A DNA stretch of 64,000 nucleotides from a virus. The stretch covers positions 1 through 64,000 of IMG/VR virus record IMGVR_UViG_3300018080_000138; one strand, given 5' to 3'. Below are positions 1-64,000 of the stretch, in pieces; within the stretch, counting starts at the first letter, position 1; each line of letters begins with the position of its first letter. The notes under the pieces are model-generated. The model made no database searches. It had not been told where the DNA came from and saw nothing but the letters and a program-made list of their open reading frames with translations. Made by a program: the position numbers and the translations under genes.

Positions 1-1
1 A

Positions 2-325
2 GGCACAGATAATATTATTATAGGGCATGATGAAGATCCCCCACTTGCTACAACCTCTAACCATTTAAATATTGGTGGTACGATTTATGGTGACTTGTCT
101 ACAGATAAGGTAGGAATAGGAGTTGTTGCTCCAAATGAAAGTCTGGAAGCAGCAGGAAAAATAAGATCAAACAGTGTGTTTAATGTTAATGGGACGGATG
201 GTATCTCAGGGACGTTAACATTGGATGATGGTGCAAACTGGAGAATCACACTAACATTTTTAGGCGGTATATTGACAGGACAAACAACAGGTGTTAGTGC
301 TGGAGCATTGGCACAATGGGTATAA
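2..325 (+). CDS. 3' part of a virion fibre/decoration-like protein (truncated by window start)
   Basis: Frame is open from base 2 to TAA 325. Gly/Thr-rich beta-repeat segments (NIIIGHD, LNIGGTIYGD, KVGIGVVAP) are typical of phage fibres. Confidence 0.55.
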   Translation, partial: GTDNIIIGHDEDPPLATTSNHLNIGGTIYGDLSTDKVGIGVVAPNESLEAAGKIRSNSVFNVNGTDGISGTLTLDDGANWRITLTFLGGILTGQTTGVSAGALAQWV

Positions 326-347
326 TTTATATATAAGGAGAATAAAG

Positions 348-623
348 GTGACAGTAAAAACAAAAAAATTAAAAAAGGATAGAACAGATAACGCAACCAC
401 ATATTTAGAACAAGAAGAGATCAATGAAATAGCAGAACATATTCTTACTGAGAAGGAAAAAGCAAGGGAAATATTGATAGCGGAATGTAAGAAAGATGAA
501 GAAAAATGTTCAAAAGGTATTGAGGCTGTTTTAAAAGAGTGTAATTGCAGACTTGATATAGGTATGATGATTTTCGCCGGAAGAAATGAACCTATTATGA
601 GGGTTGTGTCCAATGGCATATAA
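348..623 (+). CDS. hypothetical protein
   Basis: AAGGAG RBS before GTG at 348; charged helical protein. Confidence 0.6.
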   Translation: MTVKTKKLKKDRTDNATTYLEQEEINEIAEHILTEKEKAREILIAECKKDEEKCSKGIEAVLKECNCRLDIGMMIFAGRNEPIMRVVSNGI

Positions 624-789
624 TTGCTTTGCAGATAGGTCTTCTGCAAAATTTGCACAAAGAAGTTATAATTTATGGTATAAGTGTCAATTTATCCATG
701 AGTGTTTTGATATTAATTTGGCGGATGATGAATTGGACAGTATTTTAGTAGACGATAATTTATCCGTAATAATTGGGGAGGTCTGTTAA
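613..789 (+). CDS. small hypothetical protein
   Basis: ATG 613 overlaps the previous gene and the ORF fills the gap to the next gene. Confidence 0.4.
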   Translation: MAYNCFADRSSAKFAQRSYNLWYKCQFIHECFDINLADDELDSILVDDNLSVIIGEVC

Positions 790-790
790 A

Positions 791-1123
791 ATGCCCCTTA
801 CGAATTTTTATGTTGGGGAATCAAAAGATTTTTCAGTGACAATAACTTATAATGGTGCTACACCAAATATCACAGCCGATACAATTAGATGGATTGTTAA
901 GGAGAATAGATCCGATCTTGATACAAGTGCAGTAATAAATGTTACGGCAGATTGCGTTACTAATGGTGCTAATGGTGTTGCATATGTCAATGTAACGCCT
1001 GCGGAAACTGATATTACACCAGGGAATTATTATTGGGAATTGGTATGGAATTTGGCAACTGGGAAAGAGTTTGTACTTGAGCAGGATAAAATAGTGCTGT
1101 ATGAGCGCGTGGAGGACGTATGA
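791..1123 (+). CDS. BppU N-terminal-like virion structural protein
   Basis: GGGGAGG RBS; pattern GESKDFSVTI...VTPAET...PGNYYWEL resembles BppU-N/Ig-like domains. Confidence 0.55.
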   Translation: MPLTNFYVGESKDFSVTITYNGATPNITADTIRWIVKENRSDLDTSAVINVTADCVTNGANGVAYVNVTPAETDITPGNYYWELVWNLATGKEFVLEQDKIVLYERVEDV

Positions 1124-1770
1124 ATTATGTAACACTTACACAGATAACTAAGAGATGGACACCACCTGATGGTTTTTCAGATTCAGACATAGAAGAGTAT
1201 GCCGTATTGGCGGAGGAAATGATTGAAAAGTTTACAAATGATAAATTTAGAATTGTTTCCGATACATTAGAAGTTGATGGTAGTGGTAGTAGTATGCTTA
1301 ATATAAGTAAGTATACAAGTTTGCAAATATTGTCCATAACACAGATAAAGTATATTTCCGATACTTATGATGAAGTGATAGATAGTTCATATTATGAAGT
1401 GTATAAAAGGTTTATTAAGTTGGATGAATCATTAGAAATAAGAGGATATCCTTATTTATCCACAGGAAATTGGGTAAAGGGGTCGAAAAATTATGAAGTT
1501 ACTGGAACATTTGGATGGTCATCTACACCAGCACTTATTACAAGGGCAGCGATTTTATTGGCAAGGAAGTTAATAGATAATGATGATCCTGAGTCAGCAG
1601 GTGGGGCATTAAGTCCTTTAATGAAGTCAGAAAAGATTGGTGATTATTCATACACTAAGGATGATGGTGGTGACTTTGGAAAAAACTTACAATCATTTAC
1701 TGGAGACATTGAGATAGATAGTATTTTAAGTTCATATATAAATAAAATTCCATATGTTGGAGCAGTATAA
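1120..1770 (+). CDS. head-tail adaptor (SPP1 gp15/HK97 gp6-like)
   Basis: N-terminal YVTL motif, GTFGW...P..I..A, KSEKIGDYSYT; position at the start of the neck module. Confidence 0.8.
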   Translation: MNYVTLTQITKRWTPPDGFSDSDIEEYAVLAEEMIEKFTNDKFRIVSDTLEVDGSGSSMLNISKYTSLQILSITQIKYISDTYDEVIDSSYYEVYKRFIKLDESLEIRGYPYLSTGNWVKGSKNYEVTGTFGWSSTPALITRAAILLARKLIDNDDPESAGGALSPLMKSEKIGDYSYTKDDGGDFGKNLQSFTGDIEIDSILSSYINKIPYVGAV

Positions 1771-2114
1771 TGTCTTTAAATGGAATGCTAAATGGAAGGG
1801 TGGATTTGTATAGAAGGACAAAAACTGCAGATGGTAGCGGTGGATTTACAGAAGTATGGAATATAGTAAAAAGAAAAATACCTGTTAGAGTTTGGAGGAC
1901 TGGTGAGAGAAGAACACATCTTCCATCGGGTGATAGTATTTCAGCAAGAAGGAAGATGGTTTCCAGAAAAAGTTCAAGTATATTAGTTGGTGATCGAGTG
2001 TACTATGAGAGTCAGTACTTTTTAGTTGTTGACAGATATTCAGTATCTGGATATAATTCTCAAAATCATTATGAGTATGTACTTGAGATGATTCCAAGAC
2101 AAATGGATGTATAA
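1770..2114 (+). CDS. head closure/stopper protein (SPP1 gp16-like)
   Basis: DGSGGFTEVW motif, GDRV; synteny. Confidence 0.8.
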   Translation: MSLNGMLNGRVDLYRRTKTADGSGGFTEVWNIVKRKIPVRVWRTGERRTHLPSGDSISARRKMVSRKSSSILVGDRVYYESQYFLVVDRYSVSGYNSQNHYEYVLEMIPRQMDV

Positions 2115-2479
2115 TGAGCAAATTTATTACTGTAGATTTTAATGAAGAAGAAGTAGACAAGGCATTTAATAAATTAACAGATATTGAGAAGGATATTATA
2201 ACTATTTGTGAGACATGTTCTATGATAGTTGTTACTGAAGCAAAACGAATAATAACAGAGAAGGGACATATAGTTACAGGAAATTTAAGAAGATCGATTA
2301 TAGGAGTTGTTGAGTCAATCGCAATAGATATTATCTTAGGTAAAATAGGTAGTCATTTAAATTATGCATATTATGTTGAAAGATTACCTGATGGTGGATA
2401 TTTATTTGAGGCATTGGAAAATAAATTTGATAATCTTGTTAAGTGTTTATCTAATAAAATAGCGGAGAGGATAGTATAG
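2114..2479 (+). CDS. HK97 gp10-like neck/tail completion protein
   Basis: VTGNLRRSI and YAYYVE motifs; synteny. Confidence 0.8.
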   Translation: MSKFITVDFNEEEVDKAFNKLTDIEKDIITICETCSMIVVTEAKRIITEKGHIVTGNLRRSIIGVVESIAIDIILGKIGSHLNYAYYVERLPDGGYLFEALENKFDNLVKCLSNKIAERIV

Positions 2480-2913
2480 TGTCTCACACTACAAGTATAT
2501 GGAAGTTAATCTATGATGAGTTAGTTGGTAATGCAGCATTAGTTGCCGCATTGGGGCATACAAGTAGCAATGAAAAAATAGGGAGAATGTCTAATAAAAA
2601 ACATTTAGGTGACCCATGTGTTGTATATTCGCAAAAATTATCAAATAAATTGGTGGACGAGGATCAAGAAAGAATAATAAGCATAAGAAAAAAATATATA
2701 GAATTGGCATCATTTAGTGAGAATAATGATACTATTGCAGTAGATAACATGGAATTGGTAATGAGTGCATTGGACGGAAAAAATTTAACTGATGGGACGT
2801 ATAAGGTAGTTTTACTGCAATGGGATGGATTTAGTAGTGCCGGATACTATGATGAGAATGAAAAAGCATATAGGATAGATACAAGATTTTTATTAATTAC
2901 AAGAGAGTTATAG
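2479..2913 (+). CDS. tail terminator protein
   Basis: Size and position immediately before the major tail protein. Confidence 0.65.
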   Translation: MSHTTSIWKLIYDELVGNAALVAALGHTSSNEKIGRMSNKKHLGDPCVVYSQKLSNKLVDEDQERIISIRKKYIELASFSENNDTIAVDNMELVMSALDGKNLTDGTYKVVLLQWDGFSSAGYYDENEKAYRIDTRFLLITREL

Positions 2914-2923
2914 GAGAAAAAAG

Positions 2924-3469
2924 ATGTCAAGAGATGATGCTAATAATTTGAATATAGGTAATATTATTATTGGTGCAGGTGAACTTGAAGTTGATGGTGT
3001 AAACGTAGGATTTACACGAGAAGGTGTTAAGTTTTCCTATGAAAGAACTATTTTAGAAGTGGAGGTTGACCAAGATACATCACCTGTAAAACATAAAAGA
3101 ACTGCTTCTGCGATGATTGTATCAACGAATTTGCTTGAGGCAACATTAAATAATATAAAAATTGTATGGGGGATCTCTGGAACTACTACATCACTTGGTG
3201 ATGGTACAACAGAATTAAAGTTTGGTTCGGAGTCTTCTTGTGAAGGTGAGACAGAACATGAGTTATGGTTTAGTGGACCTGGTCCTGATTGTAAAACAAG
3301 GTATGTTGAGATTTACAAGGCATATTCTATGGAAGCCGGTGAACATACATATACAAAAGCAGGTGAAGTAGTAATTCCGGTGGTATTTAAAGTGTTATCA
3401 GATAGAACTAAACCTGTTGGTGAACGCTTTGGTAGAATTCTCGACACAGAAGATGACTGGATAGATTAA
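2924..3469 (+). CDS. major tail tube protein
   Basis: GAGEL..DG.NVGFTREGV and LLEATLNN motifs; strong AGGAG RBS; upstream of chaperones and tape measure. Confidence 0.85.
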   Translation: MSRDDANNLNIGNIIIGAGELEVDGVNVGFTREGVKFSYERTILEVEVDQDTSPVKHKRTASAMIVSTNLLEATLNNIKIVWGISGTTTSLGDGTTELKFGSESSCEGETEHELWFSGPGPDCKTRYVEIYKAYSMEAGEHTYTKAGEVVIPVVFKVLSDRTKPVGERFGRILDTEDDWID

Positions 3470-3492
3470 AAAATTAAATTGAGGATGAGAAT

Positions 3493-3762
3493 ATGAAAGT
3501 AGTAGAATATGACACGAGTGATTTTTATTTCTCAGCATATTTAAAATCAGTAGGACTTGACTTGGTTGGATCACGAAAGGCAGAAAATCATAATGGCCTT
3601 GTTTTTACACTGCGTGGTGAGATTCCTGTTGATGCTGAGTCATTATCAGTATTATATTATAGTAAGCAAGCATCTGTCAATGTAAATGCATTCGTGGATG
3701 CGGTAAGATATTTTAAGTCATATATAAATGATGGTGAAGGAAAAAATCAACTACAAGAATAA
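3493..3762 (+). CDS. DUF5659-like small protein
   Basis: TSDFYFSAYL...VFT pattern; GAGG RBS. Confidence 0.5.
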   Translation: MKVVEYDTSDFYFSAYLKSVGLDLVGSRKAENHNGLVFTLRGEIPVDAESLSVLYYSKQASVNVNAFVDAVRYFKSYINDGEGKNQLQE

Positions 3763-3771
3763 GGAGAATAA

Positions 3772-4152
3772 ATGAGTTTAGGATTAGTAAAATTACAGAA
3801 AGAATTAGTATTGGAATCAGGTGAAAAAATAACTTTTATTCCATTAGTATTAGAGGAATATCTTAAGTTTATTGATGATTTTGTAGATATTATAATAGAA
3901 GTACATAAAAAGTATCCTGATTTTGATACAGATAAATTTTCAATAGATGATTTATTATTGGTGAAAGATATTTTACCAAAAATTTTAACGTTATCTGATA
4001 AGGTATTAAAAAAATCTCCTGATTATGCAAAGAAAAATTTTACATTGTTTGACATGACTAATATAATAGATATGTTTTTGGATGTAAATAAATTAAAAGA
4101 AGTATTTGCAAATTTAACGAAAACCAAGGATATCAAAAAGAAAAAGGTATAA
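3772..4152 (+). CDS. tail assembly chaperone (lambda gpG-like)
   Basis: Between major tail and tape measure genes; ends in a slippery Lys run. Confidence 0.75.
   Translation: MSLGLVKLQKELVLESGEKITFIPLVLEEYLKFIDDFVDIIIEVHKKYPDFDTDKFSIDDLLLVKDILPKILTLSDKVLKKSPDYAKKNFTLFDMTNIIDMFLDVNKLKEVFANLTKTKDIKKKKV
4134..4146 (+). other. programmed -1 ribosomal frameshift site (G/GT)
   Basis: C AAA AAG and G AAA AAG in the zero frame; the -1 frame is open from 4131 into ORF 4167-4460. Confidence 0.75.
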
Positions 4153-4166
4153 GTAGTAGAAAAGTA

Positions 4167-4460
4167 ATGGATATCCTTGGTGACTTGGTAGACAAGATTT
4201 TATCTGACTATGCATATACATTAGATCAGTTGATGAAGCAAGTAACACCATACCAATTGATTATGATGTCAAAGGCCATAGATAGAAGACTGGCTAAAAA
4301 TTTAAAGATATTTTCAAATGTTATTAGAATATCAGTATTAGGTAGTAGTGAAAATTTTGATAATCTTCAACTTGCTTTATCAGGTAATGAGATAAAAGAA
4401 ATGGTAAAATTAAGTACAAGTGTCCCAGGTTTTAGTATTATAAAGAAGGAACGAAAATGA
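4167..4460 (+). CDS. tail assembly chaperone, gpT-like frameshift extension
   Basis: In the -1 frame relative to 3772-4152; directly precedes the tape measure gene. Confidence 0.7.
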   Translation: MDILGDLVDKILSDYAYTLDQLMKQVTPYQLIMMSKAIDRRLAKNLKIFSNVIRISVLGSSENFDNLQLALSGNEIKEMVKLSTSVPGFSIIKKERK

Positions 4461-6847
4461 AGATAGCAGATGCGTGGATAAATCTGCAAACAAAAATAGC
4501 AGGCTTTAAACAAAATCTTACCAAAGCAAAGGCATCATGGCGGAATTTTGCAAAAGATATTAATTATAATATTAAAAAGATTGAAAAGAATTCCAAGTAC
4601 CTTAATTTTGCACTTAATAAGATAAAATGGGCATTTATTGGTTTAGGTGCTGGTGTTGGAATACTAACACGTTCGTTTGTTAAGTCATCGGCAGAAATGG
4701 AACGTTACAGTAAAATGTTTACTATTTTGTACGGTGATGCAGATATTGCTGCGAAGAAACTTAGAGATGTTGCGAGGTTTGCTGCACTAACACCATTTGA
4801 ACTACCTGAAGTAATTAATGCCACAAGACTATTAAAAGTTTTTGGTGTTGAGACAGAGGAGACGCTCAGAATAATTGGGGACGCTGCTGCTGCTGTATCG
4901 CAGCCGATAGAAGAAGTTGCATTGTGGTTTGGTAGAATTGCAGCTGGTGATGTTGGTCGTGGATTAATGAGACTTCGTGAGATGGGGTTGATAACAAAAG
5001 AAATGTTAGAAGGGAAAGGGCTTGAGTTTGATAAAGGTGGTGCATATAAGGGGTCTATAAATGTATTAATGGCAGCAATAACAGATATCCTTAAAACTAA
5101 ATTTATGGGCATGATGGATGAAATGTCAACATCATGGGAAGGAATGTTATCAAATCTTAGTGATTTCTGGTTTCAGATAAAGGCAAAAATCGGCGATGTG
5201 ATTTTACCGTATTTAAAAGAAAGGTTAAAAAAATTACTTGATACTTTAGATGAGTGGACGGAAAGTGGGAAGTTGGATAAGTATGTTACTCAAATAGGTG
5301 GAAAAATATTAACTACCTTTCAACTTATTGAGAAAGGTATAAAGACAATAGTAAAATACCGGGTTCAGATAATGGCAGTTGTTAATGGTCTACTGGCTTT
5401 TACTGCTGCATTAAAGATAGGCGCGGTTATCCTTAAATTTACCCTTGCCATAAAGGCAGCTGGAACTGTTTTTGGTGCGTTTACTGCATTAATAGCAAGC
5501 AATCCACTTGGTATTCTTGCAGCAGCAATAGGCGTTGTTGTTGGTGCAATCACAATATTGGTAAATAAATATAGTAGTTGGGGTGAAGTAATTGATTGGT
5601 TATGGCATAAAATAAAATTGTTCTCAGCATATATTATTGCGGATGGCCAAGTGGCCAAACAATATTTTATCTCTCTTGGAAAGACAATAAAAAATAAAAT
5701 GAAAGGTGATTTTCTTGGTGCCTCACGTGAGATGGAAAATTTTAATCAGGTTGCTACACAGAAGCATGCTGATCTTAGATTAAAGATGGCTCAAATAGAT
5801 GCTGACTATCAAACTAAAAAATTTAATAGAGAAATGAAAGCTATTAGTGCGGTACGTACTGAAAAGGATAAGAACATTGCGACTGAAAGAAAATCAATAA
5901 GTGATTTATTTAATACTGAGAATGAAATTACTGATAAAATGATTGAAGCACAGAAGGACGCTGCCAATAAGCGCTATGAAATACTTCATGGTGAGTTTGA
6001 GTCGAGAAAAAGACTTGCATTAGAAGATTATGAAAGAATGCTTAGTTTGGGTGTGGAAAAGCAAACTGCAAATATAATTTTACAGCAAAAACTTAGTGAG
6101 ATAGATAGGGATGAGTCGGCACATAGAATATCTATTGTCGAAGAGGAAGTTGAGAAAAAAATAGAGAAGATGAAGGAACTTGGTATTTTATCTGCCGAGG
6201 ATCAACGGGAAAGATTATTATTACTTAGGGATGAAGTTGAAGAGGGAACAGAGCTTTGGACAATGTATACGGATAAGATAAATGAACTTTCGAGTAAGAT
6301 TAGCAGTGCATGGGATACTGAGTTTGATAAAGCAATAGGAAGAATAACTTCTTCATTATCAAGTTCATTATCGAAAATGCTTAAGAATACACGGACATTT
6401 GCCAGTGGAGTAAAGGCAATTTTTGAGTCATTAAAAAATACAATAATTGATATAATAGCGGACATTGCTGCAAAATGGGCAATATCAGGTATATTGTCGG
6501 CTGCCGGGTTGCCAACTGGAGTTATACCTGGATTTGCTACAGGTGCAGTAGTGTTTAAAAAGACAATGGCAAATGTTGCGGAAAATGAACCTGAGGCTGT
6601 AATTCCATTTAGTAAACTTGCTGCCGCACTTAGAGAAAGTGATATTATGGATCATACAATACCAAGTTTAGGCAGATCAATATCAGGTGAGCAGGCAAAT
6701 ACACCTATGGCGGAGAAAAACGTTAATTTATCAATAATGAATAGTTTTGATGGTGCTGTGATTACAGATGATGATACATTGGATACGTTTTATGAAAAAG
6801 TAATACTTAAGGCGATGCGAAGATATAAAGAAAAGTTATCGGAGTAA
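4457..6847 (+). CDS. tail tape measure protein
   Basis: 796 aa, helical; FAALTPFELPEV and SWEGMLSNLSD tape-measure motifs; C-terminal FATGAVV...AENEPEAVIP. Confidence 0.92.
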   Translation: MKIADAWINLQTKIAGFKQNLTKAKASWRNFAKDINYNIKKIEKNSKYLNFALNKIKWAFIGLGAGVGILTRSFVKSSAEMERYSKMFTILYGDADIAAKKLRDVARFAALTPFELPEVINATRLLKVFGVETEETLRIIGDAAAAVSQPIEEVALWFGRIAAGDVGRGLMRLREMGLITKEMLEGKGLEFDKGGAYKGSINVLMAAITDILKTKFMGMMDEMSTSWEGMLSNLSDFWFQIKAKIGDVILPYLKERLKKLLDTLDEWTESGKLDKYVTQIGGKILTTFQLIEKGIKTIVKYRVQIMAVVNGLLAFTAALKIGAVILKFTLAIKAAGTVFGAFTALIASNPLGILAAAIGVVVGAITILVNKYSSWGEVIDWLWHKIKLFSAYIIADGQVAKQYFISLGKTIKNKMKGDFLGASREMENFNQVATQKHADLRLKMAQIDADYQTKKFNREMKAISAVRTEKDKNIATERKSISDLFNTENEITDKMIEAQKDAANKRYEILHGEFESRKRLALEDYERMLSLGVEKQTANIILQQKLSEIDRDESAHRISIVEEEVEKKIEKMKELGILSAEDQRERLLLLRDEVEEGTELWTMYTDKINELSSKISSAWDTEFDKAIGRITSSLSSSLSKMLKNTRTFASGVKAIFESLKNTIIDIIADIAAKWAISGILSAAGLPTGVIPGFATGAVVFKKTMANVAENEPEAVIPFSKLAAALRESDIMDHTIPSLGRSISGEQANTPMAEKNVNLSIMNSFDGAVITDDDTLDTFYEKVILKAMRRYKEKLSE

Positions 6848-6848
6848 T

Positions 6849-9800
6849 ATGCAAATATTTGAAGATGAAGCTGGACTTCTTGCTGAGCAAAGATCATTGA
6901 GTACAGAATGTTCGTATCGATGTTTTATCTATGAAAGACTTGGTAAGATAGTAGATTATGACGTAGCAGTAGCGGGTATGCAAAATATATATATCGAAGG
7001 CAGATTGGACTCTACACCCCACACTATCAATGTAATAAAAGGTGATTTTTTATTAATAGAATCAAGTAATAGGAGCTTTGAGGACGAATTTTATGTTAAT
7101 GCTAATAGTGGATATCAAGCGGGTGGTGGTAATACATGCATACAAATATCATTAGATAATAAGTATAAGAATGGATTTTTAGATGAGGGTGAAACACACA
7201 ATGCAATTGACGATGATGATTTAAATGGAATTGTGTACAAAAGGTATGAGGTAACAGATAATATTATTAAAAACTCGTTAAGATCTATTAACTATGGAAT
7301 GGATACATCTACATATTGCCGATCAAAGGCAACGGTAACACAATTTGAGTTAAGTAATAAGGATTATTTTTATTGTGATAGAGAGAATGAAAAAGGAATA
7401 TTTTTTTCAAAAATATTTAATTGCTCGGTTACGTCTATAACTGAGGGTGTACCTGACACAAAGGTATATTACTCAGGCTCGAGTTGGAAGGATAATTTAC
7501 AAGGAAGTACATTAGTTCCTATCTCTGGAGATACAATAGATGCTGAATATATGATTTTATCTTCTAATGCAGAATTAAATAGATTAGAAGTATACGGAAC
7601 ATTAGAGTCAGATGGTCTTGAGGTAGGTGATTATTTTACTATTGAGACATATAGAAGAAAATTAGTAAAGATAGTAGCCGGTTATAGAAGTATTGGCTCA
7701 GATTGGTATTTATTATTTGGTGGAATAATTAGAACTGATGGTTTTGTTGTGTCTGATGATAATAGAACAATAAACATTAAATGTTTTGGGCATGCAAAAG
7801 ATCTTGAGAATAATTATGCATATGAGGCTGCCGATGGTAGTTATTTTCATATTTTAAGTGGTGTTACGATTGTTGGATTTAGTGTCTATGGAAATGTTTC
7901 ATATGGTGTAAAGACAATAAATTATTTATTCTCAAATGGAGTCGCCATACCTGGAATAAACCCTATTTATGTTGATAAATGGTTTGGTGGTTCGCGTAAT
8001 AGATTGATTAGATTTAGACCATCTGATGAGTTAAGTTACGATAATGGCCCTTGGGTTACTGTAAGCAACTCAATATATGGAAACGATGGTGCAAACGTAA
8101 AGTATGAGGAAGAAGGTACATATAACTCACTTGAGAGAGCAGGATTAATTTCATTTGATACTGATGAAGATGCAACTATTAAAGAATATGGCGCAGTGGC
8201 ATTATCATTTGATGGTGGAAATGAAGTTGATATAGGATTTTCTAATTTTATAGTTTTATTTTATGATGCAGGAACAGCAACATATACGGATATTACAGGA
8301 ACAATAATTGATAGTGATGGTTACCATATTGATACAATTAGTCAGACAGGTGATGAAATAATAATTTGTTTTAAGTCACAATTTTTTGGTCTTGCGATGA
8401 CATTACTTAGTAAGTCAGATTATGTTGGTGGTGTTGAGTTTAAATACTCAAAAGGTGAGGATTGGTTGGCGTTGGCTGTGACAGATGGGACAGCTGGATG
8501 CACACAGAGTGGTAATATAACATATGATGATCCTGGTGATTGGAAACCATTTTTTCAAGACTTTGGTGGGACAATTGGTGAGGTATCTAATGTTTATGGA
8601 ATTAAAATTAGATCTACATCACCAGGAGGAACAGTAATTCTGGGCATGTTACAACCTTTTATAAAATTATATGGAAAAAGTGGTGTTAATCTTGATGTTA
8701 TTATTAATTATAGAAACCTTCCAAAAAAATCTGTAGAAGATAATGTCATAGTAAGACATGATAGTAATAATAATCCGACGGTGACAAATTGGTACAGTCA
8801 TATAACCGGTGCGTTATTGATTGAGCAACTATGCACTGCTGCTGGGATTGATAGTACTAAAAGAAATATTCCTGATTTAGAAGTTGATCTTGGTAAGTCA
8901 GTAATTTCTTTAATTGGAAGATGTCCAAATCAAAATTATGGCAAGTTACCTTGCTGTTCTTGTTACGATTCTGCGTCGGATACATATTTTTTTGGTGTAG
9001 GTAACGAAGTATGGAAGATGACCAATGAAGGATTTGTATTAATTGGTAAGTTAGATCCTTATGTAGGTGATTCATCGTGGGATACTGAAGTAACTGGCCT
9101 GGTAGATTGGGATAAGGTAACATGGTGTTTGGACATTTGGAAGATGAAAATAGATGGTAATGGTTATTTACAAGGAATTGCAATTTGGCACCCACAAAGA
9201 AGATCGGCAACATATTATAATGAATTTCACGATGATCTTCATGAGTTTGGTAGATCAACACCTTGTATTATATTTAGAAGTACAAATCTAACATCCATTA
9301 CACATCAAACTCAGGCAGATAATCCGGCAGGAAATGGTTGGAGTCAGATAAAAAGTGGTGAGTTATGCCACCGAAGAGGTGTTCAAGCAGATCCAGGTAA
9401 TCCTTGGGCGATAGGAAGGTTGGATTTAGTTTTAGGAATGGGTAGGGGAGAAAATATATGTATACCAATTCCACAATTTATTAATAAGCTGGAATGGCCT
9501 GGTGGTTTTGATACTGATGATAATTACTTAGGAAATGCTAAAGATATTGAGCAAGAAAGAATTACTACACAGTGTGAGGCTGACTCAATTTTACGATACC
9601 ATAGTGGTACAAAATGGTTAGTATATTATAAGTATGCGGGGGGAATTTATCCGGATGACCCACCTCCAGATGACGATGTTGGTTTTCCATTTACCCTTGG
9701 GCAGGCTGGATTAATGATATGGGATGAAGTAAATGATAGATGGATTACAGTTATAAATACAGAGGAAATTTTATATGGTATTGGTGCGGTATCAGTAACA

Positions 9801-11093
9801 GCTGGTGGTGCATTTAGTTCCGTATTATTTGGTAATTATGGCGCAGCCCCACCTGATGGTGGGAATGGATATGACTATGATTTTCTTTGTGGTGATGGTG
9901 TTGATGGTTCAGGTAATTTTTGGTTTTCAGAAATGTATTGGTATGATGGTTGGGGTACATTACCGGCTGCCGTAACATTAGTAAGATCAAAAAATAGAAT
10001 AATAAGGATGTCTTCAGTAGGTGTTCGAACTGTTGTGTTTGATTTTAGTGTTGATAACCCAGAAGCAGGATCATCATTATCCGGAGATGATATATATTAT
10101 GGTACTGTGATAACAATGGTATGGGATGATGTCCAAAATGTGCTTCATGGAACATTATTAGCAAGAAATACAATGGAATATCATTACTATGCATACGATA
10201 TTACAAACGATAAACTGTACACTACTCAAACAGCTAATAATTTTACATTCGATGTTAATAGACAGTTTATTAAGGGTTGTTATTGTTCTGATGGCTATTT
10301 GTATTGGTATTACACAGATCAACGATTTAGAGAATCTTCGGCTGTTCTTGTAAGAGTAAGTTGGGATGTTATTAATGGGTTTGAGATAACATCCTTAAGT
10401 AGTATAAGGACAAGTGAATGGAATGGTGGTGCTGATCTTATAGAAGGATCAGGGATGAGTATTTTTGGTGTGACGGCACCAAATGATAATTATATATTTA
10501 AGTATGACTCATCCTATAAGGTATGGATCTTTCATGGAAAATTTGATACAGATACAATAAGAAAATCTATAGAACGTATTGGTGAGATATTAGGATATAG
10601 ATTATTAATAAAACCAACAAAATTTTTACACCTATTAGATAGATTTACAGGATTAGATACTGTAACATTAAATAGAGAAGTAATATCTAAGGTAGGTGAT
10701 GTATCTGAGTATCCACATATTTATAATAATGTAAGTGTTAATTGGTATGACCCAGAAGGATCAAGAGGTACAGAAAGCTTTGGTAGTACTGGAATAAATA
10801 AAGAACCATTAACAATTAATAACTCACTAATAATCGACGAACATATTGCATTAGAACTTGCAAAAATTATATGGTACAAACTTGTTGGATGGAAAAATTA
10901 TATAGATAATACCGAATTAATATTTTATCATCAAATAGAGGTACAGGATATAGTGTATATTGATGTACCTTTAAAATTTTCAAAAATAAACAGTTCACAA
11001 CAATACTTAATAGAAGAACTTGTTTTTAACTTAATTAATTGGATAGTAAAATTATCAGTAGTTGAAATTGAAGAAATTTCAGAAGGTAGTTAA
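6849..11093 (+). CDS. large tail-tip/baseplate hub protein with inserted beta-rich domains
   Basis: 1414 aa after the tape measure; C-terminal IYNNVSVNW...INNSLI...IEVQDIV resembles hub/central-fibre ends. Confidence 0.7.
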   Translation: MQIFEDEAGLLAEQRSLSTECSYRCFIYERLGKIVDYDVAVAGMQNIYIEGRLDSTPHTINVIKGDFLLIESSNRSFEDEFYVNANSGYQAGGGNTCIQISLDNKYKNGFLDEGETHNAIDDDDLNGIVYKRYEVTDNIIKNSLRSINYGMDTSTYCRSKATVTQFELSNKDYFYCDRENEKGIFFSKIFNCSVTSITEGVPDTKVYYSGSSWKDNLQGSTLVPISGDTIDAEYMILSSNAELNRLEVYGTLESDGLEVGDYFTIETYRRKLVKIVAGYRSIGSDWYLLFGGIIRTDGFVVSDDNRTINIKCFGHAKDLENNYAYEAADGSYFHILSGVTIVGFSVYGNVSYGVKTINYLFSNGVAIPGINPIYVDKWFGGSRNRLIRFRPSDELSYDNGPWVTVSNSIYGNDGANVKYEEEGTYNSLERAGLISFDTDEDATIKEYGAVALSFDGGNEVDIGFSNFIVLFYDAGTATYTDITGTIIDSDGYHIDTISQTGDEIIICFKSQFFGLAMTLLSKSDYVGGVEFKYSKGEDWLALAVTDGTAGCTQSGNITYDDPGDWKPFFQDFGGTIGEVSNVYGIKIRSTSPGGTVILGMLQPFIKLYGKSGVNLDVIINYRNLPKKSVEDNVIVRHDSNNNPTVTNWYSHITGALLIEQLCTAAGIDSTKRNIPDLEVDLGKSVISLIGRCPNQNYGKLPCCSCYDSASDTYFFGVGNEVWKMTNEGFVLIGKLDPYVGDSSWDTEVTGLVDWDKVTWCLDIWKMKIDGNGYLQGIAIWHPQRRSATYYNEFHDDLHEFGRSTPCIIFRSTNLTSITHQTQADNPAGNGWSQIKSGELCHRRGVQADPGNPWAIGRLDLVLGMGRGENICIPIPQFINKLEWPGGFDTDDNYLGNAKDIEQERITTQCEADSILRYHSGTKWLVYYKYAGGIYPDDPPPDDDVGFPFTLGQAGLMIWDEVNDRWITVINTEEILYGIGAVSVTAGGAFSSVLFGNYGAAPPDGGNGYDYDFLCGDGVDGSGNFWFSEMYWYDGWGTLPAAVTLVRSKNRIIRMSSVGVRTVVFDFSVDNPEAGSSLSGDDIYYGTVITMVWDDVQNVLHGTLLARNTMEYHYYAYDITNDKLYTTQTANNFTFDVNRQFIKGCYCSDGYLYWYYTDQRFRESSAVLVRVSWDVINGFEITSLSSIRTSEWNGGADLIEGSGMSIFGVTAPNDNYIFKYDSSYKVWIFHGKFDTDTIRKSIERIGEILGYRLLIKPTKFLHLLDRFTGLDTVTLNREVISKVGDVSEYPHIYNNVSVNWYDPEGSRGTESFGSTGINKEPLTINNSLIIDEHIALELAKIIWYKLVGWKNYIDNTELIFYHQIEVQDIVYIDVPLKFSKINSSQQYLIEELVFNLINWIVKLSVVEIEEISEGS

Positions 11094-12511
11094 TGGCAGT
11101 CGCAATTGCATATCAATTTATTGATACAGGTAATAAACCTACAAGAGTATTTAGAGCACTTGACTCAACGCAGTTATGGAAGGAATCTTCTATTTTTATC
11201 TCACCACCTTACTCACCTTACTTTGTAGTGGATAGAATTACAGGTAATGATTATGTTTACTCAGTTGGTAATGCTGGTGGTTTAGAATTACGGACTGATG
11301 GTGGTCTATTGATTAATACATATTCGGCACAAGATTATTGTCCTTTTTTTATGACATCTGATAAGATTTGGTGGTTTTATAGAAATAGAGGTTCTGGTGG
11401 AAATCTTGTTGGGAATTGTGATTTAGATCTTAGTAATCCATTTACAACTGTGCCATTATCGGCAGGTGTAATATATGATGCAGCTGTTACATTTGATGGT
11501 GCATATGTATATTTTACTACAGGCAGTAAATTGTATAAGTTTAATATAAATAATATTAGTGCCGGTAATGAGATATGGTCATGGACAAGTGGTAGTAACT
11601 GCTATACTGTGTGTTGTGACTTAAATGGTGATGCCTATGTAAGTTCATTATTGACATGTACAGGAAATTATTATTGTACAAGAAAAGTGGATGGTAGTAC
11701 AGGATTGCAAGTAACACCATTTGGAAATCTTGGCACAGGATATATAATAGGAGGTGGGTTAAATTGTTGTTCCTCACCTGATAGAGATAAATTATACACA
11801 CCAACGTGGGCAGCAACATCTGCTGCTGCTACTTTTGGGGGGATTGAGTTTGATCCAAGGAGGAATAGTGAGTATACAACGGGGGGTATTTTTGTTGGTA
11901 GGACAAAGGGAGCCGATGTATTAGGAACACCTTGGAGACCTTTTACTTATTGTACCGCAATATATAATAGTAGCTATTTATTTGCCGGATCATTATATGA
12001 TGGCAGTATACAAGATTCAGGTATTCGTCGTTATACTATATCATCTGATTGGCCTGTATCACCAGGACACCAGGATCAGGATTGGTACATCCATGAGTAC
12101 AATGGTACACATCAATTTGCAGGTGATCCCACAGGATATATATCATATTATATATGGTATACTCCAATAGAAGGTGGTGAAATTGGAGCAGCGTTGGATA
12201 AGCAGGTGGATGTTTTACGAAATGTCACTGTTACAGGCACACCACCAATAGGTGGATATACATATTTTCAAGTACAGATAGCACGTGACTCAGGTTTTAC
12301 AGATATTAGTTATAATGGTTACTCAACAGACTTATATAACCATAAAGTATCACCTGATAACGGAACTTTTTATGGTACTATGGAAAATAGATTGGATAGA
12401 CTTAAACTTTATTATGTTAGAGTGCGGTGGGGCAATGATGGTGGTGAAAGTTCATGGTCTTCAGTGCTATGGTTTCAAACAGGAGAAAAGGGATCAGCCT
12501 GGTACAACTAA
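11093..12511 (+). CDS. tail-associated protein, putative beta-propeller plus C-terminal FN3-like domain
   Basis: FQVQIARDSGF...YYVRVRW...SSWS is an FN3-like signature. Confidence 0.6.
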   Translation: MAVAIAYQFIDTGNKPTRVFRALDSTQLWKESSIFISPPYSPYFVVDRITGNDYVYSVGNAGGLELRTDGGLLINTYSAQDYCPFFMTSDKIWWFYRNRGSGGNLVGNCDLDLSNPFTTVPLSAGVIYDAAVTFDGAYVYFTTGSKLYKFNINNISAGNEIWSWTSGSNCYTVCCDLNGDAYVSSLLTCTGNYYCTRKVDGSTGLQVTPFGNLGTGYIIGGGLNCCSSPDRDKLYTPTWAATSAAATFGGIEFDPRRNSEYTTGGIFVGRTKGADVLGTPWRPFTYCTAIYNSSYLFAGSLYDGSIQDSGIRRYTISSDWPVSPGHQDQDWYIHEYNGTHQFAGDPTGYISYYIWYTPIEGGEIGAALDKQVDVLRNVTVTGTPPIGGYTYFQVQIARDSGFTDISYNGYSTDLYNHKVSPDNGTFYGTMENRLDRLKLYYVRVRWGNDGGESSWSSVLWFQTGEKGSAWYN

Positions 12512-12570
12512 ATTTTAACGAGCGCAGTTAGGGTAAATTTACACTTATTACTTAAAGGTTATTAGTTTTT

Positions 12571-13434
12571 ATGAGTGATTATTCAAAAACATATAAAACA
12601 CCAACAGATGGAGTTGGTGTTCCAATATTATTAAGTGTTGGTGAAGAGTTATGTGACAATAGATTTTTTGACGACGATACCACAGGTTGGAATATATGGA
12701 ATGCATCAATAGAAAGGGAAGAATATGAAACACATATTGGTAATTATGTTTTAAAAGTAGAGGATTCAGGCGCAAACTTAGGGTTTACATATTATCAGGT
12801 TGCTGTAAATCCAGGTACATATGACCTTTTATTTGGTGGTTGGATAATGGGAATAGAATCTGATTCTTGGCAAGGAATTATAGCATTTTATGACTTAAAT
12901 ACTTTATTAGGATGGAAGTACATAAATTTTACAAATTCATGGGAATTTTACTCAATTCTCGTTTTAGATGCAACTATCACAAATGGAACATTAAATATTA
13001 GAATTTTTCCTACTATTGAAGATATAGATGTAGGTAGCATTCGTTTGATAAATCCAAAAATAAGAATTGTGAATAATATCGCAGAACTTGGGCAACCTTA
13101 TACCAGGAATGATAGTTCAAAAAAAGAGTTTTTTTATGATAATACAGTCCAAACAATGTCCAAAAATGATACTATATTACAAGGTATAAGAATAAATGAT
13201 AGTATAAATTTTAATAACATTAATAGAAATTATTTGTCTGATGCATTAGAAATATTACAATCTAAAAGAATAGTATATTATCCACATCTTGACGCAGACA
13301 TATTTTACTTGGTAAGACCAGATGGTGATTGGGGATATGGTTATTTAAGTAATAAGTATCTTGCACAGACATTTACCATTTTATTAAGAAATCTTGAGTT
13401 GAGAGATTTCTTGTCAATGTATGGAGGTTGGTAA
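12571..13434 (+). CDS. tail protein with carbohydrate-binding-module-like insert (evolved Dit-like)
   Basis: N.FFDDDTTGW CBM-like start; C-terminal half paralogous to 13428-14705 (YPHLD/FPHPD, YLSNK/YFSNK). Confidence 0.5.
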   Translation: MSDYSKTYKTPTDGVGVPILLSVGEELCDNRFFDDDTTGWNIWNASIEREEYETHIGNYVLKVEDSGANLGFTYYQVAVNPGTYDLLFGGWIMGIESDSWQGIIAFYDLNTLLGWKYINFTNSWEFYSILVLDATITNGTLNIRIFPTIEDIDVGSIRLINPKIRIVNNIAELGQPYTRNDSSKKEFFYDNTVQTMSKNDTILQGIRINDSINFNNINRNYLSDALEILQSKRIVYYPHLDADIFYLVRPDGDWGYGYLSNKYLAQTFTILLRNLELRDFLSMYGGW

Positions 13435-14705
13435 TGCCTGTACCTGATACACCAATTATATATACACCTAAGGATAATGATTCTGGAGTAGATAGAAATT
13501 TATGGATAGTAACATCAGAATACACATCTGGTGGTGCTGAACCTTTTATTGAGTCAGATTGGCAAGTTGCAACTGATGAATTTTTTACCAATATAGTATG
13601 GGAAGATTCCGCATCAGATGCAGAATGGATAAACCAAGTATCTACTGATAGTATAAATTACCAATCAAATTTAATGTATAACCATGGCCTGGGATTTGGT
13701 GAATCTTATTGGGTACGTGTACGATGGAAAAATATGCATGGTTATAGTGACTGGAGTGTACCTGTTAATTTTGCTGTATTAGTAGGTACAAATTTTGTTA
13801 GGTACGTAACAGGTGGTGCGTCTCCACCATTAGTCGCAATTACTACAGATGAGAAGTTTTTTGAAAATGGAACAGATATCCGAGATAGTGTATATTTTAG
13901 AAATAAGTTACAGGGTTGGTATACAACCGATATGCATGATACAGCAGAACCTCATATAACAAGATATGGTAATATTTTTTCTCAGCATGTTTTTAGAATA
14001 CCTGATAATGATCCATTATCGGCGATATATTCTTATTTGGATTGGACACCAGAAGACACTTCATATGGTGTTCTTGTAATTTTGTGGATAAGGGCATCTA
14101 CAGATACAACAGCAACGGTTGCCATAACAAATAATCAGGCAGCATTTGACCCAGCAGATACTTTGGTATTAAGGAAAGTAAATATTAGTGATTCTCTTAG
14201 GCGATACGTATTTTATTACCCAAGAGTACCATCACTATTTGAGTCAGATCAAAGAAGATTATGGGTATGGCCAACAGAAGTAGATGATATATCTCAGGAA
14301 GCAACTGTTGACATCGCAAAAGTAATTGTTAGAGATGTAATTGAAGATGTTCAACTTCCACAACCAATTAGTTATATCTTAAAATTTGATAAACAACAGG
14401 ATTCAAGGTATAATATATTGGATGGATCTGAGAAAAATTATATAGATGGTTTTTCATTTGACATTAATATACAATATGATTTATTATCAGCATTAAATAC
14501 AATTGGATTACGAAAAATATATAACGCAAGTAATATTTTTATGTTTCCTCATCCTGATACTTTATGGTGCAATGGTGTAGTGTTTAATAGTGATTTTTTA
14601 AAGGCATATTTTTCAAACAAAGTAATTTATGGTTATGGGGGGAAATTAGTCGTCAAGTCGAAGGAAAATTTTCCAGACTTAGACTATACAACTGTGGAGG
14701 TTTAA
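13428..14705 (+). CDS. tail protein: FN3-like + CBM-like + Dit-like C-terminus
   Basis: WQVATDEFF...YWVRVRW...SDWS; C-terminus shared with the upstream gene. Confidence 0.55.
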   Translation: MVMPVPDTPIIYTPKDNDSGVDRNLWIVTSEYTSGGAEPFIESDWQVATDEFFTNIVWEDSASDAEWINQVSTDSINYQSNLMYNHGLGFGESYWVRVRWKNMHGYSDWSVPVNFAVLVGTNFVRYVTGGASPPLVAITTDEKFFENGTDIRDSVYFRNKLQGWYTTDMHDTAEPHITRYGNIFSQHVFRIPDNDPLSAIYSYLDWTPEDTSYGVLVILWIRASTDTTATVAITNNQAAFDPADTLVLRKVNISDSLRRYVFYYPRVPSLFESDQRRLWVWPTEVDDISQEATVDIAKVIVRDVIEDVQLPQPISYILKFDKQQDSRYNILDGSEKNYIDGFSFDINIQYDLLSALNTIGLRKIYNASNIFMFPHPDTLWCNGVVFNSDFLKAYFSNKVIYGYGGKLVVKSKENFPDLDYTTVEV

Positions 14706-15245
14706 ATGTTCGGTGGAACATTAGGTGATATAATTATCGGCCCAGCTTATATTGAAGTTTCAATGTTTGGTAATACTTATTGTTTAGGATATACAATAGG
14801 TGGTATATCAATTAAGCCACAAACAATTTATAATGAGTTAACAAAGATGGATACTATAGGAATATACGATTATAAAAAAGTCTCTGAAAGTATTTTAATA
14901 AAAACAGTATTATCTGAGGCTTCATTGGATCATTTAAAACTTGTCTGGGCTGGATATAGTGAAGTTTCATCAACATGCTTTTATGGTGGCGATGATGTAT
15001 CTATTCCTGGTATTGGGTTAAAGTTTATTGGACCAGGTCCAAATTGTATTAGAAGAGAAGTAACAATATGGAGAGTGGTTGCATATGATGTTGGTGAGTA
15101 TATTGCTGTTGGTAGTCAGGCAACAGTGTTACCAATTGTATTTAAAGGTGTTCAGGATATGGCCAGAGTAGAAGGTAAACGTCTTTATATGGTATGTGAT
15201 TATCCAGAGCGGCAATTTAATTTATTAGAAGGAATTGAGGAATAA
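14706..15245 (+). CDS. second tail-tube-like protein (paralog of 2924-3469)
   Basis: Shared IIIG, GYT.GG, L.EA.L..lK.VW, F.GPGP.C, V.P.VFK motifs. Confidence 0.8.
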   Translation: MFGGTLGDIIIGPAYIEVSMFGNTYCLGYTIGGISIKPQTIYNELTKMDTIGIYDYKKVSESILIKTVLSEASLDHLKLVWAGYSEVSSTCFYGGDDVSIPGIGLKFIGPGPNCIRREVTIWRVVAYDVGEYIAVGSQATVLPIVFKGVQDMARVEGKRLYMVCDYPERQFNLLEGIEE

Positions 15246-16504
15246 TGAAAAAAACTGATAAAGAAATAATAAAGTTTATACAATCATACGTTATTGAAGA
15301 TAAGACATTATCTTCTGCAAAAATAAATGAAAAATTACAGGAAAAAGGATTTGCAATAGCTGAGCGGACAATTAGAAAAATAGTCGCAGCCCAAAAGTCA
15401 GAAATTAGAAAAAAAGAAAAAGATAAAGAAATGTCTTTAATGCTTGAGAATGAGCAGTTAAAGGCACGGACTAAAAGTTTAACAAAGGAAATATCTGATT
15501 TAAAAAATTATTCTTCAAAGCAACTTAATATAATTAATAAACTGCGGTATATTGTTCCAAAAATTCAACTTGTTGATTTTTGTAAAAAACAGGAAATTCC
15601 TAAACCTAAAACAAATAGAGGTGTATCTGAAGCATGCCTATTATTATCGGACTCACATATTGGTGAAACTGTTATTTATGAACAAATGGAAGGTTATAAT
15701 GAGTATGATTTTAATATTTTTTGTTCCCGTTTGTATTTATTAATTAGAGAAACTATTCATACTACATTACTTATGAGTAGTATGTCAAAGTTAGATACAC
15801 TAAATGTATTTATGCTTGGTGACATGGTAAGTGGTGAAATCCATGAAGAATTAATGAAAACAAATGAGTTAATGTCTTTACAAAGCTGTGCAATGGGTGC
15901 ATTAGTATTTGCACAAGCAATTATAAAATTATTAACTGTGTATAAAAAAATTAAAATATTTTGTGTTGTTGGTAATCATGGTAGAACAACAAAGAAAAAG
16001 GAAAGTAAATTTGGACATATTAATAATTATGATTGGATTTTATACCAGTTACTGAGATCATACTTATTAAATTATGAAAAGAAAAATTTAGTGGATTTTA
16101 TAATACCAGATAGCTTAGAAGCAATAGCCTGTATCTTAAATTATAGAATTCTTTACGGTCATGGTGATGCAATAAGAATGTTTTATCGCACACCATTTTA
16201 TGGTATAGAAAATGACAGTGCTAAGCAACAGCGTATGCGAAGATTAAACCATGGATTTGATTTTCGTGTTATGGGACATTTTCATGAGCAATCTAATTTA
16301 AAAAATGAAGTATTAATGAATGGTTCGATGATTGGTCCAAATGAGTATGGAAAGAATAAATTACATGAAGTTGCACCACCTGTACAAAAGTTTTTTGAGA
16401 TAAATGAAAAGTATGGTATTGGTTGGGAATTTAATTTTAATCTTACAAATGCCGATGAGCATGACTTTAAAATAAACATTGATGATACATTAAATATTTT
16501 ATGA
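15245..16504 (+). CDS. calcineurin-like metallophosphoesterase with N-terminal HTH/coiled coil
   Basis: LSDSHIG, LGDMVSG, VGNHGR, HGD and GHFH motifs. Confidence 0.85.
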   Translation: MKKTDKEIIKFIQSYVIEDKTLSSAKINEKLQEKGFAIAERTIRKIVAAQKSEIRKKEKDKEMSLMLENEQLKARTKSLTKEISDLKNYSSKQLNIINKLRYIVPKIQLVDFCKKQEIPKPKTNRGVSEACLLLSDSHIGETVIYEQMEGYNEYDFNIFCSRLYLLIRETIHTTLLMSSMSKLDTLNVFMLGDMVSGEIHEELMKTNELMSLQSCAMGALVFAQAIIKLLTVYKKIKIFCVVGNHGRTTKKKESKFGHINNYDWILYQLLRSYLLNYEKKNLVDFIIPDSLEAIACILNYRILYGHGDAIRMFYRTPFYGIENDSAKQQRMRRLNHGFDFRVMGHFHEQSNLKNEVLMNGSMIGPNEYGKNKLHEVAPPVQKFFEINEKYGIGWEFNFNLTNADEHDFKINIDDTLNIL

Positions 16505-16525
16505 TAATAACATCCCGGAGGACTT

Positions 16526-17017
16526 ATGAAATGTTCTGTTCCCAAGTTAAACGGGAAGTTTGGTAGAATTGTACCACATTATAAAAATAAAAAAATAGAC
16601 CATGTTTGTCTTGAAGGTAAATATCAAAATATTCTTTTGACATGCCAAGCTACTGTTACGTTTAAAAAAGGATATCTTTATTTTCGGATAAAAATAAATA
16701 AGAATACAAAGTATATAGCAGTGCATAGACTTGTATATGCATTTATACATGGGTACATACCAAAAACACACCATGTCCATCATAACGATGAAGATAAGTT
16801 AAACAACTTCCCAAAAAATCTAAAATTATTACTAATTCCAGTTCATATGAAGTTACATGGAAGGAATAAATCGGAAAAAACATTTACTGAGATAAAGAAA
16901 AAACAGGAAAAAGTATGTGATGTTTGTAAAAAATCACAACCTATACGTTTTTTTAAAGCCTTTAATGATACTTGTAAACAATGCACCAAGAAAGGTTTAA
17001 TTGCGGATGAATTATGA
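16526..17017 (+). CDS. HNH endonuclease with C-terminal Zn finger
   Basis: VHRLV..AF...VHH.DEDKLNN...NL; CDVC...CKQC. Confidence 0.85.
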   Translation: MKCSVPKLNGKFGRIVPHYKNKKIDHVCLEGKYQNILLTCQATVTFKKGYLYFRIKINKNTKYIAVHRLVYAFIHGYIPKTHHVHHNDEDKLNNFPKNLKLLLIPVHMKLHGRNKSEKTFTEIKKKQEKVCDVCKKSQPIRFFKAFNDTCKQCTKKGLIADEL

Positions 17018-18383
17018 AGAAACAATATTACAGTTAATAAACGATAAAAGCCCACTAAAACTATTTATAAAGGCAAGATTAAAAATAAAGCAACAATATT
17101 TTTCGGATAAGTTACACAGATTAATATGGAAGTTACTATGTAAGACATATGTTATTACAGGAAAATTACCTGGTGAAAAAGTTTTTTATGATATTGTTAG
17201 TAAGCTTGAAATTGACGATGAGTTAAAATCAAATGTAACTTATAGGTATAAGGAATTAACAACATATGGTAGTCCGGATAATGATGGATTTAATTATGCG
17301 TTGACGATGTTACCACAAGAGTATAATAAAAGAATGTATATAAGTATTCTAACAACGTCTATTGCGTGCATTGATAATAAGATAAAATTCTCTGGAAAGA
17401 TGTATGAAGGATTAGAACAATCAAAACAATATTTAATGGCAAGGCTTTCGGCTTTGCAGGCAAACATGGAGGTAGAACATTTTAATTTCAGTATGATGTG
17501 GAAAAACTTTTTATTAGCAAAAACACAAAAGAAAGTACCTGGTATTCTTTCTGGAATAGATTGTCTTGATAACTTAACACGTGGTGGTGATCCTGGTGAA
17601 GTATGGATTTTATTTGCCTTTGCAGGGGAAGGTAAATCAATGCTAACAGCAAATTGTGCCTATAATGCACGTATTAACCAGAAAAAAAATATAGTATTAT
17701 TTATTGGTGAAATGAATAAACAGATTTACGCAAGACGGTTACTTGTTAGACATTCATGGCATAATAAATTTGGATTAGAAGAAGGTTTTTTATACGATAA
17801 TATTAAATATGGTAAATTAGGAAAAGAGGATTCTATTCTATATAAAAAGATAATTAAAGATTTTATTAGTGGTGATTATGGTAAACTTAGATTAGAGTCT
17901 ATTCCAATGGGTGCAACACCTGAGTATATTTGGTTAAAACTTTGTGAGATTCAGCAAGAGTTCCCTATTGATGCAGTATATATTGATAGAGTTGAGTTAC
18001 TGTCATCTACACAAAAAAGAGCAAATATTCGTGTAGAATTAATGGAAATTCTTCAGCAACTTAGACAGCAAAGTTTAGATTTTAATAAAGGAAAGGGATT
18101 ATTTTATTTCTTAGTAAATCAAGTTGGTAGAGCTGCATGGAAGGAGGCTTTAAAAGTAGGTAGATATACTCTTGCAGATGGTGCTGAGACAGGAGAAATT
18201 GAAAAGACGGGTGATATTGTTATGTGGTTATTACGTGATAAGGATGTAACTGAGTTACAAAGAATAAAATTTGGGATTGCAAAGAATAGAGATGGAAAAG
18301 TGCTACCAGAGACATACCTTAAAACTTTATATGAAAGATCATTTATAGGTAACCTTGGTAAAGTAGATGAGGTAATTCTTTGA
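17007..18383 (+). CDS. dnaB: DnaB-like replicative helicase
   Basis: Walker A AFAGEGKS, GEM, IDRVEL, NQVGR, IEKTGD and AKNRDG motifs. Confidence 0.88.
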   Translation: MNYEETILQLINDKSPLKLFIKARLKIKQQYFSDKLHRLIWKLLCKTYVITGKLPGEKVFYDIVSKLEIDDELKSNVTYRYKELTTYGSPDNDGFNYALTMLPQEYNKRMYISILTTSIACIDNKIKFSGKMYEGLEQSKQYLMARLSALQANMEVEHFNFSMMWKNFLLAKTQKKVPGILSGIDCLDNLTRGGDPGEVWILFAFAGEGKSMLTANCAYNARINQKKNIVLFIGEMNKQIYARRLLVRHSWHNKFGLEEGFLYDNIKYGKLGKEDSILYKKIIKDFISGDYGKLRLESIPMGATPEYIWLKLCEIQQEFPIDAVYIDRVELLSSTQKRANIRVELMEILQQLRQQSLDFNKGKGLFYFLVNQVGRAAWKEALKVGRYTLADGAETGEIEKTGDIVMWLLRDKDVTELQRIKFGIAKNRDGKVLPETYLKTLYERSFIGNLGKVDEVIL

Positions 18384-18988
18384 ACGGATTAGAAAAACTT
18401 TGTAATACAGTTTCTATTGAACAAGTATTAGTTGATATGGGATTTAATATTGATACAGGAAATTCAAGACAACAAATAAAATGTCCTTTTAAGAAATTTC
18501 ACCAAGATGGTGATTTTCATCCATCTGCAAGAATCTATAATGACACCAATAAATTGTATTGCTTTACTGAAAAAAAAGTACGTAATGTAGTTCAAATAGT
18601 ATCTGAGTTAAAAGGTATACCAAAAAATGATGCTATTAATATTATTGTAAAAAAATATTTAAAGCATGTTGATTTATCTAAATATAATAAAAATTTAATG
18701 TGTACTAAAAAAATAAAGGAAGAGAAATTAATATATAGTTATTTTTATACATATAGTAATAAGCTGATTCGTGCTCATCAAAAAATTAGAAAACTTTTTC
18801 CTGATACCATGTACATTGACAGTGTTTATGATTATATATTTGATGTAGCTGATAATTCAAGGTTTAGAGAATTATCAAATGTTGTTGATTGGTATTTTTG
18901 GGCAAAAAAATTGTATAAAAATGAAATTTTACAAGCAAATAAAATTAAATTATCTTGCATGAAGTGTCGCAATCTGTCTATTAGATAG
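18380..18988 (+). CDS. primase-type CHC2 Zn-finger protein lacking a TOPRIM catalytic domain
   Basis: CPFKKFHQDGDFHPSARIY...LYCFT; only 202 aa. Confidence 0.7.
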   Translation: MNGLEKLCNTVSIEQVLVDMGFNIDTGNSRQQIKCPFKKFHQDGDFHPSARIYNDTNKLYCFTEKKVRNVVQIVSELKGIPKNDAINIIVKKYLKHVDLSKYNKNLMCTKKIKEEKLIYSYFYTYSNKLIRAHQKIRKLFPDTMYIDSVYDYIFDVADNSRFRELSNVVDWYFWAKKLYKNEILQANKIKLSCMKCRNLSIR

Positions 18989-19025
18989 AACTAAATATAT
19001 TAGTTAACTTGCATAAAGGAGAATT

Positions 19026-19805
19026 ATGCGTCATTTAAAACCAATTTCAGATAAGGCACTGATGGAAAAATGCCCCCCCATATTTTCAAAAGAACCAAAG
19101 CCTATAGTTTCAAAAAAATATCAATTTATATCAACATTAAGTATAATAAAGGAGATGCGGAATATAGGTTGGTACCCTGTTGCCGCTGAATATCGCCATG
19201 GAAGAGGTAATGATACTAATATATACCAACGTCATTTAGTGCGGTTTCAAAAATCTGACTTACAATTTAATAATGAGGCAATTGAGGCTGTTTTATCAAA
19301 CTCACACAATAAATCATGTGGATATAGTATGCGTGCAGGTATTTACCGCCTTATTTGCTCAAATGGTTTGGTGATAGGTAGAGATATTACAGAGTACAAC
19401 CATAGACATTTAAATATAACATATGATGAAATTTTAAGTAACTCAGAAGCTGTGGTACGAGAAGCTTATCAAATTTTACAAATCGCATCTAAAATGAAAT
19501 CAATACTTTTATCTGGTTCTCAACAAAAAGAATTGGCAAAGCAAGCATTGATTAGTATAAATAAATCAGATAAATTTGATAGTTCATTATTACTTAAGCC
19601 AAGACGTGAGATAGATAAAAAAAATGACTTATGGACTATATATAATGTTATCCAAGAAAATATAATGAAAGGTGGTGTAACATACTCAAAAGAGAATAAA
19701 GATGGGAAAACAAAAATCAAACTGACAAGACCAATTAATAACATAACTAAAAATATTCGTTATAACTCAAAGTTATGGAACCTCGCCAATGCATTTTTAA
19801 ATTAA
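19026..19805 (+). CDS. DUF932 family protein
   Basis: SKKYQFIST, NSHN, GIYRLICSNGLV and DLWTIYNVIQEN motifs. Confidence 0.85.
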   Translation: MRHLKPISDKALMEKCPPIFSKEPKPIVSKKYQFISTLSIIKEMRNIGWYPVAAEYRHGRGNDTNIYQRHLVRFQKSDLQFNNEAIEAVLSNSHNKSCGYSMRAGIYRLICSNGLVIGRDITEYNHRHLNITYDEILSNSEAVVREAYQILQIASKMKSILLSGSQQKELAKQALISINKSDKFDSSLLLKPRREIDKKNDLWTIYNVIQENIMKGGVTYSKENKDGKTKIKLTRPINNITKNIRYNSKLWNLANAFLN

Positions 19806-19819
19806 TAGGAATTTACTTT

Positions 19820-20413
19820 ATGGATTATCGTGAACAACTAATTGAGTGTTTAGAAAATATACCTAAAATTTTAAGAAGTTTAGGATATACAAATGTAGAA
19901 GACATAAAAGATACTGCCCAAGATTTTGCATTAAAATTTCTTGAGAAAGGGTATATTGAAAAATATGACCCAAAAATAGCGAAGCCATTTTCATATGTAT
20001 TTGGTTTTGTAAAGATAAGATCTATTGGAAGATTACAGAGATTTGCAAGGGATAAGTTACGGCATGCAGTGTCAATTTTTGATGAAGCAATTAATATTCC
20101 AATAAAAGATAAAAATTTTATAGATACACATAGCAGTGATAATGAGATAGAATTTTATTTGCAGTGCGAAAAAATTCGTGATGATCTTCGTGAGTATGGG
20201 GTATGGTCTACTTGTGAAAAAGATGGTAAGGTAATAGAACGTTCTCTTTTACAGTTATTTAACTTAATAATTCTTGGGTGTAATAGAGAAGAAATTCGTC
20301 AATACTTTAATGTATCGAATACTACTGTTACGAATATGTTGCAACAACTTCGTACAGTAAAAAGTGTTAAACATCTGAAGGAAATATATGCTGAGTCTTC
20401 CACTAATTATTGA
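19820..20413 (+). CDS. sigma70/ECF-like transcription factor
   Basis: Region-2-like DTAQDFALKF...YDP...FSYV and C-terminal HTH (REEIRQYFNVSNTTV). Confidence 0.6.
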   Translation: MDYREQLIECLENIPKILRSLGYTNVEDIKDTAQDFALKFLEKGYIEKYDPKIAKPFSYVFGFVKIRSIGRLQRFARDKLRHAVSIFDEAINIPIKDKNFIDTHSSDNEIEFYLQCEKIRDDLREYGVWSTCEKDGKVIERSLLQLFNLIILGCNREEIRQYFNVSNTTVTNMLQQLRTVKSVKHLKEIYAESSTNY

Positions 20414-20897
20414 GACATCTTGTTCCAATGACATAATACAATCAGTCAAAGAAAATTTATTAAAATTAAAAGACAGCACCGACCTACTTATTTATGAATG
20501 CCCTAAGTTAACAATAGATAAGTCAAGAGACATAGTTAAAGAATGCCAAAAACATTATCATAAAAATCGTTTAATCATAATTAATATAGGTGAACTTAGT
20601 AATAAGGCACAAGAACCTTTATTAAAATTATTTGAAAGTGCAATTGATGGTATTAAAATTTATATCTTGGTTGCCAATAAGTATATTTTATCAGATGTAT
20701 TAAGATCAAGATGTATATCTAAAAAATTTTATGATGCCGAGACAGAACTATTATATTTTTTAAATAATAGAAAAATTGATGTTAGTTTTAAAATAAACGA
20801 TTTAACTAATATTGATGTTAAAAACATTGCCAAAAGTATTAAACATGATAGGTTAAGAGATATTTTACCGGATGAATTAATGGATTTTATATGGTAA
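20388..20897 (+). CDS. holB: clamp loader delta'-like subunit (short)
   Basis: LTID..R, AQEPLLKLFE, ILS..LRSRC (SRC arginine finger). Confidence 0.75.
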   Translation: MLSLPLIIETSCSNDIIQSVKENLLKLKDSTDLLIYECPKLTIDKSRDIVKECQKHYHKNRLIIINIGELSNKAQEPLLKLFESAIDGIKIYILVANKYILSDVLRSRCISKKFYDAETELLYFLNNRKIDVSFKINDLTNIDVKNIAKSIKHDRLRDILPDELMDFIW

Positions 20898-21838
20898 GTA
20901 TAAATAAGTTTAATCAAATAAATATAAAAAAAGCCAAAAAGAATAAAGTTTTTTGTGTTATTGGAAATGATACATTTTTAACCAATGAGGCAATTAGACA
21001 CATAAAAAAAATTCATGGATTTCCACCTGAGTTAAGTGAAAAAATATTACTACCAATAAGTGAAAGTGAGGCAATACAATTATTATCCCATGATTTTTTT
21101 GCAGTATTAAACATATTAGATATTAGTAAAGTAAAAGGAAAAAAGCTTAAACTATTAAAGCATCTAATGCTTAAAAAAACACCTGTAATATTAATACCTA
21201 TATCTAATACTACAACTAAATTTGTGGAAAAATTAACCAAGACATTCATCACAATAAATTGTAAGCAAATAAATAGGTATGGTAATGAGTTACCGGCCTA
21301 CATTAAAAAAAGGGCGACTATTTATAATGTTATTCTTTCACATGAGATGGTGGCGTATATTATAAAGGCTGTATCAAATAACTTACAAAGAATAGAAAGG
21401 ATATTAATAAATTTACGGCATCTTAATAAAAAGTTATCTTTACTTGATGTTGTAAGAACAGTAGGATCGGATACAGCAATTGTTTATGAAGTAGTCGATA
21501 AAATTATCTGTAAAAATTCAAATGAAATTTTTAATGGATATATTAAGATGGTAGAAAATAATGTCTATCCTTTAATTTTACTTAATCTTTTATCGGAAAA
21601 GTTTGTAAAGATATATAAGATAAAAAATGAGGGTATATCTGATCCAAATATGAGTATTCATTATCTACACCCAAAAGAAAAAAAGTTTCTTATATATCGG
21701 TCAAGATATTGGGAAGTATCAGAAGTAAAATCTATATTAAGAAGTCTGTATTATGCATATGTTGACATTAAACAATTAAATAAAAATCCATGGTATGCAT
21801 TATCTAAAATAATTATTAATATAGTTGAAAATTGTTAA
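20891..21838 (+). CDS. holA: clamp loader delta-like subunit
   Basis: V.GND.FL start, VSNNLQRIE, VYEVVDKI, D..IK end; typical HolA layout and length. Confidence 0.7.
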   Translation: MVSINKFNQINIKKAKKNKVFCVIGNDTFLTNEAIRHIKKIHGFPPELSEKILLPISESEAIQLLSHDFFAVLNILDISKVKGKKLKLLKHLMLKKTPVILIPISNTTTKFVEKLTKTFITINCKQINRYGNELPAYIKKRATIYNVILSHEMVAYIIKAVSNNLQRIERILINLRHLNKKLSLLDVVRTVGSDTAIVYEVVDKIICKNSNEIFNGYIKMVENNVYPLILLNLLSEKFVKIYKIKNEGISDPNMSIHYLHPKEKKFLIYRSRYWEVSEVKSILRSLYYAYVDIKQLNKNPWYALSKIIINIVENC

Positions 21839-21881
21839 TTTACAGTAAAAATAGTATTATAATAAAGTATAGGAAAAATTC

Positions 21882-22559
21882 ATGGACATAAAAATAAGAT
21901 CAAAAAATATACCTTACTATAACTTTATTAAAGATTATAAGTCAGTATTACCAATATGGAGAGATCCAAGATCAAATAATCATACACGTATACAGCATGG
22001 ATTGACATGTCTACATGAGTTAGTGGTTAGATGTGGTGCATGTAAGTTAGCCCATAAATGTGCGACGAAAGTTGTTCCAGGAACAAGTTTAATTGCACCA
22101 GTGATGATTATTGGTAAAAATCCTGGTATTTATGAGGATAAGGGTGGAAGACCATTTGTTGGTAAGGAAGGGGTTATTTTAAATAATATTATTAAAGCAA
22201 TTGGATTTGCAAGGGCAAATTTTTACATTACAAATATTGTAAAATGCTATGCTGGTGGTAAAAAATTAACTGATAAAGAAATTAATGTGTGCAGGCCTTG
22301 GATATATACAGAGATGACATTAATTAAGCCACGAGGTGTAGTTTTGCTGGGAGGACGGGTAATAAATTCATTTTTCCCAGAAATAACAGATGCATTAAAA
22401 TACTCTGGAAAAATACTACAAAAAGGTAGTGTAAAATACTTTATGTTTGTCAATCCAAGTTACATTATAAAACATGGATATACTAAAAAGCTAAAAAAAG
22501 ATATTTTAAAAATGAAAAAATTTATTAAATGGTGTTATCGGTATGAAATCGTGGGTTAG
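21882..22559 (+). CDS. family 4 uracil-DNA glycosylase-like protein
   Basis: CGAC, G.NPG.YED..GRPFVG..G, YITNIVKC, C..W, VLLG motifs. Confidence 0.85.
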   Translation: MDIKIRSKNIPYYNFIKDYKSVLPIWRDPRSNNHTRIQHGLTCLHELVVRCGACKLAHKCATKVVPGTSLIAPVMIIGKNPGIYEDKGGRPFVGKEGVILNNIIKAIGFARANFYITNIVKCYAGGKKLTDKEINVCRPWIYTEMTLIKPRGVVLLGGRVINSFFPEITDALKYSGKILQKGSVKYFMFVNPSYIIKHGYTKKLKKDILKMKKFIKWCYRYEIVG

Positions 22560-22661
22560 CAATATTTGATTATGTATAATTTAATTAAATTCTGACAGGC
22601 ATAACCAGGGCAAATTTTAATTAAATTATTATTTGCATGTCAATGTATCTATTAACCAATT

Positions 22662-23039
22662 ATGTATAAAATTAAATTAGGTAAATATATGATAATATTA
22701 ATAATTACAATTTCAATGTGTATCTCAACTCTTATATTGGCACGACTAAAAAAATTGCATATTGCAATGTCCATTATTTTAGTTTTTTTATTCATATGTT
22801 TAATGTCCATTAATTATTTTACGATAGAAACAAAAATTACCATTGAGAAATATAAGATAGTAAAAAAATTATACGAAGAAGATATAAAAAATACAATCGG
22901 TATTTATAGTACTGAGGTACAGTTATATGTCTTTGAATATAATGAATGGTTAGCAGGAATAAAGGAATTAAATAAAAATATTATACTAAAAGACTTTATT
23001 CCGGATACCGTAGAATCATTAAAACCAATTTCTTTTTAA
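22662..23039 (+). CDS. membrane protein (two TM segments)
   Basis: Two hydrophobic N-terminal stretches. Confidence 0.55.
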   Translation: MYKIKLGKYMIILIITISMCISTLILARLKKLHIAMSIILVFLFICLMSINYFTIETKITIEKYKIVKKLYEEDIKNTIGIYSTEVQLYVFEYNEWLAGIKELNKNIILKDFIPDTVESLKPISF

Positions 23040-23215
23040 ATTTTAATAATACTTTTAACCATATAATTGTTATAAATTGTAGATTTATATTCACTTCTGC
23101 AAAATGTTTTTTTAACAAATTTTAAATTAGTGGATATTATATATGGACAGGGATAAGAATAGGGAAAGATGTATTATAAATTACGAAAAAATTTAAATTT
23201 AACTTAGGTAAGGTT

Positions 23216-23431
23216 ATGGCACAGGTAGAAGGTGAGACATATAAACAAATTGACGACTGGGAATGCCCAAAGTGTTCAGCTTATAGAACATACATAAGAA
23301 TTGGTATAACATTGTCTTCATTTTGGAAACCATATATCCATTGTACATCATGTAATAGTTATTTTACAGTAGATGGTAAAGAAATCCCTGAGGACGTTAT
23401 ATATAATAGGTTTTATTTTAATGGAGTATGA
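23216..23431 (+). CDS. Zn-ribbon hypothetical protein
   Basis: CPKC...CTSC; AAGG RBS. Confidence 0.6.
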   Translation: MAQVEGETYKQIDDWECPKCSAYRTYIRIGITLSSFWKPYIHCTSCNSYFTVDGKEIPEDVIYNRFYFNGV

Positions 23432-23711
23432 GGTCGTTTTAAATACAGAGTTTATTGAAAAAGTTATCTTATCGATACTTAGAAATGTATATCCAAGTAT
23501 CGATTTTAGTAATTTTTCTATTACTCCTGTAAATGGTACATTTCATTATATATCTGTAGATAATTGTTTTGATACTAAAAAGATTTATCTACAACATTAC
23601 ATATCAAGTAAATACATGATAGTTGTGAATATTGGTTATGATCTTAGCAGTAAGGTAATTTTTTATTCAGATTTTAGTAAACCAAATAAGGACAGTTTTA
23701 TATCTATTTAG
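23421..23711 (+). CDS. hypothetical protein
   Basis: ATG 23421 overlaps the previous gene. Confidence 0.5.
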   Translation: MEYEVVLNTEFIEKVILSILRNVYPSIDFSNFSITPVNGTFHYISVDNCFDTKKIYLQHYISSKYMIVVNIGYDLSSKVIFYSDFSKPNKDSFISI

Positions 23712-23719
23712 GAAGTATT

Positions 23720-23980
23720 ATGTAGGTTGCAGCATCAGAAGAAGTAGTATTTGTTAATGGTGTTAGATTTGCTAATCTTTTAGTAAATTTAGATAATTGT
23801 ATATTTATACTACCAAGTATAATTACCAATACAGATAGTAAGGAATATTTTGGATGCATTACATTTGAGTATCCAGCCAATCTTGGTAGTACAAAAAATG
23901 AAATTTGTTGGTATTATGATAATGAAGAAGATTGTTATAAAGATTTTTACATGCTTAGCAATAAATTAATAGGTAAATAA
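23720..23980 (+). pseudogene. hypothetical gene with TAG as second codon
   Basis: AGGAAG RBS, ATG-TAG, then 84 sense codons ending TAA just before queD. Confidence 0.55.
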
Positions 23981-23983
23981 ATT

Positions 23984-24340
23984 ATGTATATTATATCAAA
24001 AGAAGTAATAATATCAGCGGCACATTGGTTAGATTTATCATACGAGTCAAAGTGTTCTGAGGTACATGGGCATAATTGGAAAATAAAAGTTATTTGTTGT
24101 AGTGATGAAGTAAATAGTAATGGTATGGTAATAGATTTCACAAAAATAAAAACTATAGTAAATCAGTATGATCATTCAACAATTAATCATACACTTAGTA
24201 ATCCTACAGCTGAAAGGCTTGCACGTGTACTTTGTAGTGATATACCATTTTGCGTTGCCGTAGTTGTTGAAGAAACAGAAGGAAATAAGTCTATTTATAT
24301 TGATCCTGAATGTCCATCCTGTATAAAGGTAATAGTATGA
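23984..24340 (+). CDS. queD: 6-carboxytetrahydropterin synthase
   Basis: SAAHWL, CSEVHGHNW, GMVIDF, DH..IN, NPTAE, EET motifs. Confidence 0.95.
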   Translation: MYIISKEVIISAAHWLDLSYESKCSEVHGHNWKIKVICCSDEVNSNGMVIDFTKIKTIVNQYDHSTINHTLSNPTAERLARVLCSDIPFCVAVVVEETEGNKSIYIDPECPSCIKVIV

Positions 24341-24731
24341 TAAATAAAATAATACAATATTTTTCACATCCAACAGTAAAAATACCTATAAGACATAAAA
24401 AACAACTAAAAGCAAGATTTGATTATACCAATCTTGTACGTAATTATAATTTTGTAGATGAGGTTTATGAAATAGAAATTCCATGCCCATTGTGTTTAAC
24501 ATATAGCAACTGTCCTAAAAAATCTACATGTTCTGAATGTCCATTTCATAAATATGATCAAAGGTATACTGGTTGTGATGCTTTTATTCATAAAGCAATT
24601 AAAGATAAGGTAGTGTTTAGTACTAATTTTTATAGTGTGTTTCTTGCAAAAAAGACATTAAAAAAGGAATAAAGCAATTAAAAATGCTTAATAAATATGC
24701 AGAGAAACATATTGAATGGATAAACGATTAA
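24337..24731 (+). CDS. Cys-rich paralog family member (stop at 24672; -1 frame extends to 24731)
   Basis: KIP...L.ARFD...CPLC...C..CPF...C; the family C-terminus (..KHIEWI) lies in the -1 frame. Confidence 0.65.
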
Positions 24732-24764
24732 GTTATATCAAAGAATAAAAAGGAATTATTAGAT

Positions 24765-25322
24765 ATGACTGTTGACAATGGCGATATTATTCTTCAAATG
24801 AAGTCCGGCAATTTAAAGATTACGAGACAAAAACATATAGCAAGTGACTTTGTTATTACACCTGATTGGTGTGCTAAAGATATTATTACATATTTTAAGC
24901 CTACAGGAAAAATTCTTGATCCATGTAGAGGAGAAGGTGCATTTTATAAATCTATACCACAGGGTTCATATTGGTGTGAAATCCGGCAAGGAAAAGATTT
25001 TTTTGATTTTAATAAGAAAGTAGATTGGATAATAGGTAATCCACCTTATTCAATATTTGATAGGTGGTTAATGCATAGCTATGATATTGCCGATAATATT
25101 GTATACCTTGTACCAACCTATAAAATATTTAACCCTCTTGGCATAATAAGAATGATAAAAAGTAGAGGGCATGTAAAACATCTTAGAATTTATGATGTTG
25201 GTAGAAAAATTCCATGGGCACGTGGGAGACCAATAGCTGCAGCCTATATTAAAAAAGGATATTATGGACCAATGGAATGGTCATTTTATAAACAAGAAGA
25301 TGAATTTTTTACAGATAAATAA
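24765..25322 (+). CDS. DNA N6-adenine methyltransferase
   Basis: TP.W, ILDPC.GEGAF (motif I) and DWIIGNPPY (motif IV). Confidence 0.88.
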   Translation: MTVDNGDIILQMKSGNLKITRQKHIASDFVITPDWCAKDIITYFKPTGKILDPCRGEGAFYKSIPQGSYWCEIRQGKDFFDFNKKVDWIIGNPPYSIFDRWLMHSYDIADNIVYLVPTYKIFNPLGIIRMIKSRGHVKHLRIYDVGRKIPWARGRPIAAAYIKKGYYGPMEWSFYKQEDEFFTDK

Positions 25323-25362
25323 TTAACATATGGTTTATATTTTTTGGTGAGGTACTGTAATA

Positions 25363-25761
25363 ATGAATATTTATTGTATTAATTGTAAATTTTTTGTCGT
25401 GAGGAATGCTCGTAGGGGAATTACAGGATGTTGGAAGATGAAAGAATCAGCCATCCCATTAAATTATCTGAAACCTATTGATAAGTTTAAGCCTATGGTG
25501 CCAGATAATGTTGACTATCCAAATAAAGAAGGTAATTGCAAATTTTATCAGAGAAAGTGGTGGAAATTTTGGGTAAGAAGGGTTCGTGCAGAAAATAGAA
25601 GAGACGGTTTAAAAAGTACCATGGATAGCCCAAAAAGTATTATGAATAGTTCGAAAGGTGTTCAAGAGAATATACTTGTATATACCTTGACACCAACTGA
25701 TGCCCCGGGTTATTTATATGACCCATCACAGATAAATAGTAGAGGAATATATAATGAGTAA
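25363..25761 (+). CDS. Cys-containing hypothetical protein
   Basis: CINCKFF...C...NCKFY; GAGG RBS. Confidence 0.55.
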   Translation: MNIYCINCKFFVVRNARRGITGCWKMKESAIPLNYLKPIDKFKPMVPDNVDYPNKEGNCKFYQRKWWKFWVRRVRAENRRDGLKSTMDSPKSIMNSSKGVQENILVYTLTPTDAPGYLYDPSQINSRGIYNE

Positions 25762-25880
25762 TAAATGTATTGTACATGGTTGCAGTAATCATAAGGATGA
25801 AAGGGGAAGTTTATTGGTGACATGTGTGGTTAAAGGTGTTTTAACCGTGCCTTATCTTAAGGTTTGGAGGATATAGAATT

Positions 25881-26393
25881 ATGAGTATATGGTTTACCGC
25901 AGATACACATTTTGGACATAAAGGTATAATTAAGTGGTGCGGACGACCATTTGATACACTTGAAGAAATGGACAGTATATTAATAAGTAATTGGAATTCA
26001 ATGGTAAAAGAAGTAGATGTTGTTTATCATCTCGGTGACTTTGCATTTGGTAAACAAAAAAAGTATTTAAAAAAATTGAATGGTAGAGTAATATTAATAA
26101 AAGGAAATCACGATAAAGGCATCGATAAGTTAGTTGGCAAGTATGGATTGATGGAAGTATGTGATGTGAAGTATATAGTATATAAATCTGCACAAATTTA
26201 CATGTCCCATTATTCTCATAGAGTTTGGAGGAATTCATGCCATGGTAGCTTTAATTTATATGGGCATAGTCATGGAAAGTTACCTTTTTTTAGGAATAGT
26301 TGGGATGTTGGTGTGGATAATAATAATTTTTATCCAATAAGTTTTTATCTTTTACGGAGAAAGATTATCACAGAAAATCATTATTTAAAGTAA
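25881..26393 (+). CDS. calcineurin-like metallophosphoesterase
   Basis: ADTHFGH, HLGDF, KGNHD, HY, GHSH, DVGVD motifs. Confidence 0.92.
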   Translation: MSIWFTADTHFGHKGIIKWCGRPFDTLEEMDSILISNWNSMVKEVDVVYHLGDFAFGKQKKYLKKLNGRVILIKGNHDKGIDKLVGKYGLMEVCDVKYIVYKSAQIYMSHYSHRVWRNSCHGSFNLYGHSHGKLPFFRNSWDVGVDNNNFYPISFYLLRRKIITENHYLK

Positions 26394-26420
26394 TTAGTAC
26401 TAATTAAAGGAATAAATTAT

Positions 26421-27002
26421 TTGTATAAGATAAGTGAGTTATTTTATTCTATCCAGGGCGAAGGACATCATACCGGGATGCCCGCTGTGTTTATACGATT
26501 TTCTGGGTGTAACTTACATTGTAGTTATTGTGACACTAAATATCATACGGAAGGAAGTAATCTTTTATTGCAATGTATATGTAATGAGATATCTAAGTAT
26601 GATACAAAACATGTTGTTTTGACAGGTGGTGAGCCTTTTTTACAGATAGATAGTGAATTATTAGTTGAACTTGAAAAAAAACATTATCTCATCCATGTTG
26701 AAACCAATGGAACAATTAATTTTAGGGATAAGTTCCCTGATGGATTAATACATTGGATAACTGTCTCACCAAAAAAACATGCTGAACCAATAATTACCAG
26801 TGCAGATGAATTAAAAGTAGTAACATCTGTTCCATATAATGATGTGGATTGGTTATTTCATCTACAAAATACTATTAAGTGCAGATATTATTTTATTCAG
26901 CCAGAGTCAGAAAAGAATATAGATACAGTAATTAAATTTGTTAAGGATTACCCTACATTTAGATTAAGCATACAGGTTCATAAACTTTTAAATATTTTAT
27001 AG
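26421..27002 (+). CDS. queE: 7-carboxy-7-deazaguanine synthase (radical SAM)
   Basis: SIQGEG, GCNLHCSYCDT, LTGGEP, ETNG, SPK, Q.HK motifs; TTG start. Confidence 0.95.
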   Translation: MYKISELFYSIQGEGHHTGMPAVFIRFSGCNLHCSYCDTKYHTEGSNLLLQCICNEISKYDTKHVVLTGGEPFLQIDSELLVELEKKHYLIHVETNGTINFRDKFPDGLIHWITVSPKKHAEPIITSADELKVVTSVPYNDVDWLFHLQNTIKCRYYFIQPESEKNIDTVIKFVKDYPTFRLSIQVHKLLNIL

Positions 27003-27013
27003 AGGAATATAAC

Positions 27014-27421
27014 ATAATAGATAATAGTTTTTACAAACCGACACTACAAATAAAATTCGGTGTAGAAGGTAATTGCTTAGCCGCATGTATTACTACTTTA
27101 TTCGATGTGAGTATAAACGATGTACCAATGTTCTCAAGTTATTGTTGGGAATTTGAGTTAACAAAATGGTTTTCTGATAGATATGATTTATTTGTTGTGG
27201 CAATTAAGGCCAATAATAAAGATGATGTTAATCTTTTTGAAGATAGTTTAATTATTGCAACTATTAACTCAGACCACCCAAATATTGAGCGGCATGCTGC
27301 CATTACAAAAGGAAATAAAATTGTATTTGATTCAATGGTAGGTGAGGTTAATTTAGAAATAACTAAGGAAATGGATATAACTTATTTTATAATTAGTAAT
27401 ATTAGAAGGATGTGCAGATGA
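27014..27421 (+). CDS. papain/C39-like phage protein; probable ATA start upstream of the called GTG at 27107
   Basis: Frame open from 26984; GAGG RBS then ATA 27014; Q...GNCLAACI..L...DVP, HAAI and FDS suggest a Cys-His-Asp triad. Confidence 0.55.
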   Translation: MIDNSFYKPTLQIKFGVEGNCLAACITTLFDVSINDVPMFSSYCWEFELTKWFSDRYDLFVVAIKANNKDDVNLFEDSLIIATINSDHPNIERHAAITKGNKIVFDSMVGEVNLEITKEMDITYFIISNIRRMCR

Positions 27422-27768
27422 AAGTAATTATTGCAGGATCAAGACAAATTGATGACTATAATATTGTAGTGGAAGCTATAAATGAGTCAGAATTTTGTAT
27501 AACAGAAGTAGTATCTGGTACAGCGCGTGGTGTAGATAGTATTGGAGAGGAATATGCCATGATACACAACATTAAAGTAAAAAAATTTAAACCAATGTGG
27601 AATCTTTATGGAAAAAAAGCTGGTATTTTAAGAAATATTAAGATGGCAGAGTATGCTGATGCCTTAATTGCTATTTGGGATGGAAGTAGTATTGGAACAA
27701 AACATATGATAGAATTTGCAAATGAAAGAGGTTTAAAAGTGCACACAAAAATTGTGGAGGATACTTAA
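27412..27768 (+). CDS. SLOG family (DUF2493/YspA-like) protein
   Basis: IIAGSR, VSGTARGVD, G..AG..RN..MA, WDG.S.GT.HMI. Confidence 0.9.
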   Translation: MQMKVIIAGSRQIDDYNIVVEAINESEFCITEVVSGTARGVDSIGEEYAMIHNIKVKKFKPMWNLYGKKAGILRNIKMAEYADALIAIWDGSSIGTKHMIEFANERGLKVHTKIVEDT

Positions 27769-27770
27769 AA

Positions 27771-28517
27771 ATGCACGATAAAAACGTATTATTATATAGT
27801 GGTGGTCTTGATAGTTTTTGTCTTCATTATATTTTAACAAAAAAAGGTATAGAACATGATCTTTTGGTGGTCTTAACAGGAACAGATGATAATTATATCG
27901 AAGTGGAAAGAGCATTTAAATATATTAATGAACCTATTAATACTACATGTATTTTGTTAGACAAGTTTGAGTTGCAGAATAAAATAGTTCCCCTTAGAAA
28001 TGCATTATTTATTTTAGCTGCCGCAAATTTTGGAAATAAAATTTATTTTGGTAGCACAGTAGATGATGTACCAAAGGATGGTGATTATATCTTTAAGTCG
28101 ATAATGGAGACATTGCTTAATTACTATGGTAGTGATAGAAATGGTGTGTCAGAAGACATGGGATACCCATATGAGATAATAATGCCATTTAAGGAGTATA
28201 CAAAGGCAATGATTATACAGGAATATTTGAACTATGGTGGTCATATAGACGGTGTATTATATACATCGTATAGTTGTTATAAAGGAAGTAAGAAGCCATG
28301 TGGTATATGTACTCATTGCTTAAGAAAGTTTGTTGCATTACTTGTAAATGGTATTGATGTGGGCATCAATTATTATGAAAATGATCCAAAACTTAAATTA
28401 CTTGATTTTTATAGGGAAGCCTCTCATTTTCATAGAAAGGAGGCTCCCGATATTTGTGGTGCACTTGATATATGTAAAATTGAATATGAGTTGGAGGACA
28501 TTGTAGATGTTAAATAG
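27771..28517 (+). CDS. queC: 7-cyano-7-deazaguanine synthase
   Basis: SGGLDS PP-loop, VPLRN, SYSCY...PCG.C..C Zn site. Confidence 0.92.
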   Translation: MHDKNVLLYSGGLDSFCLHYILTKKGIEHDLLVVLTGTDDNYIEVERAFKYINEPINTTCILLDKFELQNKIVPLRNALFILAAANFGNKIYFGSTVDDVPKDGDYIFKSIMETLLNYYGSDRNGVSEDMGYPYEIIMPFKEYTKAMIIQEYLNYGGHIDGVLYTSYSCYKGSKKPCGICTHCLRKFVALLVNGIDVGINYYENDPKLKLLDFYREASHFHRKEAPDICGALDICKIEYELEDIVDVK

Positions 28518-29415
28518 TAGTAAAATAATTAATGTTGAGTACGGAGACATTAAAAAGTTTTCATTTGTAATGGCAAGACAAATAGTTGAAAAAAGTATTA
28601 AGGTGTCAAGTGTATATCCAATAAATCTTGAGTCATTTACATTCGCAGCCGCGTTGAGTAGATGTTTAAAGGTACCAATTGTGTTTAATCGTCGGAAGGA
28701 TTCATTGTCTGCATATATTGTGCAGACTGGACCGATAGTTAGTATGGATAAATCACATGCTGTGTTACTTGTTACTGATAAGGATAAAATAAATGTTCCG
28801 AATTTATTTTATGGTTTGGATTATTCAACTATTAACAATCCAAAATTTGTATTTCCATGGTCAGAAGTATTTTCTCCGGAAAAAAAGATATCTGACATAA
28901 TCTCATATATTGGTGATGACCCTACAAGAAGCGGTTTAGTAGAGACACCGAGGCGCGTTGTAAATTCATGGAAAGAGTTGTATAGTGGTTATGGTATTGA
29001 TCCAGTATCTGTAGTGAAATTATTTGATATTGATACTAATATGGATGAGATAATTGCAATAAAGAATATTGAGTTTTATTCAACATGTGAACATCACATG
29101 TTGCCATTTTATGGAAAGATTTCCGTTGGGTATGTTCCTAATAAAAAGATAATTGGTATTTCAAAGATACCAAGGTTAATAGAAATATATGCACGTCGTT
29201 TACAGATTCAGGAAAATTTAACATCTCAGATAGCCAATATATTATTTGATATGTTAAAACCAAAAGGTGTTATGGTAGTATGCCATGGAAAGCATTTGTG
29301 CATGGTTCAAAGAGGCGTAAAAAAGCAGGATGGCTGGATGGTAACGAGTGCCGTACTTGGTATCTTTAAGACTAACCCACCAATTAGGGCGGAATTTATG
29401 GAGATAATTAAATGA
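28507..29415 (+). CDS. folE: GTP cyclohydrolase I with ~125-aa N-terminal PRTase-like extension
   Basis: GL.ETP.RV, CEHHMLPF, GISK..R, RRLQIQE, HLCM..RG. Confidence 0.95.
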   Translation: MLNSSKIINVEYGDIKKFSFVMARQIVEKSIKVSSVYPINLESFTFAAALSRCLKVPIVFNRRKDSLSAYIVQTGPIVSMDKSHAVLLVTDKDKINVPNLFYGLDYSTINNPKFVFPWSEVFSPEKKISDIISYIGDDPTRSGLVETPRRVVNSWKELYSGYGIDPVSVVKLFDIDTNMDEIIAIKNIEFYSTCEHHMLPFYGKISVGYVPNKKIIGISKIPRLIEIYARRLQIQENLTSQIANILFDMLKPKGVMVVCHGKHLCMVQRGVKKQDGWMVTSAVLGIFKTNPPIRAEFMEIIK

Positions 29416-30215
29416 GAATATATTTTGTTGCTGGTGGTAAGTGGTATTTAAAATGGCCTGTTTTAATGGATAATACAAAAAATATTCTTATTAGTTATCA
29501 TTATGCAAAGAATTGTGTTGATGAACTTAAGTCAATAGATAAAAATATTTTTATTGATAGTGGTGCGTTTAGTGCATTTAATCTTAATAAGGAAATAAAC
29601 TTAGATAATTATTGTAAATTTATTAAGGAAGTAGGAGGAAAAGTATATGCTGCACTTGACGTTATTAGAAATCCACAGCAAAGTATCGATAATTATCGGT
29701 ACATGAAAGAAGTGCATGGATTGAATTCTATCCCTGTATTTCATTATAATGAACATATTAAATACCTTAGGATGATGTTGGATGAGGATGTAAGTTATAT
29801 TGGTATTGGTAGTACATTTCAACGTCTTCGAAATTTTAATATATGGTTGGATAGTGTTTGGTCAATTATATTAAGGTATAGACCTGATATAAAAGTACAT
29901 GGTTTTGGTGCAACTAATTGGAATTTAATACAACGATATCCGTGGTACTCAGTAGATAGCACTACATATTTATCACCACAAAGATTTGGCCGTGTTAATC
30001 ACTATGTAAAGACAAAGAAAATTTTTATCCAATTGTCATTAAGAAAATTTGCTGTATTAAAAAAGTTAGACTATGATAAAGAATTTTCTAAGGTTAAGAG
30101 TATGGGTGTTATTCATACAATTAAGTCATATGAGAGACTTGTTGCTGACATTACTGAAAGTAATAAGGTAAAAAATTTTAGTTATTTAAAAAATAGTAAA
30201 GATTTTTTTATGTAG
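29412..30215 (+). CDS. dpdA: TGT-fold deazaguanine DNA transglycosylase (DpdA-like)
   Basis: FIDSGAFS, LDVI, IPVFH, VHGFG, SVDSTT motifs; located between folE and polA. Confidence 0.75.
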   Translation: MRIYFVAGGKWYLKWPVLMDNTKNILISYHYAKNCVDELKSIDKNIFIDSGAFSAFNLNKEINLDNYCKFIKEVGGKVYAALDVIRNPQQSIDNYRYMKEVHGLNSIPVFHYNEHIKYLRMMLDEDVSYIGIGSTFQRLRNFNIWLDSVWSIILRYRPDIKVHGFGATNWNLIQRYPWYSVDSTTYLSPQRFGRVNHYVKTKKIFIQLSLRKFAVLKKLDYDKEFSKVKSMGVIHTIKSYERLVADITESNKVKNFSYLKNSKDFFM

Positions 30216-30225
30216 AAGGTTATTT

Positions 30226-32322
30226 ATGTTATTTCCTGGTATGGAGAAATATTTTTTTAGTGGAAAGAATTTGACGTGGTTATATAACGCAAATTTTTAT
30301 GAGTATAATACTGACGATGGTAGATATGCTGTAGAATATATGTTAGGTAGGTCTAAGGGAATTCCAATAAGTCTTGATACCGAAACTACTGGACTAAATA
30401 AGATGAAAGATAGAATTATTGGAATATCTTTATCAGTTGTTCTTGATAATGTAATTAAATCTGTATGGATACCGATAAGTGAGATAGACAATTTACAGTC
30501 ATTTCTTTGTAGGTTGTTCCGCACAACCGTGGTTATGCACAATAAAAAATTTGACCTATGTATGATTCAAAATGAGGGTATTGATGTTGATGAACTTGGG
30601 TTTACATCTGTTATAGTTGATACAATAATTTTATGTTATTATATGGATCCAGATGGTGAAGTAAACCTTGATTATATGACAAAAAAGTTACTAAAGAGAC
30701 AGACAATTAAATATTCTGACCTTAAGACTGCGTTTGGTGGATTTATTCCTGCACCTAAAAATATTAAAAAGTTGTATGCTTGCCAGGATTCTATGAATAC
30801 ATTAGAGTTATACTTTTGGATAGAAGAGAATAGAAGTGATTTGTTGAAAAATAAAGCCGTGATTATTACAAATGAAGTAACAGATATTTTACGACGGATG
30901 GAAAGACGCGGGATAAGAGTGGATGTAGATTTTTTAAAGAATGCTGAGAAGTCATTAAAGAAAAAGCTTTTTAGTGTTGAGAAAGAAATTTATAAATTGG
31001 CTGGTAAACGATTTAATATTTCATCTGATGATCAGGTAGCAGATGTTCTTTTTAATAAATTGCGGTTACCGCCGACTCGTTTGACTGGAAAGAAATTAAG
31101 ACCATCAGTTGCTGAGAAGTATCTCAAGCCATTAAAAAAGAAACATAAAATTGTAGAAAAAATATTATATTACTCAGAATTGGATAAAGCATGTGGTACG
31201 TATGCGATAGGATTGCAGAAACATATAGTTGATGGATTAGTCCATACATCTTATAACCCTGTTCGTACTGGTACAACAAGATTATCCTCTGATGAACCAA
31301 ATCTTCAAAATTTACCAAAGTTTGGTGCGTTAAATATTAGAAACGCATTTATTCCCAGGAAGGATCATTATTTTATAAAAGCAGATTATAGTCAGATAGA
31401 ATTAAGAATTTTTTGTTATATGGCTAAAATAACACAGGCTATAAATATCTTTGAGTCGGGTGGTGATATCCATGCCAAAATGGCAAGTTGGATATTAAAA
31501 GTACCGGAGAAAAATGTTACTGAGGAGCAAAGAAAGAGAATAAAGACTATTAATTTTGGTATTATATATGGTATGTCAGAATATGGTCTTGCAGCTAACC
31601 TTGGTATAAGTGTTGCTGCGGCGGTTGGGTTATTGTCTGATTATTTTAGAATATTACCAGGTGCTAAATCTTATATAGAAAGTGAGATAAAAATTGCAAG
31701 AAAACTTGGGTATGTTGACTTAGCATATGGTGGACGGCGGTTAGTTAAAGGCATTAATTCAAAAGTTGATAAAGTGAGAAGTTATGCAGAAAGAATTTCT
31801 GTAAATACAAGGATACAAGGAATTGCCGCTGAGATAATGAAAATTGCATTGATTAGGTGTGCCAGATATTTGAAGAAGATTTCCGCAAATATTTATTTAA
31901 TCGCAACAACACATGATGATATTTTATTTGAGGTTCATAATAAGATTAGTTTTAAGGACGCAACGACTATTCTTAAAAAATGTATGGAATTCTCAATAAA
32001 TACAAAGATGTTAAAGATGCCTTGTATCCCAATTGATTCAGAGTTTGGAAATAAATGGGGTGAACTTAAAGAAGTAAAAAAGAAAAAACCTAATACTAAT
32101 CATAACTTATCTGAGTTTAGTAGAATTGTTTTTAAGTTTAATACATTAACTGAAGATGATATTGTGTATCTAAAGCGTTTGCAATCTTTTAATAATGGAT
32201 GTTCAGTACCTGGTTATTTAGGGTATAATGGGCGGTTAATAAATTTGAGGTGTCATTACAATAATGACTCAATAATAAGAATAAAAAAAACATTGGATTG
32301 TACAGTTATAGGTAAAAAATAG
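30226..32322 (+). CDS. polA: family A DNA polymerase (3'-5' exo + polymerase, no 5' nuclease)
   Basis: DTETTG, HN.KFD, YACQD; RLSS..PNLQN, ADYSQIELR, KTINFGIIYG, HDD. Confidence 0.96.
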   Translation: MLFPGMEKYFFSGKNLTWLYNANFYEYNTDDGRYAVEYMLGRSKGIPISLDTETTGLNKMKDRIIGISLSVVLDNVIKSVWIPISEIDNLQSFLCRLFRTTVVMHNKKFDLCMIQNEGIDVDELGFTSVIVDTIILCYYMDPDGEVNLDYMTKKLLKRQTIKYSDLKTAFGGFIPAPKNIKKLYACQDSMNTLELYFWIEENRSDLLKNKAVIITNEVTDILRRMERRGIRVDVDFLKNAEKSLKKKLFSVEKEIYKLAGKRFNISSDDQVADVLFNKLRLPPTRLTGKKLRPSVAEKYLKPLKKKHKIVEKILYYSELDKACGTYAIGLQKHIVDGLVHTSYNPVRTGTTRLSSDEPNLQNLPKFGALNIRNAFIPRKDHYFIKADYSQIELRIFCYMAKITQAINIFESGGDIHAKMASWILKVPEKNVTEEQRKRIKTINFGIIYGMSEYGLAANLGISVAAAVGLLSDYFRILPGAKSYIESEIKIARKLGYVDLAYGGRRLVKGINSKVDKVRSYAERISVNTRIQGIAAEIMKIALIRCARYLKKISANIYLIATTHDDILFEVHNKISFKDATTILKKCMEFSINTKMLKMPCIPIDSEFGNKWGELKEVKKKKPNTNHNLSEFSRIVFKFNTLTEDDIVYLKRLQSFNNGCSVPGYLGYNGRLINLRCHYNNDSIIRIKKTLDCTVIGKK

Positions 32323-32360
32323 TTATAAATTTTAATAAAAATGGGTATAATAAATAAGAC

Positions 32361-32609
32361 ATGAAGATAACAATAACTAAGAAAAGACCTGAGTATGGTA
32401 TTGACTTTGCATCAAATCATTTAAGTACTGAACTTGAGTTAAAGGATATAGGGATTACGGATGATATGTTGGTACAAAATTTTAAGGGTGCCGTTGATAG
32501 TTTGGTAAAGGCATCAGTATATCTTTTTCTTAAGGCTGGTATGGCATCAAGAACATTAACTAAAAAGGATGTAAAAAAATTGAAAGAAGTATTGTATGGA
32601 AAAAAATGA
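32361..32609 (+). CDS. hypothetical protein
   Basis: Follows a TATAAT element; overlaps the next gene. Confidence 0.55.
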   Translation: MKITITKKRPEYGIDFASNHLSTELELKDIGITDDMLVQNFKGAVDSLVKASVYLFLKAGMASRTLTKKDVKKLKEVLYGKK

Positions 32610-33126
32610 TTTCATAGAAAAAATAGATAGAAGAATAACTAAATGGTATACTGAGATATATAGTCTTAAGATTAATATTAAAAATCTTCAGCAAGATAAT
32701 ATTGATGAAGTTACAGATATGGTAGTTAGTATTCGTGAGAATATTCAACGCTTAATAGTGGTTATTGGTAGGTCGATTATAATAAGAGATAAGATTGAAA
32801 GTTCTCTTACTATTAAGCGAAGAATAATGAAAGAAAAGGTAGATTATTTATTGATAAATGATGCTGAAGTACAAGGTGGAAAAAGTAAGGGTGAAAGAGA
32901 AAGTATTGCAGAGAGTAAACTTAAGAAGTTTAACCAGGAAATTGATGATATATCCGCATTATTTATTAGAATAAAAAGTTTTATTTCGGTTGCTATGTTA
33001 GTACATGAAAATTTAAGGCATGGTAGAAGAGATATGGATTTTATTTATAACGCAGAATTATTTCGTAGAAATATTGGAATTAATGATAATAAGTTTAAAA
33101 AGGATACAAAAGTATCATTTAATTAA
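32596..33126 (+). CDS. coiled-coil protein, possible UvsY-like recombination mediator
   Basis: All-helical, KS..ERE..A; located near SSB and RecA. Confidence 0.4.
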   Translation: MEKNDFIEKIDRRITKWYTEIYSLKINIKNLQQDNIDEVTDMVVSIRENIQRLIVVIGRSIIIRDKIESSLTIKRRIMKEKVDYLLINDAEVQGGKSKGERESIAESKLKKFNQEIDDISALFIRIKSFISVAMLVHENLRHGRRDMDFIYNAELFRRNIGINDNKFKKDTKVSFN

Positions 33127-33159
33127 AATAATATTAATATAATTTTTGGAGTAAAGTAA

Positions 33160-33828
33160 ATGGCGTCACAAATCAATGGATCAATAACTAAAATTGCAAA
33201 GAAGCTTAATATTCCAAGGCGGACAGTAAAGCTCGTTGTTAGAGCTTTGATGCAAGATATTTTAGTTACATTACCAAAAGAAGGAATTTTTCGTTTTGGA
33301 AATTTGTTTACTTTAAAGGTAAAGAAACTTGCAGCAAAGAAGTATTGGAATAATTTTAAGTCTGAGTTTGGTAAGGTTGGTGAAAGAAATACGGTTCGTA
33401 TTAAGGGAGGTACGGCCTTAATAACTGCTGTTAATGATGGAACACATCCAAAGAAGGATAGGTTGGCTAAAAGAAAAAAAGAGAAGGCAGAAAAACCTGT
33501 AGCTGAGAAGAAAAAGAAGAAGAGTGAAGCTAAATCAAAGAAACAAAAAACGAAGAAAGTTGTAGCTGAGAAGAAAACCAAGAAGAGTGAAGCTAAATCA
33601 AAGAAACAAAAAACGAAGAAAGTTGCGGCTGAGAAGAAAACCAAGGCAAAAAAAGGAAAAAAAGTAAAAGAAGAAGTAATTGAACCTGATGTTAATGATG
33701 ATCTTTTAATTGAGGAAGATCTTGGTTTGGAAGATCTTGGTTTGGAAGATGATAATGATGGTAGTGAAATTTCCGACGATGACGATGACTTGGATGGTTT
33801 AGATGATCTCGATCTCGGTGATATTTAG
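33160..33828 (+). CDS. HU/IHF-like DNA-binding protein with Lys-rich H1-like repeats and acidic tail
   Basis: IAKKLNI...FRFGNLFTL.V....K...N......V.I.G...L..AVN HU fold, then KAKSKKQKTKK repeats and a D/E tail. Confidence 0.7.
   Translation: MASQINGSITKIAKKLNIPRRTVKLVVRALMQDILVTLPKEGIFRFGNLFTLKVKKLAAKKYWNNFKSEFGKVGERNTVRIKGGTALITAVNDGTHPKKDRLAKRKKEKAEKPVAEKKKKKSEAKSKKQKTKKVVAEKKTKKSEAKSKKQKTKKVAAEKKTKAKKGKKVKEEVIEPDVNDDLLIEEDLGLEDLGLEDDNDGSEISDDDDDLDGLDDLDLGDI
33499..33645 (+). repeat. 63-bp in-frame tandem repeat (~2.3 copies)
   Basis: Units start at 33499, 33562 and 33625 (gtagctgagaagaaaa...aagaaagtt). Confidence 0.9.
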
Positions 33829-33840
33829 TTAGGAGACGAT

Positions 33841-34560
33841 ATGAAAGTAAATTGGGATGATGATTCTGTAAAAGATGATAATCAGTTTGGCACAAAGTAT
33901 AAGGTGAAAGCTGGTAAAATGGATAGAATTTTTATTGTCGATAAAAATGCTGTACTTGTAATGCGGCATTATAAAAATAGTTATTTCGTATGTACAAAAG
34001 AATCAGGAAAGTGTGTTGGTTGTAGTAGAGGTTTAAAGGCGACTAAAAGTTTTGTTGCCCGTGTTGTACAATACTCAACGGAGTCTGACGGAAAGTTATC
34101 AAAACCATTTAAGATGGAGTTAAAAACATGGGTATTTGGCTACGATAAGTTTGCGACATTAAGGTCAAAAGCTAAAGTTCATGGTAGTCTGCAAAAGATT
34201 GATTTAATGACCACATGTAACACAAAACGAGATGAAAAATTTCAAGATATTGATATTGATGTTGCACCGAAGTGTTTGTTTGCAACTAATGCAAAGGTAA
34301 AGAAAAAAGTACTTGAACTTGTCAAGAAATCAGATATTGATTTAAAATCCCAAGCCGCAAGAACATTGACATTGAAGGAGCAAGCAAAATTATTCTTGGA
34401 AGGTAGTCAAGAAGATGAATCTTTCTCAGAACTTGATGATGATAGTTCAGTTTCTGAGCTTGAGAATGATTTGTTTGGTGACGATACGGGTGATAACCTT
34501 GAGGACAATGATGAGATTAATGACTCGGGCGAACTTGATGACTTGCTTGATAATTTATAG
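33841..34560 (+). CDS. single-stranded DNA-binding protein (gp32-like, Zn site, acidic tail)
   Basis: H.....C......C..C; acidic C-terminus ending LDDLLDNL; AGGAG RBS. Confidence 0.75.
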   Translation: MKVNWDDDSVKDDNQFGTKYKVKAGKMDRIFIVDKNAVLVMRHYKNSYFVCTKESGKCVGCSRGLKATKSFVARVVQYSTESDGKLSKPFKMELKTWVFGYDKFATLRSKAKVHGSLQKIDLMTTCNTKRDEKFQDIDIDVAPKCLFATNAKVKKKVLELVKKSDIDLKSQAARTLTLKEQAKLFLEGSQEDESFSELDDDSSVSELENDLFGDDTGDNLEDNDEINDSGELDDLLDNL

Positions 34561-34573
34561 TAGACATTACTTT

Positions 34574-34618
34574 AACCACCAACCATGTATTATATATATA
34601 TGGTTGGTTGGTTTTTTT
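34574..34618 (+). terminator. intrinsic terminator after the SSB gene
   Basis: CCAACCAT...ATGGTTGG stem followed by T7. Confidence 0.75.
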
Positions 34619-35204
34619 CATTTTTAGTATAATAGTAGGTATTATCATAGAAAAAGAAATAAAATTTATTGGGATTGATTACTCATTAAGTAAGACAGGA
34701 TTAGTTATACTGTGTCCGGATGGTAGATATGAGGCATCTTTGATTAAAGTTACTGGAAAAGGTATTAAAAGGACTAAGGATTTGGCCGATACTATAGTTG
34801 ATACTTGTGGTGAAAGGAATATTATTATGATTGAAGATGTTTTTGCCGGTAGGAGTCCTGGTAATGCCATGAAGATTGCTAAAGGATGGGGAATGATTGT
34901 ATGTAGTTTAATAAATAATGGTAATACAGTAATTTCTATGCCACCAAGTAGGTTAAGGTCATTTATACATAAAGGAAACCTTGGAAAATGGAAAGAATAT
35001 ATCCCAAGGGTTAGAAAGCAGTGGAATGTTGATGAGTATCAAGAAGATATTGTTGCTGCCTATGCATTGGCAAGGGCCGCAATGCTTTGGGAAATTAATA
35101 GGGTAAGACCTACTGCAATAAAGTTAATTTCCAAAGGATTATCAAAGAAATTTACACCTCAGCAGGTATTAGTAATAAAAAGGCAATTTGATTTATATGA
35201 GTAA
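34608..35204 (+). CDS. RuvC-like Holliday junction resolvase (true start possibly ATA 34647)
   Basis: IGIDYSL..TG, MIEDVF, PP..LR, EDI..AYAL. Confidence 0.8.
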   Translation: MVFFIFSIIVGIIIEKEIKFIGIDYSLSKTGLVILCPDGRYEASLIKVTGKGIKRTKDLADTIVDTCGERNIIMIEDVFAGRSPGNAMKIAKGWGMIVCSLINNGNTVISMPPSRLRSFIHKGNLGKWKEYIPRVRKQWNVDEYQEDIVAAYALARAAMLWEINRVRPTAIKLISKGLSKKFTPQQVLVIKRQFDLYE

Positions 35205-36105
35205 AAAGAAGAATAGTGTTGGGAAGGTAGAACTTGATCAATGTATTTCATTTTTAGAGAATAAACTTTATCCAAATATTATCCAAGGGTTAACTGATGA
35301 CATGGTCGAGGTTTATGATGTATGGAAAACAGGTTTACCTACTTTTAACTCAATCTCAGGAATTGGTGGTTTACCGAAGGGTAGACTTATTGAGATATTT
35401 GGTTCAGAAGGTGTTGGAAAATCATCACTTGCATTAAAATTTATAAAGGTTGTACAACAAGCTGGTGGTGTTGCGTTATACCTTGATTATGAGCATAGTT
35501 TTTCTACGAGATATGCAAGGATAAATGGTGTATCTTGTACAAAGGATAAATTTTTATTTTCTCAACCGGAATGCCTTGAAGATGGTTGGGACATTATAGA
35601 TGCACTTATTACTAATAATTTAGTTGATTTAATTGTCTTAGATAGTCTTGCGTCGGCACCAACAAGGGCAGAAGTAGAGGGTGATATTGGTGACTCACAA
35701 ATTGCTGTCCATGCAAGAGCAGTATCTCATGCACTTCGAAAATTAACATCGAAATTAGGTAAATCAAATACAACGTTGATTTTTATAAATCAGATAAGAT
35801 CAAAAATACAGACAATGGGATATGGTAGAAAAGAAACAACTCCTGGTGGAAAGTCTGTAAAATTTTATGCATCTATGCGGTTTAGGATGGTAAGAACGAA
35901 GGGAATTAGAAGGAATATAAATATTGATGGGTTATCACAAAAAATTGAAGTAGTTAGTGAGATTAAAGTGATTGCTGCAAAAAATAAAATGGCACCTCCA
36001 TTTAAGGAAGGTTATTTATATCTTGTACATGGTGCTGGAGTTTTTGAGAAGGTATCTGTTGATAAAGTATTAAAAGAATTGAAGAGAAGAGAAAATGTTA
36101 AATAG
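35197..36105 (+). CDS. recA: RecA recombinase
   Basis: GGLPKGRLIEIFG.EG.GKS, DYEH, VLDS.A, FINQIR.KI, TTPGG..VKFYAS, KNK.APP. Confidence 0.96.
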   Translation: MSKKKNSVGKVELDQCISFLENKLYPNIIQGLTDDMVEVYDVWKTGLPTFNSISGIGGLPKGRLIEIFGSEGVGKSSLALKFIKVVQQAGGVALYLDYEHSFSTRYARINGVSCTKDKFLFSQPECLEDGWDIIDALITNNLVDLIVLDSLASAPTRAEVEGDIGDSQIAVHARAVSHALRKLTSKLGKSNTTLIFINQIRSKIQTMGYGRKETTPGGKSVKFYASMRFRMVRTKGIRRNINIDGLSQKIEVVSEIKVIAAKNKMAPPFKEGYLYLVHGAGVFEKVSVDKVLKELKRRENVK

Positions 36106-37072
36106 AGTAGTAATCAAAAATTTTCAGAGTTTAGAGCATATCGAGTTTGTACTTGGTAATATTACAGTAATTACCGGCGAGACTGACCATGGTAAGTCAG
36201 CAATTATTCGTGCAATTGATATGTGTAGTTCAGGAAGATTAGTAGGTGAGCATGTTACATTTGATAAAGAATTCTCTGAGACTCACTTGTTTTTTGATGA
36301 TATTTCTATAAGTTGTGTGAAAGGTAAAAGGATAAATTCTTATATAGTTGGTAGTAAAAAGTATAGTTCTGTTGGTCGTACATTACCAGTAGAAGTAATA
36401 AATGGACTAAACATGAAACCTATAAGTGGAATTAAAAAAGAAGTGTATTTTCCTCATATAGCTACTCAAAAACAATCACCTTTTATACTTTCTACATCTT
36501 CATCCGCTGCTAATAGAATAATAGGCAATTTGACTGGTATTGATGTTTTAACCAATGCTACTTATGATAATCAGAGTGAGATCTTGAAGCTTAAAAGAAA
36601 AAGAAGATTTCATTTGGAAGAGGTACAGAGGTTAAAACAAGAGTATGATCCAAAAAAATTTTTAGTATTAAAGAAATTATTATTAAAAGTTCGTAAGTTA
36701 GAGGATAGTTATATAAAAGCCATTAAAAAGCGGTCTGTATTGTTGGAAAAGGAAAAGTTGACTAAACATGTTAAGAGTATTAGATGTAAATTGCAAAGTT
36801 TAAAGAAACAATTGGCAATAGTTAATAAATTACCAAATGTTGATAATAAAATTAATGAGATAAGTGCAAAGAATGATGAGTGTGTATTGGTAGAAAATAT
36901 TTTTAAGAGATTGTCTTTAGCTGAAGAAAATCTTAGTAAAATAAATAAATCCTTTAAGCAAGCATTAAAGGATTTAAAAGTTAAGTTGGATGGTTTAAAA
37001 GTTTGCCCATTTTGCCTGTCAAGTATAGATACTAAGAAGATAAACAAAATTGTAAGGGAATTAATAAGATGA
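36095..37072 (+). CDS. SbcC/Rad50 N-terminal half (Walker A, coiled coil, Zn hook)
   Basis: IKNFQS, GETDHGKSAIIRA, Q-loop, terminal CPFC. Confidence 0.85.
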   Translation: MLNRVVIKNFQSLEHIEFVLGNITVITGETDHGKSAIIRAIDMCSSGRLVGEHVTFDKEFSETHLFFDDISISCVKGKRINSYIVGSKKYSSVGRTLPVEVINGLNMKPISGIKKEVYFPHIATQKQSPFILSTSSSAANRIIGNLTGIDVLTNATYDNQSEILKLKRKRRFHLEEVQRLKQEYDPKKFLVLKKLLLKVRKLEDSYIKAIKKRSVLLEKEKLTKHVKSIRCKLQSLKKQLAIVNKLPNVDNKINEISAKNDECVLVENIFKRLSLAEENLSKINKSFKQALKDLKVKLDGLKVCPFCLSSIDTKKINKIVRELIR

Positions 37073-37992
37073 TACTTATGTTTATAAATGATATACACCT
37101 TACATTGACATCACCTGCAAAAAGGAAGCAAACATATTTTAAAGAAATTTGTGCGAAGTTAGAAGAAATAAAGGAGGTTGCAGAAAGAATTGGTAGTACT
37201 GCGATAGTATTAACAGGTGATATTTTTCATAGGAGAAATGAGGATTACCTTACATTAAATTGGTTTTTGAATTGGATAAAAGAATGCCCATGTCCTGTTC
37301 ATGCAGTTATTGGAAATCATGATTATGTAGGTAATTTGGCAAATATTAGGTATAAACCAATGGGATCATTAATATGGTCGGGATTGTGTAATGTGAATAA
37401 CGCATTTATTGAAAGTGAGAATACTTCATGCATGTTATTTAAAAAGCATTGGAAGTATTCTAATGATGTAGAATACTATAAGGTTAAGAAAAGTTCTGCA
37501 AGGTATAATATACTCGCAACACATGCACCATTTATTCCTGATGGTGTAAAGGGATTTGGAACAGTATTTAAGTATTCACAGATAAAGATGACCGTCGACT
37601 ATATTTTTCATGGGCATCACCATAATGATTATGGTATTCAAGCAGTTAATGGAATACGATTTGTTAATCTTGGTGCATTATCAAGAGGATCGTTGGTTGA
37701 GAGAGATTTAAAGCGAGAAATAAAGATCCCAATTCTTTATTTAGGAAATAAGGCTACGGTAAAACAGTATAAGTTAAAAAATGTTTTACCAATTCACGAG
37801 GTCATATCTTCATCTGAGGAACAGTTATATGATATTGAGCGGTTGGATAAAGAAAAGGTAGATTTGTTTTTAAGTGAAGTTGGTATGACAAGAAAGGATA
37901 CAATAGATTTTTCTTGGGTATATGAAGATGTAGGTGACCCTGTTAAAACGTGTGTTAAGAATTATATAGAAAGACATATTTATGGACATTGA
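37069..37992 (+). CDS. SbcD/Mre11-like nuclease
   Basis: NDIHL, TGDIFH, IGNHD, GHHH, NLGALSR. Confidence 0.88.
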   Translation: MILMFINDIHLTLTSPAKRKQTYFKEICAKLEEIKEVAERIGSTAIVLTGDIFHRRNEDYLTLNWFLNWIKECPCPVHAVIGNHDYVGNLANIRYKPMGSLIWSGLCNVNNAFIESENTSCMLFKKHWKYSNDVEYYKVKKSSARYNILATHAPFIPDGVKGFGTVFKYSQIKMTVDYIFHGHHHNDYGIQAVNGIRFVNLGALSRGSLVERDLKREIKIPILYLGNKATVKQYKLKNVLPIHEVISSSEEQLYDIERLDKEKVDLFLSEVGMTRKDTIDFSWVYEDVGDPVKTCVKNYIERHIYGH

Positions 37993-38215
37993 TAAACTTA
38001 AAAAGAAAATTCTTGAAATAAAAACCAGGAAGAATATATTAGAAACTAAGATAGAAACTTTGGCCGTTGAACTACAAGCATTGCAGGAAAAGACAGGATT
38101 AATTAGTACTGATGATATAGCAGCTCAGATTAAGCAGAATAACAATGAGATTAGAACAATAATATCGGTTGCTGATAAAATTTTATTAAAGGTAAAAGAA
38201 AACGATGGAATTTAA
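37982..38215 (+). CDS. small coiled-coil protein (possible middle piece of split SbcC)
   Basis: Heptad pattern throughout 77 aa. Confidence 0.55.
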   Translation: MDIDKLKKKILEIKTRKNILETKIETLAVELQALQEKTGLISTDDIAAQIKQNNNEIRTIISVADKILLKVKENDGI

Positions 38216-39281
38216 AATACATAGCCAGATATTGAGTAGTATAGTAAAAAAATTTAGTCCAATATTGGCAAGTAAGGGCATGATAGAAGGACATGGGAAT
38301 ATTTTTTTAAATGCAAAAGGTAATAAGTTGCAGGTATTTGGAGAGAATACTTCAGTTGGGTTACTATTAAATGAATGTGATGTATCAATTATTAAAGATG
38401 GTAAAGTAGTAATAGATTTTTTAGTATTAAAAGAAATTTCAAGTCATACAAAAGATAATGTATTATTTAAAACTTCTGATAAGTTAGAAATAGTAAATAA
38501 AAGTACAAAATGGAAATTTGAGTTATTACAACAAAAATCTAAATTTCCTGGATTCCCAAAAAATAATACGAATAAAGTTGTACTAAAAACGAATGAACTT
38601 AATATTGCAATTAATCATACTTCGTATTCTGTTTGTAAAGATATGGCAAGGGTTGAGTTAAATCAGCTTGCGACATCTTCGGGATATTTGGTTGGGACAG
38701 ATGGTATTAGATGTAGTATGTATAAAACAAAACTTGATTTAGCCATTCCTGAGGTTGCTATACAGTCATTGGTAACTTTATTAGACATTTTTGATGATAA
38801 AGACGTTTCTATCATAAGCTCTAAAAGTCATACATATTTTCTTTTTCCGTCTAATGTGTATTATTTTAGGAAGTATAATGCAAATTTTCCTGATATAAAG
38901 GAATCCGTACTTAATTTAGTAAAAGATTATGACATGTATATCGAAGTAAATAGAGAACGTTTTATTGATACACTTGGTAGAATTGATATAGCAATTTATA
39001 AGGATCCTACAACACCAGTTGATATTATTGTGTCCAATGGTAAACATTTAATAGTAAAAAGTGTAAGTAATACTGTGAAAAGTGTTGCTAAGATACCTGT
39101 AAGATTAGAAGGAATTAGTATTAATATTCGTGTTCGTTTAAAACATCTTACCGACGCATTAAATAAGTTATCGTCTAAGAATGTGAAGATATTTTATGCG
39201 GGATCTTCTAAACCTTTGTATATAAAGGCCGATAAGTATAAGATAGTAATTTTACCAATGGAAAAGGAAGATGAGAAATAG
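38205..39281 (+). CDS. dnaN: DNA polymerase III beta-type sliding clamp
   Basis: 358 aa; FPGFP, R.ELN, GTDG.R, FPD, KPL.I, ILPM motifs. Confidence 0.88.
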   Translation: MEFKIHSQILSSIVKKFSPILASKGMIEGHGNIFLNAKGNKLQVFGENTSVGLLLNECDVSIIKDGKVVIDFLVLKEISSHTKDNVLFKTSDKLEIVNKSTKWKFELLQQKSKFPGFPKNNTNKVVLKTNELNIAINHTSYSVCKDMARVELNQLATSSGYLVGTDGIRCSMYKTKLDLAIPEVAIQSLVTLLDIFDDKDVSIISSKSHTYFLFPSNVYYFRKYNANFPDIKESVLNLVKDYDMYIEVNRERFIDTLGRIDIAIYKDPTTPVDIIVSNGKHLIVKSVSNTVKSVAKIPVRLEGISINIRVRLKHLTDALNKLSSKNVKIFYAGSSKPLYIKADKYKIVILPMEKEDEK

Positions 39282-39888
39282 ATTAAAACATTCTATTGAG
39301 AGAATAGAAAAACAATTAAATATGTATAATAGTATGAGAATGAGTATTAAATATCATGAAGTTGAGTTAGAAAAAATTAACTCAGAATTATTGATTCAAG
39401 AAAAGAGTTTTTCCGTACTAAAGAAGGCACAAGAGGGAGTTACGGATATCCATAGTAGGCTTGAGGCAATGCAGTCGTATGCCTTAAGTTATATTTTAGA
39501 GCAGAATGTAAAATTTTCTTTTAACTTTTCTTCTGCAAAGTCTGGTTCAATGAGGTTTAAATTGTCATTGGATAATTCTAAACAGAAGACAGATATCTGT
39601 GGGTCAAGGGGTGGCGGTGTTGAAGACATAATGAGTTTTTTGTTTCGTGTGATTTGTGTATTAACACGAAAACAACGAAAATTTATAGCATTAGATGAAC
39701 CATTTACTGCGATATCACAGAATAAATTTGAACGTTTGATGGAATTTATTGCCATGATAGTAAAAAAAACAGGTTTACAGCTTTTAATTGTTACACATAA
39801 AAAACAATTATTAGACATAGCCGATGTTAAGTATAAGGTAAATCTTATAGATGGGAGTACTAAAATAAAAAGGTTAAAAAATGGTTAA
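39271..39888 (+). CDS. SbcC/Rad50 C-terminal half (signature, Walker B, H-loop)
   Basis: GSRGGG, FIALDEPF, LIVTH. Confidence 0.85.
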   Translation: MRNRLKHSIERIEKQLNMYNSMRMSIKYHEVELEKINSELLIQEKSFSVLKKAQEGVTDIHSRLEAMQSYALSYILEQNVKFSFNFSSAKSGSMRFKLSLDNSKQKTDICGSRGGGVEDIMSFLFRVICVLTRKQRKFIALDEPFTAISQNKFERLMEFIAMIVKKTGLQLLIVTHKKQLLDIADVKYKVNLIDGSTKIKRLKNG

Positions 39889-41002
39889 TCTTGCAATAAA
39901 GTACAGACCGGTAACATTTGATAAAGTAATTGGACAAGAAGTAACTGTAAAAATACTTAAAAATATGGTAAAAACAAAGGACATATGCTTATCCTATGTA
40001 TTTTCTGGATCGTTTGGTACTGGAAAGACAACGTTAGCACGTATTTTTTCACGGGCTATAAATTGTGAGAATAAAGAATTTGGGTATAATCCCTGTAATA
40101 AATGCCATACATGTAAAAGTATTAGTTCAGATACTGCAATGGATGTTGTAGAAATGGATGCAGCATCCAATGGTCTTGTTAATGATATTAGAAATTTATC
40201 AGAGGCCGCAAAGTATAAACCAATTATTAATTATAAGGTTTTTATACTTGATGAAGCACATAGTATAAGTAATACGGCATTTCAGGTGTTTTTAAAGATG
40301 CTTGAGGTACAGGGAAAAGCCGTATTTATTTTTTGTACAACAAGAAAAGATAAGATTCCTGAGACAATTTTATCAAGAAGTAGTGTTCATGATTTTTACC
40401 CTGTATCTGATGTGGATATTTTTTCTTTACTTAAAGATATAGCAGGTAAAGAAAATTTAAAATATGATGAGAAGGCATTGAAAATTATAAGTAAGTTGTC
40501 AGATGGATCAGTCAGAAATGCATTGACTGTATTGAGTGATTTATCAACAATTGAAATAAGTGTGGCAAATACAGTAAAGTTATATGGATTGGTAACTAAT
40601 AAATATTCTGATAGTATTTTTGAGTATTTATTCTCAGGAAGTGTAAACAATGCACTTAGATTGACTGTAAATGAGATAAATAAAGGAAGTGACATTAAAA
40701 ATATGATTAAGTCGTTATCAAACACGTTACTTGATATTGTAAGTGCAAAATATAAGTGTTACCAGAGAATAAACGGATCATTAGAAAGAAAGAAAAGAAT
40801 CTCAAAGTTAGCCCTAAAATTAAAAAATGGTATACCTTCTAAGTTATTTACGGAATTTTGTAATGCTGATTTTAATCTTCGTTCATTAATCCCAAGTAAT
40901 ATAACTATGTTATTATTAATTTCATCAATGGCAGAAGTAATTGGAGTTGAGCAGAGAAATATATTGGATGTTTCTGATATTGAGAGGTTAATAAATGAGT
41001 GA
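39881..41002 (+). CDS. dnaX: clamp loader gamma/tau ATPase subunit
   Basis: LAIKYRP..F..VIGQ, GSFGTGKTT.ARI, C...PC..C..C, EMDAASN, ILDEAH, TILSR, GSVR.A. Confidence 0.95.
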   Translation: MVNLAIKYRPVTFDKVIGQEVTVKILKNMVKTKDICLSYVFSGSFGTGKTTLARIFSRAINCENKEFGYNPCNKCHTCKSISSDTAMDVVEMDAASNGLVNDIRNLSEAAKYKPIINYKVFILDEAHSISNTAFQVFLKMLEVQGKAVFIFCTTRKDKIPETILSRSSVHDFYPVSDVDIFSLLKDIAGKENLKYDEKALKIISKLSDGSVRNALTVLSDLSTIEISVANTVKLYGLVTNKYSDSIFEYLFSGSVNNALRLTVNEINKGSDIKNMIKSLSNTLLDIVSAKYKCYQRINGSLERKKRISKLALKLKNGIPSKLFTEFCNADFNLRSLIPSNITMLLLISSMAEVIGVEQRNILDVSDIERLINE

Positions 41003-41534
41003 TATAATAAAAAGAAATGAACTTATTTTAGCAATGATCCCAAAAGGTAGAGGGATGGTAGCAAAGTCAGAATATTTTAAGAAAATAATTAAGTTTTTTC
41101 TTCAAGGTTATAGCCCTGAGGTGATAGCCAGAATACTTCGTTTAAAACATGGAAGTAAGATTACAGCCGATTCTATAAGAAAGTATGTAAAGAGATATAT
41201 TGATCCAAAGTTATTAAAATATCATTTAATTCTAAGAAACAAACTGAGAAAAAACTCAGTATATGTCGCAATAGAAGAGTTGTCTGCAATACAAGAGAAT
41301 AGATTGTATAATTTACTTAGACTTGAGAAAAAAAGTAAGGACAAATATATATCTGACGCAAGGTTTGAGATAGGTACACTGTTAAATCTTTATAAAGCAT
41401 TAAATTCAATGGACGTTATTGTTACTGAGGATGAGATTACTGCTAAGCAAGATTTAAGTTTTTCAAGTGATGGTGTTAGAGTTGATAAGGTAGTATCTCT
41501 TGCTAAAAGGATAAAACAAATAAGAGGTTATTAG
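40995..41534 (+). CDS. putative terminase small subunit
   Basis: N-terminal HTH (GYSPEVIARIL) plus helices; directly upstream of the terminase ATPase. Confidence 0.55.
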   Translation: MSDIIKRNELILAMIPKGRGMVAKSEYFKKIIKFFLQGYSPEVIARILRLKHGSKITADSIRKYVKRYIDPKLLKYHLILRNKLRKNSVYVAIEELSAIQENRLYNLLRLEKKSKDKYISDARFEIGTLLNLYKALNSMDVIVTEDEITAKQDLSFSSDGVRVDKVVSLAKRIKQIRGY

Positions 41535-42700
41535 TGAGTGTTAGACGTGAGGTAGAAAATCTTACTGATTCTGAGAAACAACTATTGAGAAAGATGTTGG
41601 ATGATGAGATTTTTTATAAGGAAGTAATAGATAATATTTATATTTGTGATAAGGTGGGAATTCAGCAATTTATTGAAGATGAAAATTATCTTGGAAGTGG
41701 TGATGAGATTTGGCCGGCAATAAAAAACGATCTTATTAAGATATATGAGTTGGGGGTTCGAGAAGCATTTATGGTGGAGGGTATAGGTGCTGGTAAATCA
41801 ACAAAGACGGCTCTTGCGTTGTGTTATGAGTTATTTAAATTAGGGAGGTTAAAAAATCCACAAAGATACTATGGTTTACGTTCAAAAACAAAAATTGCTG
41901 TTATTAATATGTCAATTAGAGCAACACAGGCAAAGGATGTGTTGTTTGATGATATCCAAAGTTTAATAGGAATGTCACCTTGGTTTAATAAATTTTTTAA
42001 GCCAGATCAGAAAGTCCATTCAAAACTTAAATTTCCTAATAATATTTTTGCTATTCCTGGAAATTCACAGGAATCACTTCCAATAGGATTTACGTTAAAA
42101 GCCGCAGCATTGGATGAAGCGGCACATTTTATGACTAAATTTCATATTGGTGATGATATGGATCAAAGTAGAAATGTTTACCTTTCATTATTGAAGAGAT
42201 TAAGATCAAGATTTATGGATTATTTATTAATTGTTTGTACATCTCCGAGATTGGTAGAAGATTTGACTGAGAAGATGAGGGAAAAAGCACTAAAATCCAA
42301 TGGTGACATGTTTTGGATAAGAAGACCACTATGGAAAGCAAAACCAAAAGGATATTATGCAAATGATTATTTTGTCTATGATGAGAGGCATCAAAAAATA
42401 ATTGGTTCGGCAAAGGATGTTATTGAGTGTGTGTTTGGTAAAATAGATGGATTTGAGAAACTATGTCTTGAGGAGGTTCAGTACTTGGTTAATTTAATGT
42501 ATAATTATAAGCCTGAAGCGGTTAGTGATTATGTTATTGACGAGACATTGGAGGTAGTAGACCCTGGATTAGGAATAACAAGGGCCGATGCTGATCTAAG
42601 TGTTGTTAATATTCTTGATAGTATTAGTAACCTTGAGAAAGATGATGAGTTCGATTCTATTGAAGATATTTCCGAGAGCGCTGAGGTGCTCACTATATGA
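41534..42700 (+). CDS. terminase large subunit, ATPase domain
   Basis: GIGAGKST Walker A, QA...F, LDEA Walker B, SRF, TSP coupling motif. Confidence 0.85.
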   Translation: MSVRREVENLTDSEKQLLRKMLDDEIFYKEVIDNIYICDKVGIQQFIEDENYLGSGDEIWPAIKNDLIKIYELGVREAFMVEGIGAGKSTKTALALCYELFKLGRLKNPQRYYGLRSKTKIAVINMSIRATQAKDVLFDDIQSLIGMSPWFNKFFKPDQKVHSKLKFPNNIFAIPGNSQESLPIGFTLKAAALDEAAHFMTKFHIGDDMDQSRNVYLSLLKRLRSRFMDYLLIVCTSPRLVEDLTEKMREKALKSNGDMFWIRRPLWKAKPKGYYANDYFVYDERHQKIIGSAKDVIECVFGKIDGFEKLCLEEVQYLVNLMYNYKPEAVSDYVIDETLEVVDPGLGITRADADLSVVNILDSISNLEKDDEFDSIEDISESAEVLTI

Positions 42701-43446
42701 AAATTGAAAGTATAAAAATTCATTCAGACTCAATATTAACTGTTATCCCAAGTCATTTCCTTCCAGATTACCAGGAAGATGCTGGTAAGGCACATAGAGA
42801 TTTTGGTGCAAAAACACATAGAGAATCAATAAGATTTATAAGAGATGAGTTATTAGTTGATTCTATGTTTGATCAGTCAGTTAGTAGACCAATAACAGAT
42901 AATCTTGTACTTTACCGGTGGTTTTTACCTAAGAAAAATTGTTATTACCATGCGCATATTGATCTTGGGTTTAACCATTGTAGTTGTGGTATTGCACTTG
43001 CTCACCAAGAGGGTTGGGGAACAGTAATTGATTTGGCCGAGTCATTATCGCCTAAGTTATTTGGTGGTGAGATAGATTTTGAAGAAATTAGGCAAATAGT
43101 AAAATCTCTTGTTTTAAGAAGATTTAATGTCACTGTCACATACGACAGTTTTCAGTCATTTGATAGTATACAACAGTTAAGACAAGGTGGGATAATTGCT
43201 GATTTATTTTCAGTAGATAGAGATATGAGAGCATATATTTCGTTGAGAAGAGGGTTATATGAGAAGTCTATCAAATGTTATTTTTCTGAGAAGTTAAGAA
43301 ATGAGCTTCTTGGTTTAGTAAGAAGTGGTGATAAAATTGATAAGCCTGTTAATGGTTCAAAGGATCTTTCTGATGCTGTTGCAGCAGCAGTATACCATTG
43401 CAGAGAGTTTTCAAATAGATTAATCACAGAAGGGAAGGTGGTATAA
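42697..43446 (+). CDS. terminase large subunit, nuclease domain
   Basis: HIDLG, TYDSFQS, IDKP.NGSKDLSDA RNase H-like acidic triad. Confidence 0.85.
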   Translation: MKIESIKIHSDSILTVIPSHFLPDYQEDAGKAHRDFGAKTHRESIRFIRDELLVDSMFDQSVSRPITDNLVLYRWFLPKKNCYYHAHIDLGFNHCSCGIALAHQEGWGTVIDLAESLSPKLFGGEIDFEEIRQIVKSLVLRRFNVTVTYDSFQSFDSIQQLRQGGIIADLFSVDRDMRAYISLRRGLYEKSIKCYFSEKLRNELLGLVRSGDKIDKPVNGSKDLSDAVAAAVYHCREFSNRLITEGKVV

Positions 43447-43448
43447 GT

Positions 43449-43748
43449 ATGAAAAATATTAAAAAGTCTGCAAAAAAAGTTACGGGAAATATTTTTTGTA
43501 AGTATTGTAGAAAAATTACCTCACATAGGGTATCAATAGACATAGGGTACGGAAAAGTGGTGGTTATGTGTCTGAGCTGTTTAAGAATAGTACATTCTGT
43601 TTCATTACAGACATTTGATAAATATATTCAGGAAAAAAAAGATAGTATAAAAAAGATAAAGATTGCAGTGCTTGATGATATAAAGTCGTTGGATAGTGCC
43701 AAGCAAGATTTAATCAATAAATTTATTGAGAAAGTAGATGGAAAATGA
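43449..43748 (+). CDS. Zn-finger hypothetical protein
   Basis: CKYC...H...CLSC. Confidence 0.55.
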   Translation: MKNIKKSAKKVTGNIFCKYCRKITSHRVSIDIGYGKVVVMCLSCLRIVHSVSLQTFDKYIQEKKDSIKKIKIAVLDDIKSLDSAKQDLINKFIEKVDGK

Positions 43749-44035
43749 AAAGAAGTACTAAGTTACATCAAAGAATTAGTTTAATTGCTGACGAAGTCCA
43801 TCAAATAGCCATTAAACAGGCAGAGGTAAAAGGATTATTTGATTCTTTAAAGGCAAATATATTAAAAGATTTTAACGAAGCTATTTCTGAGATCCGTGTA
43901 TTGTATGATGTAAAATTACAGAAGCATGATGATGAGTTAGAGGAATTACACTCAAAGTTTAAGATAAGAACAACACTTTTTGTTATTTTTATGATAGTAA
44001 TTGAAGCAGTTGCCGTTGTGTTGAAGACATCATAA
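43745..44035 (+). CDS. coiled-coil protein with C-terminal TM helix
   Basis: Heptads followed by TLFVIFMIVIEAVAVVL. Confidence 0.55.
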   Translation: MKRSTKLHQRISLIADEVHQIAIKQAEVKGLFDSLKANILKDFNEAISEIRVLYDVKLQKHDDELEELHSKFKIRTTLFVIFMIVIEAVAVVLKTS

Positions 44036-44051
44036 TATATTTTATTAAGTA

Positions 44052-44999
44052 TTGGTGATAATGGTACGTGATAATCAGATTGGTTTGCTACAGTTTTGCA
44101 GTGAGCAAAGAAAAATTCTTATACTAAGATCGATAGGTGGTATTGGTGACATTATTAATACACGGCCTTTATTTAAACAGATAGCCGAGTTGTCTAATGG
44201 AAGTGAAATAACTTATGGATTACCGAGGGAATATATCTCATTAGTTATTGATCATCCGTATATTGATGCTGTATTGCCAATAGATTTAATAGATCAGGAT
44301 GAGTATGCCTGGGTCGGTGATACAACTAATAAGGCTGGAAATTATGAATATAAGCATTTACCTAATATTAGTTTACATCGGTCAGAGATTTGGGCAAGAT
44401 ATCTTGGATTTAATTTAGAAAACCATGACTATAATATTACCTTTTATAATAATGAAAAAAAATTGCAGGAAGAATTTATTGACGATTATTCTAATAAGGA
44501 GATTTTTATTGGATTAATGACTAAGACATCACATCCATCTAAGGATTGGTTTGATCATAGATGGATTGAACTTATAGATAGAATAAAAAGTGAGTATAAT
44601 AATATACATGTATTTAGGTTTGGTATGAAAAAGCCAAAAATGAGTAATGTTATAGATGTTGATACAAGAGGTAATCTTAGAAAATGGATGTATCTTACTG
44701 CTACAATGAATCTTATTATTACTCCGGCGACGTCCATGTTTTGTCTTGCCAACGCATTACATATACCAACTGTCGCAATTTTTGGCGTCGAAGATGGTCT
44801 TGTTTACGGCAAATATTTTAATGAATGTATTGTAGTAGAAAGAAGGAAAAAGGATGGTATTAAGTGGAGTAGTTGTCCATGTTGGGGCAGTCAGTATTGT
44901 TCTCATAGATTAGTAGATGGGATGGTAGAATGTATGCGGAGTATAACCGTTAATGAGGTATTATCTACACTTAGGAAAAAGTTAGATGCACTTATCTAA
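44052..44999 (+). CDS. GT9 (heptosyltransferase-like) glycosyltransferase
   Basis: GGIGDII, HPYID, SKDW...W, LA.AL.IPTVAIFG, CPCW...C...CM.SI. Confidence 0.85.
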   Translation: MVIMVRDNQIGLLQFCSEQRKILILRSIGGIGDIINTRPLFKQIAELSNGSEITYGLPREYISLVIDHPYIDAVLPIDLIDQDEYAWVGDTTNKAGNYEYKHLPNISLHRSEIWARYLGFNLENHDYNITFYNNEKKLQEEFIDDYSNKEIFIGLMTKTSHPSKDWFDHRWIELIDRIKSEYNNIHVFRFGMKKPKMSNVIDVDTRGNLRKWMYLTATMNLIITPATSMFCLANALHIPTVAIFGVEDGLVYGKYFNECIVVERRKKDGIKWSSCPCWGSQYCSHRLVDGMVECMRSITVNEVLSTLRKKLDALI

Positions 45000-45282
45000 G
45001 AATAAAATAAAAAAGATATTGAAGTATAAATCCGGAGATTTATTTGATATAAAAAAATTACAACCTGTGGTATTGGGATTACTTAGAAAAATACGATTTG
45101 AAGGCGATGTTATTGTTTCAAAAGAAGTATTTCTTGAGTGTTCGGTCTGTAATGAAAGTATAGAATTTTTATTAGAATTTTTATGTTATGTATTTGAACT
45201 TGATTTTGTGTTTGAGAAAGAAAATATAAGGATAAAGATAAAAAGTGACAGTAGGACAAATAATAGTAATAGTAAAAAATAA
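44986..45282 (+). CDS. hypothetical protein
   Basis: Overlapping operon-like arrangement. Confidence 0.45.
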   Translation: MHLSKNKIKKILKYKSGDLFDIKKLQPVVLGLLRKIRFEGDVIVSKEVFLECSVCNESIEFLLEFLCYVFELDFVFEKENIRIKIKSDSRTNNSNSKK

Positions 45283-45448
45283 GGGTAGAGTAAAAGTTAC
45301 TTTTAGGTCGTTAAGAAAATTAGTACCAAATAAACAGGCAACACAGACTGCAAGATCAATTGCGAAAAGGTACAATCTTTTGGTAAGGATAGACATAAAA
45401 GGAAAATTTGTTGTGTTTACAAGTAAAAAACAAAAGAGGAAAGGTTGA
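45245..45448 (+). CDS. small basic hypothetical protein
   Basis: Fills the gap and overlaps both neighbours. Confidence 0.4.
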   Translation: MTVGQIIVIVKNKGRVKVTFRSLRKLVPNKQATQTARSIAKRYNLLVRIDIKGKFVVFTSKKQKRKG

Positions 45449-46878
45449 GTATAATGTCATTTATTAAATCAGTAGTTACTGATGATATTAAAAAAGTTTT
45501 AGATAAAGTAGTGACAGGAAAAATATTATTAATTTATGGTAAGAATAAAACCATTACCACACAAGCAACTAATATTATATTAGGTAATACATTTGGATTA
45601 TTTGACAAATTTGAAGTAACAGATATTTTCTATAAAGATTTAGAAGGCCATATACAAAAATATGGAAAAGGTGGCTTTGATATTGTTCTAATGCTTGACT
45701 ACGATCCTGATATGGATACAAATAAGATATATTCTCTTTGTATTGCAGGTGGGTATATTGTTATTGCTGTCAATAAGTGTACCATGGTAAATGATTATAG
45801 TATAAAGAAATTTGAGGATGCGCACTGTGAACACTATCCAAAGTATGATTCTTATACCTTTGTTATAAGAAAAAATAAATTTTATACTGATTTATTGGAT
45901 AAAAAGGTTGCGATGATTTGTCCAGTGGATGATCACCCATTGCGAAAGATAGATAGACCAAAAACTCCTGCTCATTCATGGACTGAGTATATAAAGATAG
46001 TACCATTGGACGGGTTTTATGGTGTTCCAAGCCATAGACATTATAATGAACTTAGTAAATATGACATTATAATAGTAGTGTCATTTATTAATTACGCAAG
46101 TTCAATTATATCCATGCTAAAGACATGGTTTCCAGAGAAAAAAATTGGATTATATGCAGATTCCTATTTACTTAGTATGTTTAATGCGGGTGAAGGAAAT
46201 TGGCCTATTGCTGAGTTTTTGCATAATGCTAAGTTTTGTGACTTTTATGCGTATAATAGACCTGATGGTGATAGATTTTGGAAGTCATTTGTTCCCGAGC
46301 ATAGTGATAGATCTGTTTTTTTATCCTTTCCTATAGATGTTGGGTATATTAGAAAGAATTATTGTAGCAAGAATGTTGATAACTCAGTATTTGTTGCTGG
46401 TGATCATTTGTGTTCTTCTTCGGTGGCTTTTGTTGAAAAAAATTCTCCTGGTTCAATTATAAAGATGGTTGATTACCGTATCGGTAACCAACGTCCGCAG
46501 ATAGAACAATTTAAAATACATAAGGAAATTTTTCCTAAAGTATCACAGGATGAGTTTTATAGGATAATTTCAAATAGTAAGTTCTGTGTTTATTTTGATA
46601 CAAAAGGATCAGTTGGTAGAATTCCAAGAGATATGGCTGCACTACGTATTCCTTGTGTTGGATTTTCATGTACAGGTTATCAGCAGCAACTTTTTCCAAG
46701 TATGACGATCGAAAATCTTACGGAACTTGGTAGGTTAGCAAATAGATTACATACCCTGGAAAAGGAAATTATAAGAGAAGATGTATTGAGTGTATCTGAT
46801 AAATGGATAAAGGAATATGATATTGAAGAAAGTATTAAAAGATTTTATAAGTTCGTAGAATTTGTTACTAATTTATAA
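45445..46878 (+). CDS. methyltransferase-like N-domain fused to a GT-B glycosyltransferase
   Basis: FDIVL...GGYIVI Rossmann-like N-terminus; C-terminal F...ISNSKF...S.GRIP.D.AA...PCVG. Confidence 0.55.
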   Translation: MSIMSFIKSVVTDDIKKVLDKVVTGKILLIYGKNKTITTQATNIILGNTFGLFDKFEVTDIFYKDLEGHIQKYGKGGFDIVLMLDYDPDMDTNKIYSLCIAGGYIVIAVNKCTMVNDYSIKKFEDAHCEHYPKYDSYTFVIRKNKFYTDLLDKKVAMICPVDDHPLRKIDRPKTPAHSWTEYIKIVPLDGFYGVPSHRHYNELSKYDIIIVVSFINYASSIISMLKTWFPEKKIGLYADSYLLSMFNAGEGNWPIAEFLHNAKFCDFYAYNRPDGDRFWKSFVPEHSDRSVFLSFPIDVGYIRKNYCSKNVDNSVFVAGDHLCSSSVAFVEKNSPGSIIKMVDYRIGNQRPQIEQFKIHKEIFPKVSQDEFYRIISNSKFCVYFDTKGSVGRIPRDMAALRIPCVGFSCTGYQQQLFPSMTIENLTELGRLANRLHTLEKEIIREDVLSVSDKWIKEYDIEESIKRFYKFVEFVTNL

Positions 46879-46898
46879 CTGAGAGGTAGGAGGTAGGT

Positions 46899-47516
46899 AT
46901 GATACCATTTGATATTAATAGTAGTACATTAGATAATAATAATAAAGATAAGGTAGTTATTGAAGAACCGACAGTATTGGAAGTATCTGGGAATAAAATT
47001 TTCTTTTATTCGGAAATTGATAGGTCATCTATTCTAACCTTAAATAAGACGATAACAAATAAAAGTTCTGGTTATATGGCAGAGCAGGCTGATTACCAAG
47101 CAAATGAACCATATCCGATTTATCTCCATATTAATAGTTATGGTGGTGGTGTGTTTCAAGGATTGGCTGGTATGGATAGGATATTGGCAGTTCGTAAGGA
47201 TACACCAATTAATACAGTAATTGATGGTTGTTGTGCATCTGCAGCGACTCTTTTAAGTATTGTTGGTAGTAAAAGATATATTTATAAGCATGCATTTATG
47301 TTGATCCATCAGTTATCCTCATTTTCATTTGGAAAATATTATGAAATTAAGGATAATATGGATAATCTTGACCGAATTATGGATATATTGAGAGAAATTT
47401 ACTTGGAATATACAAAAATTCCAAAGGAAAAGTTGGAAGAAATCTTAAAGCATGATTTATGGTTTGATGCAAAACAATGCTATGAGTATGGTCTTGTAGA
47501 TGCAGTATTGGGGTAA
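46899..47516 (+). CDS. clpP: ClpP-like serine protease
   Basis: HINSYGG, ASAAT (Ser), MLIHQ (His), DLW (Asp), GLVD. Confidence 0.88.
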   Translation: MIPFDINSSTLDNNNKDKVVIEEPTVLEVSGNKIFFYSEIDRSSILTLNKTITNKSSGYMAEQADYQANEPYPIYLHINSYGGGVFQGLAGMDRILAVRKDTPINTVIDGCCASAATLLSIVGSKRYIYKHAFMLIHQLSSFSFGKYYEIKDNMDNLDRIMDILREIYLEYTKIPKEKLEEILKHDLWFDAKQCYEYGLVDAVLG

Positions 47517-47585
47517 TGACTATAATATTTTATATTTATTTTTAATGTGTTGAAAATAAGTGGTATAATAGTCAAGGGAGGATTG

Positions 47586-47774
47586 ATGAATAGTGATTAT
47601 ATTAGAAAGTGCAAGAGAAAAAAAATATTTTATGATGAACTTGATGCTAAATTGGCCGGCCTTAGAATGTCATTGATACATAAAACTAATCTGAGTAATT
47701 ATGTATGTAAATATTGTGGTAATTGGCATATTGGAAGAAGTGATAAGATAAATTTTTATGGAGGATTAAAATAA
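47586..47774 (+). CDS. small Zn-finger protein
   Basis: C..K......A...Y.CKYCGNWH; GGGAGG RBS. Confidence 0.65.
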   Translation: MNSDYIRKCKRKKIFYDELDAKLAGLRMSLIHKTNLSNYVCKYCGNWHIGRSDKINFYGGLK

Positions 47775-47775
47775 T

Positions 47776-48654
47776 ATGTTTATCCCATATCAGGACGTTG
47801 AGAGGTTGGGTAACAGTGAAGTTGAGGGAATTCTCAATGGAAAATGTTATATTTTTCCAAAGTTGGATGGTACATGTTCATCATTGTGGTATAATAATGG
47901 TATACAGGCTGGCAGTAGAAGAAGGCAGTTAAGTATTCATAGTGATAATAGAGGATTTTATAAATCCACCTCTACTAATATTAGATTCATGAAATTGTTT
48001 AAAGAATACCCTAATCTCATGTTATATGGTGAGTGGTTAGTTCTGCATACTATTAAGGATTACCTTGACTCTGCATGGGGAAAGTTTTATGTGTTTGATA
48101 TATTGAAAGTCGGTGCTTCAACACTAACCTATTTGCCATATATTCTATACGAGGATATCCTTGTAAAGTTTGGTATTGATTTTATTCCATGTATTGGTGT
48201 GTTGGTTGACCCAACAATTGATGATGTGAAAAAATATCTTGATAAAAATACATATTTAATGAAGAAGGGGTATGGGGAAGGTATTGTCATTAAAAATTAT
48301 GATTTTGTCAATAGGTATGGAAGGACGACATGGGCAAAATTAGTTAGGGATGAGTATAGTCATGAAAATCGCAGAAAAAAGAAAAAAGTGGATAAGTCCT
48401 TTGTGGAAGAAATGATAGTTGAGAAGTTTGTTTCTCGTCATCTTATCGATAAAGTCTATGCTAAGATATGTAGTGATAATGGTGGGTGGAGTAGTAAATT
48501 TACCCAACAATTGTTGAATACGATATTTTATGATTTAGTGAGGGAAGAATCATGGAATATGGTTAAAAAATTTAAATATCCAACAATTAATTATAAGGTA
48601 TTAAAGGCTGTAACATTTAGTAGGATAAAAGTAATTAAAAAAGAATTGTTTTAA
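47776..48654 (+). CDS. ATP-dependent RNA ligase family (Rnl2-like) protein
   Basis: KLDG, LYGEW, FYVFDI, GEGIVIKN, WAKLV. Confidence 0.85.
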   Translation: MFIPYQDVERLGNSEVEGILNGKCYIFPKLDGTCSSLWYNNGIQAGSRRRQLSIHSDNRGFYKSTSTNIRFMKLFKEYPNLMLYGEWLVLHTIKDYLDSAWGKFYVFDILKVGASTLTYLPYILYEDILVKFGIDFIPCIGVLVDPTIDDVKKYLDKNTYLMKKGYGEGIVIKNYDFVNRYGRTTWAKLVRDEYSHENRRKKKKVDKSFVEEMIVEKFVSRHLIDKVYAKICSDNGGWSSKFTQQLLNTIFYDLVREESWNMVKKFKYPTINYKVLKAVTFSRIKVIKKELF

Positions 48655-48672
48655 TATATAAGGAAATATATT

Positions 48673-48978
48673 GTGGAAAAAGATCAATTTTATTTTTCGT
48701 CATTTTATATTGATGATTTATTGGTGACAGAATGTGAGTTGCATGTTCATTATGATAAGATAAATGCGGAGTATAACCAACAGATTATATTTAAAGGTCG
48801 TGCAGTAAAGCATCCGAGTGATCAATTATATAGGGCATTTGGTAGAAAATTGGCATTGAGGAGAGCAACTGAAAATGCCATGGTTAAAGTTCCTAATTTT
48901 GATAAATGTAGAAGAAAAGCACTTTGGGATAAGTTTTATTCGTATAAATCTAACAAATCTTTATTGAAGAGGAAATGA
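48673..48978 (+). CDS. hypothetical protein
   Basis: G.A..HPSD...R..GRKLAL.RA, a pattern common in phage hypothetical proteins. Confidence 0.6.
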   Translation: MEKDQFYFSSFYIDDLLVTECELHVHYDKINAEYNQQIIFKGRAVKHPSDQLYRAFGRKLALRRATENAMVKVPNFDKCRRKALWDKFYSYKSNKSLLKRK

Positions 48979-49358
48979 TGTTAATACTTGTTCAGAGAGA
49001 GAATTTTGTTGATCCTCAGGGCGCATCATTTACTCCAACTTCATTGAAAGAAAATGATGGGAAGGAAGTATCTATAACAGATAATTTTAATAAGGTTTCT
49101 GTATTTGGAACAGGTAAGTTGAAGGCAATTGGCGAAGGAAAAGGTTTATATATAGATATAGATGATTCGTTGGCCGGTACATTATTTGGATCCATGCCAA
49201 TTGGATTTATGACTAATGTAAATGACATACAGAATGTTGATGGACGAAGAGTTTTTACGTCAATAGATGTTACTGAAGTTGCCTGCATAAAAAATCCCGT
49301 AGATGATACATTACCAAAAATTGAAGATATATTGGACATGGAAATGGTGAAAAAATGA
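48975..49358 (+). CDS. degenerate HK97-type prohead-protease-like protein
   Basis: VD.QG..F, KGLY, .IGF, DGRR....D..EV....P; catalytic His and Ser apparently replaced. Confidence 0.5.
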   Translation: MMLILVQRENFVDPQGASFTPTSLKENDGKEVSITDNFNKVSVFGTGKLKAIGEGKGLYIDIDDSLAGTLFGSMPIGFMTNVNDIQNVDGRRVFTSIDVTEVACIKNPVDDTLPKIEDILDMEMVKK

Positions 49359-49558
49359 GTGATTGGAAATTAGTTGAAGAGAGTTTACCACCAGTAATAG
49401 AAGGATTTCCTTTTTCCCAGATGAGTATCCGGGTATTTGTAAAGGATGGTAATAATTATACATCTGGTTTTTACATGTATAGGTTTAATAAATGGTATGG
49501 TATTAATACAAATGATGAGTTATCCAATGTTAAGTGTTGGATGTTTATCCCCGAATAA
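49355..49558 (+). CDS. DUF551-like protein
   Basis: W..VEE.LP...V..WM.IPE. Confidence 0.7.
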   Translation: MSDWKLVEESLPPVIEGFPFSQMSIRVFVKDGNNYTSGFYMYRFNKWYGINTNDELSNVKCWMFIPE

Positions 49559-49576
49559 AATTATAGAGAGGATAGG

Positions 49577-49849
49577 ATGTTTACACATGTAGAACGTAAC
49601 GAAATAGGTTATAGGAATACTATTCATATAAGTCATTTACACAGGTATATTTCAGCGTATGAAACATGTAAATATACTATAGATGAACTTATTAATAGCA
49701 TTGAGAATGCATTAGTTGAGGCAGAAAAAACAAAAAAAACAGTGATAGTTGATCAAGATGGTGAGTTTTGCTTTCATGTATCTCCAGTTGGTTATATTAC
49801 ATTAATGATACCTTGGAAAATGTTTACTGTAGTAAGGGATAAGAAATGA
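49577..49849 (+). CDS. hypothetical protein
   Basis: GAGG RBS; operon-like packing. Confidence 0.55.
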   Translation: MFTHVERNEIGYRNTIHISHLHRYISAYETCKYTIDELINSIENALVEAEKTKKTVIVDQDGEFCFHVSPVGYITLMIPWKMFTVVRDKK

Positions 49850-49992
49850 TAAAGATTCCTGTTAAATACAAAAAGGATGCATGGGCTGTTTTGAAAGATA
49901 AGGGAGTTGTGGTAGAATGGACAGAGTAGGCAGCTTTTATCTCTGACATTAAAAAGAATATGTAAATCGATTATTTTTGGATTGATAAAATA

Positions 49993-50190
49993 ATGAGAGT
50001 AATAATAGATTTAGAAATTGAAACACCTGATTATGAAGGCGTAAAATTTATGGTAGAAATTAATAAACTTCTTTCAGATATACGGAAAGATATGGGGGAT
50101 AATGAGAAGAATTTACGTTTGGTAAAGTTTAAAATGCGCGATAAATATGGCGATTTATCTGATAGTAGAGATTTTGAATGGACAGAATAG
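49993..50190 (+). CDS. hypothetical protein
   Basis: ORF track; composition like neighbouring genes. Confidence 0.5.
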   Translation: MRVIIDLEIETPDYEGVKFMVEINKLLSDIRKDMGDNEKNLRLVKFKMRDKYGDLSDSRDFEWTE

Positions 50191-50203
50191 ATTGGAGGAT
50201 TAG

Positions 50204-50536
50204 ATGACTACCTTCTTATTGGGTATGAGTATTGGATTTTTGTTAGTTTGTTTGCTGATTAGAAGATGGGTAAAAGTGGAGGATTTAATAGACACTGCAA
50301 TCAAATCTTTTGTGGTTTTGTTGATAACAAAGTTATTTTATTTTATAGTTTTTGGTTTGACTATATACCATTTTGAGCACCTTCAAAAGTTGAATACTGA
50401 TGATAGTCGCCCAAAAGTAAATCAGGAGTATTTTGAGGGGGTTAGAGATACGGTGGATATTTTGAAGAATTTGAATTCTACTTGGTGGTTTGGTGATTTA
50501 GTTCCGGATAGAGTTGATAAACTTGAACTATGGTGA
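50204..50536 (+). CDS. membrane protein
   Basis: GGAGG RBS; two hydrophobic segments. Confidence 0.6.
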   Translation: MTTFLLGMSIGFLLVCLLIRRWVKVEDLIDTAIKSFVVLLITKLFYFIVFGLTIYHFEHLQKLNTDDSRPKVNQEYFEGVRDTVDILKNLNSTWWFGDLVPDRVDKLELW

Positions 50537-50563
50537 GGTTATAGAAAATAGTAGGGGTACTTT

Positions 50564-50767
50564 GTGAAATTGAATATAAGCATAGAAATAGATGACTTAG
50601 ATGATCGAACCTGTGGTGAGCATTGTCCATTTTTGCAGGATGATGAGTGTTTACTTTTTTCCTGTGATTTAGAAGAAACTATCTTACCTAAGAATCATGT
50701 TTGGCAAGATGGTGTTAGTCCAACCAGGCAGAGAACTTATCGATGTTTAACATTTGGAGTAGAGTAA
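50564..50767 (+). CDS. small Cys-rich protein
   Basis: CGEHCPFL...CLLF...R..RC. Confidence 0.55.
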   Translation: MKLNISIEIDDLDDRTCGEHCPFLQDDECLLFSCDLEETILPKNHVWQDGVSPTRQRTYRCLTFGVE

Positions 50768-51204
50768 TGTATAAGATTCCAATTTATTTTAGAAGCAAGT
50801 TAAAAAGAAGGTTTAATGAGAATTTATTAATCTATACAGAGGGTGTAGTTAGGCGGATTGATGGACAATGTCCTTTATGTAAGGTTTATCGTAAGTTAGG
50901 ATATTGTCAATTATGCCCATTTGTTACTGGGCATAATTGTGCGCATTTTGTAGTTGCTAATGTAAAGAAGGATTATACTGATGGTAAGATATTAATTAAA
51001 CTTAACCTTGATGGATTTTCCATTCCAAATGCTTCTATGGAAGAAGGGAAAAAGATGATAATAAGTTTGAAGAAAAATGCAAAGAAGCAAATTAGATGGA
51101 CATTTGGTAGAGAGTCACTAAGATTATATTTTAAGGATTTTGTAAGTTTTGTAGAAAAACTTATGGATTGGATAAGTTATGATATACCGGCACGTTATAC
51201 GTAG
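50767..51204 (+). CDS. Cys-rich paralog family member
   Basis: KIP...L..RF...CPLC...CQLCPF...C..F...IRW. Confidence 0.7.
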   Translation: MYKIPIYFRSKLKRRFNENLLIYTEGVVRRIDGQCPLCKVYRKLGYCQLCPFVTGHNCAHFVVANVKKDYTDGKILIKLNLDGFSIPNASMEEGKKMIISLKKNAKKQIRWTFGRESLRLYFKDFVSFVEKLMDWISYDIPARYT

Positions 51205-52960
51205 TTTAGTATATATATAACAATGAATTAAAGTAAAAAAAAAATGATTAGGCACTAAGATATTGATTTGTATTTATTCCTATTCTTATACAAGATAGTT
51301 TTAGGTCGTTCATTAACATGACCCGGAAAATTTAATAGAAATCGGACAGTAGTATTAATGTAAATTGAGACATTAGTACACTAAGAATATTTCCGGGTCA
51401 TACTATTATAGTGCATCTAATAGTAGTTGGATGGTAAAGAAAGTTAACGGTAAACATAGCGAGTAGTCAATGCTGATCAAAGTAAAGAATTTTTTATACA
51501 TAATTAAAATGTATTGTAAAAATGAGTGTATTGAGTATATCCATGTAAAGGAAATTTTAGTGGATGCTATACGTTTTGTTTTTAGGTCTCCTGTACAAGA
51601 TAGATTGTTACGTTATCAAAGAAGGAATATAAGATCACCTGGTAGATAGGGATATGGATAAGATTTATAAAAATAGAATTGGTAGAGTACCAGTCGATAT
51701 AGAGAATTAAACAGATAAATAGTCAGTTGGTAGCCCATTAAAAAATTAAGGTATAGTGATGGTGCACCGGCTGGCTATTTTTTATTTATACCTGGCCCGA
51801 TGGTTAGTAATGGTAAAGTAAAAGTAAAGTTAGAAAATAATGTATAAGAAGAAAGGAAATAGGAATGAGTAAGTGTAAGATAAATAAAACAAGTAAAAGT
51901 ATAGATAAAAAAACCAAGATTACCAAGCATAGCAGTCATAGGATATAGGAGTAACAGACAGAGACATGGTGAGGAGGGGGAAAAAGCCAACCGCGTTTAC
52001 CTGGGGGCGGCGGTTAATCGAGTTATCAGTAATCTTTCCTACTCAGCATCATACTATCCTACCAAGTATTAAACCAGAGATAGCAAAGAAAATACTTACC
52101 CCGCATATTAATGTAAAAGATCAGGTAAGACAAATAAACCAAATAGGTACTGCAACTTTACCATAGTTGAGGTTGATTTCAATACGAAGTTGACACACTA
52201 CTAAAGAGAAGATGCAATAAGCGTGAAGTCAATAGCAAAAGTGGTATATAGTAAATAGAGTTGCCAAGTACGGTAAAAACTATATCATTTATTATAGATA
52301 CAATATCTTAAAATCCTATATATTGTAGTAGTTTCTATATAATCAGGCAATATCTTAGATAGTTTTAGTGAACTTTCCGAGTATTTAGGCATTTTTAGGC
52401 ATTTTTAGCGGAAAAACACGGTTATTCAGTAGAAATTAGCGGAAATAGTAGTATTTAGAGGGAATGTAGCAGTTTTAGCCTTAGAAATCCGCCTTAACTT
52501 GCTTTGGAGGGCATTTTTATAGGGTTGGTGGTTCAGTCGGTTACCATTAGGAATAGTAGTCGCTGATCAAAATTTTAGGCAATGGGATTTTTTAAGAATT
52601 TTAGGCAAGTTACGGCGGATTAGTCCACTTTTGTTACTTATTGTGAATAGTACAAGTATTCAGGCATGTATCTAAGAATGTTTTAGCATAAATGGTAGTT
52701 GGTCGTGTAAAATATAGAGTGGTTGAGGTAAGTCGGGTATATTGCCACTTGTTAACTTAAATGTAATAAGGTAGTTTGGTTCTCCAGAGTGATGTTATGA
52801 TTAGTAGTGAGTAGAAATTGGCGCTCATTGGATGGGTATGTATGATTAAGTGTGGTAGGGAGGTATTATGTGAGTTTTATACTTGGTAATGTATCATGGG
52901 GTTAAGTCATCATCACATATAAAGGAAAGAGAAGTGAGAAAGTTGAATAAGTTATATGAG
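51205..52960. other. gene-poor region, candidate genome terminus/origin/control region
   Basis: No convincing ORF with RBS over ~1.75 kb; inverted repeats, purine-rich tract, phased TTTTAGGC repeats. Confidence 0.5.
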
Positions 52961-52969
52961 TAGGTGTTT

Positions 52970-52986
52970 GTGGGATGATTTTTGCA
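52970..52986 (+). promoter_or_regulatory. sigma54-type -24/-12 promoter motif, copy 1
   Basis: GTGGGATGATTTTTGCA, GG-N10-GC; followed by GAGGTG RBS and ATG 53023. Confidence 0.6.
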
Positions 52987-53022
52987 CTATATTTTTATGA
53001 ATTAAACAAATGAGGTGACAAA

Positions 53023-53190
53023 ATGAAATATACAAAACGACCTTATGATAGAAAAACGATGATTTTCAAGGCCAATTATATACTATGCACTGCAATGCAA
53101 GACTACACAGCCTTAAAGGAGGTCTTGTTGGAGGCCGTGGCCGATGGTATTATTTACCCTGAAAAAACTACAACTGATTCAATTATATAA
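53023..53190 (+). CDS. 55-aa hypothetical protein (below ORF-track cutoff)
   Basis: GAGGTG RBS; starts MKYTK like 53409-53603. Confidence 0.6.
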   Translation: MKYTKRPYDRKTMIFKANYILCTAMQDYTALKEVLLEAVADGIIYPEKTTTDSII

Positions 53191-53211
53191 CATTTCATCG
53201 ACTTAGTAAAA

Positions 53212-53231
53212 GTATGGAGTAAACTCCATAC
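53212..53231. promoter_or_regulatory. palindromic enhancer/operator-like site
   Basis: GTATGGAGT-AA-ACTCCATAC. Confidence 0.75.
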
Positions 53232-53353
53232 ATTTTAGTCAAGAATCGGGCAGAGATTACATATTTTTCGGCTTATATAATATACCATAGTTATATATGG
53301 TCGTTAGGGGTCCTCTGTCTCATAAGGGAAAAAACTTCCTTTTCTTAGAAGGT

Positions 53354-53370
53354 TTGGGATGATTCTTGCA
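53354..53370 (+). promoter_or_regulatory. sigma54-type promoter motif, copy 2
   Basis: TTGGGATGATTCTTGCA; AAGGAG RBS then ATG 53409. Confidence 0.65.
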
Positions 53371-53408
53371 ATATAATATAATGAAAATAAAGATAAAGGA
53401 GTAAGAAA

Positions 53409-53603
53409 ATGAAATATACAAAGATCAAAATTAGGTTTACTGACAAAGACGGGAGTCTTGGAAAAACGGCAACTAAAACATTGTATAATGATAGTTACGA
53501 TATGTATGAAAAAATTGTTGCCTATGCAGCTAAGCTACACAAACAACGGTTATTAGATGATGCATTGATTGCACAGTTGATGCAAGAGACCCCTTATAAA
53601 TGA
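53409..53603 (+). CDS. hypothetical early protein
   Basis: AAGGAG RBS directly after the promoter motif. Confidence 0.65.
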   Translation: MKYTKIKIRFTDKDGSLGKTATKTLYNDSYDMYEKIVAYAAKLHKQRLLDDALIAQLMQETPYK

Positions 53604-53625
53604 GTTAAATGAGTACAAAATACCC

Positions 53626-53724
53626 GCCATCGAAGCCCAATAACTGGCAGAAATGTTAGCACATTTGGGTGGTATGGAAAGGTCGTAATAAGGCGGCAAG
53701 CCGGTTCGATTCCGACCGATGGCA
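53626..53724 (+). ncRNA. tRNA-like RNA / pseudo-tRNA
   Basis: Perfect 7-bp acceptor stem GCCATCG/CGATGGC + A; T-arm GCCGG-TTCGATT-CCGAC; non-canonical D and anticodon region. Confidence 0.6.
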
Positions 53725-53748
53725 CAAAAAAACAAATGAGGTAATAAA

Positions 53749-53916
53749 ATGAGATGTAAACCGGGAACAAGAGTAAAATTTTATGACTATGATTTAGAAG
53801 TGGTACAGATAGGAGTATATCTAAAACATTTTGCACCTTGTGTAATGTCAATTTATGTACCACTTGACGATAAGGTATACTATGTCAATGAAAATGATAC
53901 TACACCTATTAAATGA
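53749..53916 (+). CDS. 55-aa hypothetical protein (below ORF-track cutoff)
   Basis: GAGGT RBS, ATG 53749 to TGA 53916. Confidence 0.55.
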   Translation: MRCKPGTRVKFYDYDLEVVQIGVYLKHFAPCVMSIYVPLDDKVYYVNENDTTPIK

Positions 53917-53935
53917 TATACTCAGGAGGTATTAA

Positions 53936-54178
53936 ATGACGAATACTGATAAAGCATATATTAGTGCCAGGATGAGGATTAATTTTCCTGGTATAAAGCA
54001 TAAAGATTTGGATAATGGCGTGGTGTTTCCAACACTGAGGTTTAGAGTGACTCAAAAAAATGAAAAATTTTATTTGGAGAGCGCAGCACGTGGATTATAT
54101 TTTACTGTCAGAAGTTCGGAAAATGTTGTGCGAATTATGGATGAGTTAGTTGATGAAGTAAAATTTTGGACTGAGTAA
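53936..54178 (+). CDS. hypothetical protein
   Basis: AGGAGGT RBS. Confidence 0.65.
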   Translation: MTNTDKAYISARMRINFPGIKHKDLDNGVVFPTLRFRVTQKNEKFYLESAARGLYFTVRSSENVVRIMDELVDEVKFWTE

Positions 54179-54234
54179 CTTGAAAAAAGGGGCTTAAAGG
54201 AACGTTGTATAGAAATTGACCAAGAAAAGTAAAA

Positions 54235-54254
54235 GTATGGAGTTTATCCCATAC
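54235..54254. promoter_or_regulatory. palindromic enhancer/operator-like site
   Basis: GTATGGAGT-TT-ATCCCATAC, flanked by ATTGACCAA (54215) / TTGGTCAAT (54258). Confidence 0.7.
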
Positions 54255-54356
54255 AATTTGGTCAATAGTTAAGGATATTTCTCTATATGTTATTTTATGT
54301 GTGAGTGTGATTGTCCTCTCTGAGTTATTAACGGGAGTTACTATTACCCAGGAGGT

Positions 54357-54373
54357 TTGGGATGATTTTTGCA
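54357..54373 (+). promoter_or_regulatory. sigma54-type promoter motif, copy 3
   Basis: TTGGGATGATTTTTGCA; AAGGAG RBS then ATG 54412. Confidence 0.65.
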
Positions 54374-54411
54374 TTATATTAATGTGAAAACAAAGACAAA
54401 GGAGTAATAAA

Positions 54412-54600
54412 ATGAGAGTATATGTTAATACTGATAAATATAGATGGTCACACGGTAAAAAACCTCGTGGCAAAGGCCAATGGTGGTTTGAAATTGGTAG
54501 TGATGATTTTGGATTAAATGCAACTTATGGTGAGGCCGTAAAAGCTGCGAGGAAAAAAGCTGAGTTAGAAGGAGTTAATGAAATATATGTACTTCCATAA
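54412..54600 (+). CDS. hypothetical early protein
   Basis: AAGGAG RBS; Y..SHGKKPRG.G.W.F pattern. Confidence 0.7.
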   Translation: MRVYVNTDKYRWSHGKKPRGKGQWWFEIGSDDFGLNATYGEAVKAARKKAELEGVNEIYVLP

Positions 54601-54651
54601 ATGAAGCGATAAGATGAAATACAATCGGCTGGAAAAAAGGAGTGTGGAATA

Positions 54652-54918
54652 ATGTCAGTAACAAGGGAACAAATAAAAGAGGCATTACACGCAGTATTAG
54701 CACAGAGGGAAAGGGATGATTTGAATAAATTGTTTATTACAGATGTTAAGAATCATCTTTCACAGGCTAATAAAAATGGTGAAACGTTAACATACATTAA
54801 ATGGCGGAATAGAACGGAATTCAAACTGAAAGCATCTATCACAGCAATCATGGCACAGTTTTCGGCAGCAGGATTTAATGTTGAGTGGTGTGGTACACAT
54901 AATTTTGAAATTTGGTAG
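54652..54918 (+). CDS. hypothetical protein
   Basis: AAGGAG RBS. Confidence 0.6.
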   Translation: MSVTREQIKEALHAVLAQRERDDLNKLFITDVKNHLSQANKNGETLTYIKWRNRTEFKLKASITAIMAQFSAAGFNVEWCGTHNFEIW

Positions 54919-55148
54919 ATGTACTATGTCAATATAAATGATGTCATAGTCCTTTAGTAGTGTACTCAGGAGGTATTAATGGATGAAGTGTTATTTTGTT
55001 GTAAGTGGTGTAAGCATTTAAACCTATTAATTGGGATTTACAAAGATTACTTAGTTAATACCTTAAAAATAAGGAAAGAAGAATATTAGATGTTGGCAGG
55101 GAATACATAAAGATCAGAAACAGTCATAATCTATTTAAAGGTGATGAA

Positions 55149-55595
55149 ATGCAAGGTGAAATCAGTAGACAGAATGCTCTTCGGTATATATTAGCGGGTA
55201 ATGCAATCATTACCATGAAGAACATTAGCACTGGTAATAGGTTCACTTATAAAATAAGTAAATTGAAAAAGAAATATCAGCAAACGAATAAGTCAACCGA
55301 TATTTATTGGGTAAGAGTGTTAACATGCCCAAATAATACAAGGGGGTATCGGTTTTTCGGAACAGTATTTGTTAATGGTTCAGTTAATTTTAAAGTATCA
55401 AATAAAAGTAAAATTTCAAAAGATGCGCAAAGTGTTCGTGTTTTTCATTATTGTTTATATCATCTAACTAAGAATGATTTATCTGATGATGTAAAATTTT
55501 ACCATGAAGGGTATTGTGGTCGTTGTGGTCGATTGTTAACTGTCCCTGAGAGTATTGTTGCAGGATATGGACCAATCTGCATTAATTTAATTTAA
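55149..55595 (+). CDS. DUF6011-like Zn-binding protein
   Basis: AGNA..T.....TG.RFTYKI; HEG.CGRCGR.LT.PESI..G.GP.C. Confidence 0.75.
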   Translation: MQGEISRQNALRYILAGNAIITMKNISTGNRFTYKISKLKKKYQQTNKSTDIYWVRVLTCPNNTRGYRFFGTVFVNGSVNFKVSNKSKISKDAQSVRVFHYCLYHLTKNDLSDDVKFYHEGYCGRCGRLLTVPESIVAGYGPICINLI

Positions 55596-55615
55596 TAATA
55601 TAATGAGGTATTGAG

Positions 55616-55822
55616 ATGTTTAATTTTCCAACTGAAGAAGAAATTAATGAATTTTATGCAGAAAGAAAAAATTCAACACTTGTTAAATCCGAGAATGAAA
55701 AAGTCCTTAGAGAACTTGCGATAATGTATAAACAAAGTCCATTTACATTAGATGTATTTAAAAAAATGGTTTTGAATAATTTAAACATTCTGACCACCGT
55801 CTATAAGGATATAGTCGGATAA
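55616..55822 (+). CDS. hypothetical protein
   Basis: GAGGT RBS; paralog remnant at ~56928. Confidence 0.6.
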   Translation: MFNFPTEEEINEFYAERKNSTLVKSENEKVLRELAIMYKQSPFTLDVFKKMVLNNLNILTTVYKDIVG

Positions 55823-55838
55823 TAAATGAGGTGATAAA

Positions 55839-56033
55839 ATGGGCAGTTTAGTTGTTTTAAAACGTTATAAAGAGCCGGATGCTGAGTGGTTTCCAACAAC
55901 ACTTGCCGAGTGCATTGAGCATACAGAGGGTTCAGGTTATTGGGGAAAAGACACAGTAACCTATTTACTAAGTACTGGTAATGTTGTATGGACTCCATTT
56001 GCAGAGTATAAAAGAGGAGAAACAGATGCATAA
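55839..56033 (+). CDS. hypothetical protein
   Basis: GAGGTG RBS. Confidence 0.65.
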   Translation: MGSLVVLKRYKEPDAEWFPTTLAECIEHTEGSGYWGKDTVTYLLSTGNVVWTPFAEYKRGETDA

Positions 56034-56283
56034 AGTAATAAAAAATGCTAAGCTGGTAGAAATAAGGAGTGATGGTGCTCAAAAATATGAGTATGATGAT
56101 CCAACAGAGGAGTTTCCAGCGGTGTGGCTAACAGGGATTCAACGAGCAAGTAATCCGGAGATAGGAATGGTTGGCGACCTCGTTTATAGGAAATTTAGGT
56201 CAGGTGCATGGTTTATGTTTAGAAGGTATCCTATAAAAAGAGTGAAGGAGAATGAAGATGATACGGATGGTAGTATTAACTAA
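56026..56283 (+). CDS. hypothetical protein
   Basis: GAGGAG RBS before internal ATG (MHKVIK). Confidence 0.55.
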   Translation: MHKVIKNAKLVEIRSDGAQKYEYDDPTEEFPAVWLTGIQRASNPEIGMVGDLVYRKFRSGAWFMFRRYPIKRVKENEDDTDGSIN

Positions 56284-56308
56284 GAAACGTCTCATGGAAA
56301 TTAAAAAA

Positions 56309-56542
56309 ATGTCAAAAGTAAAAGTCAACACGGATGAATATAAAAAGGTTCATGGTAAATGTCCGGATAATAATACGGATGCTATTTAGACGGTTAGTAT
56401 AGATGGTATAGTGAAAGATAGATCATTTTCAGTATATCTAAATTGTTTAACTATAAATAATAAGAAAGCTACGGTAAAAGAATTAGAGCCGTTACGTAGA
56501 GGCGCAAAAAATGGATTAGATGGGTTAAAAAGGAAAATATAA
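56309..56542 (+). pseudogene. paralog of 54412-54600 interrupted by in-frame TAG at 56387
   Basis: V.VNTD.Y...HGK.P matches 54412; frame continues after the TAG to TAA 56542, abutting the next gene. Confidence 0.55.
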
Positions 56543-56543
56543 A

Positions 56544-56912
56544 ATGAACATATATGTTGAAACTATTGTACCTAATAAGTATAGTGTTAAGTTATTAGGC
56601 TATAATGCAGTATTACATTATAAGGTAGTTGATAATCCTATGGATATAATTAATGAAATATTTACAGGTATTGGGTGGTATTTAGATATGAAAGAAATGT
56701 TTAATGATGATCCTGAAAGTATTTGTGTCAACCAAGATAAGTTACAGGGTGAACAGATTGTAGGGCGGACTGTTGAAATAAAAGATGGTTTTTGGAATGC
56801 TGGTTACCGTGGGATGGTTACTGAGTATGAAGGCATTGTTGGCTGGTACACGGTTATCATTAATGAAATTAGTTTTATCTATGTACGTGACGAATTTGTT
56901 GTACTTAATTAG
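56544..56912 (+). CDS. hypothetical protein (C-terminal KOW/SH3-like)
   Basis: VGRTVEIKDG...G.RGMV. Confidence 0.55.
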   Translation: MNIYVETIVPNKYSVKLLGYNAVLHYKVVDNPMDIINEIFTGIGWYLDMKEMFNDDPESICVNQDKLQGEQIVGRTVEIKDGFWNAGYRGMVTEYEGIVGWYTVIINEISFIYVRDEFVVLN

Positions 56913-57138
56913 ATAAGGAGATTTTTAATGAAGACATTACCTACAAAGAAAGAAGTCGATGAGTTTTATGCCGCATATGGTACTACTAATTTTTATGTAA
57001 TGGATGCCGATAAAAAAGTAAAAGAAATTCTTACACAGCTATATAAAGAGGGTTTTTAACCAAGGCCTCATTTACAAAGGTTGTACTGAAAAATATTAGG
57101 GATATGAACGGTTAAATAGTATAGTTAGTGGAGATGGT

Positions 57139-57489
57139 ATGAGAAAAATAAAAATACCTATAAAGTATAAGGAACAATTAGAGGCAAGATTTGATCCAAA
57201 AAACCTTATTTGTGATTTTTCAACAAATAATTATTACATTAGAATTCCATGTCCATTATGCGAGGATTATGGAGGTAATTTGGTTTGTAGTAATTGTCCA
57301 TTTCGTGAACCTATAGATTTATGCAAAGTTGATAGTTCTTGCGGGGGTTTTGTTGAAGACATTATTGGTTTACCTAAATTTTCTTGGACAAAAGCAGACA
57401 TAATAATACATAAGACATTATATAATCAGGCTGTTGAGCAATTAATTGAACTCAGAAGTAAAGCAAAGGAGTACATTGAGTGGGTATAA
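57139..57489 (+). CDS. Cys-rich paralog family member
   Basis: KIKIP.KYK..L.ARFD...CPLC...CSNCPF...C..F...EYIEWV. Confidence 0.75.
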   Translation: MRKIKIPIKYKEQLEARFDPKNLICDFSTNNYYIRIPCPLCEDYGGNLVCSNCPFREPIDLCKVDSSCGGFVEDIIGLPKFSWTKADIIIHKTLYNQAVEQLIELRSKAKEYIEWV

Positions 57490-57491
57490 AA

Positions 57492-57544
57492 GTATGGAGT
57501 ATACCCCATATAATTTGGTTAAAAGTATGGGATAAACTCCATAC
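57492..57544. promoter_or_regulatory. tandem pair of palindromic enhancer/operator-like sites
   Basis: GTATGGAGT-AT-ACCCCATAT (57492) and GTATGGGAT-AA-ACTCCATAC (57525), 33 bp apart. Confidence 0.75.
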
Positions 57545-57631
57545 TTTTGTAATAAAATAAACAACTAATTTTATAGAGCCGGTATATTCCCGGCAAACCC
57601 TTACAATAAAAATGCTCATTTCTTAGAAGGT

Positions 57632-57648
57632 TTGGGATGATTCTTGCA
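57632..57648 (+). promoter_or_regulatory. sigma54-type promoter motif, copy 4
   Basis: TTGGGATGATTCTTGCA; GAGG RBS then ATG 57706. Confidence 0.65.
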
Positions 57649-57705
57649 ATATAATATAATGAAAATAAAGACAAAAAATAACAATTTAAAATATGAGGCA
57701 TTAAA

Positions 57706-57891
57706 ATGAAACGCAAGGTCAGTAAAAAAGAAATGGAATTATATATAGAGCCAGCAGAAAAAATATATAATTCGATGTCAGTAGTAGAGTTTGACTTATT
57801 AATTCAAGCCGCAAAAAATCGAGCAGACAAGTTTAATAAAGGAACAGTTGCAAAAGATACATTGAGATCAATTGTAGTTCCAGAAGATTGA
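57706..57891 (+). CDS. hypothetical early protein
   Basis: GAGG RBS after the promoter motif. Confidence 0.6.
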   Translation: MKRKVSKKEMELYIEPAEKIYNSMSVVEFDLLIQAAKNRADKFNKGTVAKDTLRSIVVPED

Positions 57892-58004
57892 AGCCATCTG
57901 ACCTTTATAATAATGAAGTCGGGGAGTGGCGTGGGCATGGTTATTGTACACAATAAGTAGGTTAGATTTCGGTCAATGACGTTAAAGTAGAGGAGTATGA
58001 TAAG

Positions 58005-58229
58005 ATGAATAATCAAACATTCATTAATAATCATATAGGGGTACAACAGCATAAAAGTAAGTACAAAGATTTATATGTTGTTACTGTTAGGTCTAAACTT
58101 GTTGTTAGATTATTGAAGGAACGATTTGAGATTTCCACTAAGCGGGGTAAAGTAGTAAAATTTGATCAAGGTGAACTTGACATATTAAAGCGACTGATAC
58201 TACAACATTATTTAGATAATAACTATTAA
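58005..58229 (+). CDS. hypothetical protein
   Basis: GAGGAG RBS. Confidence 0.6.
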   Translation: MNNQTFINNHIGVQQHKSKYKDLYVVTVRSKLVVRLLKERFEISTKRGKVVKFDQGELDILKRLILQHYLDNNY

Positions 58230-58254
58230 CCATAAAATTGGATGAGGTGATAGA

Positions 58255-58608
58255 GTGGTACAGCAGTTGAGTTCGATTGAGAAGCGGTTAACAATACAAT
58301 ATAATAGTTCGATGTTGCATGAGCTTAAGACAGAATTGGAATCAAGAGGGATTACATTAAGTGTTATTGAGTTTAATGTAAAATTGGCGGATTATATCAT
58401 TAAACCATTACCGTTAGCGTTGTTATGCTCGTTTAATACGGAGGAGAAGGTATATAAATACAGGGTGACGGTTGCCGATAATAAGTATGTTATTGTTGAT
58501 GGTGATGGTTTGGCAGTTGCAAGGACTTCGGCGGTTGATTATGCAGTTGATGAGATAATTGATGATGTTGTTTTTAGTGTAACATCAATAAAAGGAAAAG
58601 ATAAATGA
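58255..58608 (+). CDS. hypothetical protein
   Basis: GAGGTG RBS, GTG start. Confidence 0.6.
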   Translation: MVQQLSSIEKRLTIQYNSSMLHELKTELESRGITLSVIEFNVKLADYIIKPLPLALLCSFNTEEKVYKYRVTVADNKYVIVDGDGLAVARTSAVDYAVDEIIDDVVFSVTSIKGKDK

Positions 58609-59090
58609 ATGAACTTAGTAGACAAAAAAAGGTGGAAGTATTATATCAACTACAATATGTTGAACCTGTTATTGTACGGGATAAGACAGTGGCAAGTAAA
58701 ACTGTGGGGTGTCCTGAGGATATAGTAAATATTTTACGTGAGCTGAAGTATGCTGCAGTTGAAAAGTTTATTGGTGTATATCTTGACTCAAGAAATCATG
58801 TTTTAGCGGTATCAATTTTACATGTTGGCGGTATTACGGAAACAGTAGTTGATCCTAAAATAGTATTTGGAATGGCATTTTTATGCAATGCTACTGCATT
58901 GGTGGTAGTACATAACCATCCATCCGGGAATAATGCGCCAAGTGACAAAGATAAAGAAATGACAAGAAAACTTGTTACATGTGGTGATTTTTTAGATATA
59001 AAGTTATTTGATCATATTATAATAGGTAGTGATGGATATTATTCATTTGCTGAATCTTTGGGCGATGAATTACTCATTGGTCGACATTGA
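58605..59090 (+). CDS. RadC-like JAB domain protein
   Basis: E.F....LD.RN, HNHPSGN..PS..D, DHIIIG. Confidence 0.92.
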   Translation: MNELSRQKKVEVLYQLQYVEPVIVRDKTVASKTVGCPEDIVNILRELKYAAVEKFIGVYLDSRNHVLAVSILHVGGITETVVDPKIVFGMAFLCNATALVVVHNHPSGNNAPSDKDKEMTRKLVTCGDFLDIKLFDHIIIGSDGYYSFAESLGDELLIGRH

Positions 59091-59105
59091 TTTAGTAGTA
59101 ATAGA

Positions 59106-59336
59106 TTGGAGGATGTAATGGCAGCAAAGTTGAATAAGTTGCTTAGTGGTAGTATTAGGCAGTCAGATTATACCCCTGGTACATTGAAGCGATTGGCAAA
59201 AAAGACTGCAAATGATTTTAACGCAATTCAATACAATTACGCAATTAGACATTCTGCAAAAACACATCAAATGTTATTAGTGGTTGACATGATGCTAAAA
59301 AGTTTGAAATTAGTCACACATACAGTAGTTTTATAG
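59106..59336 (+). CDS. hypothetical protein
   Basis: GGAGG RBS before internal ATG. Confidence 0.5.
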   Translation: MEDVMAAKLNKLLSGSIRQSDYTPGTLKRLAKKTANDFNAIQYNYAIRHSAKTHQMLLVVDMMLKSLKLVTHTVVL

Positions 59337-59351
59337 TAAAAGGAATGTATT

Positions 59352-59759
59352 ATGAAACCAGAAAAAGTGTACTTGGTCGATGTGGATGATGTTTTTTTGG
59401 CGGGTTTATCAAGATCACAGAGGTCTCGTATTAAATCAAGGGGATATATTATTTTTGGCTATCATAGACAACAAATTAACGTGAATTATGATAACATTGA
59501 TTTTGAGATAAAAGATATAAGAAAAATTGTTGGTAGTGAACTTCATAAGTATATTTCCTATGGCCATTATTATTTTGATGACATTGTGTCGGAGGTAGTC
59601 TATAATTTTCTAAGAAAGTCGGGAAAAATAAAGAAAAATGCCATAGGTTTTTTAAGATCAATAACAAAATCAACATGTATGAATTTTTGTAAAAAGTCAT
59701 GGGCTGTGAAGGAATATCCAATGACAGGAGTTGGAATAGATGAAAGAAATATACAATAA
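59352..59759 (+). CDS. hypothetical protein with sigma region-2-like C-terminus
   Basis: DDIVSEVVYNF...FLRSITKSTCMNF.KK. Confidence 0.45.
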   Translation: MKPEKVYLVDVDDVFLAGLSRSQRSRIKSRGYIIFGYHRQQINVNYDNIDFEIKDIRKIVGSELHKYISYGHYYFDDIVSEVVYNFLRKSGKIKKNAIGFLRSITKSTCMNFCKKSWAVKEYPMTGVGIDERNIQ

Positions 59760-59776
59760 GGAATAGTATAATTATT

Positions 59777-59995
59777 ATGAAAAAAATAAAAATAACGAAC
59801 AATGTTCATTTTATATTGGAACATGAGCTATTAGTAGTTTCATTTCCGTCGGGAACAATAGTCGGTTATAGAAGGTATCCAAAAGAATTGGATAAAACGG
59901 TTATTATTGATTGGTTGGAAAAGAATTTTGGTACAAAGATAGCCCATGATTACTTGGATAAAATTTTAAGTGACCAGGATTTGGAATGGGAATAA
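59777..59995 (+). CDS. hypothetical protein, paralog of 60361-60573
   Basis: Shared I..T..V..I...TI.G...WL...FG...A pattern. Confidence 0.6.
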   Translation: MKKIKITNNVHFILEHELLVVSFPSGTIVGYRRYPKELDKTVIIDWLEKNFGTKIAHDYLDKILSDQDLEWE

Positions 59996-60007
59996 TTTAG
60001 TCATGTT

Positions 60008-60033
60008 AATGTATGGAGTATACTCCATACATT
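60008..60033. promoter_or_regulatory. perfect 26-bp palindrome (enhancer/operator-like)
   Basis: AATGTATGGAGTATACTCCATACATT. Confidence 0.8.
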
Positions 60034-60190
60034 TTAGTCAAGAATTGGGCATAGATTACATACTTTTGTGCCTATATGACATGTTATAGTTATATATAGT
60101 AGGTGTGAGCCTTTTGTCCCATGTTAGAAAAAACTTCCTTTTCTTAGAAGGTTTGGGATGATTCTTGCAATATAATATAATGAAAATAAA
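60011..60190 (+). repeat. ~180-bp degenerate direct repeat of 53212-53391
   Basis: Colinear from the palindrome through the promoter; last ~60 bp essentially identical. Confidence 0.85.
60153..60169 (+). promoter_or_regulatory. sigma54-type promoter motif, copy 5
   Basis: TTGGGATGATTCTTGCA. Confidence 0.65.
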
Positions 60191-60360
60191 AAGGTAAGTT
60201 AAAATAATGCAGAAAAAATATGAGGAATTAATTAAGCGATTGGATGCCATGTATTTGGCGGCAATAGAATTATCAAAGAGGTATGATAAAATTTTATCAT
60301 ATATTTTGGATGAGAAATGAGGGGTATTAATTATAACGCAAATTAAATCAGGCATGAGAA

Positions 60361-60573
60361 ATGAAAACATATGAGCAAGTAATTCATGTTACAGATACAG
60401 TTTATATTATCCCGGCACTTAGACGGTGTGTGTACCATAAATTGGATACAATTCTTGGTGTAAAATATATTGATTCTCATACATCAACCGATGAAATTGT
60501 AGTCTGGTTAAAAACTTATTTTGGTGAGGCTGAGGCCCAAAAATTTCAAGATGTAGTAGTAGGGAGGTTATGA
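60361..60573 (+). CDS. hypothetical protein, paralog of 59777-59995
   Basis: Same shared pattern as 59777-59995. Confidence 0.6.
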   Translation: MKTYEQVIHVTDTVYIIPALRRCVYHKLDTILGVKYIDSHTSTDEIVVWLKTYFGEAEAQKFQDVVVGRL

Positions 60574-60819
60574 TATTAATTATTGTTTATTAGTTGAGTG
60601 AGGGGTAGTATGCTGTTACTCAGCCATTTATTTTATTATTATTTATAGGGTGGTAAAATGAAATTCAAACATGGTTTGTATCTCATGAAAAAATTGGAAC
60701 TGCTACGACTTAACAGTAGTAAGAATAAAAAACAAATTCGTCGGGTTGAAACCGCATTATATGTAAAAATTATGAGGTAGTGATAAAAGTATTAATTATA
60801 TTACTAAAGAGTAAATAAG

Positions 60820-61167
60820 ATGACTAAGCTAATTTTACCGAGTAATTTTAGAAGTATTACCATAAAAAGATATGACCCAGTATTTTCTGTAAAGGTGTAC
60901 GATGATTTATTGGGTATAAAAATTAGATCATCTATATGTGATTTGTATTTAAGGGATGTCAATTGTTCGTTATGTCCTTTTAATCAGTTTGTTGTACAAA
61001 GAACTGGTTGTATAGAGTTATTTAGGACTATTTTGGGTGAAAAGTTGGCATTTAGTGATAGATTATCCGGGGTATTTTGGTTTAGTTATATGTCGGATAA
61101 GGTTATTCCACAACTTGAAGTAATAAGAAATTTTTTTGAGTATGATGTTGTATGGTATAAGGTATAG
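60820..61167 (+). CDS. divergent Cys-rich paralog family member
   Basis: LILP..F....KRYD...C...CSLCPF...GC...F...QL...VVW. Confidence 0.6.
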   Translation: MTKLILPSNFRSITIKRYDPVFSVKVYDDLLGIKIRSSICDLYLRDVNCSLCPFNQFVVQRTGCIELFRTILGEKLAFSDRLSGVFWFSYMSDKVIPQLEVIRNFFEYDVVWYKV

Positions 61168-61359
61168 AAATATTTATGGAAGATTATATAGGGAAAAAGT
61201 TAAATTTTAATTATTTTGCATTATTTCAAAGTATTGCAGTATCATGGTGGATTGCAAGGTATGTGTCCTGGATAGTTGGATATGTAATAGAAGCAACTAA
61301 GGTTTGCCTTGATTATGGATTTGATATTCTTATAATAAAAATTTAGTTGGAGGAGTTTT

Positions 61360-61551
61360 ATGTTTGGATTAGGCGATACATCATTATGCACGAGAATTCC
61401 GTGTCCTGGATATCATCATATACCTTTACCAGATTTTTGGAGAATTAAAAAGAGGGAATTGGTAAAAGTAAAACTTAGAAAGGAAGTAGTTAGAAAAGTT
61501 AGGTATTCAAGAAGAATGATGCTAATTAAAACCAGAAAGGTTAGTGAGTAG
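61360..61551 (+). CDS. small basic hypothetical protein
   Basis: GGAGG RBS. Confidence 0.45.
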   Translation: MFGLGDTSLCTRIPCPGYHHIPLPDFWRIKKRELVKVKLRKEVVRKVRYSRRMMLIKTRKVSE

Positions 61552-62065
61552 AATAATGCTAAAAAGAATGTGGAAATATATTACGGCACAAGGTACAATA
61601 AGTATTTTGTTTGGTTGCCATAGTATAGTACATTCAATTTCTATTTTAATAAGATGGTATCAAATCTATGGAAAATGGCCAGAGTTTTGGGAAATAGTTT
61701 GTATTTTTCTTCATGATATAGGCCATATTGGAAGAGATTATCTAAGTAAGGAAATTGAAAAAGATAATCATTGGAAGTTAGGTGCAAGAATAGCATGTTC
61801 TTTATTTGGGCCAAGAGGAATGATTTTTATAGCCGCACATTATCCAAAAGTTGGTTTTGATAAGAATAAATTGTTCTATGCGGATGTTCGTAGTTATGAG
61901 ATTGTTCCACGATGGTGGGTAGTTTCAAATGCTATTTTTGAACCTAAGTTAAAAAAAGGGAAGACGATTAGGGAAGCGGTTGATACGTTTATTAAAGATG
62001 TCAGAAAAAGAGAACAAACGGGTATATATGTCGGTAACCATGACCTTTATTTAACGAGGAAATAA
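61544..62065 (+). CDS. HD-domain-like protein
   Basis: H...HS, FLHDIGH, NH...GA, AHY, YAD. Confidence 0.6.
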   Translation: MSRIMLKRMWKYITAQGTISILFGCHSIVHSISILIRWYQIYGKWPEFWEIVCIFLHDIGHIGRDYLSKEIEKDNHWKLGARIACSLFGPRGMIFIAAHYPKVGFDKNKLFYADVRSYEIVPRWWVVSNAIFEPKLKKGKTIREAVDTFIKDVRKREQTGIYVGNHDLYLTRK

Positions 62066-62296
62066 ATGGATAGGGAAAGTATTAACGGTATTATTTTATC
62101 GTATAAAAATACATTAGAAATGTACCAGGCATCATTGCTAAGTTATGGGCAATTTGAAGATAACATTATGTGTTTATATGGGTATGTGATGGAAGAATTT
62201 GATACTATTGAATCCTTTAGAGAGTATGGAATATCCATTAATAAAGAAGTAGATGAGCTATGCAGTTTATTTATAACATTAATGGATGAAGATTAA
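62066..62296 (+). CDS. hypothetical protein
   Basis: GAGG RBS. Confidence 0.55.
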   Translation: MDRESINGIILSYKNTLEMYQASLLSYGQFEDNIMCLYGYVMEEFDTIESFREYGISINKEVDELCSLFITLMDED

Positions 62297-62397
62297 AAAT
62301 TTTTAAGAAATGCCTGTTATCAGTATTATAATAAAGGATAGTAATTATACAAAAAACTTTTCATGGTATTGCCAAATAAAAAAGGAAGGAGTATAGA

Positions 62398-62715
62398 ATG
62401 CAAGAAAGAAGTAAGGAAACCAAAATAGGCAAACGAGTGACAGTTAATTGTATTAAAGCATTAAGTCCTGATACATTAGTTATTGGAAGATTAAATAACT
62501 CAATATTTATTGGTAGAGTTAGGGTTATAAAGTTAGTTAGGGGTAGAAAAAGAGTAAGAAAGGTAAAATATATTGAGACAATTAGAAGAATTGGTTTTAA
62601 AAAAACAAGATTAAATTTAGTAACTTTTCTTAAGAGTGAAGGTATTGTGTATATGGTGGATGAAGGTGACCAGGAATCGTTGTTGAAAGCATTTTTTAGG
62701 GAGACTTATGATTAG
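62398..62715 (+). CDS. basic hypothetical protein
   Basis: AAGGAG RBS. Confidence 0.55.
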   Translation: MQERSKETKIGKRVTVNCIKALSPDTLVIGRLNNSIFIGRVRVIKLVRGRKRVRKVKYIETIRRIGFKKTRLNLVTFLKSEGIVYMVDEGDQESLLKAFFRETYD

Positions 62716-63355
62716 TATATTAACCGCAACAATTGGAAGAAATGTATTGCATGATTTGTTTATTTCGTTAGCAAACCAAGTATCACCTAATTGGGAATGG
62801 GTAGTAGTATTTGATGGTAATTGCTCATATAATAGATATTTTTCTGATTATATTAATTTATATAAAACTTCATCAGGAAAGATAAAGATTAGTATTGAAG
62901 AGACACCACATAATTTTGGGAGACCACAGAGAAAGGCTGCTGTTAGTATAATGTCGGGTGGTTTTGGAATGTATGTTGACGACGACGATATTTTATACCC
63001 CCATGCTATTAGTACACTTGAGAAATATATAAAGTATCATGATTTTATAATTTTTCGTACTTGGTGTGATTGGTTAGGTAGATCAATTCCAGCATCTTTG
63101 CATCTACCTAAGATTACTTGTGGAGAGGTTGCATCTTGTAGTTATGCTGTTAGTAATGAGTTATTGAAGGCATTGCCATGGCCACAACAGACTGGTAGGG
63201 AGGTTGGTGGGACTGCCGCAGATTATTATTGGTTTAGAGAGATGAAGAAATTGGCAAAAAGGCCGGTAGTAATACCGGATGTCCTTGCATATGCAAGGCA
63301 TTATTATGTAGAAAGAGGGTGTGAACCTTCTTGGGTTTCTCGTTTTGGGCATTAG
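62708..63355 (+). CDS. GT2/GT-A family glycosyltransferase
   Basis: ISILTATIGR, Q...WEWVVVFDG, YVDDDD (DxD), AADY.W. Confidence 0.85.
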   Translation: MISILTATIGRNVLHDLFISLANQVSPNWEWVVVFDGNCSYNRYFSDYINLYKTSSGKIKISIEETPHNFGRPQRKAAVSIMSGGFGMYVDDDDILYPHAISTLEKYIKYHDFIIFRTWCDWLGRSIPASLHLPKITCGEVASCSYAVSNELLKALPWPQQTGREVGGTAADYYWFREMKKLAKRPVVIPDVLAYARHYYVERGCEPSWVSRFGH

Positions 63356-63397
63356 AGGTAGTTGTTGTATAGGAGATAAATAAATGGAAAGAGATGT

Positions 63398-63664
63398 ATG
63401 TTTAAAGAAATAGTGAGTTTTGTCATAGTTGTGTTAATAGTAGGATTATTACTTGATTGGCTTAGTACGCCTCATTATCTGGCTAATGAAGATGAGATGA
63501 AGGTACATTATTGTGATTATATTGTAGTTGATAAAAATGCATCTTTTATTGGTGGAAATAAAATAGTAGTGAAGAACGACACCATATACTGTTCGTTTCG
63601 GTGTTATGATATTTTATACGAAAAGTATTTAGTAGGTGATATAATAGGAGAAGAAAATAGATAA
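63398..63664 (+). CDS. membrane-anchored hypothetical protein
   Basis: N-terminal TM helix; Y....VGD end. Confidence 0.6.
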   Translation: MFKEIVSFVIVVLIVGLLLDWLSTPHYLANEDEMKVHYCDYIVVDKNASFIGGNKIVVKNDTIYCSFRCYDILYEKYLVGDIIGEENR

Positions 63665-63870
63665 TGTTTCATATAAAACATAAAAATCATGGGAAGAATA
63701 AGGATGAAAAGTATCGTATAATGCGATCGTATTCTTCTTATAAGGAAGCAGTATGGGGTTTATGTGCACATGAACTGAGAGCGTATTTTTCCCTCTCCGG
63801 TATAATGGAAAATGATGAGTTAACAGAGGTGGGTATTTTTGAGAATGATAAATGGGTAGATTGGAGGAAT

Positions 63871-64000
63871 ATAGATTTTTCACGTTCATCTTTTGCCTTA
63901 GAATGTATATGTTGCGATTCGGTTGACCATCCAAACCATTATAATGAGAACCTGAGTGGAGTAGAATGCATAGAGGTAGTTGAGCGTATGAATTTTAATC
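63871..64000 (+). CDS. DUF3310-like protein, truncated at window end, start uncertain
   Basis: D.VDHPNHY.....GVECIEV...MNFN in this frame. Confidence 0.65.
   Translation, partial: MDFSRSSFALECICCDSVDHPNHYNENLSGVECIEVVERMNFN

Follow-up and report, generated by a model that had tools for sequence, protein, structure and literature searches.

The DNA analysed here belongs to an uncultured 97-kb phage (96,708 bp) from marine sediment (IMGVR_UViG_3300018080_000138), of which positions 1 to 64,000 make up the 64,000-nucleotide window treated in an earlier note. Within the window lies an early-type block of about 35 small genes, mostly without a known family (RadC and DUF6011 are recognisable), which five repeated cassettes would divide into separate transcription units (Table 1). 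The gene-free region in front of the block probably marks an origin, a packaging site or a genome end. The element TTTTAGTCAA, found beside a palindrome in the block, resembles the TTTTAGGCAA repeats of this non-coding region, and the 5' part of the promoter block, GTTTGGGAT, agrees with the half-site variant GTATGGGAT at 8/9 positions. Our searches found no relatives of the phage, and copies of it from other samples do not differ in sequence. Among its genes are some for 7-deazaguanine synthesis; should G be modified in its DNA, proteins may recognise the GG, the GC and the palindrome described below in the major groove differently from what the sequence predicts.

Table 1. Positions of the regulatory features in and beside the small-gene block.
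Feature	Position	Strand	Remarks
Gene-free region	52167..52969	.	same-strand TTTTAGGCA-type repeats; 17-bp inverted repeat
Five putative transcription units, ~35 small genes	53023..60320	+	each opened by promoter block and conserved leader with Shine-Dalgarno site
Promoter block copy 1 (GTGGGATGATTTTTGCACTATATT)	52970..52993	+	first promoter, after 856-bp non-coding region; palindrome absent upstream
Promoter block copy 2 (TTGGGATGATTCTTGCAATATAAT)	53354..53377	+	second TATAAT 5 nt on, giving TTGGGA-17-TATAAT
Promoter block copy 3 (TTGGGATGATTTTTGCATTATATT)	54357..54380	+	
Promoter block copy 4	57632..57655	+	same sequence as copy 2
Promoter block copy 5	60153..60176	+	same sequence as copy 2; end of array, unit without palindrome after it
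Perfect palindrome	53212..53231	+	22 nt past stop of ORF 53023-53190; flanks AAAA/ATTTT, then TTTTAGTCAA; RNA hairpin -14.8 kcal/mol
Palindrome with 2 non-compensatory changes	54235..54254	+	57 nt past stop of ORF 53936-54178; weak hairpin -7.5 kcal/mol, then AATTTGGTCAA
Two tandem palindromes (57492-57511, 57525-57544)	57492..57544	+	3 nt past stop of ORF 57139-57489; joint long hairpin -30 kcal/mol, then TTTTGTAATAAAA
Perfect palindrome	60011..60030	+	16 nt past stop of ORF 59777-59995; then ATTTTAGTCAA; hairpin -14.3 kcal/mol

A pattern search returned five exact matches to the 16-mer TGGGATGATTYTTGCA, at 52971, 53355, 54358, 57633 and 60154, all on the + strand, compared to a chance expectation of 0.17, and no shuffle reached five. 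The earlier note had thus found the right five same-strand sites, although it placed them 1 nt too low, and the genome-wide search it proposed yielded only these five copies in the 96,708 bp, with one mismatch allowed. The GG-N10-GC spacing that it described is exact in 5/5 blocks, and the interval between the end of the 16-mer and the start codon, which it had estimated at ~35-60 nt, measures 36-57 nt (start codons at 53023, 53409, 54412, 57706 and 60207). Its statement that a following TATAAT is lost in copies 1 and 3 was mistaken: in the alignment, 5/5 copies have a -10-like hexamer at the same offset from the core (TTGCA-N-TATAWT), which reads TATATT in copies 1 and 3 and TATAAT in the other three. 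Because this hexamer is in register in every copy, the conserved block is 23-24 bp long rather than 16. The sequence TGAA is also conserved 5-8 nt downstream of TATAWT, where a transcript would be expected to start.

Copies 2, 4 and 5 are near-identical across ~70 bp, and copies 2 and 5 share 79% identity along the entire intergenic region; the five copies are therefore paralogues and not five independent events. For copies 1, 3 and 4, only the promoter block and leader can be aligned among the cassettes, together with the palindrome and its flanks in copies 3 and 4, where the DNA between palindrome and promoter block is not alignable. Since the N4 spacer has a single variable position (Y) among these little-diverged paralogues, common descent is inseparable from selection. 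No repeated intergenic motif other than the cassette parts occurs in the genome.

The block matches the sigma-54 consensus TGGCACG-N4-TTGCW at 10/12 positions, both invariant doublets included. A match of at least 10/12 with both doublets arises at a rate of 9.8e-5 among random 24-mers of the same base composition (about 1 in 10,000), and on both strands no other site in the genome equals it. The block is also identical at 17/19 positions, spacer included, to the E. coli pspG promoter (TTGGCATGATTCTTGTAAT), a validated sigma-54 promoter (S2 Table of PMC12316311). Shared with bacterial promoters of this kind are the GG and GC exactly 10 bp apart, the T before GG, A at -22, G at -20 and TTGCA from -15 to -11, as well as a position ahead of the genes on their own strand. 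In contrast to them, the phage block carries G for C at -23, its core is followed directly by the conserved TATAWT, its enhancer is only putative with no activator gene in the phage, and its setting is the early region of a virulent-looking phage. At -23, G is less frequent than any other base in a compilation of 720 validated sigma-54 promoters, where TGGGA occurs at most 8 times versus 393 for TGGCA and where the TGGGA passages checked were all out of register. Sigma-54 has no requirement for a TATAWT after the core. To our knowledge, sigma-54 promoters in the early regions of virulent phages are hardly covered by published work. The -24/-12 reading of the 16-mer proposed in the earlier note is thus partly supported: the consensus match is statistically sound and has a close parallel in an unrelated contig (see below), but the rare G at -23, the conserved TATAWT and a sigma-70-like TTGGGA-17-TATAAT in three copies count against it.

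The palindrome GTATGGAGT-NN-ACTCCATAC occurs five times, against 0.01 expected, with perfect copies at 53212 and 60011 and two mismatches each at 54235, 57492 and 57525. Palindromes precede 4/5 promoters, copy 1 being the exception, and their centres lie 135, 115, 133/100 and 135 bp from the GG, in agreement with the earlier estimates. All five lie 3-57 nt past a stop codon, and 3/5 pass a terminator filter (a hairpin at or below -8 kcal/mol, followed by T4) that just six intergenic sites in the whole genome pass. While the flanks have diverged, the palindrome sequence has been retained. The arms vary by single transitions that produce A.C mismatches or G.U pairs, and the compensatory changes expected of a structure-conserved terminator are not seen among the five copies; this non-compensatory variation hints at protein binding. 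A role as terminators or boundary sites, as in PeSL-like cassettes, suits the palindromes no less well than one as enhancers.

We found no gene in the phage genome for RpoN, a sigma-70-family factor or a T7-type RNA polymerase. The absence of a bacterial enhancer-binding protein (bEBP) gene, noted earlier for the window, extends to the whole genome, in which PF00158 gives only a sub-threshold match on the clamp loader and no GAFTGA-like motif occurs in any of the six frames. Neither the 43 small early proteins nor six-frame searches revealed a sigma, MotA-like or helix-turn-helix protein, and no homologue of MotA or AsiA was found in the phage.

These data are most consistent with five paralogous regulatory cassettes, each consisting of a palindromic hairpin after the preceding gene (not before the first unit), ~100 bp of free sequence, a composite promoter block and a leader with a ribosome-binding site. 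The block would combine a sigma-54-type core, TGGGATG-N4-TTGCA, with one further base and the -10-like TATAWT, and docking of the host's sigma-54 RNA polymerase on the core would be part of switching the units on. With no activator encoded by the phage, activation would then rely on one from the host. The primary role of the palindromes would be to terminate or delimit the preceding unit, with protein binding as a possible second role. We give this reading a probability of roughly 45%; promoter and terminator function, the form of polymerase used and the early timing of the genes are inferred from sequence comparison.

The cassettes resemble PeSLs, composite terminator/promoter cassettes of T4-like phages (PMC2839356, PMC4122927). 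The hallmark given for PeSLs, a plastic region in which a repeated stem-loop and early promoter lie beside small genes of unknown function (PMC4122927), is found here, the conserved stem-loop and promoter unit punctuating the small-gene block, and the cassettes are likewise paralogous, with a duplication that extends into the start of the coding sequence (the proteins after copies 1 and 2 each begin MKYTK). However, the phage is not T4-like, its stem-loop and promoter are ~100 bp apart rather than adjacent, and the promoter is not a near-consensus sigma-70 site.

A tentative but serious alternative is that TATAWT is a true -10 element for a sigma-70-family holoenzyme. The TGGGATGATT element would then replace the -35 and be read by a phage or host factor in the manner of a MotA box, or TTGGGA would be the -35 in copies 2, 4 and 5, and the sigma-54 likeness would be a coincidence or a modulating docking site. 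The invariance of TATAWT and the conserved TGAA favour this, as do the TTGGGA-17-TATAAT arrangements of copies 2, 4 and 5, which at 10/12 equal the best intergenic sigma-70 matches genome-wide (none anywhere exceeds 10/12). PeSL and PmSL cassettes of T4-like phages also use sigma-70 or Mot-type promoters (PMC4122927), and the arrangement would match that of T4 middle promoters, where a MotA box at -30 is paired with a sigma-70 -10, and that of the PmSLs of vibriophage nt-1 in having a box at ~-30 that replaces the -35 and is joined to a TATAAT-like -10. Yet the box sequence is unrelated, a -35-like hexamer stands 16-18 bp before the conserved TATAWT in 0/5 copies, the alternative register breaks down in copy 1 (TTTTAT) and copy 3 (TAATGT), and the TG lies 2 nt away from where an extended -10 would have it. 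Moreover, the protein searches above returned no candidate reader, a phage factor would require an earlier promoter class, of which none was found in the genome, and the 1-in-10,000 sigma-54 match would be left to chance. The earlier note had proposed start-site mapping to separate the two polymerase forms, but their predicted starts are only ~3 nt apart, and transcription start site position therefore cannot tell sigma-54 from sigma-70.

The original proposal, a special case of the sigma-54 docking reading whose probability is counted inside the figure given for it, was that the promoters are enhancer-dependent, with the palindrome as the upstream activating site of a host bEBP. A virulent-type phage without transcription machinery of its own would then start its first genes from enhancer-dependent sigma-54 promoters, a host AAA+ activator would bind the palindrome, and the start of infection would be tied to a physiological or stress signal of the host. 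As the block is nearly identical to the pspG promoter, a PspF-like activator responding to membrane stress is one possible example. We consider both the enhancer and the gating of infection unlikely. The 9-bp palindrome arms, with centres 11 bp apart, would suit a helix-turn-helix dimer, the position 100-135 bp upstream of 4/5 cores is as proposed, one unit has two palindromes 33 bp apart, and conservation amid diverged flanks with non-compensatory transitions argues for a protein reading over RNA pairing. Nevertheless, copy 1 has no palindrome, the others always follow closely behind a stop codon in terminator-like fashion, no IHF-consensus site was found between palindrome and core, and the phage lacks an activator gene. 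A search of 185,579 species genomes, a collection from which the host is possibly absent, gave just two exact matches to the palindrome, one inside a gene and the other a plain terminator; neither is at a promoter, and among exact matches the palindrome is nowhere a repeated site.

It is very improbable that the repeats are instead recombination or shuffling sites, RNA leader or processing elements, or sites for replication or packaging proteins; a role in gene shuffling has been proposed for PeSL-type cassettes (PMC2839356, PMC4122927) and the resemblances of TTTTAGTCAA and GTTTGGGAT given above point the same way, but the strict one-strand orientation at a fixed distance before start codons and the combined -24/-12 and -10 likeness within one block are promoter-like, and the hairpins are too short for RNase III sites.

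A close parallel to the composite block is an array in a phage contig with unrelated proteins, IMGVR_UViG_3300025605_000004 (98 kb), in which seven same-strand cassettes occupy 6.4 kb of a small-ORF block, each running from a terminator hairpin through a palindrome, TGGCACG-N4-TTGCA-N-TATAAT and a Shine-Dalgarno site to an ATG. We know of no published account of this array. Both phages have a same-strand array in a 6-7-kb small-ORF block, the same succession of elements from hairpin to ATG, a genome of roughly 98 kb with terminal repeats, a conserved leader in each cassette, a single base between the sigma-54-type core and the TATAAT-like hexamer, and no bEBP gene. The contig differs in its G+C of 50%, a separate GC-rich terminator and a perfect TGGCACG core, with N4 variable while both half-elements are invariant across the cassettes. 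Its palindrome lies only ~50-75 bp upstream of the core, which disfavours the enhancer proposal, and in all seven copies a genuine -35 box stands 16-18 bp ahead of TATAAT, which places the sigma-54 core within a complete sigma-70 promoter, as a sigma-70-family reading would have it.

In the textbook picture, phage early transcription proceeds from host sigma-70 promoters or by a phage polymerase, whereas sigma-54 polymerase stays inactive unless fired by an ATP-driven activator. With a -24/-12 core fused to a -10 box, two polymerase forms may compete at one site, or the melting barrier may be lowered. If the sigma-54-type site is the phage's only conserved promoter family, the phage would depend on an activator-gated host enzyme, and host physiology could decide whether infection proceeds. 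That an unrelated phage contig shares this design suggests a widespread and hardly studied phage use of sigma-54 polymerase, or a means of holding that enzyme inactive on phage DNA.

The phage record (96,708 bp, 31.6% G+C, 54-bp terminal repeats) carries essentially every gene on the plus strand, and its small-gene region contains five exact copies of the 16-nt sigma-54-like core TGGGATGATTYTTGCA, all on the plus strand, against 0.17 expected by chance. The same-strand repeats described in the earlier note are thus real, and the whole-genome search it proposed, run with one mismatch allowed, added no further copies. Its spacings also hold, with 36-57 nt between the 16-mer and the start codon and palindrome centres 135, 115, 133/100 and 135 bp upstream of the GG in copies 2 to 5. 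It was wrong, however, that the -10-like box is not conserved in copies 1 and 3: alignment places TTGCA-N-TATAWT in the same register in all five copies, indicating that the -10-like hexamer is conserved and that the functional block spans 23-24 bp.

In the alignment, all five blocks are followed by a leader containing TGAA and a Shine-Dalgarno site, and the first five codons are identical between copies 1 and 2. Copies 2 and 5 show 79% identity over the entire intergenic region; what copies 3 and 4 have in common with them is limited to two islands, one made up of the palindrome and its flanks and the other of the promoter block plus leader, and copy 1 has only the promoter block and leader in common with the other cassettes. 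Because the DNA separating the palindrome island from the promoter island is not alignable, both islands must be maintained, by selection or gene conversion. We found no other repeated intergenic motif in the phage genome and no intergenic sigma-70 match above 10/12, so the five blocks are the phage's only recognisable promoter family. In IMG/VR, the exact 16-mer gave single chance matches only and the palindrome none. We consider it probable, at roughly 0.8, that paralogous boundary-plus-promoter cassettes are arrayed across the region. In layout they correspond to PeSLs, the composite terminator/promoter cassettes of T4-like phages, although the phage's cassettes have another promoter type and a wider gap (PMC4122927).

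Coordinates of features in the phage genome and, in the last line, in the analogue contig
Feature	Position	Strand	Remark
Tail genes	1-14 kb
Replication genes	15-48 kb
7-deazaguanine synthesis genes	21.8-30 kb		QueD at 23984-24340
222-aa HU/IHF-type protein	33160-33828
Small genes	48-64 kb
AAGTAAAAGTA(T/A)AG	51816-51912		two copies
TTTTAG(G/C)C(A) repeats	52360-52700		same strand; gene-free region
17-bp inverted repeat	52486-52502 / 52605-52621		gene-free region
16-mer, copies 1-5	52971, 53355, 54358, 57633, 60154	+	exact
Palindrome, perfect	53212, 60011
Palindrome, two mismatches each	54235, 57492, 57525
Block 5' part GTTTGGGAT	53352-53360
tRNA-like element	53626-53724		inside transcription unit 2
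Half-site variant GTATGGGAT	57525-57533
Glycosyltransferases	64-78 kb
Head genes	from 78 kb
Analogue array	66.2-72.6 kb (L438:6127-12686)	minus	seven copies

The block fits the sigma-54 consensus TGGCACG-N4-TTGCW at 10/12 positions with both invariant doublets present, a match equalled or bettered by 9.8e-5 of 2 million random 24-mers with the phage's base composition, and a scan of both strands of the phage genome found no other site matching as well. The E. coli pspG promoter, listed as TTGGCATGATTCTTGTAAT, is identical to the phage's TTGGGATGATTCTTGCAAT at 17/19 positions (S2 Table, PMC12316311). In that table, TGGCA occurs 393 times, TGGAA 39, TGGTA 32 and TGGGA at most 8, and every TGGGA passage checked is out of register, which argues that the G at -23 of the phage block is a real deviation. 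A group of viral contigs (L366, L369 and L381) carries TGGCATGATTCTTGCAGTATAAT, whose 16-mer differs from the phage's solely by C for G at -23.

Scanning viral sequences with TGGNANG-N4-TTGCA-N-TATAWT returned 82 matches, half of them with canonical TGGCAYG; these canonical matches represent about 21 distinct families versus about two for each other class, in a scan that required TATAWT and so does not speak to enrichment of the core/-10 fusion in general. The analogue contig IMGVR_UViG_3300025605_000004 (98,174 bp, terminal repeats, 50% G+C), whose proteins are unrelated to the phage's, holds seven same-strand copies in 6.4 kb of a small-ORF block. Its aligned cassettes open with a GC-rich terminator, followed by the palindrome TACTAGCTAGTAA, which has an additional half-site, and a -35 box (TTGACA, TTGACT, TTGATT or TTAACA); they continue with TGGCACG, N4, TTGCA, TATAAT one to three bases on, a conserved box, and lastly the Shine-Dalgarno site and ATG. 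N4 varies among copies (GTTA, AGGA, TTTC, TTTA, TAAA), and such a free spacer between invariant half-elements is the hallmark of sigma-54 recognition. Judged by these elements, each analogue cassette is a predicted overlapping two-sigma design, a complete sigma-70 promoter with a perfect sigma-54 core embedded in its spacer. No gene for a bacterial enhancer-binding protein (bEBP), the activator needed by sigma-54 polymerase, was found in this contig. Seven such cassettes in an unrelated phage show that opening small-gene cassettes with a sigma-54 core joined to a -10 box is a recurring phage design, and raise our confidence that the likeness to sigma-54 sites in the present phage is not accidental. 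The sigma-54 reading of the earlier note therefore gains a likeness beyond chance and a parallel in an unrelated contig, but it has to accommodate a rare G at -23 and a TATAWT box that it had missed. We place close to even odds on sigma-54 polymerase docking on the blocks as part of their function.

Somewhat less probable, though a serious contender, is that a sigma-70-family polymerase reads TATAWT with a factor acting upstream. The analogue contig indicates that TATAWT deserves serious treatment as a -10 box, and in copies 2, 4 and 5 a further TATAAT lying 5 nt downstream creates TTGGGA-17-TATAAT, which at 10/12 is among the eight best sigma-70 matches in all intergenic DNA of the genome; however, the register is degraded in copies 1 and 3, and no -35-like hexamer lies 16-18 bp upstream of the conserved TATAWT. 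Mapping transcription starts, which the earlier note had offered as a discriminator, cannot separate the two models, since in copy 2 the predicted sigma-54 start (12 nt past the C of GC) is 53381 and that from a -10 at TATAWT is about 53384. The small remaining share goes to non-promoter roles of the repeats. Bacteroidota -33/-7 promoters were rejected for their lack of fit and because the phage genes have Shine-Dalgarno sites, as were SigH, ECF and SigD consensus sequences, which on comparison by eye do not fit the conserved positions of the block.

The palindrome, GTATGGAGT-NN-ACTCCATAC, was expected 0.01 times. All copies lie on the coding strand 3-57 nt after a stop codon, between A- and T-runs, with folding energies of -14.8, -7.5, -30 (for the two tandem copies folded together) and -14.3 kcal/mol; three of the only six intergenic sites genome-wide that pass a hairpin-plus-T4 filter are palindromes, and none precedes the first promoter or follows the last unit. 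Their placement, folding, T-runs and absence at the array ends point to a terminator or boundary role, as does the plain terminator that is one of the palindrome's two exact matches in species genomes. RNase III sites were rejected, as the hairpins are too short. Other features point to a protein-binding role: the palindrome sequence, beyond mere pairing, is kept where the flanks have diverged; its arm variants are single transitions creating A.C mismatches; the linked and conserved TTTRGTYAA is similar to the TTTTAGGCAA repeats in the gene-free stretch; and the half-site variant agrees with the block's 5' part at 8/9 positions, which might reflect one protein reading both, or chance (rough p 0.01-0.02). 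That the palindromes act as enhancers of the sigma-54 blocks, a model nested within the sigma-54 reading, seems unlikely. The enhancer-type position at -100 to -135 stands as the one point found in its favour, but we found no IHF-consensus site between palindrome and core, no activator in the phage and no host sites, the last from an exact search of 185,579 species genomes that the earlier note had suggested directing at host promoters and that returned two matches, one a plain terminator.

Copy 1 is the first signal past an 856-bp gene-free stretch bearing iteron-like repeats. These six or seven TTTTAG(G/C)C(A) copies, including a tandem GGCATTTTTA x2, together with the 17-bp inverted repeat, resemble origin iterons or a packaging site. 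The AAGTAAAAGTA(T/A)AG copies upstream of the array, similar to the palindromes' left flank and first bases (AGTAAAAGTATGGAGT), are possibly decayed cassette remnants. The tRNA-like element has an acceptor stem (GCCATCG/CGATGGC), a GGTTCGATTCC T-arm and a non-canonical interior; ARAGORN and Rfam made no calls on 51-61 kb, this element included.

DNA identical to the phage is present in sediment and seawater metagenomes. Contigs of four other samples are identical to the window and so provide no natural variation to read, and their ends at copies 2, 4 and 5 are only repeat-induced assembly breaks. A search of RNA runs listed none containing the phage. Searches for close relatives (queries: major capsid protein, RadC, DUF6011; profiles: ligase, DUF6011) found no phage with more than one to four genes in common; a forward-strand excess of TGG-N9-TGCW in some DUF6011 loci was rejected as coding-sequence noise. 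A phage collection gave zero DNA matches, and the phage DNA polymerase matches faecal phage fragments at just about 34% identity. The nearest organisms of DnaN, a dehydratase-like gene and RecA were uninformative about the host, and Shine-Dalgarno sites, present before about two thirds of phage genes, argue only against typical Bacteroidota. Glycosyltransferases (GT9, GT2, GT4 and four CgeB-like Glyco_trans_1_2) are very abundant at 62.7-96 kb and 44052-44999, accompanied around the head genes by a pyruvyl transferase and sugar-modifying enzymes.

The observation in the earlier note that the window lacks a bEBP extends to the whole phage genome. Six-frame searches for Sigma54_activat (sole weak match, the clamp loader) and Sigma54_DBD gave nothing above threshold, leaving no RpoN/NtrC-family gene detected, and a GAFTGA-like motif, the bEBP loop signature, is absent from all frames. 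Sigma70 regions 2 and 4 were likewise not found, nor was a T7-type polymerase, the latter being weak evidence because the same search was silent in all control genomes, and none of the 43 small proteins encoded at 47.5-63.7 kb has a DNA-binding Pfam domain. A phage-encoded polymerase or sigma reading the blocks was accordingly rejected, and host RNA polymerase must read these sites, possibly aided by an undetected factor. At its N-terminus the 222-aa protein bears a DNA-binding domain of the HU/IHF type (PF00216, E 5.6e-10), reminiscent of SPO1 TF1, whose targets are early promoters in modified phage DNA. The phage also encodes enzymes for 7-deazaguanine synthesis (GTP cyclohydrolase I, QueD, radical-SAM QueE, QueC and a QueF-like protein), and from this gene set its guanines may be 7-deazaguanine derivatives. 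If so, the incoming DNA would present GG, GC and the palindrome differently to proteins reading the major groove.
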